Below, in pieces: positions 1-34,230 of a stretch of 34,230 nucleotides of DNA. The notes under the pieces are model-generated. The model searched no databases, was not told the origin of the DNA, and saw only the letters and a program-made list of their open reading frames with translations. The position numbers and the translations under genes are program-made. Each line of letters opens with the position of its first letter. Position 1 is the stretch's first letter. Source of the stretch: a virus (lineage: Duplodnaviria; Caudoviricetes); IMG/VR virus record IMGVR_UViG_3300033067_000719, positions 1 through 34,230 of that record; one strand, given 5' to 3'.

Positions 1-38
1 AACATCCCTGCTAATAGGGCTGCTTTTTTGTTACTCAT
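1..38 (-). CDS. 5' start of a hypothetical protein running off the left edge (MSNKKAALLAGM...)
   Basis: ATG at 38-36 sits behind the same leader (hairpin + TAAA...AGTAAGATG) as the 339..596 gene. Confidence 0.5.
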   Translation of the reverse strand, partial: MSNKKAALLAGM

Positions 39-77
39 CTTACTTTGTGTTTACGCCCCAGACTCACGCCCAGGGCT
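36..77. repeat. Intergenic direct repeat, copy 1 (leader hairpin unit)
   Basis: 39/42 identical to 594-635, including a perfect 28-mer tttacgccccagactcacgcccagggct (50-77 = 608-635). Confidence 0.9.
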
Positions 78-86
78 GTGGTTAAA

Positions 87-278
87 TTAATTTTCTTGTA
101 AATCCTCAAACTCTTCATCATCTACAATTCCTCTTCGTCTCTGATATTCAGCATAAAAATCGCAATCACAGGCAAGGCAATTGTTCTCGTCGAAATGAAA
201 GTAAGTGATTCCACAACCGCACCTGATGTGTAGTGCAGGTTCATCGATATTTTCACTATTAATTTTTCCCATTCCCAT
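87..278 (-). CDS. Small Cys-rich hypothetical protein
   Basis: 63 aa; CxCG and CxxCxC motifs; co-oriented in the early-gene array. Confidence 0.65.
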   Translation of the reverse strand: MGMGKINSENIDEPALHIRCGCGITYFHFDENNCLACDCDFYAEYQRRRGIVDDEEFEDLQEN

Positions 279-338
279 TATCTTTTTCGTTGTTTATCCC
301 ACAGAAGGAAATCGCTTTCCCTCTGTGGTTTGGTTAAA

Positions 339-596
339 TTAATTTGTTTTTTTTCTTTCATACTGAAATATTAACTTATTCGCAATATGATTAAATTCTA
401 ATAGGTCATATTCATTACCTGTGAGTTCATTAATTGCTAAGCAGGGCATAACATTAGCAAGTGCGTGAAATAGTAGATTTAGGGTGTCACCTTCCCCAAG
501 CTCTTCTAAGTCAATTTCACCTTCTTCAGATGCCTCCTGAAACTTCTTTAATAAGACCGTCGTATAGTCTAAAACTTTTTGCTGTTTATCGTTCAT
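339..596 (-). CDS. Hypothetical protein
   Basis: 85-aa ORF with conserved leader, protein-like composition. Confidence 0.75.
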   Translation of the reverse strand: MNDKQQKVLDYTTVLLKKFQEASEEGEIDLEELGEGDTLNLLFHALANVMPCLAINELTGNEYDLLEFNHIANKLIFQYERKKTN

Positions 597-635
597 CTTA
601 CTCTCTATTTACGCCCCAGACTCACGCCCAGGGCT
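594..635. repeat. Intergenic direct repeat, copy 2
   Basis: Matches 36-77. Confidence 0.9.
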
Positions 636-641
636 TGTTTA

Positions 642-1307
642 TTACCATTGTCCAATTGATTTCAAATACTCCACGTGCTTCGCGAAGCCTCCGCGTTCTT
701 CGTAGTACGCGTCAATCTGTTGCTTTACCTCTTTTTCGCTGAAGCAAGGTATTACGTGAATGTCCTTTTCTTCTCCAAAAAATCCCACAATCCCACTTAT
801 AACATCCCACGTCGAAAGAATACCATTGTTTGCCGTTACTAGAAATGTGATTTTTCCGCATTTAGCATAGCTATCAAGCAAGCATACAAGCGTATCATTC
901 CGATAATGTTTTGTGTAAAATTTGCCATCCGTTCCGTTAAATTTCAACGTCCATTTCTCCTGCTCAAATGGCGGGTTCTTAATAATATACCCGTCCTTAG
1001 CAGACTGCTGCAATGCGTTGTGAATAAACGTTATGCGCTCTTCTAGTTCGTTGATTCTTCGCAACGCCTGTATTACAGGAGACTCTAGTTTACCTTCTGC
1101 AAACCCGTATCTTGTAAAGTCAACATATTGCTCAAATGGCGGGTTCTGAATCAACTCCTGTACCGCCTGCGGGGTCGTGTAGTCCGCCGTTAGTCGTTCA
1201 AACGTTTCGGTATACGCGAGGGCTTCTTTTACGTCATCTTCGATGCGTTGTCCGCTGTTGCGGGTGATGATTGCGCTGAGGAATTGCGCTGCTAGTTCTT
1301 TGTTCAT
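642..1307 (-). CDS. Hypothetical protein with internal NPPFEQ duplication
   Basis: 221 aa; ATGA overlap with the YopX gene; 19-bp direct repeat at 961-979 and 1129-1147. Confidence 0.8.
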   Translation of the reverse strand: MNKELAAQFLSAIITRNSGQRIEDDVKEALAYTETFERLTADYTTPQAVQELIQNPPFEQYVDFTRYGFAEGKLESPVIQALRRINELEERITFIHNALQQSAKDGYIIKNPPFEQEKWTLKFNGTDGKFYTKHYRNDTLVCLLDSYAKCGKITFLVTANNGILSTWDVISGIVGFFGEEKDIHVIPCFSEKEVKQQIDAYYEERGGFAKHVEYLKSIGQW

Positions 1308-1693
1308 TGTGCTAATAATTCTGGGTTTTGGTGAATGTTTCCGCGAATAATGTAATGTTTACTTTCGTCTTTTCTTATCGGCTTAGGGTATATCGCATTG
1401 ACTTCGTGGTAAGTCCAACAGCAAAAAAATTCATTCCATGTGACCAAGGCGCGGGGGGCATCAAAGGAAATTATATCTCCTTCAAATATCTTAACTCCGC
1501 TTTTATCGTACAATCCTGTAAATTGTCCGATTGTGTCCTCTTGTACCCTTGTTACTTGTACGGGAAAGATTCCATCTAGGCTCCTATAATCGCTTTGAAA
1601 CATTACAGCTTCTCCTGTTTTTGTTAAAAAGTAATACCCATAAATCCACTCTTTTCCGTCCAGTCGAAGCCCTCTAAACTCTATTTCTCTCAT
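1304..1693 (-). CDS. YopX-family phage protein
   Basis: MREIEFRG...TIGQFTGLYDKSGVKIFEGDII...GNIHQNPELL matches the YopX signature. Confidence 0.9.
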   Translation of the reverse strand: MREIEFRGLRLDGKEWIYGYYFLTKTGEAVMFQSDYRSLDGIFPVQVTRVQEDTIGQFTGLYDKSGVKIFEGDIISFDAPRALVTWNEFFCCWTYHEVNAIYPKPIRKDESKHYIIRGNIHQNPELLAQ

Positions 1694-1953
1694 TTTCGTA
1701 ATGCGTTAAATTTAATTACTTTACAATCTATAATCCTTACTAAATCCTTGTGAGGAACGTCGATGCCGGTGAAGTCGTATATCATCTTTTTGACTTTGTC
1801 GATTGGTACAACCTTCTTCATAAAACGATACCTCCGATACCCTCCACGCGCGTCGAAGGTGTCAAACCATTCGCCAAACTCTTCAATCCAGTCTGAAACA
1901 GCAGCCTTGTAAATAGACTGCTGTTCACGATATTCTGCTAGTGTTTTTTTCAT
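1690..1953 (-). CDS. Hypothetical protein
   Basis: 87 aa; ATGA coupling to YopX. Confidence 0.75.
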   Translation of the reverse strand: MKKTLAEYREQQSIYKAAVSDWIEEFGEWFDTFDARGGYRRYRFMKKVVPIDKVKKMIYDFTGIDVPHKDLVRIIDCKVIKFNALRK

Positions 1954-1983
1954 ATTGCGTGTGTTTACGAGTTATGTGCAATG

Positions 1984-2202
1984 CTAATCGTTATCGTTTT
2001 CAATGACATTGCCTTCTTTAATTACAGTTAATGTGTAGTAATCGCTACCCCATCCGCCTGCCCTATAATCAAGTTTCCCATCTTTTAAATAATTATCTTC
2101 TACGTATTTATTTACTACTTTTTTTGCTTCTTCTTCATTTTTAGCTATTGTAAAAAAAGAAGCCTCCCCGTGTCCCTTTGGTTGAAATGCGTATAATTTC
2201 AT
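1984..2202 (-). CDS. Hypothetical protein inside a cassette-like unit
   Basis: 72 aa, AT-rich; bracketed by the inverted 9-mers GTTATGTGC (1971-1979) and GCACATAAC (2242-2250). Confidence 0.75.
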   Translation of the reverse strand: MKLYAFQPKGHGEASFFTIAKNEEEAKKVVNKYVEDNYLKDGKLDYRAGGWGSDYYTLTVIKEGNVIENDND

Positions 2203-2286
2203 TTCGTTTTAAAATTAAGTTTAGTGTTTATAATCCGCCAAGCACATAACAGCATATAAAAGATATACATCTGTGGTTTGCTTAAT

Positions 2287-2859
2287 TCATCTCTTGCTTT
2301 TCAAATATTGCTCCCCTACTTCGTTTTTAAGTTGAAAGTAATCGACCTTAGTAACCTTACCCGTCACCAGGCGAGCTTCAAACGCGCGGCGGTTGGTTAA
2401 GCCCTTCGATGTTACCAACTTTCCGTTTACGCGTACCTTGTTCCAACGCATCAACGCTGCCGCTGCTTTATCGGTGCGACCTGCTTTCAGTTCTTTAATA
2501 AAAGAAGAACGGTCTATCTTTTCTAAGTCGCCCGTGTTGTAAAGTAGCGACGTAATCGCAGCTTTTTGTAAATAGGTAAACTGAGGATAGCGAGCATCTA
2601 CCTGGTTGTAAAGTTCTGCTACCAATCCGTGAAAAATCTTGTCCGCGTGATGTACATTTTTGACCTTCTTTACCTGCGTGAATCCCCAGCCTACTGTGGA
2701 GATACCTGCTTGGCAAGCGTAAACTGATTTGCTGTAGCCTTCGAACTTCTTAATTGTCCAAGCCATCAATTCGTATTTTTGCGTGCTTGAAAATCCTACT
2801 TGTGCCTGTGCTGTGCTGAGTGCGAGGAGTAGCCCCGCTGTGAGTGTTACTTTTTTCAT
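2287..2859 (-). CDS. GH24 (T4/P1-type) lysozyme with an N-terminal Sec signal peptide
   Basis: E-8x-C-5x-T triad (FEGYSKSVYACQAGISTVGWG), ..SLLYNTG.., RWNK...GLTNRR..E. Start likely MKKVTLTAGLLLALSTAQA|Q at 2859; the track start at 2886 is also possible. Confidence 0.88.
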   Translation of the reverse strand: MKKVTLTAGLLLALSTAQAQVGFSSTQKYELMAWTIKKFEGYSKSVYACQAGISTVGWGFTQVKKVKNVHHADKIFHGLVAELYNQVDARYPQFTYLQKAAITSLLYNTGDLEKIDRSSFIKELKAGRTDKAAAALMRWNKVRVNGKLVTSKGLTNRRAFEARLVTGKVTKVDYFQLKNEVGEQYLKSKR

Positions 2860-2916
2860 TTTGATTTTTGTGTTTTTAAATTCCATCTAATTCGGGGGAA
2901 TTAGATTGTGTTATGC

Positions 2917-3528
2917 CTAGAGCGACTCCAGCAAATCAGAAACCCATTTATTTGACTGATCACATCTTTGAACTTCTTTTAAGTATTCAGAATTGTGATA
3001 AGCTAAATCCTTTTTAGCCTGTTCAATCATTTGCTTTCTAATTTCGGAAGCGTTGATAGTTAGCAATTCTGTTTCTATTTCAATCAAGCGCCTGCTGTAG
3101 TAATCAGTTTTACAATCAAAAACAATTGTTTTTTCAATTTGTTCAATCATAAAATCTTTAATACCTGTATGGTCGGGTGTTGGCGGTTGCCATTTCCGAA
3201 CATCGGATAATATTTTATTCAATTCAATCATTGATTTTTTTGCTTTTTCAATAGCTTCCAAACAATTTTTTTTGCTATCTTCTAGTTCCCTTTTTCTTGT
3301 ATCAACTATTTCATCATCACTCAATTTTTGAGCATCAATAATTGATTGTTTCGCTTTTTCAATTGCTTTTAAATGGTAACCACTTGGAACCCTTGGTTCG
3401 TATTCTGTATCTAAACTTTCATCACGCAAATGAATTGTAGCTCCGAAGGCTCTCATACATAATTTTGCAAATTGCGGGAACGTGATAACTGTACCATCTA
3501 AAATCCCTGCTGTGTAACCTGTTGGCAT
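2917..3528 (-). CDS. Hypothetical phage protein (MPTGYT... type), helical
   Basis: 203-aa ORF, AT-rich relative to neighbours. Confidence 0.8.
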   Translation of the reverse strand: MPTGYTAGILDGTVITFPQFAKLCMRAFGATIHLRDESLDTEYEPRVPSGYHLKAIEKAKQSIIDAQKLSDDEIVDTRKRELEDSKKNCLEAIEKAKKSMIELNKILSDVRKWQPPTPDHTGIKDFMIEQIEKTIVFDCKTDYYSRRLIEIETELLTINASEIRKQMIEQAKKDLAYHNSEYLKEVQRCDQSNKWVSDLLESL

Positions 3529-3607
3529 ATTTTGATTTGTGTTTATGCCCCTTGCGGGGCGGTGTGTTACTAATACGATGTAATATTACAAAAGTTTTAC
3601 TAAAAAT

Positions 3608-3724
3608 TCAAAAACCTTTGTTTTTATTTTTCTCCTCTTCGATTTTTACAAGTAGCCTTACAAGCCCGTAAAATGTAAGAATCATTACTGCCGTTACGAT
3701 GCAATCTCCGTCTATGTTATTCAT
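3608..3724 (-). CDS. Small putative membrane peptide (38 aa, not in the ORF track)
   Basis: MNNIDGDCIVTAVMILTFYGLVRLLVKIEEEKNKNKGF; start overlaps the end of 3717..4241. Confidence 0.45.
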   Translation of the reverse strand: MNNIDGDCIVTAVMILTFYGLVRLLVKIEEEKNKNKGF

Positions 3725-4241
3725 TCGTGTATATCGGTTTATGTAATTCATACTTCTCTACCAACCTATCTAACGCGGCATCAACCTTGCCGCCTTGTTT
3801 GTGTTCCGAAATCCTTAGTGAGATAAGCGTTATGTCACGCATACGGTTAGCAATCTCCTCGTATTGCTCGATCATCGCAAGCATATTCTGTTCGCTTGCC
3901 ATGTCGATATTTTCGATGTTGCCCTCCGCTGCTTCCTTGAGAACTCTTAGCGACGCCGTTAGCTTAGTCGGGACTTTCGGGTTCACTAGAAGCATCGCTT
4001 CCAGGTTGCGACTTGCTTCGCGGTACGCCTTCCAGATATGTCTTTGTTTGCCAAGGTCTTCGTTGAGATTAAACAACCGATTTAGGACGGGTTCGATTTC
4101 GTTCAGCGCGGTGGCAAGTGCCTTCTTCTGCTGCGCTCCATACGCATCAAAATTTGGGTTGTCGAGAACGTCGATGGCGAGTTGTAAGATTGCGTAGTCT
4201 AACATTAGACTCTCTGTGCTACTAGGTTTTAACTGATTCAT
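3717..4241 (-). CDS. Hypothetical helical protein
   Basis: 174 aa; ATGA-coupled to the upstream gene. Confidence 0.8.
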   Translation of the reverse strand: MNQLKPSSTESLMLDYAILQLAIDVLDNPNFDAYGAQQKKALATALNEIEPVLNRLFNLNEDLGKQRHIWKAYREASRNLEAMLLVNPKVPTKLTASLRVLKEAAEGNIENIDMASEQNMLAMIEQYEEIANRMRDITLISLRISEHKQGGKVDAALDRLVEKYELHKPIYTNE

Positions 4242-4453
4242 TTTTGTATTTCTAGGTTTGTGTAATCTGCATCAAATGAGCATATATCAAATTTTGCAAG
4301 TGGATTTTGGATATCTAATCCATACCCCTTTATTTGATAATTTATCCACTCTTTCGCATCATACTCTGTGAATACTATATTGACAGGAATTTCAATTTCT
4401 ATTTTTTCGATTACTATTTTGCTCATTTTGCCTTCATTTTTAAATATGTTCAT
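4238..4453 (-). CDS. Hypothetical protein
   Basis: 71 aa in the operon. Confidence 0.7.
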   Translation of the reverse strand: MNIFKNEGKMSKIVIEKIEIEIPVNIVFTEYDAKEWINYQIKGYGLDIQNPLAKFDICSFDADYTNLEIQK

Positions 4454-4462
4454 TTTTGTTTG

Positions 4463-4654
4463 TTATTTATAAATTATTTTAAACTCTCCACATTTCTTAC
4501 ACACTAGGTTCAACTTCGTTGTAGTGTATCTACCTGCAAATTTACCCCACATATCATACTTTTCGGTTGTCTTTGTATGTTCTGTTAAGACTTCCCACTG
4601 GTGCATGCATTTCGGTTCTTCTTTTATGCCAAATATCCGTTTTAATAAACTCAT
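4463..4654 (-). CDS. Small zinc-ribbon-like protein
   Basis: CMHQW...CKKCG (CxH..CxxC). Confidence 0.7.
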   Translation of the reverse strand: MSLLKRIFGIKEEPKCMHQWEVLTEHTKTTEKYDMWGKFAGRYTTTKLNLVCKKCGEFKIIYK

Positions 4655-4672
4655 TTCACTTTGTGTTATATT

Positions 4673-4888
4673 TTAATATACATTACCAAATAAATCTTCT
4701 TGTTTTTTGATTTTATCACATTCACAACCTCCAAACCTAAAATCTTCTTTTTTTATTACCTCAACTTTATCTCCTCTGTTTACGTATTTTTTTAGCTCTT
4801 TTAGCCATTCCTTATCTGTATAACAGTGAGGTTCTAAACAAGCTGCGAAAATAGCACCACAGCATTTCTTTTTAACTACTTGTATCAT
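4673..4888 (-). CDS. Small Cys-rich hypothetical protein
   Basis: CCG..C..C..CEC; in the operon. Confidence 0.7.
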   Translation of the reverse strand: MIQVVKKKCCGAIFAACLEPHCYTDKEWLKELKKYVNRGDKVEVIKKEDFRFGGCECDKIKKQEDLFGNVY

Positions 4889-5007
4889 TTTACTTTGATT
4901 TTTACTGGTTCTCCTTTGATTTTCTGTTCCATTTTCGCCGCGATTACGCGGGCTGCAAGTTCGATGTTAAGACGAAAATATCCGTCTTCGATTACGTGTT
5001 GTATCAT
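4885..5007 (-). CDS. Small hypothetical protein (40 aa, not in the ORF track)
   Basis: MIQHVIEDGYFRLNIELAARVIAAKMEQKIKGEPVKIKVK; ATGA overlaps at both ends fill the gap exactly. Confidence 0.65.
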   Translation of the reverse strand: MIQHVIEDGYFRLNIELAARVIAAKMEQKIKGEPVKIKVK

Positions 5008-5402
5008 TTGTTATATATTTTATTGTACATTAAATCATACTTGATGCCGCCTTCAAATTCTTCAGGAAAGTTGACACCTAATACGAAAATCATCACATTT
5101 GTCGTATCATCGACTTTGTACTTTTCCCAAAAATACTTCACTAAGGCGCGGCTGTGCGCTTTGAAAGATGATACTTTTTGAGAACCTTCGCGGGTTAATA
5201 AGAGATTGTAACCCTTAGAATTGTTAAAGTGAACAAACATCCTGTTACCATCCTCGATAAAATCAACATGCGAATACTGCTTGTGACTATCGTATATGTA
5301 CGATGGGAATTTGATGACGGGCGGACTTAAATATATTCGCATTGTCGGATTTATCCGTCTGCCTTTTTTAAAGGGTGTAATAACTTCGCTCAACCTTTTC
5401 AT
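5004..5402 (-). CDS. Hypothetical protein
   Basis: 132 aa, translationally coupled. Confidence 0.75.
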   Translation of the reverse strand: MKRLSEVITPFKKGRRINPTMRIYLSPPVIKFPSYIYDSHKQYSHVDFIEDGNRMFVHFNNSKGYNLLLTREGSQKVSSFKAHSRALVKYFWEKYKVDDTTNVMIFVLGVNFPEEFEGGIKYDLMYNKIYNK

Positions 5403-5701
5403 TATCCTATTTTTCCTGTTTTTCTGTCTATTAAAAATGATATATACTCTGCGTCGGGATGCCCGAACGCCTGCAAAAGAAACTTAGCCACCCCAGACGC
5501 GGGCGCGAAGTGCGAGGAGGTGATTTGTATCGCTTGCGGGTCAGCGGAGGGTACGATATAGAACCCATCTTCTTTATCCACGATATCGAAGCTCCCGACT
5601 TCAAGCCATCTTTGCAGGGGTTTACTTACGTAGAAACCCGTCCTTGTAATGCCTAACCGAATCTTGCGTTCGGCTAGGACTTTGTTGTTTAGTTTTGTCA
5701 T
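5402..5701 (-). CDS. Hypothetical protein
   Basis: 99 aa, TAATG overlap. Confidence 0.75.
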   Translation of the reverse strand: MTKLNNKVLAERKIRLGITRTGFYVSKPLQRWLEVGSFDIVDKEDGFYIVPSADPQAIQITSSHFAPASGVAKFLLQAFGHPDAEYISFLIDRKTGKIG

Positions 5702-6120
5702 TGTTGCATTTGTTTTTTAATGTGGTCGGGAATGTCGTGAGAGAAGTTGTGCCAAGATGAGCTAATGTGCGAGGTATAAGGATATTCTTCTTCATAGTCA
5801 ATATCTATAAGCCTTCCAAAATGAACCCCATGATTACCAGTATTATCCCAAAAATATCCCCAATTATTAACTTTGGGGTTGTTCCAATGCTCTGAAATTG
5901 GCGTGAATCCGCCTTTTTCGAGGGTGTATTCGGTGAGGGATAAAAGAGGATATTTATGAGTACTATAATTTACCCCGTCTATATTGTAAGTTGCGGTTTC
6001 ACCATCAAATTTGACACATATGCGGAAGTGTGCGTAGTCTTCATTATTTACTACTTCACCCCACCCATACCGAACATCGAATACCTTTGTGCCTACCGGT
6101 AATAATCTTTCTTCTTTCAT
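5698..6120 (-). CDS. Hypothetical protein, SH3/KOW-like beta-rich N-terminus
   Basis: VGTKVFDVRYGWGEVV...ICVKFD; ATGA overlaps. Confidence 0.75.
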   Translation of the reverse strand: MKEERLLPVGTKVFDVRYGWGEVVNNEDYAHFRICVKFDGETATYNIDGVNYSTHKYPLLSLTEYTLEKGGFTPISEHWNNPKVNNWGYFWDNTGNHGVHFGRLIDIDYEEEYPYTSHISSSWHNFSHDIPDHIKKQMQQ

Positions 6121-6947
6121 TGCGTTAACTCTGTTTTGCGTTTGTCTTTTGCTGCTACAAATTCTGCATTTGATTGCAAGTGCTTATACTTGCTCCATAC
6201 CGACTTTAAATCCTCGATATTGGCGGTGACTTCCATCTCGTTGACCGCTGCTGCGATTTCAGACACACCGCTATTGCACCAATCTGCAATTAGGGCCCCT
6301 GTTTCCTCTGTAATTAAAAAGGGGTTCTTTCCTTCAAACAAGTTTGTTCTATCCTTCGAAGAGATAGCAAAATGCGTGTCGCGGTCAATTGTTAAAGAAA
6401 CAGTCAATTCGTATTCCCATCCTTCGCGCTGTAAGTCCTTTAAGCCTACTTTTTTCACCTTCTTATCGTCACCCATAACCGTCTCCATTTTTGAGCGAGT
6501 GCATGTTATTACATGACAAGAAGAATTTAAAACCGCTCTAAGGAACCTATCATGCCGCGGTGTAGTCTGTGACCAGGCTGACCAAGTATTTCCTCGGAAT
6601 TTGGATTGCGCTAATAGCTCATTTTCTTCTAAAAGTGTTGTCCATTCGTGAGTTGAGGAGTCGATAATGATAACCTCAATCCCCGATTTTTCGCAAAGCT
6701 GAATAGCTTCGATGTATTTTTCGGGTGTGAAAGGTGGTAAAAGGTCTATCGTATTGAAATCCCCTAAATGCGAGTAGAGTGATGCTGACCCGTTCTCGGT
6801 GTCAATTACCGCTACTTTTTCCCAGTCGCCTACAAGACCTTTTGCCAATTTCAAAGCTGAATAAGTCTTGCCTGCACCGGATGGAGCTGATAAATTCAAG
6901 CGAAGTTTTACCGCCTTTCTGGTAGCTTTCTTTAGTTGTAGAGTCAT
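6117..6947 (-). CDS. Sak4-like AAA ATPase / single-strand annealing recombinase
   Basis: Walker A APSGAGKT, VAVIDTE, Walker B IIIDSSTHEW; close to ssb. Confidence 0.85.
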   Translation of the reverse strand: MTLQLKKATRKAVKLRLNLSAPSGAGKTYSALKLAKGLVGDWEKVAVIDTENGSASLYSHLGDFNTIDLLPPFTPEKYIEAIQLCEKSGIEVIIIDSSTHEWTTLLEENELLAQSKFRGNTWSAWSQTTPRHDRFLRAVLNSSCHVITCTRSKMETVMGDDKKVKKVGLKDLQREGWEYELTVSLTIDRDTHFAISSKDRTNLFEGKNPFLITEETGALIADWCNSGVSEIAAAVNEMEVTANIEDLKSVWSKYKHLQSNAEFVAAKDKRKTELTQ

Positions 6948-7153
6948 ATTCCTTTGTCGTTAAGTAGTGACCAAACGGCCACTACGATGAGTAAAAAAAT
7001 CCCTGCGATTGTCAATCCTAAAAGGTTAGCGAGGTACTCCTCACGGTCTTCCTTGTCGATTAACTCGTAAATCTTGCGGCGCTCCTTCGGGTCTTGCGTT
7101 TCGAAGTAATCGCGCTCGAGTTGCTGCATACGCTTAGAACGGTAGGTCATCAT
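6944..7153 (-). CDS. Small membrane protein
   Basis: C-terminal hydrophobic helix LLGLTIAGIFLLIVVAVWSLL. Confidence 0.7.
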   Translation of the reverse strand: MMTYRSKRMQQLERDYFETQDPKERRKIYELIDKEDREEYLANLLGLTIAGIFLLIVVAVWSLLNDKGI

Positions 7154-7481
7154 TTGCTGGTTGCGTTTGTGGTTGTGGATTGCTTTGCGTTGCTTGTTGC
7201 TGCCCGCCGCCGAGAAGCTGGATTTGCGTAGCGGAAAGTGAGCATTGCGCCTGTTCGTTGTAAACAGATAGCTTGAAGCTGCCTTCTACATAAATCTTTG
7301 TACCTTTTGTAAGATACGGCTGCAAGTTGGTTTGGCTTGACAAGATACTGAACCACTCCGTTATTTTGTTATCTCCTTTGCCGCTGTTTACAGCAATCGA
7401 GAATGAAAGCGCGTCGCGACCTCCAAAGTTTTTGATTTCGGCATCTTTGCCAAGTGTGCCAATGAGAACGATTTTTTTCAT
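7134..7481 (-). CDS. ssb: Single-stranded DNA-binding protein
   Basis: LIGTLGKDAE..FSIAVN..TEWF..YLTKGTKIYVEG OB-fold, Q-rich linker, DDLPF tail. Confidence 0.95.
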   Translation of the reverse strand: MKKIVLIGTLGKDAEIKNFGGRDALSFSIAVNSGKGDNKITEWFSILSSQTNLQPYLTKGTKIYVEGSFKLSVYNEQAQCSLSATQIQLLGGGQQQATQSNPQPQTQPANDDLPF

Positions 7482-7544
7482 AAGAAATTTAATTTGATAA
7501 AAAGTGAAGTAAGCAGTTTAGCGACGTGCTTAGGTCGGGGGGGA

Positions 7545-7727
7545 TTACAGGGTTATTAATTCTTGATTGTTGTCTCCAGAAAACCTTAGACGATATTTTA
7601 CGCCGCCAATAATAGCGTATTGGCTTCCATTGCCCAAAGAGATGTACTTGCCAATACCAAAGTAAATAGTTTCCCAACCATTTACATAATTTGAAAAAGA
7701 TACGTTGTTTTTGATTGATGTTGTCAT
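7545..7727 (-). CDS. Hypothetical protein
   Basis: 60 aa directly downstream of the promoter at 7778-7808. Confidence 0.55.
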   Translation of the reverse strand: MTTSIKNNVSFSNYVNGWETIYFGIGKYISLGNGSQYAIIGGVKYRLRFSGDNNQELITL

Positions 7728-7777
7728 AGTTGTATCTGTTCAGAACGCTGTCCCCCGTTTGTGTTACTATTGTAGGA

Positions 7778-7808
7778 CAAAGTTACAAAAGAATTAATAA
7801 AAAACAAA
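7778..7808 (-). promoter_or_regulatory. Bacteroidota-type sigma-A promoter
   Basis: TTTG (7808-7805)-N19-TAACTTTG (7785-7778). Confidence 0.8.
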
Positions 7809-7825
7809 TAAAGATTAGAAAATAT

Positions 7826-8128
7826 TTAATCCCATACAAGATGAATATCTAACTCGTCAAACAAAACAAGATTAACAACATCTATATCAGCAGACGTAAA
7901 TCTGTTATATAGCCTTTGCTTTTTAACCTTATTCTTTTGCCCAACTTTTTCATATATCTGACTTAATAATACTTTTTCGTAGTCATTTGCTTCTATCATT
8001 GCTTCCTGAATAAGCCAATCGTGCATCTTTGCCATGAAGTTTACGCTTGCCTTAAAAGGTGGTGCTGGAGACAACTTCCGCCCTGACTTACTTACTAAGT
8101 CCTTAACACGTAATTCTTTTCTTGCCAT
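7826..8128 (-). CDS. Hypothetical protein
   Basis: 100 aa directly after the primase. Confidence 0.7.
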   Translation of the reverse strand: MARKELRVKDLVSKSGRKLSPAPPFKASVNFMAKMHDWLIQEAMIEANDYEKVLLSQIYEKVGQKNKVKKQRLYNRFTSADIDVVNLVLFDELDIHLVWD

Positions 8129-8131
8129 GGT

Positions 8132-10561
8132 TTAAAACGCCCTCTCTCCAAAATGTGCGACCTTAATTACTATACCATTTTGTCTTACACTTCTACTAGA
8201 TATGTATTCTGGAACCCGCTCAGCGAGTGCCTTATTTATCTTCTGCATCGAAGGCTGATACGCTACGCCGACCATGTTTTCGATGTAATAATTTTTAATA
8301 TCATTTCGCAGCTGCTCCGTCGGAACTTCGCCTTGTGCCTTCCAATTCTCCAAATTCGCATCTAATAGGCCCACAATAACACGCCCGTACGTCTGCTCAA
8401 ACTGTTTTTCTTTGCCGCCTTGCGATAAGATCGTACTACTTAACTTCAACCCTCCACGAATCCACAGCATGATTGATTCCGCAATTAAGGTATCAAATCC
8501 GTTCCAATCCTGCTCCGTCCAACCGTTCGGGAAATGGCAGCCAAAGTGTTTATCAATACCGCCTGCGCGGGTGAAGTAGTCCGTAAATTCAATCGGGATG
8601 ATACGCCGTTTTAAACCGCCGTCGGTGATTTCGAAGCTGTAGTTTGTTTGGATAATGAATTTAGGTGCGTCCTCAACTTTGACTTCTACTTCATCTTTAA
8701 ACAATCGCTTCCAAGTGAATGACCCCGTGGAGGCTTCCTTTAAGAATCCGAAATCAAACGACTTAGGTACGTCTGAAATACCCAAAATCCGCTGACCGTT
8801 CCAAACTTGAAAAAACTTTTCATCAAACTTCGCCTGCGCTCCGTTTTTGTTCGTGTAGGTCGTTGCGTTGCCTAATAGATTACAAAACACGTTCTTTCCT
8901 GAACCACCTCCTTGCATCGGGTCTGGACATTCCTCAGATAAGACAATTATGTAACCGGTCGTTTCGTCTTTGTATTCGTGTGTTAAATAGCCAAGGCACT
9001 TCTGTACGTGTTCTCTTTGTGTTGCCCAATTCGTTGCTAGAGATAGGTATTCAAGATACTTCCCCCCCACGTAATACTTATAATCGCGGTCTTGTATGCG
9101 TTCTTTAAAGATTAACCCTTCGAAACCTTCGTAGGAGTTGAACGCAACGCGGTCTTTATTGATGTGTAAATAGCCATTTTTGTAAAATTTATACGCAGTT
9201 GTTGCCGTATCTTTTACGATTTGCGAACGGTCTAAGGCAAGAAGTCGCTGCATTGTGTATTTGCCAGACTTTTGCATAAACGACTCGTATGCGTCGCAAA
9301 CCTCCTCATATTCCTCAGCTTCTTCTTCCTTAATGTAGCCTTTTAACGCGTCTTGAAATTCCCGTTCATCTATTCGGTGCAAAACAAAACCGTCGATGCG
9401 AACCACGTCACCGCCCATGTAGCGAAAGCCAAGTCCCTGTGCAACTTCGATAAGACGTTGCCGGCTCACTTTCATTTCGCCGCGGTTGTTCAGCTTCCAA
9501 AAGATGCCAAATGGATATTTTTCTTCTGTTTCGGTTTTGATTTCGGTCGCTAGTTCTTTCGCTTCCTGACTGAAATTCGCGGGCAAAGGCTTATTTTGCT
9601 TGGCTAACTTCGCCGCTTGCGTCCGCTCATACTGTTTGTCTAGTTTGCCGTAACCTTTCGATACAAGATAGCGGTATGTTTCTTTTCCGTCATTTTTAAA
9701 ACGTAATTGCTTTAAGAGTGTAGCAGGATGATACGCCTTAGAAGGTGTTAATTCGGTTGAGGAGGTGAATATGAAATATAATCCCTTTTCGTGAATGTAT
9801 GACGCTGAAATACCATCTGACTTGCCTGGTCGTGTGTAGTACGTGTGGTGCTTAGTCGATTTTATTCGCTTCCATCCAAATTCTTCAAGTAGGTTTGCCG
9901 CTTCGTCCGATTGCCCAAAGTCGTCGAATGGATTAACGCTGTAGTTCTTCGCGCCTTGGTATCGCGTTGCCTTCGGTGCAGGGGCTGTTACTTTGCGTTG
10001 ATTGAGTAACTTACAGATATTAACAAGCGAAACATGTTCCACGACTGAGATAGTCGGGATTATCTCGTTCTGCACAAGCGTATAACCCGCCGACGGTGGG
10101 CAAACCACGATACCACCTTCGCCACGCGTTTCGATCATCGCCTCCTTGCCTTCGGGCGGATAGGCAAGTTTTTTATTCCCTTCAGGTTTCTTTCCGTCGA
10201 TTTTGTATCGAAGGTGATGGCCTCCTGAGGGAGTGCGAACGATACTTAGACGTGCGAATAGGTCTTGGTCGTATTGTTTGATTGCGTCGAATACCAAGAC
10301 GCTGATTCCAGCAAGATGCTTTTCGTCGATGTCGATAACGTGGAGGTTTCCAGAAACTTCGCCACAGATGATGGCGATGGCTTGGGTTTTCTTTTGATGA
10401 AGTTGGAATGTAAGCTCTTGTTCGGTTAAGCGCGTATTCTTATACCGATGCCACTTGTAATATGGTGACTTTGCAGGCTTAATTTCGCCGTCGGACATTG
10501 TCTCTTCTTTATCCCGAACGGGGATGAGAGAAAGACCTTGGGATAGTAGGGATTGAAGCAT
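8132..10561 (-). CDS. Bifunctional primase-polymerase (Prim-Pol) fused to a C-terminal P-loop helicase
   Basis: N-terminal VIDID, VRTPSGGHHL, IETRGEGGIVVCPPS; C-terminal GGGSGKN Walker A and IIQTNY..DGGLKRRIIPIEF (SF3-like motif C/arginine finger). Confidence 0.9.
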   Translation of the reverse strand: MLQSLLSQGLSLIPVRDKEETMSDGEIKPAKSPYYKWHRYKNTRLTEQELTFQLHQKKTQAIAIICGEVSGNLHVIDIDEKHLAGISVLVFDAIKQYDQDLFARLSIVRTPSGGHHLRYKIDGKKPEGNKKLAYPPEGKEAMIETRGEGGIVVCPPSAGYTLVQNEIIPTISVVEHVSLVNICKLLNQRKVTAPAPKATRYQGAKNYSVNPFDDFGQSDEAANLLEEFGWKRIKSTKHHTYYTRPGKSDGISASYIHEKGLYFIFTSSTELTPSKAYHPATLLKQLRFKNDGKETYRYLVSKGYGKLDKQYERTQAAKLAKQNKPLPANFSQEAKELATEIKTETEEKYPFGIFWKLNNRGEMKVSRQRLIEVAQGLGFRYMGGDVVRIDGFVLHRIDEREFQDALKGYIKEEEAEEYEEVCDAYESFMQKSGKYTMQRLLALDRSQIVKDTATTAYKFYKNGYLHINKDRVAFNSYEGFEGLIFKERIQDRDYKYYVGGKYLEYLSLATNWATQREHVQKCLGYLTHEYKDETTGYIIVLSEECPDPMQGGGSGKNVFCNLLGNATTYTNKNGAQAKFDEKFFQVWNGQRILGISDVPKSFDFGFLKEASTGSFTWKRLFKDEVEVKVEDAPKFIIQTNYSFEITDGGLKRRIIPIEFTDYFTRAGGIDKHFGCHFPNGWTEQDWNGFDTLIAESIMLWIRGGLKLSSTILSQGGKEKQFEQTYGRVIVGLLDANLENWKAQGEVPTEQLRNDIKNYYIENMVGVAYQPSMQKINKALAERVPEYISSRSVRQNGIVIKVAHFGERAF

Positions 10562-10575
10562 GATTTAATGGGGGT

Positions 10576-10602
10576 AAAAATCCTCCGTCGGGAAACGGAG
10601 GA
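10576..10602 (-). terminator. Intrinsic terminator-like hairpin between the Rha-like gene and the primase
   Basis: tcctccgt/acggagga 8-bp stem followed by TTTTT on the minus strand. Confidence 0.65.
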
Positions 10603-10629
10603 CTAAGGTAAGAGAATTTTTAGAGATTT

Positions 10630-11280
10630 TCAAAGAAGTTGTTTATCTCTAGTAAGACTATACTGAGGATATTCAGCCCTAAACACGTTAATGTGATAAT
10701 TATTTCTGTATCCAAAGCGTGGGCAAATGGTTTTCTTAATCTCATAACCCATAATCCTACTTCTTTTTGTTAACCTTCTCCAGCTAAAAGTTTTTTCGCT
10801 TACATTGTTCAAATTTGCGACGGAAAGGATAGTTAGCCAATCCAAATGCGAATCAAGTGCGATTTGCAAGTTTTCGTTTTGCTGTGCTAATTGCTGTTTT
10901 GCCCTGTACTCATTTGCCCATGCGATTGCAGCGGCAGCGGGATCGGTAAAGTCTGGGAGGGAAAGGGATTTCTCTAGCTTTTCGATGTAGGCAATAACAG
11001 CTTTGCGAACTGTCTTAGATTCACGTACTAAAACTTGCTTTGCTTGAGAGTGAGTAAGGTTAAACATAGGTCGTGATTGGTTATTCTTGTCAAGATATGA
11101 GCCGAGCAAAATTTCTTGCCCGGCTATTTCCTCTTCAAATTCATCACGAATAATGGCTAAAAGGTTCTTGTGTAACAATTCCCCTTTACCATCAACCTGA
11201 CGGAAAATATTGATTTGCTCACACAAAACAAGCGAAGAGATAAGATTGGATGGAAGTGAAAAAACGATGTTATTTTCCAT
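10630..11280 (-). CDS. Rha-family / antirepressor-like phage regulator
   Basis: LHKNLLAIIRDEF, SYLDKNNQSRPMFNLT, and the antirepressor-type linker LPDFTDPAAAAIAWANEY. Confidence 0.8.
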   Translation of the reverse strand: MENNIVFSLPSNLISSLVLCEQINIFRQVDGKGELLHKNLLAIIRDEFEEEIAGQEILLGSYLDKNNQSRPMFNLTHSQAKQVLVRESKTVRKAVIAYIEKLEKSLSLPDFTDPAAAAIAWANEYRAKQQLAQQNENLQIALDSHLDWLTILSVANLNNVSEKTFSWRRLTKRSRIMGYEIKKTICPRFGYRNNYHINVFRAEYPQYSLTRDKQLL

Positions 11281-11290
11281 AACTGTAAAT

Positions 11291-11386
11291 AAAAAACCCC
11301 ATGCAGGTACCAGCTACACGGGGCGAAGACTTTAATAAGTCAAATTGGAAGTACGCTATACGCTGGTACTATATAATGTACCTCCA
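11291..11386 (-). promoter_or_regulatory. Structured leader / attenuator of the Rha-like gene
   Basis: Two hairpins whose apical 8-mers are complementary (GUACCAGC / GCUGGUAC); the second is a terminator with a U6 tail. Confidence 0.65.
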
Positions 11387-11401
11387 TTCTTTAATACAAC
11401 G

Positions 11402-11409
11402 CAAATCTA
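11402..11409 (-). promoter_or_regulatory. Bacteroidota -7 promoter element
   Basis: TAGATTTG just upstream of the leader; no clear -33 TTTG. Confidence 0.55.
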
Positions 11410-11451
11410 AGGAAAAAAGTTTAAATAGGAAGAGATTTTTTTTAAGTTTTT

Positions 11452-11475
11452 AACGGGGGAGAATTTTCCCCCGTT
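11452..11475. other. Inverted repeat after the MazG-like gene
   Basis: aacggggga/tcccccgtt; no convincing U-tail on either strand. Confidence 0.45.
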
Positions 11476-11562
11476 GATTTACCCAAAAGGACTCCTAAAC
11501 TTTGCCCACCCCTCACCACGATGGCGACCCCCTCCAAGGTAGGGCAATATACGCCCCACCCC

Positions 11563-12015
11563 TTATACCAGCCCACTCAAATCCACCTTCCCAAACCCCG
11601 CCTTCTTGATTACCTTACCGTCTTCAACCCGCTTCACCACGTACCTGTTATTTCCGACGTAATCCACAGTTACGTCATTCCTATCGCGGTACTGGATGAC
11701 TTCCTCAGGATTGAAAAACTTGTTCATGTTGTTTTCGTGAACGAGGTCAAACGCCTGCTGTATCGTATTCACTCCGAACCGATTCACCGCCGTACCAAGT
11801 AGTATGTAAATCATGTCCACAGTCGCATCTAACTCCTCTACCACGTCACCCGCGTTCAACGCGCGTTTTAGTTCTTGCCACTCTTCTAAGAAGAGAATTT
11901 CGCGGCGGTTGTAAAAGTCTGAGAGAGGAGGTAACTCTCTCAGGCCGTCAGGGTTGTAGCGCGTTTCAGCTTGGAAGGACGCGTTGAAGTCTTGTATTTT
12001 TTCGAGTAGTGTCAT
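11563..12015 (-). CDS. MazG-like (PRA-PH/dUTPase-fold) nucleoside triphosphate pyrophosphohydrolase
   Basis: EEWQEL..VEELDATVDMIYILLG..AFDLVHENNMNK..DGKVIK. Confidence 0.85.
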   Translation of the reverse strand: MTLLEKIQDFNASFQAETRYNPDGLRELPPLSDFYNRREILFLEEWQELKRALNAGDVVEELDATVDMIYILLGTAVNRFGVNTIQQAFDLVHENNMNKFFNPEEVIQYRDRNDVTVDYVGNNRYVVKRVEDGKVIKKAGFGKVDLSGLV

Positions 12016-12152
12016 TTGTCGTTTAGTTTTTTAAGTTCGAAATAAATTAATTGAAGTAGTACGAAAATAGCCCCGCCTATCGGCGCCAGGTTGTCGGTGA
12101 ATACTCCGATAAAGCATGCGATAAATGCTAGGATGTAACTAATGTTTTTCAT
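12012..12152 (-). CDS. Small two-helix membrane protein (46 aa, not in the ORF track)
   Basis: MKNISYILAFIACFIGVFTDNLAPIGGAIFVLLQLIYFELKKLNDK; ATGA overlaps on both sides. Confidence 0.7.
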   Translation of the reverse strand: MKNISYILAFIACFIGVFTDNLAPIGGAIFVLLQLIYFELKKLNDK

Positions 12153-12589
12153 AATTGTACGGTGTCTTCTACGATACTAATTAAATCTAAATCCTCTCTA
12201 TTTGCCCTGCAAAATGCCCTAAAATCGCCTTCATCCTTAAATGCCAACTTTAAAAACCCAAAAACGACAACATAGCTACCAACATCCCTAAACAGCTCCA
12301 TGTACCTCCGATACGTCTGCGACACCCGCGCGGTTGCTAAGGCTGCTTTTGCAAGGTCTTCGTTGGTGAATATGTTTTTGTTGCTTGAAGTTGCAGTATA
12401 GTCCATTCCGTAGGTGATTTCACTATCGCTTTTTACAAAATACCCTTTAATCTCCTCCAAATCCTCCCACTTCGGGAACAAGTTTTCCTCCTGTTCCTCC
12501 TCCACAACGGTCACAACTATTGCGCCGTCGATGATTTCTGTCTTGAATTGCGCAGGCGTGCCGTCCTGCAAGTTTACTTTGATGTTCAT
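12149..12589 (-). CDS. Hypothetical protein
   Basis: Start probably MNIKV at 12589 (ATGA overlap with the upstream stop). Confidence 0.75.
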   Translation of the reverse strand: MNIKVNLQDGTPAQFKTEIIDGAIVVTVVEEEQEENLFPKWEDLEEIKGYFVKSDSEITYGMDYTATSSNKNIFTNEDLAKAALATARVSQTYRRYMELFRDVGSYVVVFGFLKLAFKDEGDFRAFCRANREDLDLISIVEDTVQL

Positions 12590-12849
12590 CTCACTATCTC
12601 GTTTATAATTTGTAACCACTCATTTAATCTTTCCCGGATAATCTCATCTGTTAAAACATCGTCTTCAAATAAGTCTTCGAACGTCCACATTTCTGATTCA
12701 TCCCACCATTCCGATTTGACACCGATGCGATAGTATGAAAGGAACTCTGAGAGAGTCCCTTCCATGTGATTTTTGCGGAGGTCGTCGAACGTGATACCCT
12801 CGTGCTGCAGTAGGCGTTCAATCGCCAAATCTGGTCTTACCTTTGCCAT
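12586..12849 (-). CDS. Hypothetical acidic protein
   Basis: 87 aa in the operon. Confidence 0.75.
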   Translation of the reverse strand: MAKVRPDLAIERLLQHEGITFDDLRKNHMEGTLSEFLSYYRIGVKSEWWDESEMWTFEDLFEDDVLTDEIIRERLNEWLQIINEIVR

Positions 12850-12851
12850 AG

Positions 12852-13736
12852 TTAAATTTGTTTTTTAGCCCACTCCTTAAAGGCGTTAAATTTTTCTTGA
12901 ATAAGTTTTGATGAAGGATTATCGACCGGGGAGGGTGCAATATCAAAAGTTTCAATCCATGCTGCCAATTGTGCCTTTTCTCCTTGTCTTGCTAGTGCCT
13001 CAGCTTTTTCGCGCTCTAAGCGAAGTTGTCTGTCTTTCTCTTCCTGTTCTTTACGTGCAATTGCAGCCAACCTATTCGCTTCTTCTTGCGCTATGCGAGC
13101 TTTTTCGCGCTCTATGCGAAGTTGTTCTTCTAATTGCTTGCGCTCCTCTTCTTGCTTTTTACGTTCAAGCTCTGCGCGTTCTGCTGCTTCCTTAGCTTCC
13201 TTTTCGCGCTGTTCCTTCATCGCCTTTGCACCAGCTAGGGTCATCTGGTAAGTATTTTCGTCCATCACATCTAAGCCAGGAGGGAAGCTGTCTGTAAACT
13301 TGGACAATTCGGTCCAACGCTCATCACGAAGTGCAATACGGCGTTTTTCTTCCTGCTTCTCAAAATAAAAAGCTATCTCCTCGGCGCCTTTCTCCATTTC
13401 CTCGACTGACGTATAGATTTTATTTTTAAGAGAATCGACGAACTTGCCAGCGTTCCAATAGTAAGACTTTTCAGCCTTATGTATTTTCTCGGTGCTAGTT
13501 CGTACCTTCTTTGCGGTTTTTAAAAAATCCTTTGCCTGCGATACTAACTCAGGGGTGATTTCGGCGCCTACTAAGCTAGAGTAAATCGCCTGCAAGGATG
13601 CTAATTCTTGCCGTTTTGGCATAAATGCAGATTCAATTGTCATCGCTTTTTCAACTTCTAAATTGAAGTCTAGCGGGTTGACTAGAGGAGTGATACTTTC
13701 ACCTGTTTCGGTATTAACTAGGATGATTTCAGACAT
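12852..13736 (-). CDS. Long coiled-coil phage protein (DUF1351/Gam-like character)
   Basis: E/K/R/A-rich heptad-like segments; KKVRTSTEKIHKAEK..GKFVD. Confidence 0.75.
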   Translation of the reverse strand: MSEIILVNTETGESITPLVNPLDFNLEVEKAMTIESAFMPKRQELASLQAIYSSLVGAEITPELVSQAKDFLKTAKKVRTSTEKIHKAEKSYYWNAGKFVDSLKNKIYTSVEEMEKGAEEIAFYFEKQEEKRRIALRDERWTELSKFTDSFPPGLDVMDENTYQMTLAGAKAMKEQREKEAKEAAERAELERKKQEEERKQLEEQLRIEREKARIAQEEANRLAAIARKEQEEKDRQLRLEREKAEALARQGEKAQLAAWIETFDIAPSPVDNPSSKLIQEKFNAFKEWAKKQI

Positions 13737-13763
13737 GTTACTAAAATTTGATATGAGAAATAA

Positions 13764-13967
13764 TTAAACTAATGCTGATTCTATTCGGGGTGTATAAGAT
13801 CGCCCCATTTGGTCTTTAACATTCGCGCGGATAAGGTCTATACTTAGACCTTCAATCTGAAATCCTGCATCTTCTGCAAGTTCTCTTACGTGATTTTCGT
13901 CACGCGCGATTGCGTGATAAAGGATTGTGCTTTCATTTTCTTGTTCAAAGATATTGTAAGTGTTCAT
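13764..13967 (-). CDS. Hypothetical protein
   Basis: 67 aa. Confidence 0.7.
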   Translation of the reverse strand: MNTYNIFEQENESTILYHAIARDENHVRELAEDAGFQIEGLSIDLIRANVKDQMGRSYTPRIESALV

Positions 13968-13978
13968 CTTGATTTTTG

Positions 13979-14185
13979 TTAAAAATTTATGTTAGAAATA
14001 ATTAAATTAGGATACGTACTAAGAACCGCGTAAAATCGTCCACAGTGGACGAAGTAAACCAAAGTGTCACTGTGATACCCGCGTGGGAATAAAATGCCGT
14101 CAGCGGGTTCTGTGTGCTTCTGTGCGGTGCGATAGGCTGCGAACAACCTACCGTTTGTGATGCCGCGTGGGGTGGAGAGGGTCAT
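13979..14185 (-). CDS. Hypothetical protein
   Basis: 68 aa, first gene after the promoter at 14239-14269. Confidence 0.65.
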   Translation of the reverse strand: MTLSTPRGITNGRLFAAYRTAQKHTEPADGILFPRGYHSDTLVYFVHCGRFYAVLSTYPNLIISNINF

Positions 14186-14238
14186 AATAAGATGTTTTTT
14201 TTGTGTTACTACCTATTCCGCTCGTGCGTTTCGATATA

Positions 14239-14269
14239 CAAATATAACACCTTAATTTAGATTTACAAA
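14239..14269 (-). promoter_or_regulatory. Bacteroidota-type sigma-A promoter
   Basis: TTTG-N19-TATATTTG. Confidence 0.8.
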
Positions 14270-14288
14270 AGTTTTAGAAAAAACATTT

Positions 14289-14795
14289 TCACACCCCGAA
14301 CTCGGCCCACATCTCTAGCTTCCTTTCGTTGTCTGGGAATTGTCCCAACCACTCCAGAAAACTCTCTACATCCGTCGCTACGTAATACACTCCTCCGGTC
14401 AACTCGATACGCCGTTTGTACTCTCTTTGCTTATCGCTCATACGATCTTTTGTCGCCGCGTTTTTGACCTCTATCTTGACGCTACGCCCGTCGATGTTCG
14501 CGCTTATATCCGCCGTACCTGCCTGCGTGGTTCCTCTTATGTACTTGCCGCCGCCAATCTTCTTTTGCCGACCGATGCAGTCCGTCACTACCTCCGAGTT
14601 GTCTACGTACCGACCTGAGGAACTAATTCGTTCAGCCTGCCAGCCTTTCAATCGTATCGCGCAAAGGATTAACCTGGTAAGGCCGTTGGTCTTAGTAGAT
14701 TGCCCAAAATAATTAGGTAAACTCCGCGCGTGGTCTGGGACACTGGGCCATTTGTAGCGGTGAAACTCGATGTATTTTTCTTTTAGTTCTTTCAT
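14289..14795 (-). CDS. VRR-NUC-like PD-(D/E)xK nuclease (possible resolvase)
   Basis: GTADI...VKIEVK...MSDKQREY...GGVYYV. Confidence 0.85.
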   Translation of the reverse strand: MKELKEKYIEFHRYKWPSVPDHARSLPNYFGQSTKTNGLTRLILCAIRLKGWQAERISSSGRYVDNSEVVTDCIGRQKKIGGGKYIRGTTQAGTADISANIDGRSVKIEVKNAATKDRMSDKQREYKRRIELTGGVYYVATDVESFLEWLGQFPDNERKLEMWAEFGV

Positions 14796-14998
14796 AGATT
14801 CAGTTCTTGTATCTCTTTTGCCGTCATCTCAATCATGTAGCCAAATTGCAACGCCTTAACCAGGGCGAGGTGGTCGTTTAAGTAAGGGTTCGCCGCGGGC
14901 TTGGGAAGTATCCGTTGCCATTCGTCTTGTTTTGCGGTCACTTGCCGAATTGTGTAGACTATACCGGGGATGGTTTTGTACTTATAATATTTTTTCAT
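14792..14998 (-). CDS. Hypothetical protein
   Basis: Start MKKYYKY at 14998; the longer track start would overlap the promoter. Confidence 0.7.
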   Translation of the reverse strand: MKKYYKYKTIPGIVYTIRQVTAKQDEWQRILPKPAANPYLNDHLALVKALQFGYMIEMTAKEIQELNL

Positions 14999-15025
14999 CT
15001 GTGTTACTGTTTTAATTGTGCAATG

Positions 15026-15056
15026 CAAAGGTACGAAGCGTGGAAATTGTAACAAA
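15026..15056 (-). promoter_or_regulatory. Bacteroidota-type promoter for the leftward arm
   Basis: TTTG-N19-TACCTTTG. Confidence 0.8.
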
Positions 15057-15363
15057 ATAGTAGTTGTGCCAAAAGTTGTACCAAATCTTATAGGACGTAA
15101 CTATCTAATAATCAGTGTTGTACCAAAGTACCAAAACAAAAATCCCTTCTATATATAATAATACTACTATTGCTTTTAACAGTGTTGTAGTAGTGCTTAC
15201 TATACCCTCTCTAATGCTTTAACATTTTACTAATTATTAATACAATATTTTTTAGCACTTTGGTACAAGTAAGATAAAGAATTAATAATCAATAAGTTAG
15301 TGTAACAAAATAGGGTTTAAAAGTTTGGTACAAGTTTGGTACAAGGTTGAATTTTTTGGTACA
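15049..15363. repeat. Iteron-like repeat region (candidate origin or packaging site)
   Basis: (T)GTACCAAA at 15077, 15119, 15128 plus variants at 15049, 15065, 15301; inverted TTTGGTACA at 15259, 15324, 15335, 15355; AT-rich centre; IHF-consensus AATCAATAAGTTA at 15287-15299. Confidence 0.75.
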
Positions 15364-15395
15364 CTTGCCACATTGCGGGGATTTTTGTATATTTG
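15364..15395 (+). promoter_or_regulatory. Bacteroidota-type promoter for the morphogenesis operon
   Basis: CTTG-N20-TATATTTG (15388-15395), 23 nt before the ATG at 15419. Confidence 0.65.
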
Positions 15396-15418
15396 GCGTT
15401 AAACTTGCAAGTAAGTTG

Positions 15419-15766
15419 ATGAAGAAAAAAGTAATAACGAACCCAACTGGAAAGGGCGGGTTTAAAGATAATCCGCAAAATAAAGCAAATGGACGATGGA
15501 CAAAAGAAACATCCATCTCATATAACTATAATTACCTCATTAGACTAAGCCAATCCGAATTTGAAAAATTCAAACCACAAACAATCGCTCAAGAACTTGC
15601 GTACAATGCAATACTGGAAGCTAAGGGAGATTTGCCTTACCTAAAAGAAGTAACAGACCGTACAGAAGGAAAAGCTATACAAGCTATTGACCACACGACC
15701 GACGGCGAAAAAATCAACCAGGTGACGGTGTTTGAACTTCCAAGCAACGGGAGGGAAGAAAAATGA
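15419..15766 (+). CDS. terS: Terminase small subunit
   Basis: NPTGKGGFKDNPQN..GR; A..GDLPYLKEVTDRTEGKAIQAIDHT; ATGA overlap with terL. Confidence 0.8.
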   Translation: MKKKVITNPTGKGGFKDNPQNKANGRWTKETSISYNYNYLIRLSQSEFEKFKPQTIAQELAYNAILEAKGDLPYLKEVTDRTEGKAIQAIDHTTDGEKINQVTVFELPSNGREEK

Positions 15767-17325
15767 GTAATATTACCTACATACGCCCACAGGAGGGATA
15801 TCAACAACAATTCCTCTCATCTCCAGCCGATATAGTAATTGGCGGGGGTGCTGCGGGTGCAGGTAAAACATATTCACTCTTATTAGAGCCACTACACTAC
15901 ATAACCCGCGTGGATGGGTTTGGTATGGTTATCTTTCGACGTACTACACCGCAAATAAAAGGCGAAGGAGGGCTTTGGGATGCGTCGGTATCTATTTACT
16001 CGTTACTATCAAATGCAGCGCAAAGAGAGTCATCTTTAGAATGGGTATTTACAACTCCTACAGGTGGAAAAAATCGTATTAAGTTTAGCCATTTAGAATA
16101 CGAAAAAAATAAGCTAGATTGGCAAGGTACCGAAATCCCTTTGATTGCGTTTGATGAATTAACCCACTTCACCGAGTCGATGTTCTTTTACCTACTTTCT
16201 CGCAGTAGGTCAACTTGTGGAATAAACCCTTATGTTCGTGCTACGTGCAATCCTGACCCAGATAGCTGGGTGGCCAGACTTATAGAGTGGTGGATTGATC
16301 AAGAAGAGAAATTACCAAACGGCAATCCAAACCCAAACTTTGGCTATCCGATTCAAGAGCGTTCTGGAGTGATACGCTACTTTTACAGGAATGGAGAGGA
16401 TTATTATTGGGGTGATACAAAAGAGGATTGCTATCAAGCAGCTAAACACCTAATAGACGTACAAGTAGAAAGAGCAGGCGTGGACTTCATAAGTAAGGAC
16501 AACTTCATTAAGTCGATTACATTCATCTCAGGTTCTATCTATCAAAATAAAAAACTCCTCGAAGTAAACCCCGCGTACCTTGCCAACCTTGCATCACAAG
16601 ACGAACAAACTAGGGCCCAACTCTTAGAAGGGAACTGGAAGGTAGTAATATCAGAAAACGATATATACAGCTATTCCGATTTAGTAGGAGCGTTTGAGAA
16701 CAAATACACGAACGACTCAGGCGAAACCTACATAACAGCCGATATTGCCCTTCAAGGTTCAAACAAATTCGTGGTAGGCGTTTGGAAAGGGCAAACCTTA
16801 GTTGATATACATATCATGCTAAAATCGAACGGCAAGGAAGTATTAGAAGCTATTACAGACCTTGCGAAGAAGTACCGCGTACCTAATCGGAATATTGCGT
16901 TTGATGCCGATGGCGTTGGAGGGTACTTAGATGGCTTCCTACAAGGGGCGCAATCCTTCAACGGCGGGGCAAAGGTTATCGAGGTGAAAGATGAAACGAC
17001 AGGAAGGGTGATAAAGGAAAATTACTTTAATCTAAAAGCACAAGTTTTCTACCGTTCTGGTGCAGCTGTTTCGCGCGGGGAGTACTCGATTTCACACGAG
17101 GTGGCTGCAAAAATGTTTGATGAAAAGATGACTGTTCGGCAGCGGTTTATGTTCGAACGGAGTGCGATAAAACGCGACAAAGTTGACCAAGACGGGAAAC
17201 TAAAGCTAATACCTAAAGAAGAAATGAAAGTCAAGTTGAACGGTGAGTCACCCGATTTATTCGATATGTTTGCAATGAGAGAATTTTTTAATTTAAAAGT
17301 AAAGAGAAAATGGCTAGTTGGTTGA
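15763..17325 (+). CDS. terL: Terminase large subunit
   Basis: PQ..YQ, Walker A GGAAGAGKT, Walker B IAFDELT, ATCNP, nuclease ADIA..SPDLFD. Confidence 0.95.
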   Translation: MSNITYIRPQEGYQQQFLSSPADIVIGGGAAGAGKTYSLLLEPLHYITRVDGFGMVIFRRTTPQIKGEGGLWDASVSIYSLLSNAAQRESSLEWVFTTPTGGKNRIKFSHLEYEKNKLDWQGTEIPLIAFDELTHFTESMFFYLLSRSRSTCGINPYVRATCNPDPDSWVARLIEWWIDQEEKLPNGNPNPNFGYPIQERSGVIRYFYRNGEDYYWGDTKEDCYQAAKHLIDVQVERAGVDFISKDNFIKSITFISGSIYQNKKLLEVNPAYLANLASQDEQTRAQLLEGNWKVVISENDIYSYSDLVGAFENKYTNDSGETYITADIALQGSNKFVVGVWKGQTLVDIHIMLKSNGKEVLEAITDLAKKYRVPNRNIAFDADGVGGYLDGFLQGAQSFNGGAKVIEVKDETTGRVIKENYFNLKAQVFYRSGAAVSRGEYSISHEVAAKMFDEKMTVRQRFMFERSAIKRDKVDQDGKLKLIPKEEMKVKLNGESPDLFDMFAMREFFNLKVKRKWLVG

Positions 17326-18680
17326 AATGGTTGGGTTTTGCAAAAGACGATAAACCCGCAATGCAGAAGAAAGAAAATATCATGCAGCTTGCATATAGTT
17401 TTGTCGGTGGACAAACCGTGGTTTGGCTGAACACGCAGCGCGATGTTTACATAAGTGACGGATACATGGCAGACAACATCGTGTTTGCCTTATCGAAATG
17501 GAAAGCGAATAAAATTAAAAATTGTCCGTTCGTGCTGTATCGCGTAAAATCCAAGCGTAAATACGCAAAGTACAAGGCGCTCATGACTAATCCGACAAAC
17601 GAGAGTTTTCAAAAAGCAATGCAGCTAAAATCGCAGGCAATGGATATTGTGGAAGATCACGCGTTACTCACCCTCCTCGACCAGCCCAACCCAGGTATGA
17701 CTGGTGCTGAATTTAAAGAAGCAGAAATTACCTACCGCGATATGGTGGGTTCTTCCTACATTCGCATTCATAAGGGGCTTGGCTCAGGCAAAGTAACCGA
17801 ACTAGAACTTATACCATCTCAAGAAGTTATGATTCGCGTGGGTGCAGACGGTTATCCGGCTTATCTATCGCTCACTCGTAATCCCGACATTAATATACCG
17901 TACGACGAAATCATACAGACGCGCCACTTTAACCCGAAATTTTCATGGCAGGGGGAACACTTGTACGGGATGAGCATACTAGAGTCTGCAAGCAAGCTAC
18001 TTGTAAAACATCGCGAATCCATCGACGCAGAAGCAGAAGCGTTCAAAAACAGGGGTGCAAGGGAATTGATTTTTCCTCAAGACGGGAATTTTGCAGATTA
18101 CGACGTTGAAACAATTAAAACTGTCAACCAACAACTTAACGACAAACTAACAGAAGGTGGGAACGCGCGGGTTGTGGCTAATGCCATACCGCTCGGTTCG
18201 ATTAAGATAGGTATGTCACCCGTCGATTTGAACATACTTGAGTCTAACATTGAACTCAAAAAGGACTTCTGCGCGATGTACGGAATTTCGCCGTTGATAT
18301 TCGATTGGTCTAACAATAGTACGTACAACAACCTTTTAGAAGCGCGTAAAATGTCGCTAATCGACGGCGTTATACCGTACCAAGAGGACTTAAAGGATAG
18401 TTTAAATAAAAAGTTAGTTCCGCTGTTTGGCTCGGATTTAGTATTGGATTGGGACTACCAAGCATATCCAGAGATGCAGTCGGATTTGAAAGAACAAACC
18501 GACCGTTTAAGTAAGTCGTTTTGGCTTACCGTGGATGAAAAACGCATGGAACAAGATTATCCTGCACTCAACACGCCTAATTCACAGATGCCGTTAGTAC
18601 CGTCCAACCTAACAAATCTCGACGACTTAGGGATGGATTCTCCTACATTAAATTTGCCAAACACGAATGCAGGATTATAA
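17310..18680 (+). CDS. Portal protein (HK97 type)
   Basis: LLDQPNPGMTGAEF, LYGMSIL, FKNRG, STYNN..EARK, WLTVDEKR. Confidence 0.92.
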   Translation: MASWLKWLGFAKDDKPAMQKKENIMQLAYSFVGGQTVVWLNTQRDVYISDGYMADNIVFALSKWKANKIKNCPFVLYRVKSKRKYAKYKALMTNPTNESFQKAMQLKSQAMDIVEDHALLTLLDQPNPGMTGAEFKEAEITYRDMVGSSYIRIHKGLGSGKVTELELIPSQEVMIRVGADGYPAYLSLTRNPDINIPYDEIIQTRHFNPKFSWQGEHLYGMSILESASKLLVKHRESIDAEAEAFKNRGARELIFPQDGNFADYDVETIKTVNQQLNDKLTEGGNARVVANAIPLGSIKIGMSPVDLNILESNIELKKDFCAMYGISPLIFDWSNNSTYNNLLEARKMSLIDGVIPYQEDLKDSLNKKLVPLFGSDLVLDWDYQAYPEMQSDLKEQTDRLSKSFWLTVDEKRMEQDYPALNTPNSQMPLVPSNLTNLDDLGMDSPTLNLPNTNAGL

Positions 18681-19419
18681 GCAAATAGAACGCATACGGC
18701 GGCGGCATGAGTTGCTATTCTATAGGGAGTTGTCAAAAATGTTTTTAGATGATATACGTAAACTCAAAGCCGCAATACGTCAAAACCCTGCCGAAGCGGT
18801 GGGGCTAATTGATACGCTGTTTAACGAATACCGCATATTAGAGATCGTGAGAATGAATTACGAACGGATTGGTTCAGTTGAAGCGGTTCGGGTGTATGAG
18901 ATGATACTTGACAAGTATGAGCAGAAAGCCGCGTTCCCGTCCGTCGGGTTCGCATCGGAAATAATTATGGCTATTATTCGCCGTATCGCAAGTAGACCCG
19001 AGATAGCAAGTAGGATAAAAAATGTGAGCGACAATTTGAAAACATCGGTACGTACTAAACTCCAGGAAGCGATGAAAACAACACTTTCCGCGCGTAGCAT
19101 CGCAGCACTGTTTACAGCGGACTTTGGACGTGAACGAGCATTACGAATAGTACGAACCGAAACTACAATCATTTTTAACGAAGCGAGCATAACGGGTGCG
19201 AAGTCCACGGGCGTACCACTAAAAAAACGGTGGTTAGCTGGTTCAGATGCGCGGACAAGGGATTCTCATCTCGAGATGAACAATAAACCTGCCATTCCCT
19301 TAGATAGTCGGTTTCAAGTAGGACAAAGCGAAATGATGCAACCTGGTGACGCGGCGGGGGGTGCAAAAGAGGTAGTAAATTGCAGATGTACGATGACTTA
19401 CGAGTTAGATAGAGTTTAA
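18667..19419 (+). CDS. MuF/SPP1 gp7-like minor head protein
   Basis: RALRIVRTET, KKRWL..DARTRDSH, PGD..EVVNCRCT. Confidence 0.9.
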   Translation: MQDYKQIERIRRRHELLFYRELSKMFLDDIRKLKAAIRQNPAEAVGLIDTLFNEYRILEIVRMNYERIGSVEAVRVYEMILDKYEQKAAFPSVGFASEIIMAIIRRIASRPEIASRIKNVSDNLKTSVRTKLQEAMKTTLSARSIAALFTADFGRERALRIVRTETTIIFNEASITGAKSTGVPLKKRWLAGSDARTRDSHLEMNNKPAIPLDSRFQVGQSEMMQPGDAAGGAKEVVNCRCTMTYELDRV

Positions 19420-19441
19420 AGGTTTCGAATTCGAGAGGTTT

Positions 19442-19474
19442 AAAAAGAAAGAACCCGACAAAATCGGGTTCTTT
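19442..19474 (-). terminator. Intrinsic (probably bidirectional) terminator closing the antisense RNA cassette
   Basis: 11-bp perfect stem aaagaacccga/tcgggttcttt; the minus strand continues into CTTTTT. Confidence 0.8.
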
Positions 19475-19549
19475 GCATAAAACAATCTAACTCTATTCAC
19501 AAAAAACAAATCGGTAGGACTTACATGTACGAAGTACAATGCCTTTCTG

Positions 19550-19650
19550 TAGTCGGGACAGGAATCGAACCTGTAAGTTTTTCATTCTGAATACCGCGAC
19601 GATACGCTGAAAAACCTCGGATAGTGCGTCTACCATTCCGCCACCCGACT
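19550..19650 (-). ncRNA. tRNA-like RNA D (51-nt core, no anticodon arm)
   Basis: AGTCGGG/CCCGACT acceptor + A73, D arm GCG-GAATGGTAGA-CGC, T arm ACAGG-TTCGATT-CCTGT; core closed by AGGTTTTTCA/TGAAAAACTT. Confidence 0.8.
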
Positions 19651-19768
19651 ATGTACGGGTCTCTCCCCGTTTGTCACCTTTCGCTATTTTGCGCATCAAT
19701 TTGAGTTTACTTCCTAAAAGCTATCTCTCTTATCTATTACAGCTGCGTATACGGTTCTCACTGTCTCG

Positions 19769-19907
19769 TAATCGGGGCAGGACTTGAACCTGCATAAGAG
19801 TTGAGTCCAAATGGAATAACGCTACTTTCGTAACCTCTTGCATAGTCCATTTTGCAACATCCCTCTCACCTTTAGTTTAGTTGCGTCTACCATTCCGCCA
19901 CCCGACT
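19769..19907 (-). ncRNA. tRNA-like RNA C (89-nt core, no anticodon arm)
   Basis: AGTCGGG/CCCGATT acceptor + A73, identical D arm, T arm GCAGG-TTCAAGT-CCTGC. Confidence 0.8.
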
Positions 19908-19991
19908 ATATGTCCCCGTCTTTCCGGGGTGTCAACCACTTGCGAAGTCGTTCGTATACAACTATTCGCCAATCCTCTTATGGTCGATTTT

Positions 19992-20065
19992 GCGAGCGGC
20001 CTGGAATCGAACCAAGGGTTTACTGCCGTTTTCCGGCAATTGTTCTACCACTAAACTACCACTCG
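19992..20065 (-). ncRNA. tRNA-like RNA B (near-canonical size, aberrant anticodon arm)
   Basis: CGAGTGG/CCGCTCG acceptor, GTTT-AGTGGTA-GAAC D arm, CTTGG-TTCGATT-CCAGG T arm; central hairpin ATTGCCG-GAAAA-CGGCAGT lacks U33. Confidence 0.75.
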
Positions 20066-20157
20066 GGGCTTCATTTGATTTGCCCGGTCTCGCATCATTG
20101 CGAGGCGCTTCCCCGCCAGTCGGACACTGGGTTCCGAAGGCTCTATTATAAAAATTG

Positions 20158-20226
20158 TAGTCGGGACAGGGATCGAACCTGTGTAATGTGGCGCGCTGCA
20201 CTGCATAACCATTCCGCCACCCGACT
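20158..20226 (-). ncRNA. tRNA-like RNA A (20-nt core)
   Basis: AGTCGGG/CCCGACT acceptor + A73, GCG-GAATGGTTA-TGC D arm, ACAGG-TTCGATC-CCTGT T arm. Confidence 0.78.
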
Positions 20227-20234
20227 AATTTTTC

Positions 20235-20264
20235 AAAACAACTCCTCCCGAAACCGAGAGGAGT
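20235..20264 (-). terminator. Terminator/attenuator-like hairpin between the HTH-like gene and the RNA array
   Basis: ACTCCTCTCG-GTTT-CGGGAGGAGT (10 bp, G-U pair valid on the minus strand only) followed by TGTTTT. Confidence 0.6.
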
Positions 20265-20290
20265 GTAACCCAAATTTAACCTCTAAACAT

Positions 20291-20455
20291 TTACCTGCTA
20301 CGAAAAAAAACTACTTTCAAAAATTCATCCCGTGTAACGGGTGCATAAGCGGGGCGGCCTAACTTTTTTCTCACTTGATTCAACTTTCTCCAGCCACTTC
20401 GAACATCTGAATAATTCATTATCTCTGCAACCTCTTTCCCGCTTATTCTCTTCAT
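20291..20455 (-). CDS. Small basic HTH/excisionase-like protein (54 aa)
   Basis: MKRISGKEVAEIMNYSDVRSGWRKLNQVRKKLG..PVTRDEF; ATG 17 nt downstream of a TACCTTTG motif. Confidence 0.7.
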   Translation of the reverse strand: MKRISGKEVAEIMNYSDVRSGWRKLNQVRKKLGRPAYAPVTRDEFLKVVFFRSR

Positions 20456-20472
20456 ATCTCTACAATTCTCTA

Positions 20473-20480
20473 CAAAGGTA
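20473..20480 (-). promoter_or_regulatory. Bacteroidota -7 promoter element driving the antisense cassette
   Basis: TACCTTTG in AT-rich context; no clear -33 TTTG. Confidence 0.6.
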
Positions 20481-20522
20481 AAAAATAGTTTTGAATTATA
20501 AGTAATTTTAATAAAAAAAAAT

Positions 20523-21149
20523 ATGTACAAAGCAGGCACATTCGCATTTAAGGACTACGATTCGCAAAAACGAGTTGTTACCGGTATGTTGTCGGCGTTT
20601 GACAATATCGACTCCGATAACGATATAATCCGCAAAGGCAGCTATGAAAGTACTATTAGACAACGAGGGCCAGAAGGAACAAAGCAAATTAAATACCTAC
20701 TCGACCATGACACCAAAAAAGCCGTCGGTGTGTTTAACGTGCTTAAAGAAACAGACGAAGGGCTTTATTACGAAGCAACAATCGGAACCCATAGCTTAGG
20801 CAAGGATTATGCCGAAATGGTAGAGTCGGGAATCATCACAGAACATAGTGTTGCTATTAACGTCACCAAATCCACGATGCTACCGGGGAACATTCGCGAA
20901 ATTAAAGAGGTGACTCTTTTCGAAGGTTCGGGCTTACAATTCTTAGGAGCCAATTCAAATACGCCAATTTTGGGGCTTAAATCTGAAACGGACGTATTAA
21001 AGGAAATCGCAAAGTTAGAGCAGGCTTTAAAGTCAGGCAATTTCACAGACGAAACATTTGTAAATGTAATCATACCGCGCTTAGACGCGCTTAAAAATAG
21101 TATTACACCAGAAGCAGTACATTTTAAAAACTTTTTAAATACTTTATAA
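20523..21149 (+). CDS. HK97-type prohead protease
   Basis: GMLSAFDNIDSDNDIIRKGSY, LLDHD, ETDEGLY, LFEGS..GAN..T. Confidence 0.92.
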   Translation: MYKAGTFAFKDYDSQKRVVTGMLSAFDNIDSDNDIIRKGSYESTIRQRGPEGTKQIKYLLDHDTKKAVGVFNVLKETDEGLYYEATIGTHSLGKDYAEMVESGIITEHSVAINVTKSTMLPGNIREIKEVTLFEGSGLQFLGANSNTPILGLKSETDVLKEIAKLEQALKSGNFTDETFVNVIIPRLDALKNSITPEAVHFKNFLNTL

Positions 21150-21151
21150 AA

Positions 21152-22378
21152 ATGACAGAAGAATTAAAACCCTTGATTGAATCTAAATTCAACGAATTAA
21201 AAGCAGAAATTGCAAAAGCTGAAGCAAAAGGTATTTCGGCTGAGGAACTAGCAAAAAGCGAACTTGGTAACTTAGCGACACAATTTGCTGAGTTAAAAAG
21301 TCGTGTAGATGGTCACGCAGGCAGTTTGGACAAAGTAGGCGAAGCACTTAAAAACGGTCTTCGTATCGAGGAGAAGCAAAAAACGTTTAGACAAATCCTT
21401 ACTAAGTCTTTGAATGAGCAAAAGAACAATTTGGATTCTTTTTTAGCTGGGAATCAAAAAGCTACGACCAGTATCAATATCGACTTGAAAGCAGTTGCTG
21501 ACATGTCACAAGCAAACATGGCAGGGGGGATTGGTTCATTTGATAGAACGTATCAAAACGAAATTATCTTCAATCCGTTCCAACGCCTTCACATCCGTCA
21601 GTTGATTCCTGGTACGGCGTTAACTACTGAGTCGCTTGTTTACCCTAAATTAACGACAAAAGAAGGAACACCTGCAATTCAAACAGAGGGTGCGCGTAAA
21701 GCACAAGTTGATTATGACTTCGCAGTAGTTACAGAATCACCTGTAACAATCGCTTCATTTGCACGTGTGACAAAACAAATGCTTCGCGCAATGCCACAGC
21801 TTTCGGCGTTCATACAAACGCAAATGATCGAGGACTTGTTGATTATCGAGGATGCCGAATTGCTTAACGGCCCGGGCGGTTCAAACCGTTTGAATGGTAT
21901 CCGTACACAAGCGTCTGCGTACACTCCTACTGTCGGAACAATCGCAGCGAGCGCAGGAGCAGATGTGTACAATCGCTTAATTAACGCAATTGCGCAATTA
22001 AAGCAATTAAATTACCAACCAAACGGTATCTTGTTAAATACGCTTGATTTCTCGGAGTTGCTACAAACAAAAACAAGTGCGGGTGAATACACTTATCCAT
22101 TCTTGACTGTTAACGCAGCAACAAACAGCATTAACATTTACGGCGTTCCGGTTATTGAGTCAACTTCAGCATCTTTACCAGTTGGTAACTTTGTTGTAGG
22201 GGATTGGAACCGCGCGAACTTCCTAACAAGAGAATCGTTAACAGTAGATATTAGCTACGACGATGCAACTAACTTCACAGACAATAAGGTTACTTTGCGT
22301 GTTGAGGAGTCTGTAGGCTTAGCGGTGTATCACCCTCAGGCATTCTTGAAAGGTACAACTGTAGCACCTGCACCATGA
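21152..22378 (+). CDS. Major capsid protein (HK97 fold, delta domain)
   Basis: Coiled-coil N-terminus, EGARKAQ, LLNGPG, IYGVPVIES, VVGDW, NFTDNKVTLRVEE. Confidence 0.95.
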   Translation: MTEELKPLIESKFNELKAEIAKAEAKGISAEELAKSELGNLATQFAELKSRVDGHAGSLDKVGEALKNGLRIEEKQKTFRQILTKSLNEQKNNLDSFLAGNQKATTSINIDLKAVADMSQANMAGGIGSFDRTYQNEIIFNPFQRLHIRQLIPGTALTTESLVYPKLTTKEGTPAIQTEGARKAQVDYDFAVVTESPVTIASFARVTKQMLRAMPQLSAFIQTQMIEDLLIIEDAELLNGPGGSNRLNGIRTQASAYTPTVGTIAASAGADVYNRLINAIAQLKQLNYQPNGILLNTLDFSELLQTKTSAGEYTYPFLTVNAATNSINIYGVPVIESTSASLPVGNFVVGDWNRANFLTRESLTVDISYDDATNFTDNKVTLRVEESVGLAVYHPQAFLKGTTVAPAP

Positions 22379-22602
22379 CAAAAATTGAAATCCTTGTGAC
22401 CGGACAATCTCGGTCACAGGGGCTTCTTTTAGTCGGTGAGGTAAAAGAAGTACCTATGGAAGTAGCAGAATACCTAATAACTCACAATTACGCGAAAAAA
22501 GTAGATGAAAGTAGTACGAACGATAACGGGGACGGAGCCAGTGACGCTAGAACAACTCAAGCGACATCTAGGGTTTCCTCAAGCCGCAACCGAAAGAGAT
22601 AG
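22375..22602 (+). CDS. Small post-capsid protein
   Basis: GEVKEV..EVAEYLI...YAKKV pattern; ATGA overlap with the capsid gene; tail overlaps the next gene by 98 nt. Confidence 0.6.
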   Translation: MTKIEILVTGQSRSQGLLLVGEVKEVPMEVAEYLITHNYAKKVDESSTNDNGDGASDARTTQATSRVSSSRNRKR

Positions 22603-22987
22603 CGACCTTCAGGGCTGCTTAACAGCGGCGCGTGAAATGGTTGAATCTTATTGCGGACGGTATTTCGTAAAGTCTACTGTTTCCGTCACGTACGGGGCAA
22701 TCGCTAAAGTTGCTTACCTTCCTTACTATCCTATTATATCTATTACGACCGTGCCAGAAGGCATGGTTTTGGACGTTGTAACGGGGCGTATCGAAGGAGA
22801 ATACGAGTCTGGGCAAACGGTTGTCTATGTAGCGGGTTATGAGAATGGTGTGCAGCCTTACGCGGCAAAACAAGCTATCTTGCAATGTGCTGCTGAACTA
22901 TACGAGAATCCATCTGGACTAGCGGTCGGTACACCGATTTGGAAGCATACAGCGAAATCAGTACGTTCAATATCTTTTATACAGTAA
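22505..22987 (+). CDS. Head-tail connector (gp6-like)
   Basis: EPVTLEQLKRHL..D..L..AAREMVESYCGR..YVAGY..KQAIL...AELYEN. Confidence 0.88.
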   Translation: MKVVRTITGTEPVTLEQLKRHLGFPQAATERDSDLQGCLTAAREMVESYCGRYFVKSTVSVTYGAIAKVAYLPYYPIISITTVPEGMVLDVVTGRIEGEYESGQTVVYVAGYENGVQPYAAKQAILQCAAELYENPSGLAVGTPIWKHTAKSVRSISFIQ

Positions 22988-23307
22988 TGCAAAAACTTAG
23001 AGAATTAATACGTGTAATCACTCAAACACCGACTAAAACAGCATCGGGCGGGTTTACTACGATTAATTCTACAAAGTTCGACACTTTCGCAGCGGTAAAA
23101 CCTAAATCCTCAAGACGTGTTCTCGAGAGTGGGGCGGTTGCGTTTGTGGATTACTTTGAATGCATTATCCGTTACATGGATGAATACCAAATCATACTTG
23201 GCGACCTTATCGAGTATAAAGGATTGTTGTACGACGTAACGGCGGTAATTAATAAGGATGAGCGAAACCGACTTGTCACATTTACAATGGTAAGACATGG
23301 CATCTAA
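22987..23307 (+). CDS. Head closure protein (SPP1 gp16-like)
   Basis: TAATG start at 22987; KLRELI..SGG..FAAVKP..IIRY..IEYKG..YDVTAV. Confidence 0.82.
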   Translation: MQKLRELIRVITQTPTKTASGGFTTINSTKFDTFAAVKPKSSRRVLESGAVAFVDYFECIIRYMDEYQIILGDLIEYKGLLYDVTAVINKDERNRLVTFTMVRHGI

Positions 23308-23734
23308 GACAATCGCGCAATTCCTTCGTAAACTCGATAGGATGAGAGAAGGAGTAATTCAAGAAGCTGAATACGCGTTGGTAGATAGGACGTACAAAAT
23401 CCACGCTAAAGCATCAAGGAGAGCGCCTTTAGATACAGGAAAGCTACGACAAAGCATACAAGCAAGGATTTCACCAGACAGGCGAAGCGGATTTGTAACG
23501 GCAGGTAACATCTCAGACAATTCGCGAAATTACGCGGCGTTTGTCGAATTTGGAACGGGAACGAAAGTAAGTGTTCCGAAAGGATTTGAAGCGATGGCGA
23601 TTCGATTTAAGGGGACGAAGCGTATAATAGGCATGAGAGCGCAACCGTATTTGATACCGTCGTATTTGCAAGAGCGGGAGTATTTGTTAAACGATATAAG
23701 ACGAATAATAAGAAATGAAGTGGGCAGGCCATAA
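23297..23734 (+). CDS. HK97 gp10-like neck/tail-completion protein
   Basis: APLDTGKLRQSI, YAAFVEFGT, MRAQPYLIPS. Confidence 0.9.
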   Translation: MASKTIAQFLRKLDRMREGVIQEAEYALVDRTYKIHAKASRRAPLDTGKLRQSIQARISPDRRSGFVTAGNISDNSRNYAAFVEFGTGTKVSVPKGFEAMAIRFKGTKRIIGMRAQPYLIPSYLQEREYLLNDIRRIIRNEVGRP

Positions 23735-24131
23735 AGTACGCACAGGGCTGGTAAGTAAGCTAAATCCAATCGTACCAACGTATGATATGAAAGCTCCCGT
23801 TTCTTTGCGTAACGGAGTGTTTTGTATTATCGCAAACTACAGTCAAACGAATGAAGATACAAAAGATAGCTTCATGGGAACGGCGACGCAAAACCTAGAG
23901 TTTCATAAAGTCGTACAAGGGCAGTTTGGAGATAGAACAGATATGGATGTCTTGATAGATTCATGCCTAACCGCTTTGCGGCCTTTATCAAACACGCCAT
24001 TACTTACCGCTCAAGACTTCACGATTATTGGTATTCGTTTAATTAACAGCATTGACGATTTACAGGAGAATAACGGTGAGTTACATTACGTAAATATTCT
24101 TACCTTTGAGATAGATTTTGTACAAAATTAA
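23715..24131 (+). CDS. Tail terminator protein (putative)
   Basis: Position before the tail tube gene; size; VPTYD..P...FCII. Confidence 0.7.
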   Translation: MKWAGHKVRTGLVSKLNPIVPTYDMKAPVSLRNGVFCIIANYSQTNEDTKDSFMGTATQNLEFHKVVQGQFGDRTDMDVLIDSCLTALRPLSNTPLLTAQDFTIIGIRLINSIDDLQENNGELHYVNILTFEIDFVQN

Positions 24132-24144
24132 ACTATAAAAAATT

Positions 24145-24573
24145 ATGGCAGTATTTAACGCGACAGACGCGAAACTTTACAAGACAGGCACGCCTGACCA
24201 ACTTATCACTAAAACACGTACAGCATCTTTCAATCTTTCCGCTGCAACAATCGACGTCACTACAAAAGACTCGAACGGATGGAGAGAAATTTTGATGGGC
24301 TTAAGACAAGCGTCTGGAACAGTGGAAGGCTTGGTTGATTATGCAGAAGGCTTGACCGAATTAAATGTAGATCAGCTTACGGCTGCGTTTATGACAAAAG
24401 AAAAACTTTCCCTTAAGTTCAAACTTGCATCCGCGACAGTAGGCAGCGAAATCATTTCGTTTGATTGTTTCATTACATCGCTACCAAGGACATTCAACAT
24501 GGAAGAAGCTGCTTCTTTTTCGGTTGATTTCGAAGTAACGGGCGCTCCTACATTCACAACGGTAACGGTATAA
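24145..24573 (+). CDS. Major tail tube protein (TP901-1-like)
   Basis: IDVTTKDSNGWRE..GLR..SGTVEGL, ITSL..EEAASFSVDFEVTG. Confidence 0.9.
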   Translation: MAVFNATDAKLYKTGTPDQLITKTRTASFNLSAATIDVTTKDSNGWREILMGLRQASGTVEGLVDYAEGLTELNVDQLTAAFMTKEKLSLKFKLASATVGSEIISFDCFITSLPRTFNMEEAASFSVDFEVTGAPTFTTVTV

Positions 24574-24574
24574 T

Positions 24575-24910
24575 ATGAAAGGACACTTAGAAATAAAAAT
24601 TGGTGAAACTTCGATAGATTGTCTATTCGGGATGACATCGCTTTTGGACTTTTGCACGGAAAAGGGGATACCTTTTTCAGACATTGCAAAGGTCTTGAGC
24701 GCGGACAATGAGAACATGTTTCAAGATATGTATTCTGTTATCTATCATGCTCACGTATGTTATTCCGACTGGAACGACGTTGCACCCAAATTCTCACGCC
24801 GTAAAATCCAACTCCTTTGCGACCAAGGCGACATAAAGGCAATCTTTGAAGGCGTTGTTGCTGCTATGTTTGTAGGAATTGAAAATTTAGTCGGTGAAAA
24901 AAAAAGTTAG
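24575..24910 (+). CDS. Tail assembly chaperone (gpG-like)
   Basis: Between the tail tube and tape measure genes; ends GEKKS over an A9 run. Confidence 0.8.
   Translation: MKGHLEIKIGETSIDCLFGMTSLLDFCTEKGIPFSDIAKVLSADNENMFQDMYSVIYHAHVCYSDWNDVAPKFSRRKIQLLCDQGDIKAIFEGVVAAMFVGIENLVGEKKS
24897..24906 (+). other. Programmed -1 frameshift site (gpG to gpGT)
   Basis: A9G run; the -1 frame is open from AAG TTA GAT.. straight into ORF 24943..25269. Confidence 0.8.
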
Positions 24911-25269
24911 ATAATATTAATCAGCAACTTTCTGCGCGTGACGTGCTACTCTTTTGCTACGGTGAATTATCACTAAAGCCGAAGGAGTTAGCACGTCTTG
25001 TTTTTTCAGACTACATGTTACTTGCGGAGGGTTATCAGCGGCGGGAGTTGAACGAGTGGCGGCGGGTTCGGGAATTGATGACAATGATTCATAATACGTC
25101 GATGACGGTAAAGAACACAAAAACATCTAAAGAATTGTTCCCTTTGCCGGATGAAATTGACGAAAAGGAAAAGGAAATAAATGAAGCCGAATTTGTATCT
25201 TTGTTGAAACAGAGCGGCGCAAAAAGGAATACTATCACAGCTGAAGAAGCTAAAAAACTAGGATTTTAA
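24904..25269 (+). CDS. Tail assembly chaperone gpT part (frameshift extension)
   Basis: GELSLKPKE..L...Y..LAEGY..R...EWRRVR..; TAATG overlap with the tape measure gene. Confidence 0.75.
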   Translation, partial: KLDNINQQLSARDVLLFCYGELSLKPKELARLVFSDYMLLAEGYQRRELNEWRRVRELMTMIHNTSMTVKNTKTSKELFPLPDEIDEKEKEINEAEFVSLLKQSGAKRNTITAEEAKKLGF

Positions 25270-27647
25270 TGGCACAAGAAGTATTACAAGTAAAACTCAC
25301 ACTCGACGGCAAGGAGTATGAGTTGGGAATGAAACAAGCCGAACAGCGAACACGTTCGTTTATGGATGGGTTCGAAGCCGTTGGCGAGCGATTAACACTA
25401 TTCGCTACAACCACGCTTGCATTAGTAGCTACACAAGGACTCAAAACAGCAATGAGTTTAGAAGAGTCGTTAAACCGTGTAGAAGTGTCTTTTGGTAAAT
25501 CTGCTGAAGGTATAAAAGATTTTGCGAAAACTACAGTTGATTCTTTTGGTATCTCTCAAGGCGCGGCACTTAGTATGGCGGGAACTTTTGGGGATATGGC
25601 GACTTCAATGGGTATTAGCCAAACGGAAGCCGCAAAAATGGCAACGACTATTGTTGGGCTTGCAGGGGATTTGGCGTCTTTTAAGGATATTCCTATTTCT
25701 GAAGCTGTTACAGCATTAACGTCAATCTTTACAGGTGAAACCGAATCGCTTAAAATGCTCGGTGTAGTAATGACAGAAGTAAATTTAAAAGCGTTTGCAC
25801 TCCAAAAAGGCATTACGAAAAAATACGAAGCGATGACAGAAGCTGAACGCGTTTTACTTCGTTATAACTTTGTTTTAGAGAAAACACGTAATGCACAAGG
25901 CGACTATGCAAGAACGTCTGATAGTGCATCAAACGCAACCAGAACGATGCAGGAGCGGTTTAAGGAGGTAACTGGGGATTTGATGAACCAAGTGCTACCA
26001 ATCTACACGCAGCTAGTTTTAAAGGTGAACGACATCTTAAAATCGGTATCAGAACTTTCGCCCGAAATGAAACAACTCATTGTGATTATCGGCGGGATTG
26101 TCGGAATAGCGGGGCCAGTAATGTTAGCGATTACGGGAATAAGTGCAGCAATAGGCACACTTGGCGCGGCGGCATTACCAATCGCGGGAATTGTGATGGG
26201 TATCACGACGGCACTTGCATTACTTTTCGAGCATAAAGCAAAGATAGATTCTGTCGCCGCTGCAACAATGAGCATGGAAGATGCTACGCGAAAAGCCAAC
26301 TTACAAATACAAACGCAAACAGACAAAGTACAAAGTTTATTAGAAGTACTTAGGAACGAAAAATCTACACAAGAAGAAGTAAATAAGGCAAAAGCTGAAT
26401 TAATAAGTATAAGTCCTAAATTCCAATCAGCCTTAGAAGGTTCTAAAATAGATTTTGAAAAACTTGCAGACGCAACAAGCGACTATGTAACCGAACTGCA
26501 AAAAGTTGCGCGCGCTGAGGTGCTACTTGAGCAGCAACGCAAAAACATTGCATTGCAAGAACAAGAAAGGTTAAATCCAGGTGCTTCTTTGTCGCTTTTG
26601 CAAAAAGGAGAAATGTTCTTAAAGAGCGGTTTTGGGCTGGGTGTCTTGGGTAATTACGCTTCTAATGTAGCAGTAGCATCAAACGACATTGTAAAAAAGC
26701 TACAAGAAACAAATAAAAAGATTGGCAAGGAGTTACAAGCGATTGGTAAGACAATAACAGGCACAACGACAACGGACACGGGGACAGGTGGCACGGGAAT
26801 AGAAGGCATCGGCGGTGGCACACAAGGCGACGGCGTAAACAAAGACGCGGGTACGATTCAGTTTGGGCAAAAGTTCCTAAAAGGCATACAAAAGATGAAA
26901 GACGACGTTGAGATAGCTTATTTTGACGCGTTAAAATTCGTACAAAACTTCAAAGACTCGAAGCTGCAAGGCCTTACGCTTGAGGGTTTCTTTGTTCGTC
27001 AACTACTTAGCGGGGGAACTGAGGTGCAATTTGTCGGGGATGGTTTACCAGCTACATTTCAAAAAGTCGAGGACAATATCATTAAAGGGATGGAAGGAAG
27101 GATTCAAAACATTCAGAATGGTATAAGGAACTTTTCACATAAAACAATTTCTGCTTACCGCCAAAGCATTTACGACCTTACAGAAGCGATGGAAAAGGAA
27201 CTATCTAAATCCGTCGAACAGGTATTTGAACTTGGCTTGGAAAGCGCGGCATTAAGTATAGAGGGTATATTTACGCAAATCTTCGGCGGTGAGTTTGACT
27301 GGAAACAAGCAGCGGCGGGAATGTTGAATGGGCTTGCAAGTATTATGCAAGAACTTGGAAAACACATGATTACGCTTGGTATGGCCAAAGAAGCGTTCAA
27401 AGTTGCATTGAAAGATATGTTCGGCGGCGGCGTTGGCTTGATCGTGGCTGGGGGTGCATTGATAGCGGGGGCCGCAGCAATACGCGGTTATTCAAACTCT
27501 ATATCGCAACGTTCAACAGCGTCTTCAGCGGGTTCAGGAGGTAGTAACTTTACCGCTCCTACATTTAACGTACAAGGTAGCTTAGTCGCGAAGGGAACAG
27601 ATTTAGTCGCAGTAATCAACAATACTAAAAATTTATACGGTGCATGA
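25269..27647 (+). CDS. Tape measure protein
   Basis: 792 aa, Ala/Gly-rich helical; LAGDLASF, GETESLKMLG, NAQGDYART; hydrophobic segments. Confidence 0.93.
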   Translation: MAQEVLQVKLTLDGKEYELGMKQAEQRTRSFMDGFEAVGERLTLFATTTLALVATQGLKTAMSLEESLNRVEVSFGKSAEGIKDFAKTTVDSFGISQGAALSMAGTFGDMATSMGISQTEAAKMATTIVGLAGDLASFKDIPISEAVTALTSIFTGETESLKMLGVVMTEVNLKAFALQKGITKKYEAMTEAERVLLRYNFVLEKTRNAQGDYARTSDSASNATRTMQERFKEVTGDLMNQVLPIYTQLVLKVNDILKSVSELSPEMKQLIVIIGGIVGIAGPVMLAITGISAAIGTLGAAALPIAGIVMGITTALALLFEHKAKIDSVAAATMSMEDATRKANLQIQTQTDKVQSLLEVLRNEKSTQEEVNKAKAELISISPKFQSALEGSKIDFEKLADATSDYVTELQKVARAEVLLEQQRKNIALQEQERLNPGASLSLLQKGEMFLKSGFGLGVLGNYASNVAVASNDIVKKLQETNKKIGKELQAIGKTITGTTTTDTGTGGTGIEGIGGGTQGDGVNKDAGTIQFGQKFLKGIQKMKDDVEIAYFDALKFVQNFKDSKLQGLTLEGFFVRQLLSGGTEVQFVGDGLPATFQKVEDNIIKGMEGRIQNIQNGIRNFSHKTISAYRQSIYDLTEAMEKELSKSVEQVFELGLESAALSIEGIFTQIFGGEFDWKQAAAGMLNGLASIMQELGKHMITLGMAKEAFKVALKDMFGGGVGLIVAGGALIAGAAAIRGYSNSISQRSTASSAGSGGSNFTAPTFNVQGSLVAKGTDLVAVINNTKNLYGA

Positions 27648-30600
27648 AAGGATTAAAGTATTTCGCAGAGTATTCCGATTTCGACGGGCAAGAATACAAA
27701 ATAGAAATTTGGGTAGAAGGTTTTACAGGCGTTGCAACCGAGGTCACAGCAGGCGGTAATCCAGTAACGATAGACAAGAACAAGGATGTTTCTGAAACCT
27801 ATTTGGGCGGTATTGTGCCAACCTTTTATCGCTTCGAGTTTGTAACGGACACGAACTTTTCAACGCGCGTTTTTGATTCCGAAAAATACGGCGATGTAGT
27901 GATACAGCATTACAAAGGCACTAATCTACAGTTTAACGCAATCGTTCAGCCGTTTGTTGGCATGGAACAAGATTTACCGGACGGGTTGTCGGTTTTTACG
28001 TTATCTGGTGAATGTGGATTGGAATACCTTAAAAACAAGAAGTTTGCAAATCCTACTGACACGAATGTAAGACTAATAGACTTGATTCAGGAAGCGGTTG
28101 ATTTAATTCCTTACGTCGAGAAGTTCGGATTTAAAGTGTTTGATAATACTGCGCTTTATAACGGCGTATCGCGTATTAACTCAAACCAAAACTTCTTAGA
28201 AGCTAGGATAAATAGAAAGACGTTCACGGATTATACGTATTACGATGTACTTTTAAATTTAGTTGCGAATAGAAACGAAATCTATTTTGACAATGGGTAT
28301 TGGTGGGTGCGGAACTTATCGGAACTTTCCGAACTATACACGACTAGCAACACAGGAACACTTGTAACCTACGACGAAAATGGCGACTTCCTTACATCTA
28401 TACCTAATTACCGACCTAGTAAGTCGATTATTAGACAAGCAGGCGGGTCGTTCGGGAAGTTGTTTAGTCAAAAGAACGTAGTTGTAAAACGGATTGAACC
28501 AGAAAGGATAAACTATGTTTTGAACGGTTCGTTTGATCAAGGTTCAACTAACTTTGTACCAAACAACTGGACTGTGGGTAGCGAAGCATTTAGTAGCGTA
28601 TTAGGCGCGGATTTCTTTCGTTTCGTCGAGTCTGTTTATACGCCTACGTTAACGAGCGACAACGCCTATATCCAATCGACTGCGATAACGTGGGAGCCGT
28701 TCGGGGCGTTATTTGCATCACCCGTTCGCGAGCCGCAAAAGCTAACTTTTCGTGCAAACGTCGAAATCGGTACGGGAATAAGTGCGTGTCGTTTTCAAAT
28801 TATTGCCACGAGCGGAAGTACAACCGTGTACCTTACAACGGACTTAGCTTGGACAACTACGCCAACAATTATACAAAAAAAGCCAGATGCAAGCGGGCAA
28901 ATAGAGTTCGATATACCACAGCCACCGAACGAACTATTTACTACAATAGGAAACTTTGACCAGCCTATTATTTTTAACGTATCTATGCGTTTATTTCGCT
29001 CAGAGCGAGCGTTTGAAACGACGGTTGGTACTGCAACGTATTCCACTCAATACAACGAAGTATCCTTTTTTAAAGACTCTTTATACACGCAATTCTTTGA
29101 TGAGTACATAGGCAAATCGGATTACAGACAAGACGAAAACAGCGATAGAGAAAACCCGCTTGAGCTAGAAACAATAATAGCAAGCCAAAATTCATTTCCG
29201 TACCGCCACGGGAGTTTATTTGACGCGGAGGGTGTAGCTGCAAACGGATTCGGTTCAGTAAATTCGGTTGCAGGTAGTATATATAATATCTATCTTGCAA
29301 CGTCCTATCTTAACGTAACAAGCAAGCGTTTAACCTACTATCAAGGGTCGTCTTTCGAGCATTTCGACTTTTCGGACGTACTACTAATCGACGGCATACA
29401 TTTTAGAGTAAGCAACTATTCACACGACATTAGGTCGAAAACCGTACAATTCAAAGCGGTTGAACTAAACTATTCGAGCGGATTTGTATTAGACACGAAT
29501 AAGATTAAAAGCGATGTCGAGAAAGCAATAACGGTCGTTAATAACATCGGTTTAATCCCTCAAGACTATAACTTCACATCTTCAACAAACTTTGACGGAC
29601 GAACATCTTTTGGTATGCGTCCCGACGTTCGTCACGTATCGGCGAGTTTGACGGAGATGTTTTTGCGGGCTGAACCGAGTGCAGCGGATAGTGTTTCGAT
29701 TAAACCAGGAGCGACTGGAATAGAACTTTTAACACCTCCCCCACTTGCTACGACACCCGAAACACTAGCAACCCGCGAATGGACTGCGAATGGATTAGAA
29801 ACAAAATATCTGCAACTAGATACGACGTACACGAACGGGAACTTTCCTGGTCGTTTGAGTTGGGATGCAGATCACGATTTAATGTTCTTAGGACTCGAAA
29901 ACGACTACACGGCAAAAGTCCCTCAAGATAGCGTATGGTCGTGCATCGCAGGCGAAGCGATTACGAAAGGTCAGCTAGTCTATGCGAGTGGAACGGTCGG
30001 CAGTAGCGGTAAAATACAAGCAAGTCGTTTCATTGCAAACGGTACAATCCCTTCACGCTTCGTAATCGGTGTAGCTACTAGAACTGTAGCGCAAGGTGAA
30101 ACGTTTCACGCATTAAGAGCGGGTGTTCTACGCGGGCTGAATACATTAGATTACACACAAGGGCAGGATTTATGGGCTTCGTCGACGGTGGCGGGCGGAT
30201 TTCAAACGACAGCTCCAGCTGCTCCAAACCCGAAAATGTCCGTTGCGTTTGTCATCACTTCTCACGCAAATAATGGCGAACTGGCGGTGCGTATTATTCC
30301 GAGTTTAGGAATTTCGCTTCTCGACGACGTGCAAGTAACATCTCCCGCTACAAATCAACTTTTGCGGTACAATAATAACCGTTGGGAGAACTTCACGCAT
30401 GATTTTGCGAGCGTACCGACGGCAGGGACGGTGAATAGATTGGCGAAGTTCACGGCGGGCAGGACACTAGCTAGCTCAAATATGATTGAGGTGGGTAGCA
30501 ATGTCGGGATTGGTGCGCAGTCGCCTGCTGCATTGTTACACGTAGCTAGTACTTACACGGCCCCTACATCAGGGATTTCGTCTGATACGCGGGTTCTTAT

Positions 30601-33600
30601 TACTAATAATGCTGCTGCAAATGCAAATACAAACTTAACTTTACTTTCACGCTCGAGCGGGTTTAATCGGATTTTTTTTGGTAGTCAATTGGTTGAAAAT
30701 GCAGGCTATATAGAATCTTTTTTAGGCGACTTTAGAGTTGGCACTAGCGCGGATGGGATTGTCGCAGGCGTGGAGCGTATGCGTATAACAGCAGGGGGGA
30801 ACTTATTACTTGGAACTACAACAAATACAGGTGAAAGACTAATCGTATCGGGTACAGCAAGAATAACAAGTAATACTTCTATACTAGGAACACTAACTGT
30901 ACCGACAATCGGAAACAGCGCGGGCGTTTCGGCTCAAAACACGTGGACTTTTGCAAGTAATGTTAACGTACCTCTAACGCCGTCCGCTTCGACTCATGCA
31001 ACGTCAAAAAGCTATGTAGACAACTTAGTTGCGACGGGTATCAAAGAAGGTATTCCAGTTCGGTCTATATCCTTAACAAACATAACCTTATCAGGAACAC
31101 AAACTGTTTCGGGTGTGGCTTTAGTCGCAGGAGATAGGGTCTTAGTTGCGGGGCAAACGACAGCAAGTCAAAACGGCGTGTACGTGGTAGCTTCGGGTGC
31201 ATGGACACGCGCGACAGATAGCGATACAGATGCAGAACTTCGCGGCTATCAGTACCTTATTACGGCAGGTACATTTATAAACGCGAAATACAGAAACACG
31301 AACGAAATGGCTATCGTGGTCGGCGTTACCGCAATAACCTACGTTGTTTCACAAGGCGCGGAAACCGACCCTATCTTTTCAGCTTCACCAGCGGCAGGTA
31401 TTACACAGCAGTTTATTAATAATTGGAATGCGAACTACGCGGTCTGGGGTGAATTAACTCCCGAAAGTATCTTTGCAAATCGAACAACGTCAAATTTACC
31501 CGAAGGAACAAACTTATACTTTACCGACGCCCGCGCACGGGCTGCAATTTCAGCGGGTACAGGAATAAGTTATAATAGTAGTACGGGTGTGATTACTAGC
31601 TTAATTACACAATATACCGACTCACTTGCGCGCGCTGCTTTATCTTTCGCATCGGGTTCGGCGGGGTACAACTCGACGACAGGAGTAATAAGCATACCGA
31701 CAACGTCGAATCACATAACGGAGGGTACGAATTTGTTTTATACGGACACGAGAAGTCGCGCGGCTTTGTCTTTTGTTGCGGGTACTGGTGCGTATAATAG
31801 CGGTACGGGGGTGATTACAATTCCTACGCAAACTTCGCATCTAACGAACAATTCTGGTTTTATTACCTCTGCTGCTTTATCGGGTTATGTGCCTACCACG
31901 CGAACGATAAACGGTTTAGACTTATCTGTAAATCGTGTCTTGACGACTAGCAATATAGGCGAGGGTACAAACCTTTATTTCACCGACGCGCGTAGTAGGT
32001 CTGCACTTTCTTTTATAGCTGGTTCGGGTGCTTACAACTCGACAACGGGGGTGATAACCATTCCGACTAATACAAACCACGTAGCAGAAGGAAGTAATCT
32101 ATACTATACCGACGCGCGGAGTAGAAGTGCTATCTCGGTCGGCGCGGGCTTGTCGTATAACAATTCTACTGGAGTTATTAACCTAGTAAATAATATTTCG
32201 GGCGTTCTAACAGCAGGCCGTATTCCTGTAGCGACGGCGGCGGGTGTGTTGGGGAATAGCGTTTTATTTGAAAGTTCTGGGCGTGTTGGATTAGGTACGA
32301 CAACGCCTGCATCTTTATTACATGTATCGAGCAGTTATACAACACCAGCGCTAATTAGCGGCAATACAATAGCAATATTTAGTAACAATAATGTTGCTAA
32401 CGGTTCTGCAAGTATATCTATCCTTTCGCGCTCGAGTGGCACACAGCGGATAAACTTCGGGAATCAACTTGTCGAGTCGGCGGCTTTTGTTTCCTCACTT
32501 TTGGGTGATTTACGTTTTGGTGTTGGGGCTGGTGATGTTAATGCTACAGAGCAGATGAGGATAACAAGTGCGGGGGAATTGTTACTTGGGTTTACCGTAT
32601 CGACAAACGAACGCTTACAAGTGAACGGTTCTGCAAAGATTACAAGCATGGCCGCGGGTGCATCGACAGACGAGATTGTAACTGTTAACGCATCGGGCGT
32701 ACTTAGAAAGATAGCTTATACGACCTTTGTTCCTTCAACAAGGACAATAAACGGTTTGGATTTGAGCGCAAATAGAACCTTGACGACAACGAACATAGGA
32801 GAAGGGACAAACCTTTACTTCACAAATGCTCGTGCAAGAAGCGCTATATCCTTAACGGTCGGTACTACCTTAACCACTCCTACTTACAACGCATCAACGG
32901 GCGTACTTAATTTACCTGCTACATTATTACAAGATAGACAATTCACCGATGTAGCAGTGGGGTTAAGACAACTCCGTTCAATCGACTACTACGAAAATCG
33001 GATGGATTTCGGGTTTGATAAGGTGCTTGACGTTCCTTATTTGTATTATGATAAGAACGGAACGCGGTACGTTAATTACATGAACGGTGACGGGGTTTTT
33101 GTTCACGTCGATTCTACTGGTAATGAAAGGGAGTATGTAAGAATAGGCGACATTGGTACAACCGTTCCGAACTTGCAACAAGTTAGCGAAGTAGGCAAGT
33201 CCAGTACAATAAAACTACAATGGAACGGCGTTGACTATGCAACGGTAAACGATATTGTAGCGGCGACCGTACCGACCTTACAGCAGGTATCGCAGCAAGG
33301 TAGTAACTCGACAATACGCTTATCCCACAACGGACAAAACTATGCTACACTTGCAGACTTGCAAACAATCACAGTACCGACCCCGACTCTAAGTAGTGTT
33401 TTGGCATCAGGGAATAACGCGTTTGGAACAGCAATTCAGTTTGGAAACGCGGGCTTTATACAAAACGTGACAAATGTTCTGTACGGTGACGGAATATTCT
33501 TGGGTACGACATCTCAGACATGCCATCTTCGATTACAAGGGACAACGTTCGAAATTTCGGGGTTACAAGGCGCGCGGGTTGATAGCGTGTCTGGTGGTGT

Positions 33601-33751
33601 CGTGGGTAAATTATTCTTGCAGTCAGGGGGTAATAACCCAATCACCCTTAACGGTATCGACTATGCTTTTGGGCAAACACCGACCTTAGTAGCGGGTCAA
33701 AAATATTCACTTTTATGGGACGGTTCAAAATTTATAATCACTAACGCTTAA
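27644..33751 (+). CDS. Very large tail-tip/fibre protein with repeated modules
   Basis: 2035 aa directly after the tape measure gene; VGIG-type, EGTNLYFTDARARSA, TRTINGLDLS and VPTLQQVS repeats. Confidence 0.85.
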   Translation: MKGLKYFAEYSDFDGQEYKIEIWVEGFTGVATEVTAGGNPVTIDKNKDVSETYLGGIVPTFYRFEFVTDTNFSTRVFDSEKYGDVVIQHYKGTNLQFNAIVQPFVGMEQDLPDGLSVFTLSGECGLEYLKNKKFANPTDTNVRLIDLIQEAVDLIPYVEKFGFKVFDNTALYNGVSRINSNQNFLEARINRKTFTDYTYYDVLLNLVANRNEIYFDNGYWWVRNLSELSELYTTSNTGTLVTYDENGDFLTSIPNYRPSKSIIRQAGGSFGKLFSQKNVVVKRIEPERINYVLNGSFDQGSTNFVPNNWTVGSEAFSSVLGADFFRFVESVYTPTLTSDNAYIQSTAITWEPFGALFASPVREPQKLTFRANVEIGTGISACRFQIIATSGSTTVYLTTDLAWTTTPTIIQKKPDASGQIEFDIPQPPNELFTTIGNFDQPIIFNVSMRLFRSERAFETTVGTATYSTQYNEVSFFKDSLYTQFFDEYIGKSDYRQDENSDRENPLELETIIASQNSFPYRHGSLFDAEGVAANGFGSVNSVAGSIYNIYLATSYLNVTSKRLTYYQGSSFEHFDFSDVLLIDGIHFRVSNYSHDIRSKTVQFKAVELNYSSGFVLDTNKIKSDVEKAITVVNNIGLIPQDYNFTSSTNFDGRTSFGMRPDVRHVSASLTEMFLRAEPSAADSVSIKPGATGIELLTPPPLATTPETLATREWTANGLETKYLQLDTTYTNGNFPGRLSWDADHDLMFLGLENDYTAKVPQDSVWSCIAGEAITKGQLVYASGTVGSSGKIQASRFIANGTIPSRFVIGVATRTVAQGETFHALRAGVLRGLNTLDYTQGQDLWASSTVAGGFQTTAPAAPNPKMSVAFVITSHANNGELAVRIIPSLGISLLDDVQVTSPATNQLLRYNNNRWENFTHDFASVPTAGTVNRLAKFTAGRTLASSNMIEVGSNVGIGAQSPAALLHVASTYTAPTSGISSDTRVLITNNAAANANTNLTLLSRSSGFNRIFFGSQLVENAGYIESFLGDFRVGTSADGIVAGVERMRITAGGNLLLGTTTNTGERLIVSGTARITSNTSILGTLTVPTIGNSAGVSAQNTWTFASNVNVPLTPSASTHATSKSYVDNLVATGIKEGIPVRSISLTNITLSGTQTVSGVALVAGDRVLVAGQTTASQNGVYVVASGAWTRATDSDTDAELRGYQYLITAGTFINAKYRNTNEMAIVVGVTAITYVVSQGAETDPIFSASPAAGITQQFINNWNANYAVWGELTPESIFANRTTSNLPEGTNLYFTDARARAAISAGTGISYNSSTGVITSLITQYTDSLARAALSFASGSAGYNSTTGVISIPTTSNHITEGTNLFYTDTRSRAALSFVAGTGAYNSGTGVITIPTQTSHLTNNSGFITSAALSGYVPTTRTINGLDLSVNRVLTTSNIGEGTNLYFTDARSRSALSFIAGSGAYNSTTGVITIPTNTNHVAEGSNLYYTDARSRSAISVGAGLSYNNSTGVINLVNNISGVLTAGRIPVATAAGVLGNSVLFESSGRVGLGTTTPASLLHVSSSYTTPALISGNTIAIFSNNNVANGSASISILSRSSGTQRINFGNQLVESAAFVSSLLGDLRFGVGAGDVNATEQMRITSAGELLLGFTVSTNERLQVNGSAKITSMAAGASTDEIVTVNASGVLRKIAYTTFVPSTRTINGLDLSANRTLTTTNIGEGTNLYFTNARARSAISLTVGTTLTTPTYNASTGVLNLPATLLQDRQFTDVAVGLRQLRSIDYYENRMDFGFDKVLDVPYLYYDKNGTRYVNYMNGDGVFVHVDSTGNEREYVRIGDIGTTVPNLQQVSEVGKSSTIKLQWNGVDYATVNDIVAATVPTLQQVSQQGSNSTIRLSHNGQNYATLADLQTITVPTPTLSSVLASGNNAFGTAIQFGNAGFIQNVTNVLYGDGIFLGTTSQTCHLRLQGTTFEISGLQGARVDSVSGGVVGKLFLQSGGNNPITLNGIDYAFGQTPTLVAGQKYSLLWDGSKFIITNA

Positions 33752-33754
33752 ATA

Positions 33755-34230
33755 ATGGTTCAAAAAGTCACTCCTACAGTCTATCTGTACAACTCTACTC
33801 ACAACTTGTATGCTGTCTTAGTGCAGCGTACAGGTTCGGCGGGTGTTAAATATTTCTTTGTGTCTGCAAACGCATCGGCGGGCATCTTACCACCACCTTA
33901 TGCACATCGGTACGGTTCGGAATGGGATACAGCGGCGCAGGCGCAATCGAATATCCCTTCGGGCTTTACCGTCGTGCCTGCTCCAGAATCGTGCAATATG
34001 AGCATAGCAGTCGCTGTCGCAATTTTCGAGGGAATAAATATAAGTGTATTTAGCTCACCCGTGGGTGCAACAAGTTGGACTTTGCAAGTATCAACAGACG
34101 GTTCGATATTCACGACCGCAAAGACAGTTAGTTCCCTACTACCTAACAACTCGACAGGGAGCGGTGGCAATCCTACAGCGGACGGCGAAATCTACTATCA
34201 GGTCGCCACGTCGGGGCTTTATTACTTTCG
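33755..34230 (+). CDS. Putative tail/structural protein, 3'-truncated by the window edge
   Basis: ATG at 33755, open to the edge (MVQKVTPTVYLYNSTHNL...WTLQVSTDGSIF..); beta-rich. Confidence 0.75.
   Translation, partial: MVQKVTPTVYLYNSTHNLYAVLVQRTGSAGVKYFFVSANASAGILPPPYAHRYGSEWDTAAQAQSNIPSGFTVVPAPESCNMSIAVAVAIFEGINISVFSSPVGATSWTLQVSTDGSIFTTAKTVSSLLPNNSTGSGGNPTADGEIYYQVATSGLYYF

What the first reader, a model, noticed from the sequence alone, without database searches (positions are those of the whole stretch)
19548..20226. Array of anticodon-less tRNA scaffolds carrying different cores
Seen: three minus-strand RNAs (20226-20158, 19907-19769, 19650-19550) share the acceptor strand AGUCGGG, a GCGGAAUGGU D arm, a canonical UUCRANY T loop and A73. 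The segment that should hold the anticodon and variable arms (about 23 nt in a class I tRNA) is unrelated in each copy and is 20, 89 and 51 nt long. The scaffold varies in ways that keep pairing: T stem ACAGG/CCUGU vs GCAGG/CCUGC, acceptor G-C vs G-U, D stem G-C vs G-U. None has a 5-bp stem with a 7-nt U33 loop, and none encodes CCA. Inference: constant tRNA elbows with variable inserts look like a natural version of the engineered tRNA-scaffold strategy. The RNAs could present cargo, act as decoys for tRNA-targeting defences (PrrC/RloC, PARIS AriB, retron effectors), or mark RNase P/3'-processing cut sites in a polycistronic RNA. I do not recognise this arrangement as a described system.
Basis: partly seen in the sequence, partly recalled or inferred. 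Interest (0 to 1): 0.9.

Follow-up and report, generated by a model that had tools for sequence, protein, structure and literature searches.

The report
Swappable RNA cores in tRNA shells
This phage carries three tRNA-shaped genes that have no codon-reading arm and hold three unrelated inserts; the same tRNA-like ends recur in hundreds of phage sequences around hundreds of different inserts, some exchanged at one genomic slot, so the ends likely act as a reusable carrier for small folded RNAs that would bind still-unknown host targets.

Summary
Observation confirmed. Three minus-strand elements keep a tRNA acceptor stem, D arm, T arm and A73 around unrelated cores of 20, 89 and 51 nt, with no anticodon arm. 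They belong to a large phage-borne family (about 2,600 viral stretches by the tool's estimate; 33 hits in 185,579 prokaryote genomes). I extracted 342 distinct elements; 294 cores fell into 242 clusters. Scaffold stems stay paired, C74 is as conserved as in neighbouring real tRNAs (97%), and 192 of 294 keep the LeuRS identity set. Homologous cores show compensatory changes. Cores are exchanged at fixed slots: this site is empty or differently filled in relatives, and two alleles identical over 325 upstream bases carry unrelated cores. No anticodon-stem closure (intron), antisense target or partner protein was found. Best reading: a tRNA-Leu-derived shell, likely matured as a tRNA, carrying exchangeable structured payloads (0.45); a plain decoy and processing punctuation remain open. 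Expression is not shown. Closest known: T5 RNA1/RNA2, annotated as tRNA-like stable RNAs of unknown function. This scan noted the same kind of element before on other phage DNA.

The parts
20158..20226 (-). Shell element 1: acceptor, D arm, 20-nt core, T arm, A73; C48 and altered D loop; core looks like a remodelled tRNA-Cys-type anticodon arm
   Evidence: a contig of run X8 carries a GCA anticodon arm behind the same 5' 28 nt (table 5c)
19769..19907 (-). Shell element 2: Leu-type D arm, A15-U48, A73; 89-nt core (11-nt linker, then a long irregular hairpin abutting the T arm)
   Evidence: no further copy of its core motif in viral contigs
19550..19650 (-). Shell element 3: Leu-type D arm, A15-U48, A73; 51-nt core (invariant linker, two-part hairpin) shared with other phages
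   Evidence: 87 of 87 cells paired in three versions, 3 of 8 pairs of the core stem changed on both sides
19992..20065 (-). tRNA-shaped gene called Phe(AAA) by ARAGORN; extended anticodon stem, no U33 loop; likely a further non-decoding tRNA-like RNA with another acceptor
19914..19935 (-). UGACA + 5-bp stem with GAAAGA loop, 6 nt before element 2; recurring leader of phage tRNAs and tRNA-like RNAs
   Evidence: (26 of 342 elements)
19655..19676 (-). Second copy of the same leader hairpin (GAGAGA loop), 4 nt before element 3
20066..20155 (-). Spacer with short hairpins between element 1 and the Phe(AAA)-like gene
   Evidence: z -1.35, not distinguished from shuffles
20241..20264 (-). 10-bp hairpin 14 nt upstream of element 1 (terminator of the small ORF or 5' leader of the RNA operon); kept in the empty-site relative
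   Evidence: L189
20271..20278 (-). TAnnTTTG match (Bacteroidota -7 promoter motif, recalled); a second at 20480-20473; weak evidence, 41 such matches lie in the window
20291..20455 (-). 54-aa ORF upstream of the RNA cluster, conserved in relatives, no PHROG match
19448..19474 (-). 12-bp terminator-like hairpin closing the cassette towards the convergent head-morphogenesis gene
18667..19419 (+). Head morphogenesis gene, left boundary of the slot
   Evidence: phrog_2468, E 2e-34
20523..21149 (+). ORF before the major head protein gene (prohead-protease-like by sequence motif, recalled; not scanned), right boundary of the slot
   Evidence: major head protein 21152-22378

Best explanation
These genes keep the ends of a leucine-type tRNA around unrelated, exchangeable inserts; they are likely transcribed and trimmed like tRNAs into stable non-decoding RNAs, and the folded insert is likely the working part, predicted to act as bait or ligand for host proteins during infection. 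Shown: the shell (acceptor, D arm, T arm, A73, C74) is conserved and paired; the anticodon arm is absent; cores are under selection for their own structure; cores are replaced between the D arm and the T arm at fixed genomic slots. Inferred: host RNase P, 3' trimming and CCA addition mature the RNA; LeuRS can charge most copies because it does not read the anticodon; the roughly 25-nt constant ends also serve as crossover points, so phage recombinases (this window encodes a Sak4-like protein) shuffle cores between co-infecting phages and expand or contract arrays. Least supported step: that the targets are host defence or translation-surveillance proteins; this rests on the accessory, fast-turnover pattern, not on any identified partner.
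For: Family size and constancy: about 2,600 viral stretches estimated; 342 distinct elements, mean pairwise identity 86% over the first 16 nt and 90% over the last 24 nt, while 294 cores form 242 clusters, 203 of them singletons. No decoding arm: 5 of 262 strict AGUC(A/G)GG elements have a canonical anticodon arm (0.9 expected from shuffles). tRNA-type maturation marks: C74 in 333 of 342 against 294 of 302 canonical tRNAs of the same loci; U-1 78% vs 65%. LeuRS set A73 + A15-U48 + G18G19..A20a in 192 of 294; PMC9976931 (passages) names these as E. coli leucine determinants and says variants lacking the anticodon arm and variable arm stay active. Cores matter: 124 of 160 substituted pairs stay paired against 50 (random letters) and 90 (transition-biased, maximum 106 of 500), 54 by changes on both sides; unpaired positions vary no faster than paired ones (0.11 vs 0.13) (pairs counted in both directions). 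Exchange: this slot is empty in L189 and in contigs of runs X2, X8, X20, and holds one element with a fourth core in L003/L188; L466 and L469 are identical over 325 bases up to the end of the D arm, differ wholly in the core and resume identity at the T arm; the core of element 3 sits on an A5-U68 shell elsewhere but on the local G5-C68 shell here; cores also occur on other acceptor stems and once with no tRNA shell. Sak4-like gene at 6117-6947 (E 3e-8).
Against: No target or partner is identified: the commonest neighbouring protein cluster is in only 10 loci and the representatives scanned are ordinary phage genes or unknowns. Cores are only modestly more stable than shuffles (mean z -0.84; 13% below -2, against 12% for flanks), and most are singletons whose structure cannot be tested. 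Some cores are too short to be a payload (16-25 nt), including window element 1. The scans selected on the flank sequences, so flank constancy is partly built in (a sample drawn by the leader hairpin still gave the AGUCAGG acceptor in 6 of 13 long tRNA-like RNAs). The extreme sequence constancy of the acceptor is not required by a passive carrier and fits a decoy or gene conversion as well. The T stem predicts only slightly weaker EF-Tu binding (-9.8 vs -10.2 host and -10.3 phage tRNA-Leu), inside the range of ordinary tRNAs. Covariation counts are not phylogenetically independent.
Confidence: 0.45

Rival explanations
1. Elbow decoy: the constant shell is the working part. It soaks up host enzymes that attack or monitor the tRNA body or 3' end (anticodon nucleases docking on the elbow, CCA-end toxins, or LeuRS itself); the core only replaces the cleavable anticodon arm and must merely fold without disturbing the elbow.
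For: Acceptor and T stem are conserved in sequence far beyond pairing needs; very short cores exist; up to 9 copies per 8-kb locus suggest dosage; D and anticodon arms of tRNA-Lys(UUU) and, in one run contig, tRNA-Cys(GCA) are grafted into the shell; hairpin insertions in the D loop leave the G18G19 contact intact.
Against: Does not explain why cores reach 131 nt (median 52), why single-stranded core positions are conserved within families, or why one phage keeps several unrelated cores.
Confidence: 0.25
2. Processing punctuation and cassette boundary: shells are RNase P / 3'-processing sites that cut and stabilise polycistronic transcripts and bound exchangeable passenger genes; the mature RNA is a by-product.
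For: 38 of 109 distinct spacers between consecutive elements hold a same-strand ORF of 40 aa or more (no chance control run); L466/L469 have an ORF between two shells; 30 of 52 long loci have no canonical tRNA nearby.
Against: In this window the cassette holds only RNAs between two hairpins, antisense to the head genes, and relatives lack it altogether; 47 of 109 spacers are under 150 nt; processing enzymes need neither a fixed acceptor sequence nor structured, conserved cores (established knowledge).
Confidence: 0.15
3. Neutral or selfish tRNA-derived repeat: a decayed phage tRNA-Leu(UAA) spreads by recombination and traps nearby structured sequence without benefit.
For: Patchy presence and empty alleles; canonical phage tRNA-Leu(UAA) with a GGUCGGG acceptor is an obvious ancestor; repeats homogenise by recombination.
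Against: Pairing is kept in 328-342 of 342 elements at every acceptor and T-stem pair (partly imposed by the extraction), C74 and U-1 match functional tRNAs, and cores covary; the same layout arose on other acceptors in T5, SPP1, a Karamvirus and a Bacteroides phage.
Confidence: 0.08
4. Intron-bearing tRNA precursors: the core is excised to leave a decoding tRNA, as proposed for oversized tRNAs of Lak phages.
For: Devoto et al. (10.1101/356790, passages) read oversized phage tRNAs as intron-containing and saw alleles with and without the insert.
Against: An anticodon stem closing around the insert occurs in 29 of 159 long cores (32 expected from shuffles), with U33 and R37 in 3 (2.7 expected), and in none of the three window elements; cores are far too short for group I introns and match none in Rfam; some are shorter than an anticodon arm.
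Confidence: 0.04
5. Antisense guides: core loops pair with phage or host RNAs, as P1 c4 or P4 CI RNA do (recalled).
For: Single-stranded core positions are conserved within families.
Against: No excess of exact matches to a Flavobacterium-genus rRNA operon (sense 22 vs 18.5, antisense 16 vs 15.4 of 242) or of the three window cores to the window; no core-core complementarity. Host mRNAs were not tested because the host is unknown.
Confidence: 0.03

Closest known systems
Phage T5 RNA1 and RNA2 (GenBank AY543070, 30501-30644 and 32959-33083, annotated 'tRNA-like stable RNA with unknown functions')
   Same: Acceptor-like stem, D arm (Leu-type in RNA1), enlarged multi-hairpin centre instead of an anticodon arm, 5-bp T arm, no encoded CCA at the end of the stem.
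   Different: No sequence match to the window; single copies with different acceptors, whereas this family has one near-fixed shell, many copies per genome and hundreds of exchangeable cores. The T5 RNAs are annotated as stable RNAs; these are not shown to be expressed.
Phage T4 species 1 RNA (RNA C, rnaC)
   Same: Small stable RNA of a phage tRNA cluster with a T arm preceded by a long hairpin; role unknown.
   Different: No canonical D arm and only a weak acceptor-like stem in the predicted fold.
Bacterial and phage tRNA-Leu (Rfam RF00005)
   Same: D arm, A15-U48, G18G19, A20a, A73; phage tRNA-Leu(UAA) with a GGUCGGG acceptor is the likely ancestor.
   Different: No anticodon arm; A1-U72; A51-U63 in 89% of elements against 22% of phage tRNA-Leu.
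Oversized 'intron-containing' tRNAs of Lak megaphages (Devoto et al., 10.1101/356790)
   Same: Phage tRNA bodies with inserts, present in some alleles and absent in others.
   Different: There the anticodon could be restored by removing the insert; here no anticodon stem closes around the core. Their Table S6 could not be seen.
Allo-tRNAs and polycistrons of irregular tRNAs (Mukai et al., PMC5389517)
   Same: Clusters of irregular tRNAs, some charged but not used in translation.
   Different: Those have 8/4 or 9/3 acceptor branches and anticodon arms; these are 7/5 and lack the arm.
Non-proteinogenic tRNA-Gly of Staphylococcus aureus (PMC7826273)
   Same: A49-U65 and A51-U63 in the T stem, calculated -9.6 to -9.7 kcal/mol, as in the modal shell (-9.7).
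   Different: Those keep an anticodon arm and serve known Fem transferases; for leucine the shift from the class mean is only about 0.5 kcal/mol.

Membership tests
Decoding tRNA (RF00005) | 7-bp acceptor stem, D arm, 5-bp T arm with canonical T loop | tested here: met
Decoding tRNA (RF00005) | 5-bp anticodon stem with 7-nt loop, U33 and purine 37 | tested here: not met
   none of the three window elements; 5 of 262 strict family members
Decoding tRNA (RF00005) | 3' end compatible with CCA maturation | tested here: met
   C74 in all three and in 333 of 342; CCA is unencoded in 87% of canonical tRNAs of the same loci too
LeuRS substrate | A73, A15-U48, G18G19, A20a (E. coli determinants per PMC9976931) | tested here: met
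   elements 2 and 3 and 192 of 294 family members; element 1 has A73 but C48
LeuRS substrate | Leucylation by the host enzyme | not testable with these tools
   needs a charging assay
T5 RNA1/RNA2-type tRNA-like phage RNA | tRNA ends around an enlarged centre without an anticodon arm | tested here: met
T5 RNA1/RNA2-type tRNA-like phage RNA | Sequence homology to the T5 RNAs | tested here: not met
   no T5 record among the 19 matches of the region in 50,697 phage records
T5 RNA1/RNA2-type tRNA-like phage RNA | Accumulates as a stable RNA in infected cells | not testable with these tools
   no RNA holder listed; only contigs could be laid
tmRNA | G3-U70 pair, stemless D loop, reading frame with pseudoknots | tested here: not met
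   U3-A70 in 342 of 342 (imposed by the extraction pattern; true of the three window elements), 3-bp D stem, no RF00023 match in the window
YrlA-type Y RNA | Match to RF02553 | tested here: not met
   none in the window; one 28.5-bit match against a cut-off of 69 among 20 loci
YrlA-type Y RNA | Neighbouring Ro60/TROVE gene | tested here: inconclusive
   none among 35 representatives of the commonest neighbour clusters scanned with PHROGs; rarer neighbours not scanned
Intron-containing tRNA | Anticodon stem closes around the insert, leaving U33 and R37 | tested here: not met
   29 of 159 vs 32 shuffled; strict 3 vs 2.7; 0 of 3 in the window
Allo-tRNA | 8/4 or 9/3 acceptor branch | tested here: not met
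   7/5 branch against PMC5389517

The most novel reading that the evidence does not exclude
Freshwater Bacteroidota phages run a natural RNA display library: one leucine-chargeable tRNA shell is reused as a universal carrier and recombination cassette, capturing structured RNA modules (including pieces of other tRNAs and free-standing hairpins) and trading them between phages, with each core an aptamer-like inhibitor of a different host defence or translation-control protein. T5 RNA1/RNA2 and the SPP1 element would be the long-unexplained laboratory examples.
Probability: 0.25. Interest if true: 0.92.

Novelty: new variant of a known kind. Interest (0 to 1): 0.72.

Why it matters
Phage tRNA clusters have held unexplained tRNA-like stable RNAs for decades (T5 RNA1/RNA2, T4 RNA C). 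This family supplies hundreds of natural variants that separate what must stay (a tRNA-Leu elbow with maturation marks) from what is exchanged (the core), which turns that old question into concrete swaps and point mutants, testable in cultured phages that carry the same layout (T5, SPP1, BS-TP2, ZX13). If the cores are the active part, this is an RNA counterpart of the accessory anti-defence protein repertoire of phages and a natural version of the engineered tRNA scaffold. It also matters for annotation: ARAGORN misses 127 of 179 such elements and gives the rest scattered anticodons, which can distort phage tRNA inventories.

Tried and rejected
Expression: no RNA holder listed; two runs guessed to be RNA were contigs only, one flagged as probably DNA, and they also cover protein-coding parts, so they say nothing on transcription. 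Rfam: no dedicated family in the window or in 20 loci; only tRNA, one group I intron, one tmRNA and a sub-threshold YrlA match. Cultured phages: no record of 50,697 covers an AGUCAGG-type element. Chromosomal gene: 33 stretches among 185,579 species, 16 in Bacteroidota MAG contigs, 3 unrelated matches, the rest in MAG contigs of other or unnamed groups; read as phage DNA in bins. Partner protein: none recurring. rRNA-derived or antisense cores: at shuffle level. Recurring modules in cores: GNRA loops, loop-E and kink-turn words not clearly enriched; a second T-loop word in 9 of 242 (1.7 expected) and UGGU in 72 (36.5 expected) against mononucleotide shuffles only. Intron reading rejected. EF-Tu avoidance: effect small, not used as support. 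Promoter motif upstream of elements: 32 vs 20 and 20 of 300, weak; sigma-70 scan at chance level. Metagenome scan for further alleles of this slot: 0; homologues of the element 2 core: 0. Integration site or target-site duplication: the empty allele has 12 other bases, not a clean pre-insertion site. Strict scan of SPP1 missed its element because the T loop deviates; a looser scan found it. Literature: 10 searches found no description of this family; 5 of them returned nothing at all because several terms were required together, and the library lacks most subscription journals and the original T4/T5 papers. Six supplementary files of Fremin et al. (PMC10690425) lacked the shell motifs, but three files were not searched.

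Full report
Setting. The window is a whole 34,230-base virus record: a tailed phage with a primase, a Sak4-like recombinase, terminase, head morphogenesis, major head and tape measure genes. The finding lies in a 1.1-kb gap between the head morphogenesis gene (18667-19419) and the ORF before the major head gene (20523-21149), on the opposite strand. The gap holds a 54-aa ORF, a hairpin, four tRNA-shaped genes and a terminator-like hairpin. A Bacteroidota host is inferred from the bins in which relatives of the elements occur (16 of 33 genome hits) and, weakly, from TAnnTTTG motifs (recalled consensus).

Observation. The three elements are as described. The 19-nt 5' flank occurs three times exactly and never in 100 shuffles. 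Each element has a 7-bp acceptor, U8-G9, a 3-bp D stem, a T arm and A73-C74, around cores of 20, 89 and 51 nt. ARAGORN calls none of them; Rfam gives only the generic tRNA model on element 3. Cores 2 and 3 fold as a short linker and a long hairpin that abuts the T arm. Element 1 differs (C48, other D loop); one contig of run X8 carries a tRNA-Cys anticodon arm behind the same first 28 bases, so it looks like a remodelled Cys arm; this rests on that one contig.

A large phage family. The exact 5' flank found 15 viral loci, 13 of which carry the same 3' end around 10 distinct cores; two were unrelated coding matches. Among 185,579 prokaryote species only 33 stretches match, nearly all in metagenome bins. 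From the loci held at that point I extracted 342 distinct elements, 294 with a parsable D stem; about 11 of them are canonical tRNAs caught by the loose pattern. Cores run from 16 to 131 nt (median 52) and form 242 clusters, 203 singletons, while the first 16 and last 24 bases are 86% and 90% identical between cluster representatives. Of 262 elements with the strict acceptor, 5 have a canonical anticodon arm. Caveat: the scans selected on flank sequence. A sample drawn by the upstream leader hairpin still gave this acceptor in 6 of 13 long tRNA-like RNAs and near variants in 2 more, alongside shells with other acceptors; that pattern was itself derived from family flanks.

The shell is kept as a tRNA body. 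All acceptor and T-stem pairs hold in 328-342 of 342 elements, with A5-U68 / G5-C68 / G5-U68 and A49-U65 / G49-U65 / G49-C65 exchanges. C74 is present in 97% of elements and 97% of 302 canonical tRNAs from the same loci; U-1 in 78% and 65%. A73, A15-U48 and G18G19..A20a occur together in 192 of 294. Giege and Eriani (PMC9976931, passages) give these as the E. coli leucine determinants and state that variants without anticodon arm and variable arm remain chargeable; so charging of elements 2 and 3 is plausible but untested. Canonical phage tRNA-Leu(UAA) with a GGUCGGG acceptor occurs in the same loci and is the likely ancestor. With the T-stem increments of Schrader and Uhlenbeck (PMC3239215, tables) the family averages -9.8 kcal/mol against -10.2 for 11 host and -10.3 for 53 phage tRNA-Leu: a small shift, within the ordinary range.

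The cores are selected and exchanged. Folding one core alone and asking how its homologue treats the confident pairs, 124 of 160 substituted pairs stay paired (random letters 50; transition-biased 90, maximum 106 of 500), 54 through changes on both sides; unpaired positions change no faster than paired ones (108 directed comparisons, so each pair counts twice, and no tree correction). For the core of element 3, three versions keep 87 of 87 cells paired, with 3 of 8 pairs of the outer stem changed on both sides and an invariant linker. Against this, cores are only modestly more stable than shuffles. Exchange is seen directly. At the window's slot, L003/L188 (88-90% identical flanks) has a single element with a fourth core, L189 and contigs of runs X2, X8 and X20 have none, and other contigs skip or replace single elements at the repeats. 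L466 and L469 are identical for 325 bases up to C25, unrelated in the core, and nearly identical again from the T arm. The core of element 3 sits on A5-U68 shells in other phages but on the G5-C68 shell shared by all three window copies. Cores also occur on other acceptor stems, the D and anticodon arms of tRNA-Lys(UUU) occur inside the shell, and one core occurs with no tRNA shell in a tRNA-cluster spacer.

What was not found. No recurring protein partner (largest neighbour cluster 10 loci; 35 representatives scanned); 30 of 52 long loci have no canonical tRNA within about 4 kb. No excess complementarity or identity to an rRNA operon or to the window. No anticodon stem closing around the cores. 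No usable expression data.

Mechanism. I commit to: tRNA-Leu-derived shell, matured by host tRNA enzymes (inferred), carrying a structured core that is the variable working part (selection shown, role inferred), with the constant ends doubling as crossover points (exchange shown, enzyme inferred), most likely as bait for host proteins (guess from the accessory, fast-turnover pattern); 0.45. An elbow decoy with tolerated filler (0.25) explains the fixed acceptor and the very short cores better; punctuation of transcripts and passenger genes (0.15) fits the 38 of 109 spacers with an ORF but not this window. These readings can hold together.

Comparison with what is known. T5 RNA1 and RNA2 are annotated as tRNA-like stable RNAs of unknown function and have the same layout; T4 RNA C is a looser analogue whose role is stated to be unknown (PMC3014915 and PMC9697503, passages). 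Devoto et al. (10.1101/356790, passages; supplements closed) read oversized Lak phage tRNAs as intron-bearing. Mukai et al. (PMC5389517, passages), Krahn et al. (PMC7609411, passages), Fremin et al. (PMC10690425, passages and 6 of 9 supplements) and two reviews (PMC13191261, PMC7824862, passages) showed no description of a fixed shell with exchangeable cores, nor did 10 searches, whose reach is limited. PMC7826273 was seen as one passage. Earlier notes of this scan describe the same kind of element in other phages; I saw them after the analyses above, and they are not independent support.

Verdict. Real, ordinary in kind but unexplained, and new in scale and behaviour: a new variant of the T5-type tRNA-like phage RNAs, with a near-fixed leucine shell and hundreds of exchangeable, structurally selected cores. 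Interest 0.72.

Noticed in passing
window 19935-19914 and 19676-19655 (-); L341-L460: A UGACA + short covarying stem with a GAAAGA loop, about 490 viral stretches for one exact form, lies a few bases 5' of tRNAs, shell elements and other RNAs; no Rfam match. Possibly a processing or antitermination signal.
   Followed up: partly
L346, L353, L354, L380, L386, L391, L397, L409, L437 and others, directly after the leader hairpin: A second family with constant ends and variable cores that is not tRNA-shaped: a closing stem ACUAUCAA...UUGAUAGU around 60-200 nt of unrelated structured RNA.
   Followed up: partly
window 20065-19992 (-): The gene called tRNA-Phe(AAA) has a 7-bp anticodon-like stem with a 5-nt loop and no U33; relatives in runs X1 and X2 vary in that loop.
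   Followed up: partly
L127, L132, L164 (second element), L165: Shell variants with a hairpin inserted in the D loop before G18G19, or a second T-loop inside the D arm or core.
   Followed up: no
L016:2505-2640 (Bacteroides phage BS-TP2); L187 about 308-432 (Enterobacter phage ZX13); L478 6647-6755 (SPP1): Unannotated anticodon-less tRNA-like genes in cultured phages, usable as laboratory models.
   Followed up: partly
L028, L050, L105 against L079, L201: D and anticodon arms of tRNA-Lys(UUU) inside the family's acceptor and T arm: chimeric tRNAs that might still decode.
   Followed up: partly
L034:58-642: A group I intron match abutting a tmRNA match next to three shell elements in a viral contig.
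   Followed up: no
L345: The leader hairpin is part of a 78-nt tandem repeat of at least three copies in a 322-kb viral contig.
   Followed up: no
window 27644-33751 (+): A 2035-aa tail-region protein with long internal repeats follows the tape measure gene.
   Followed up: no
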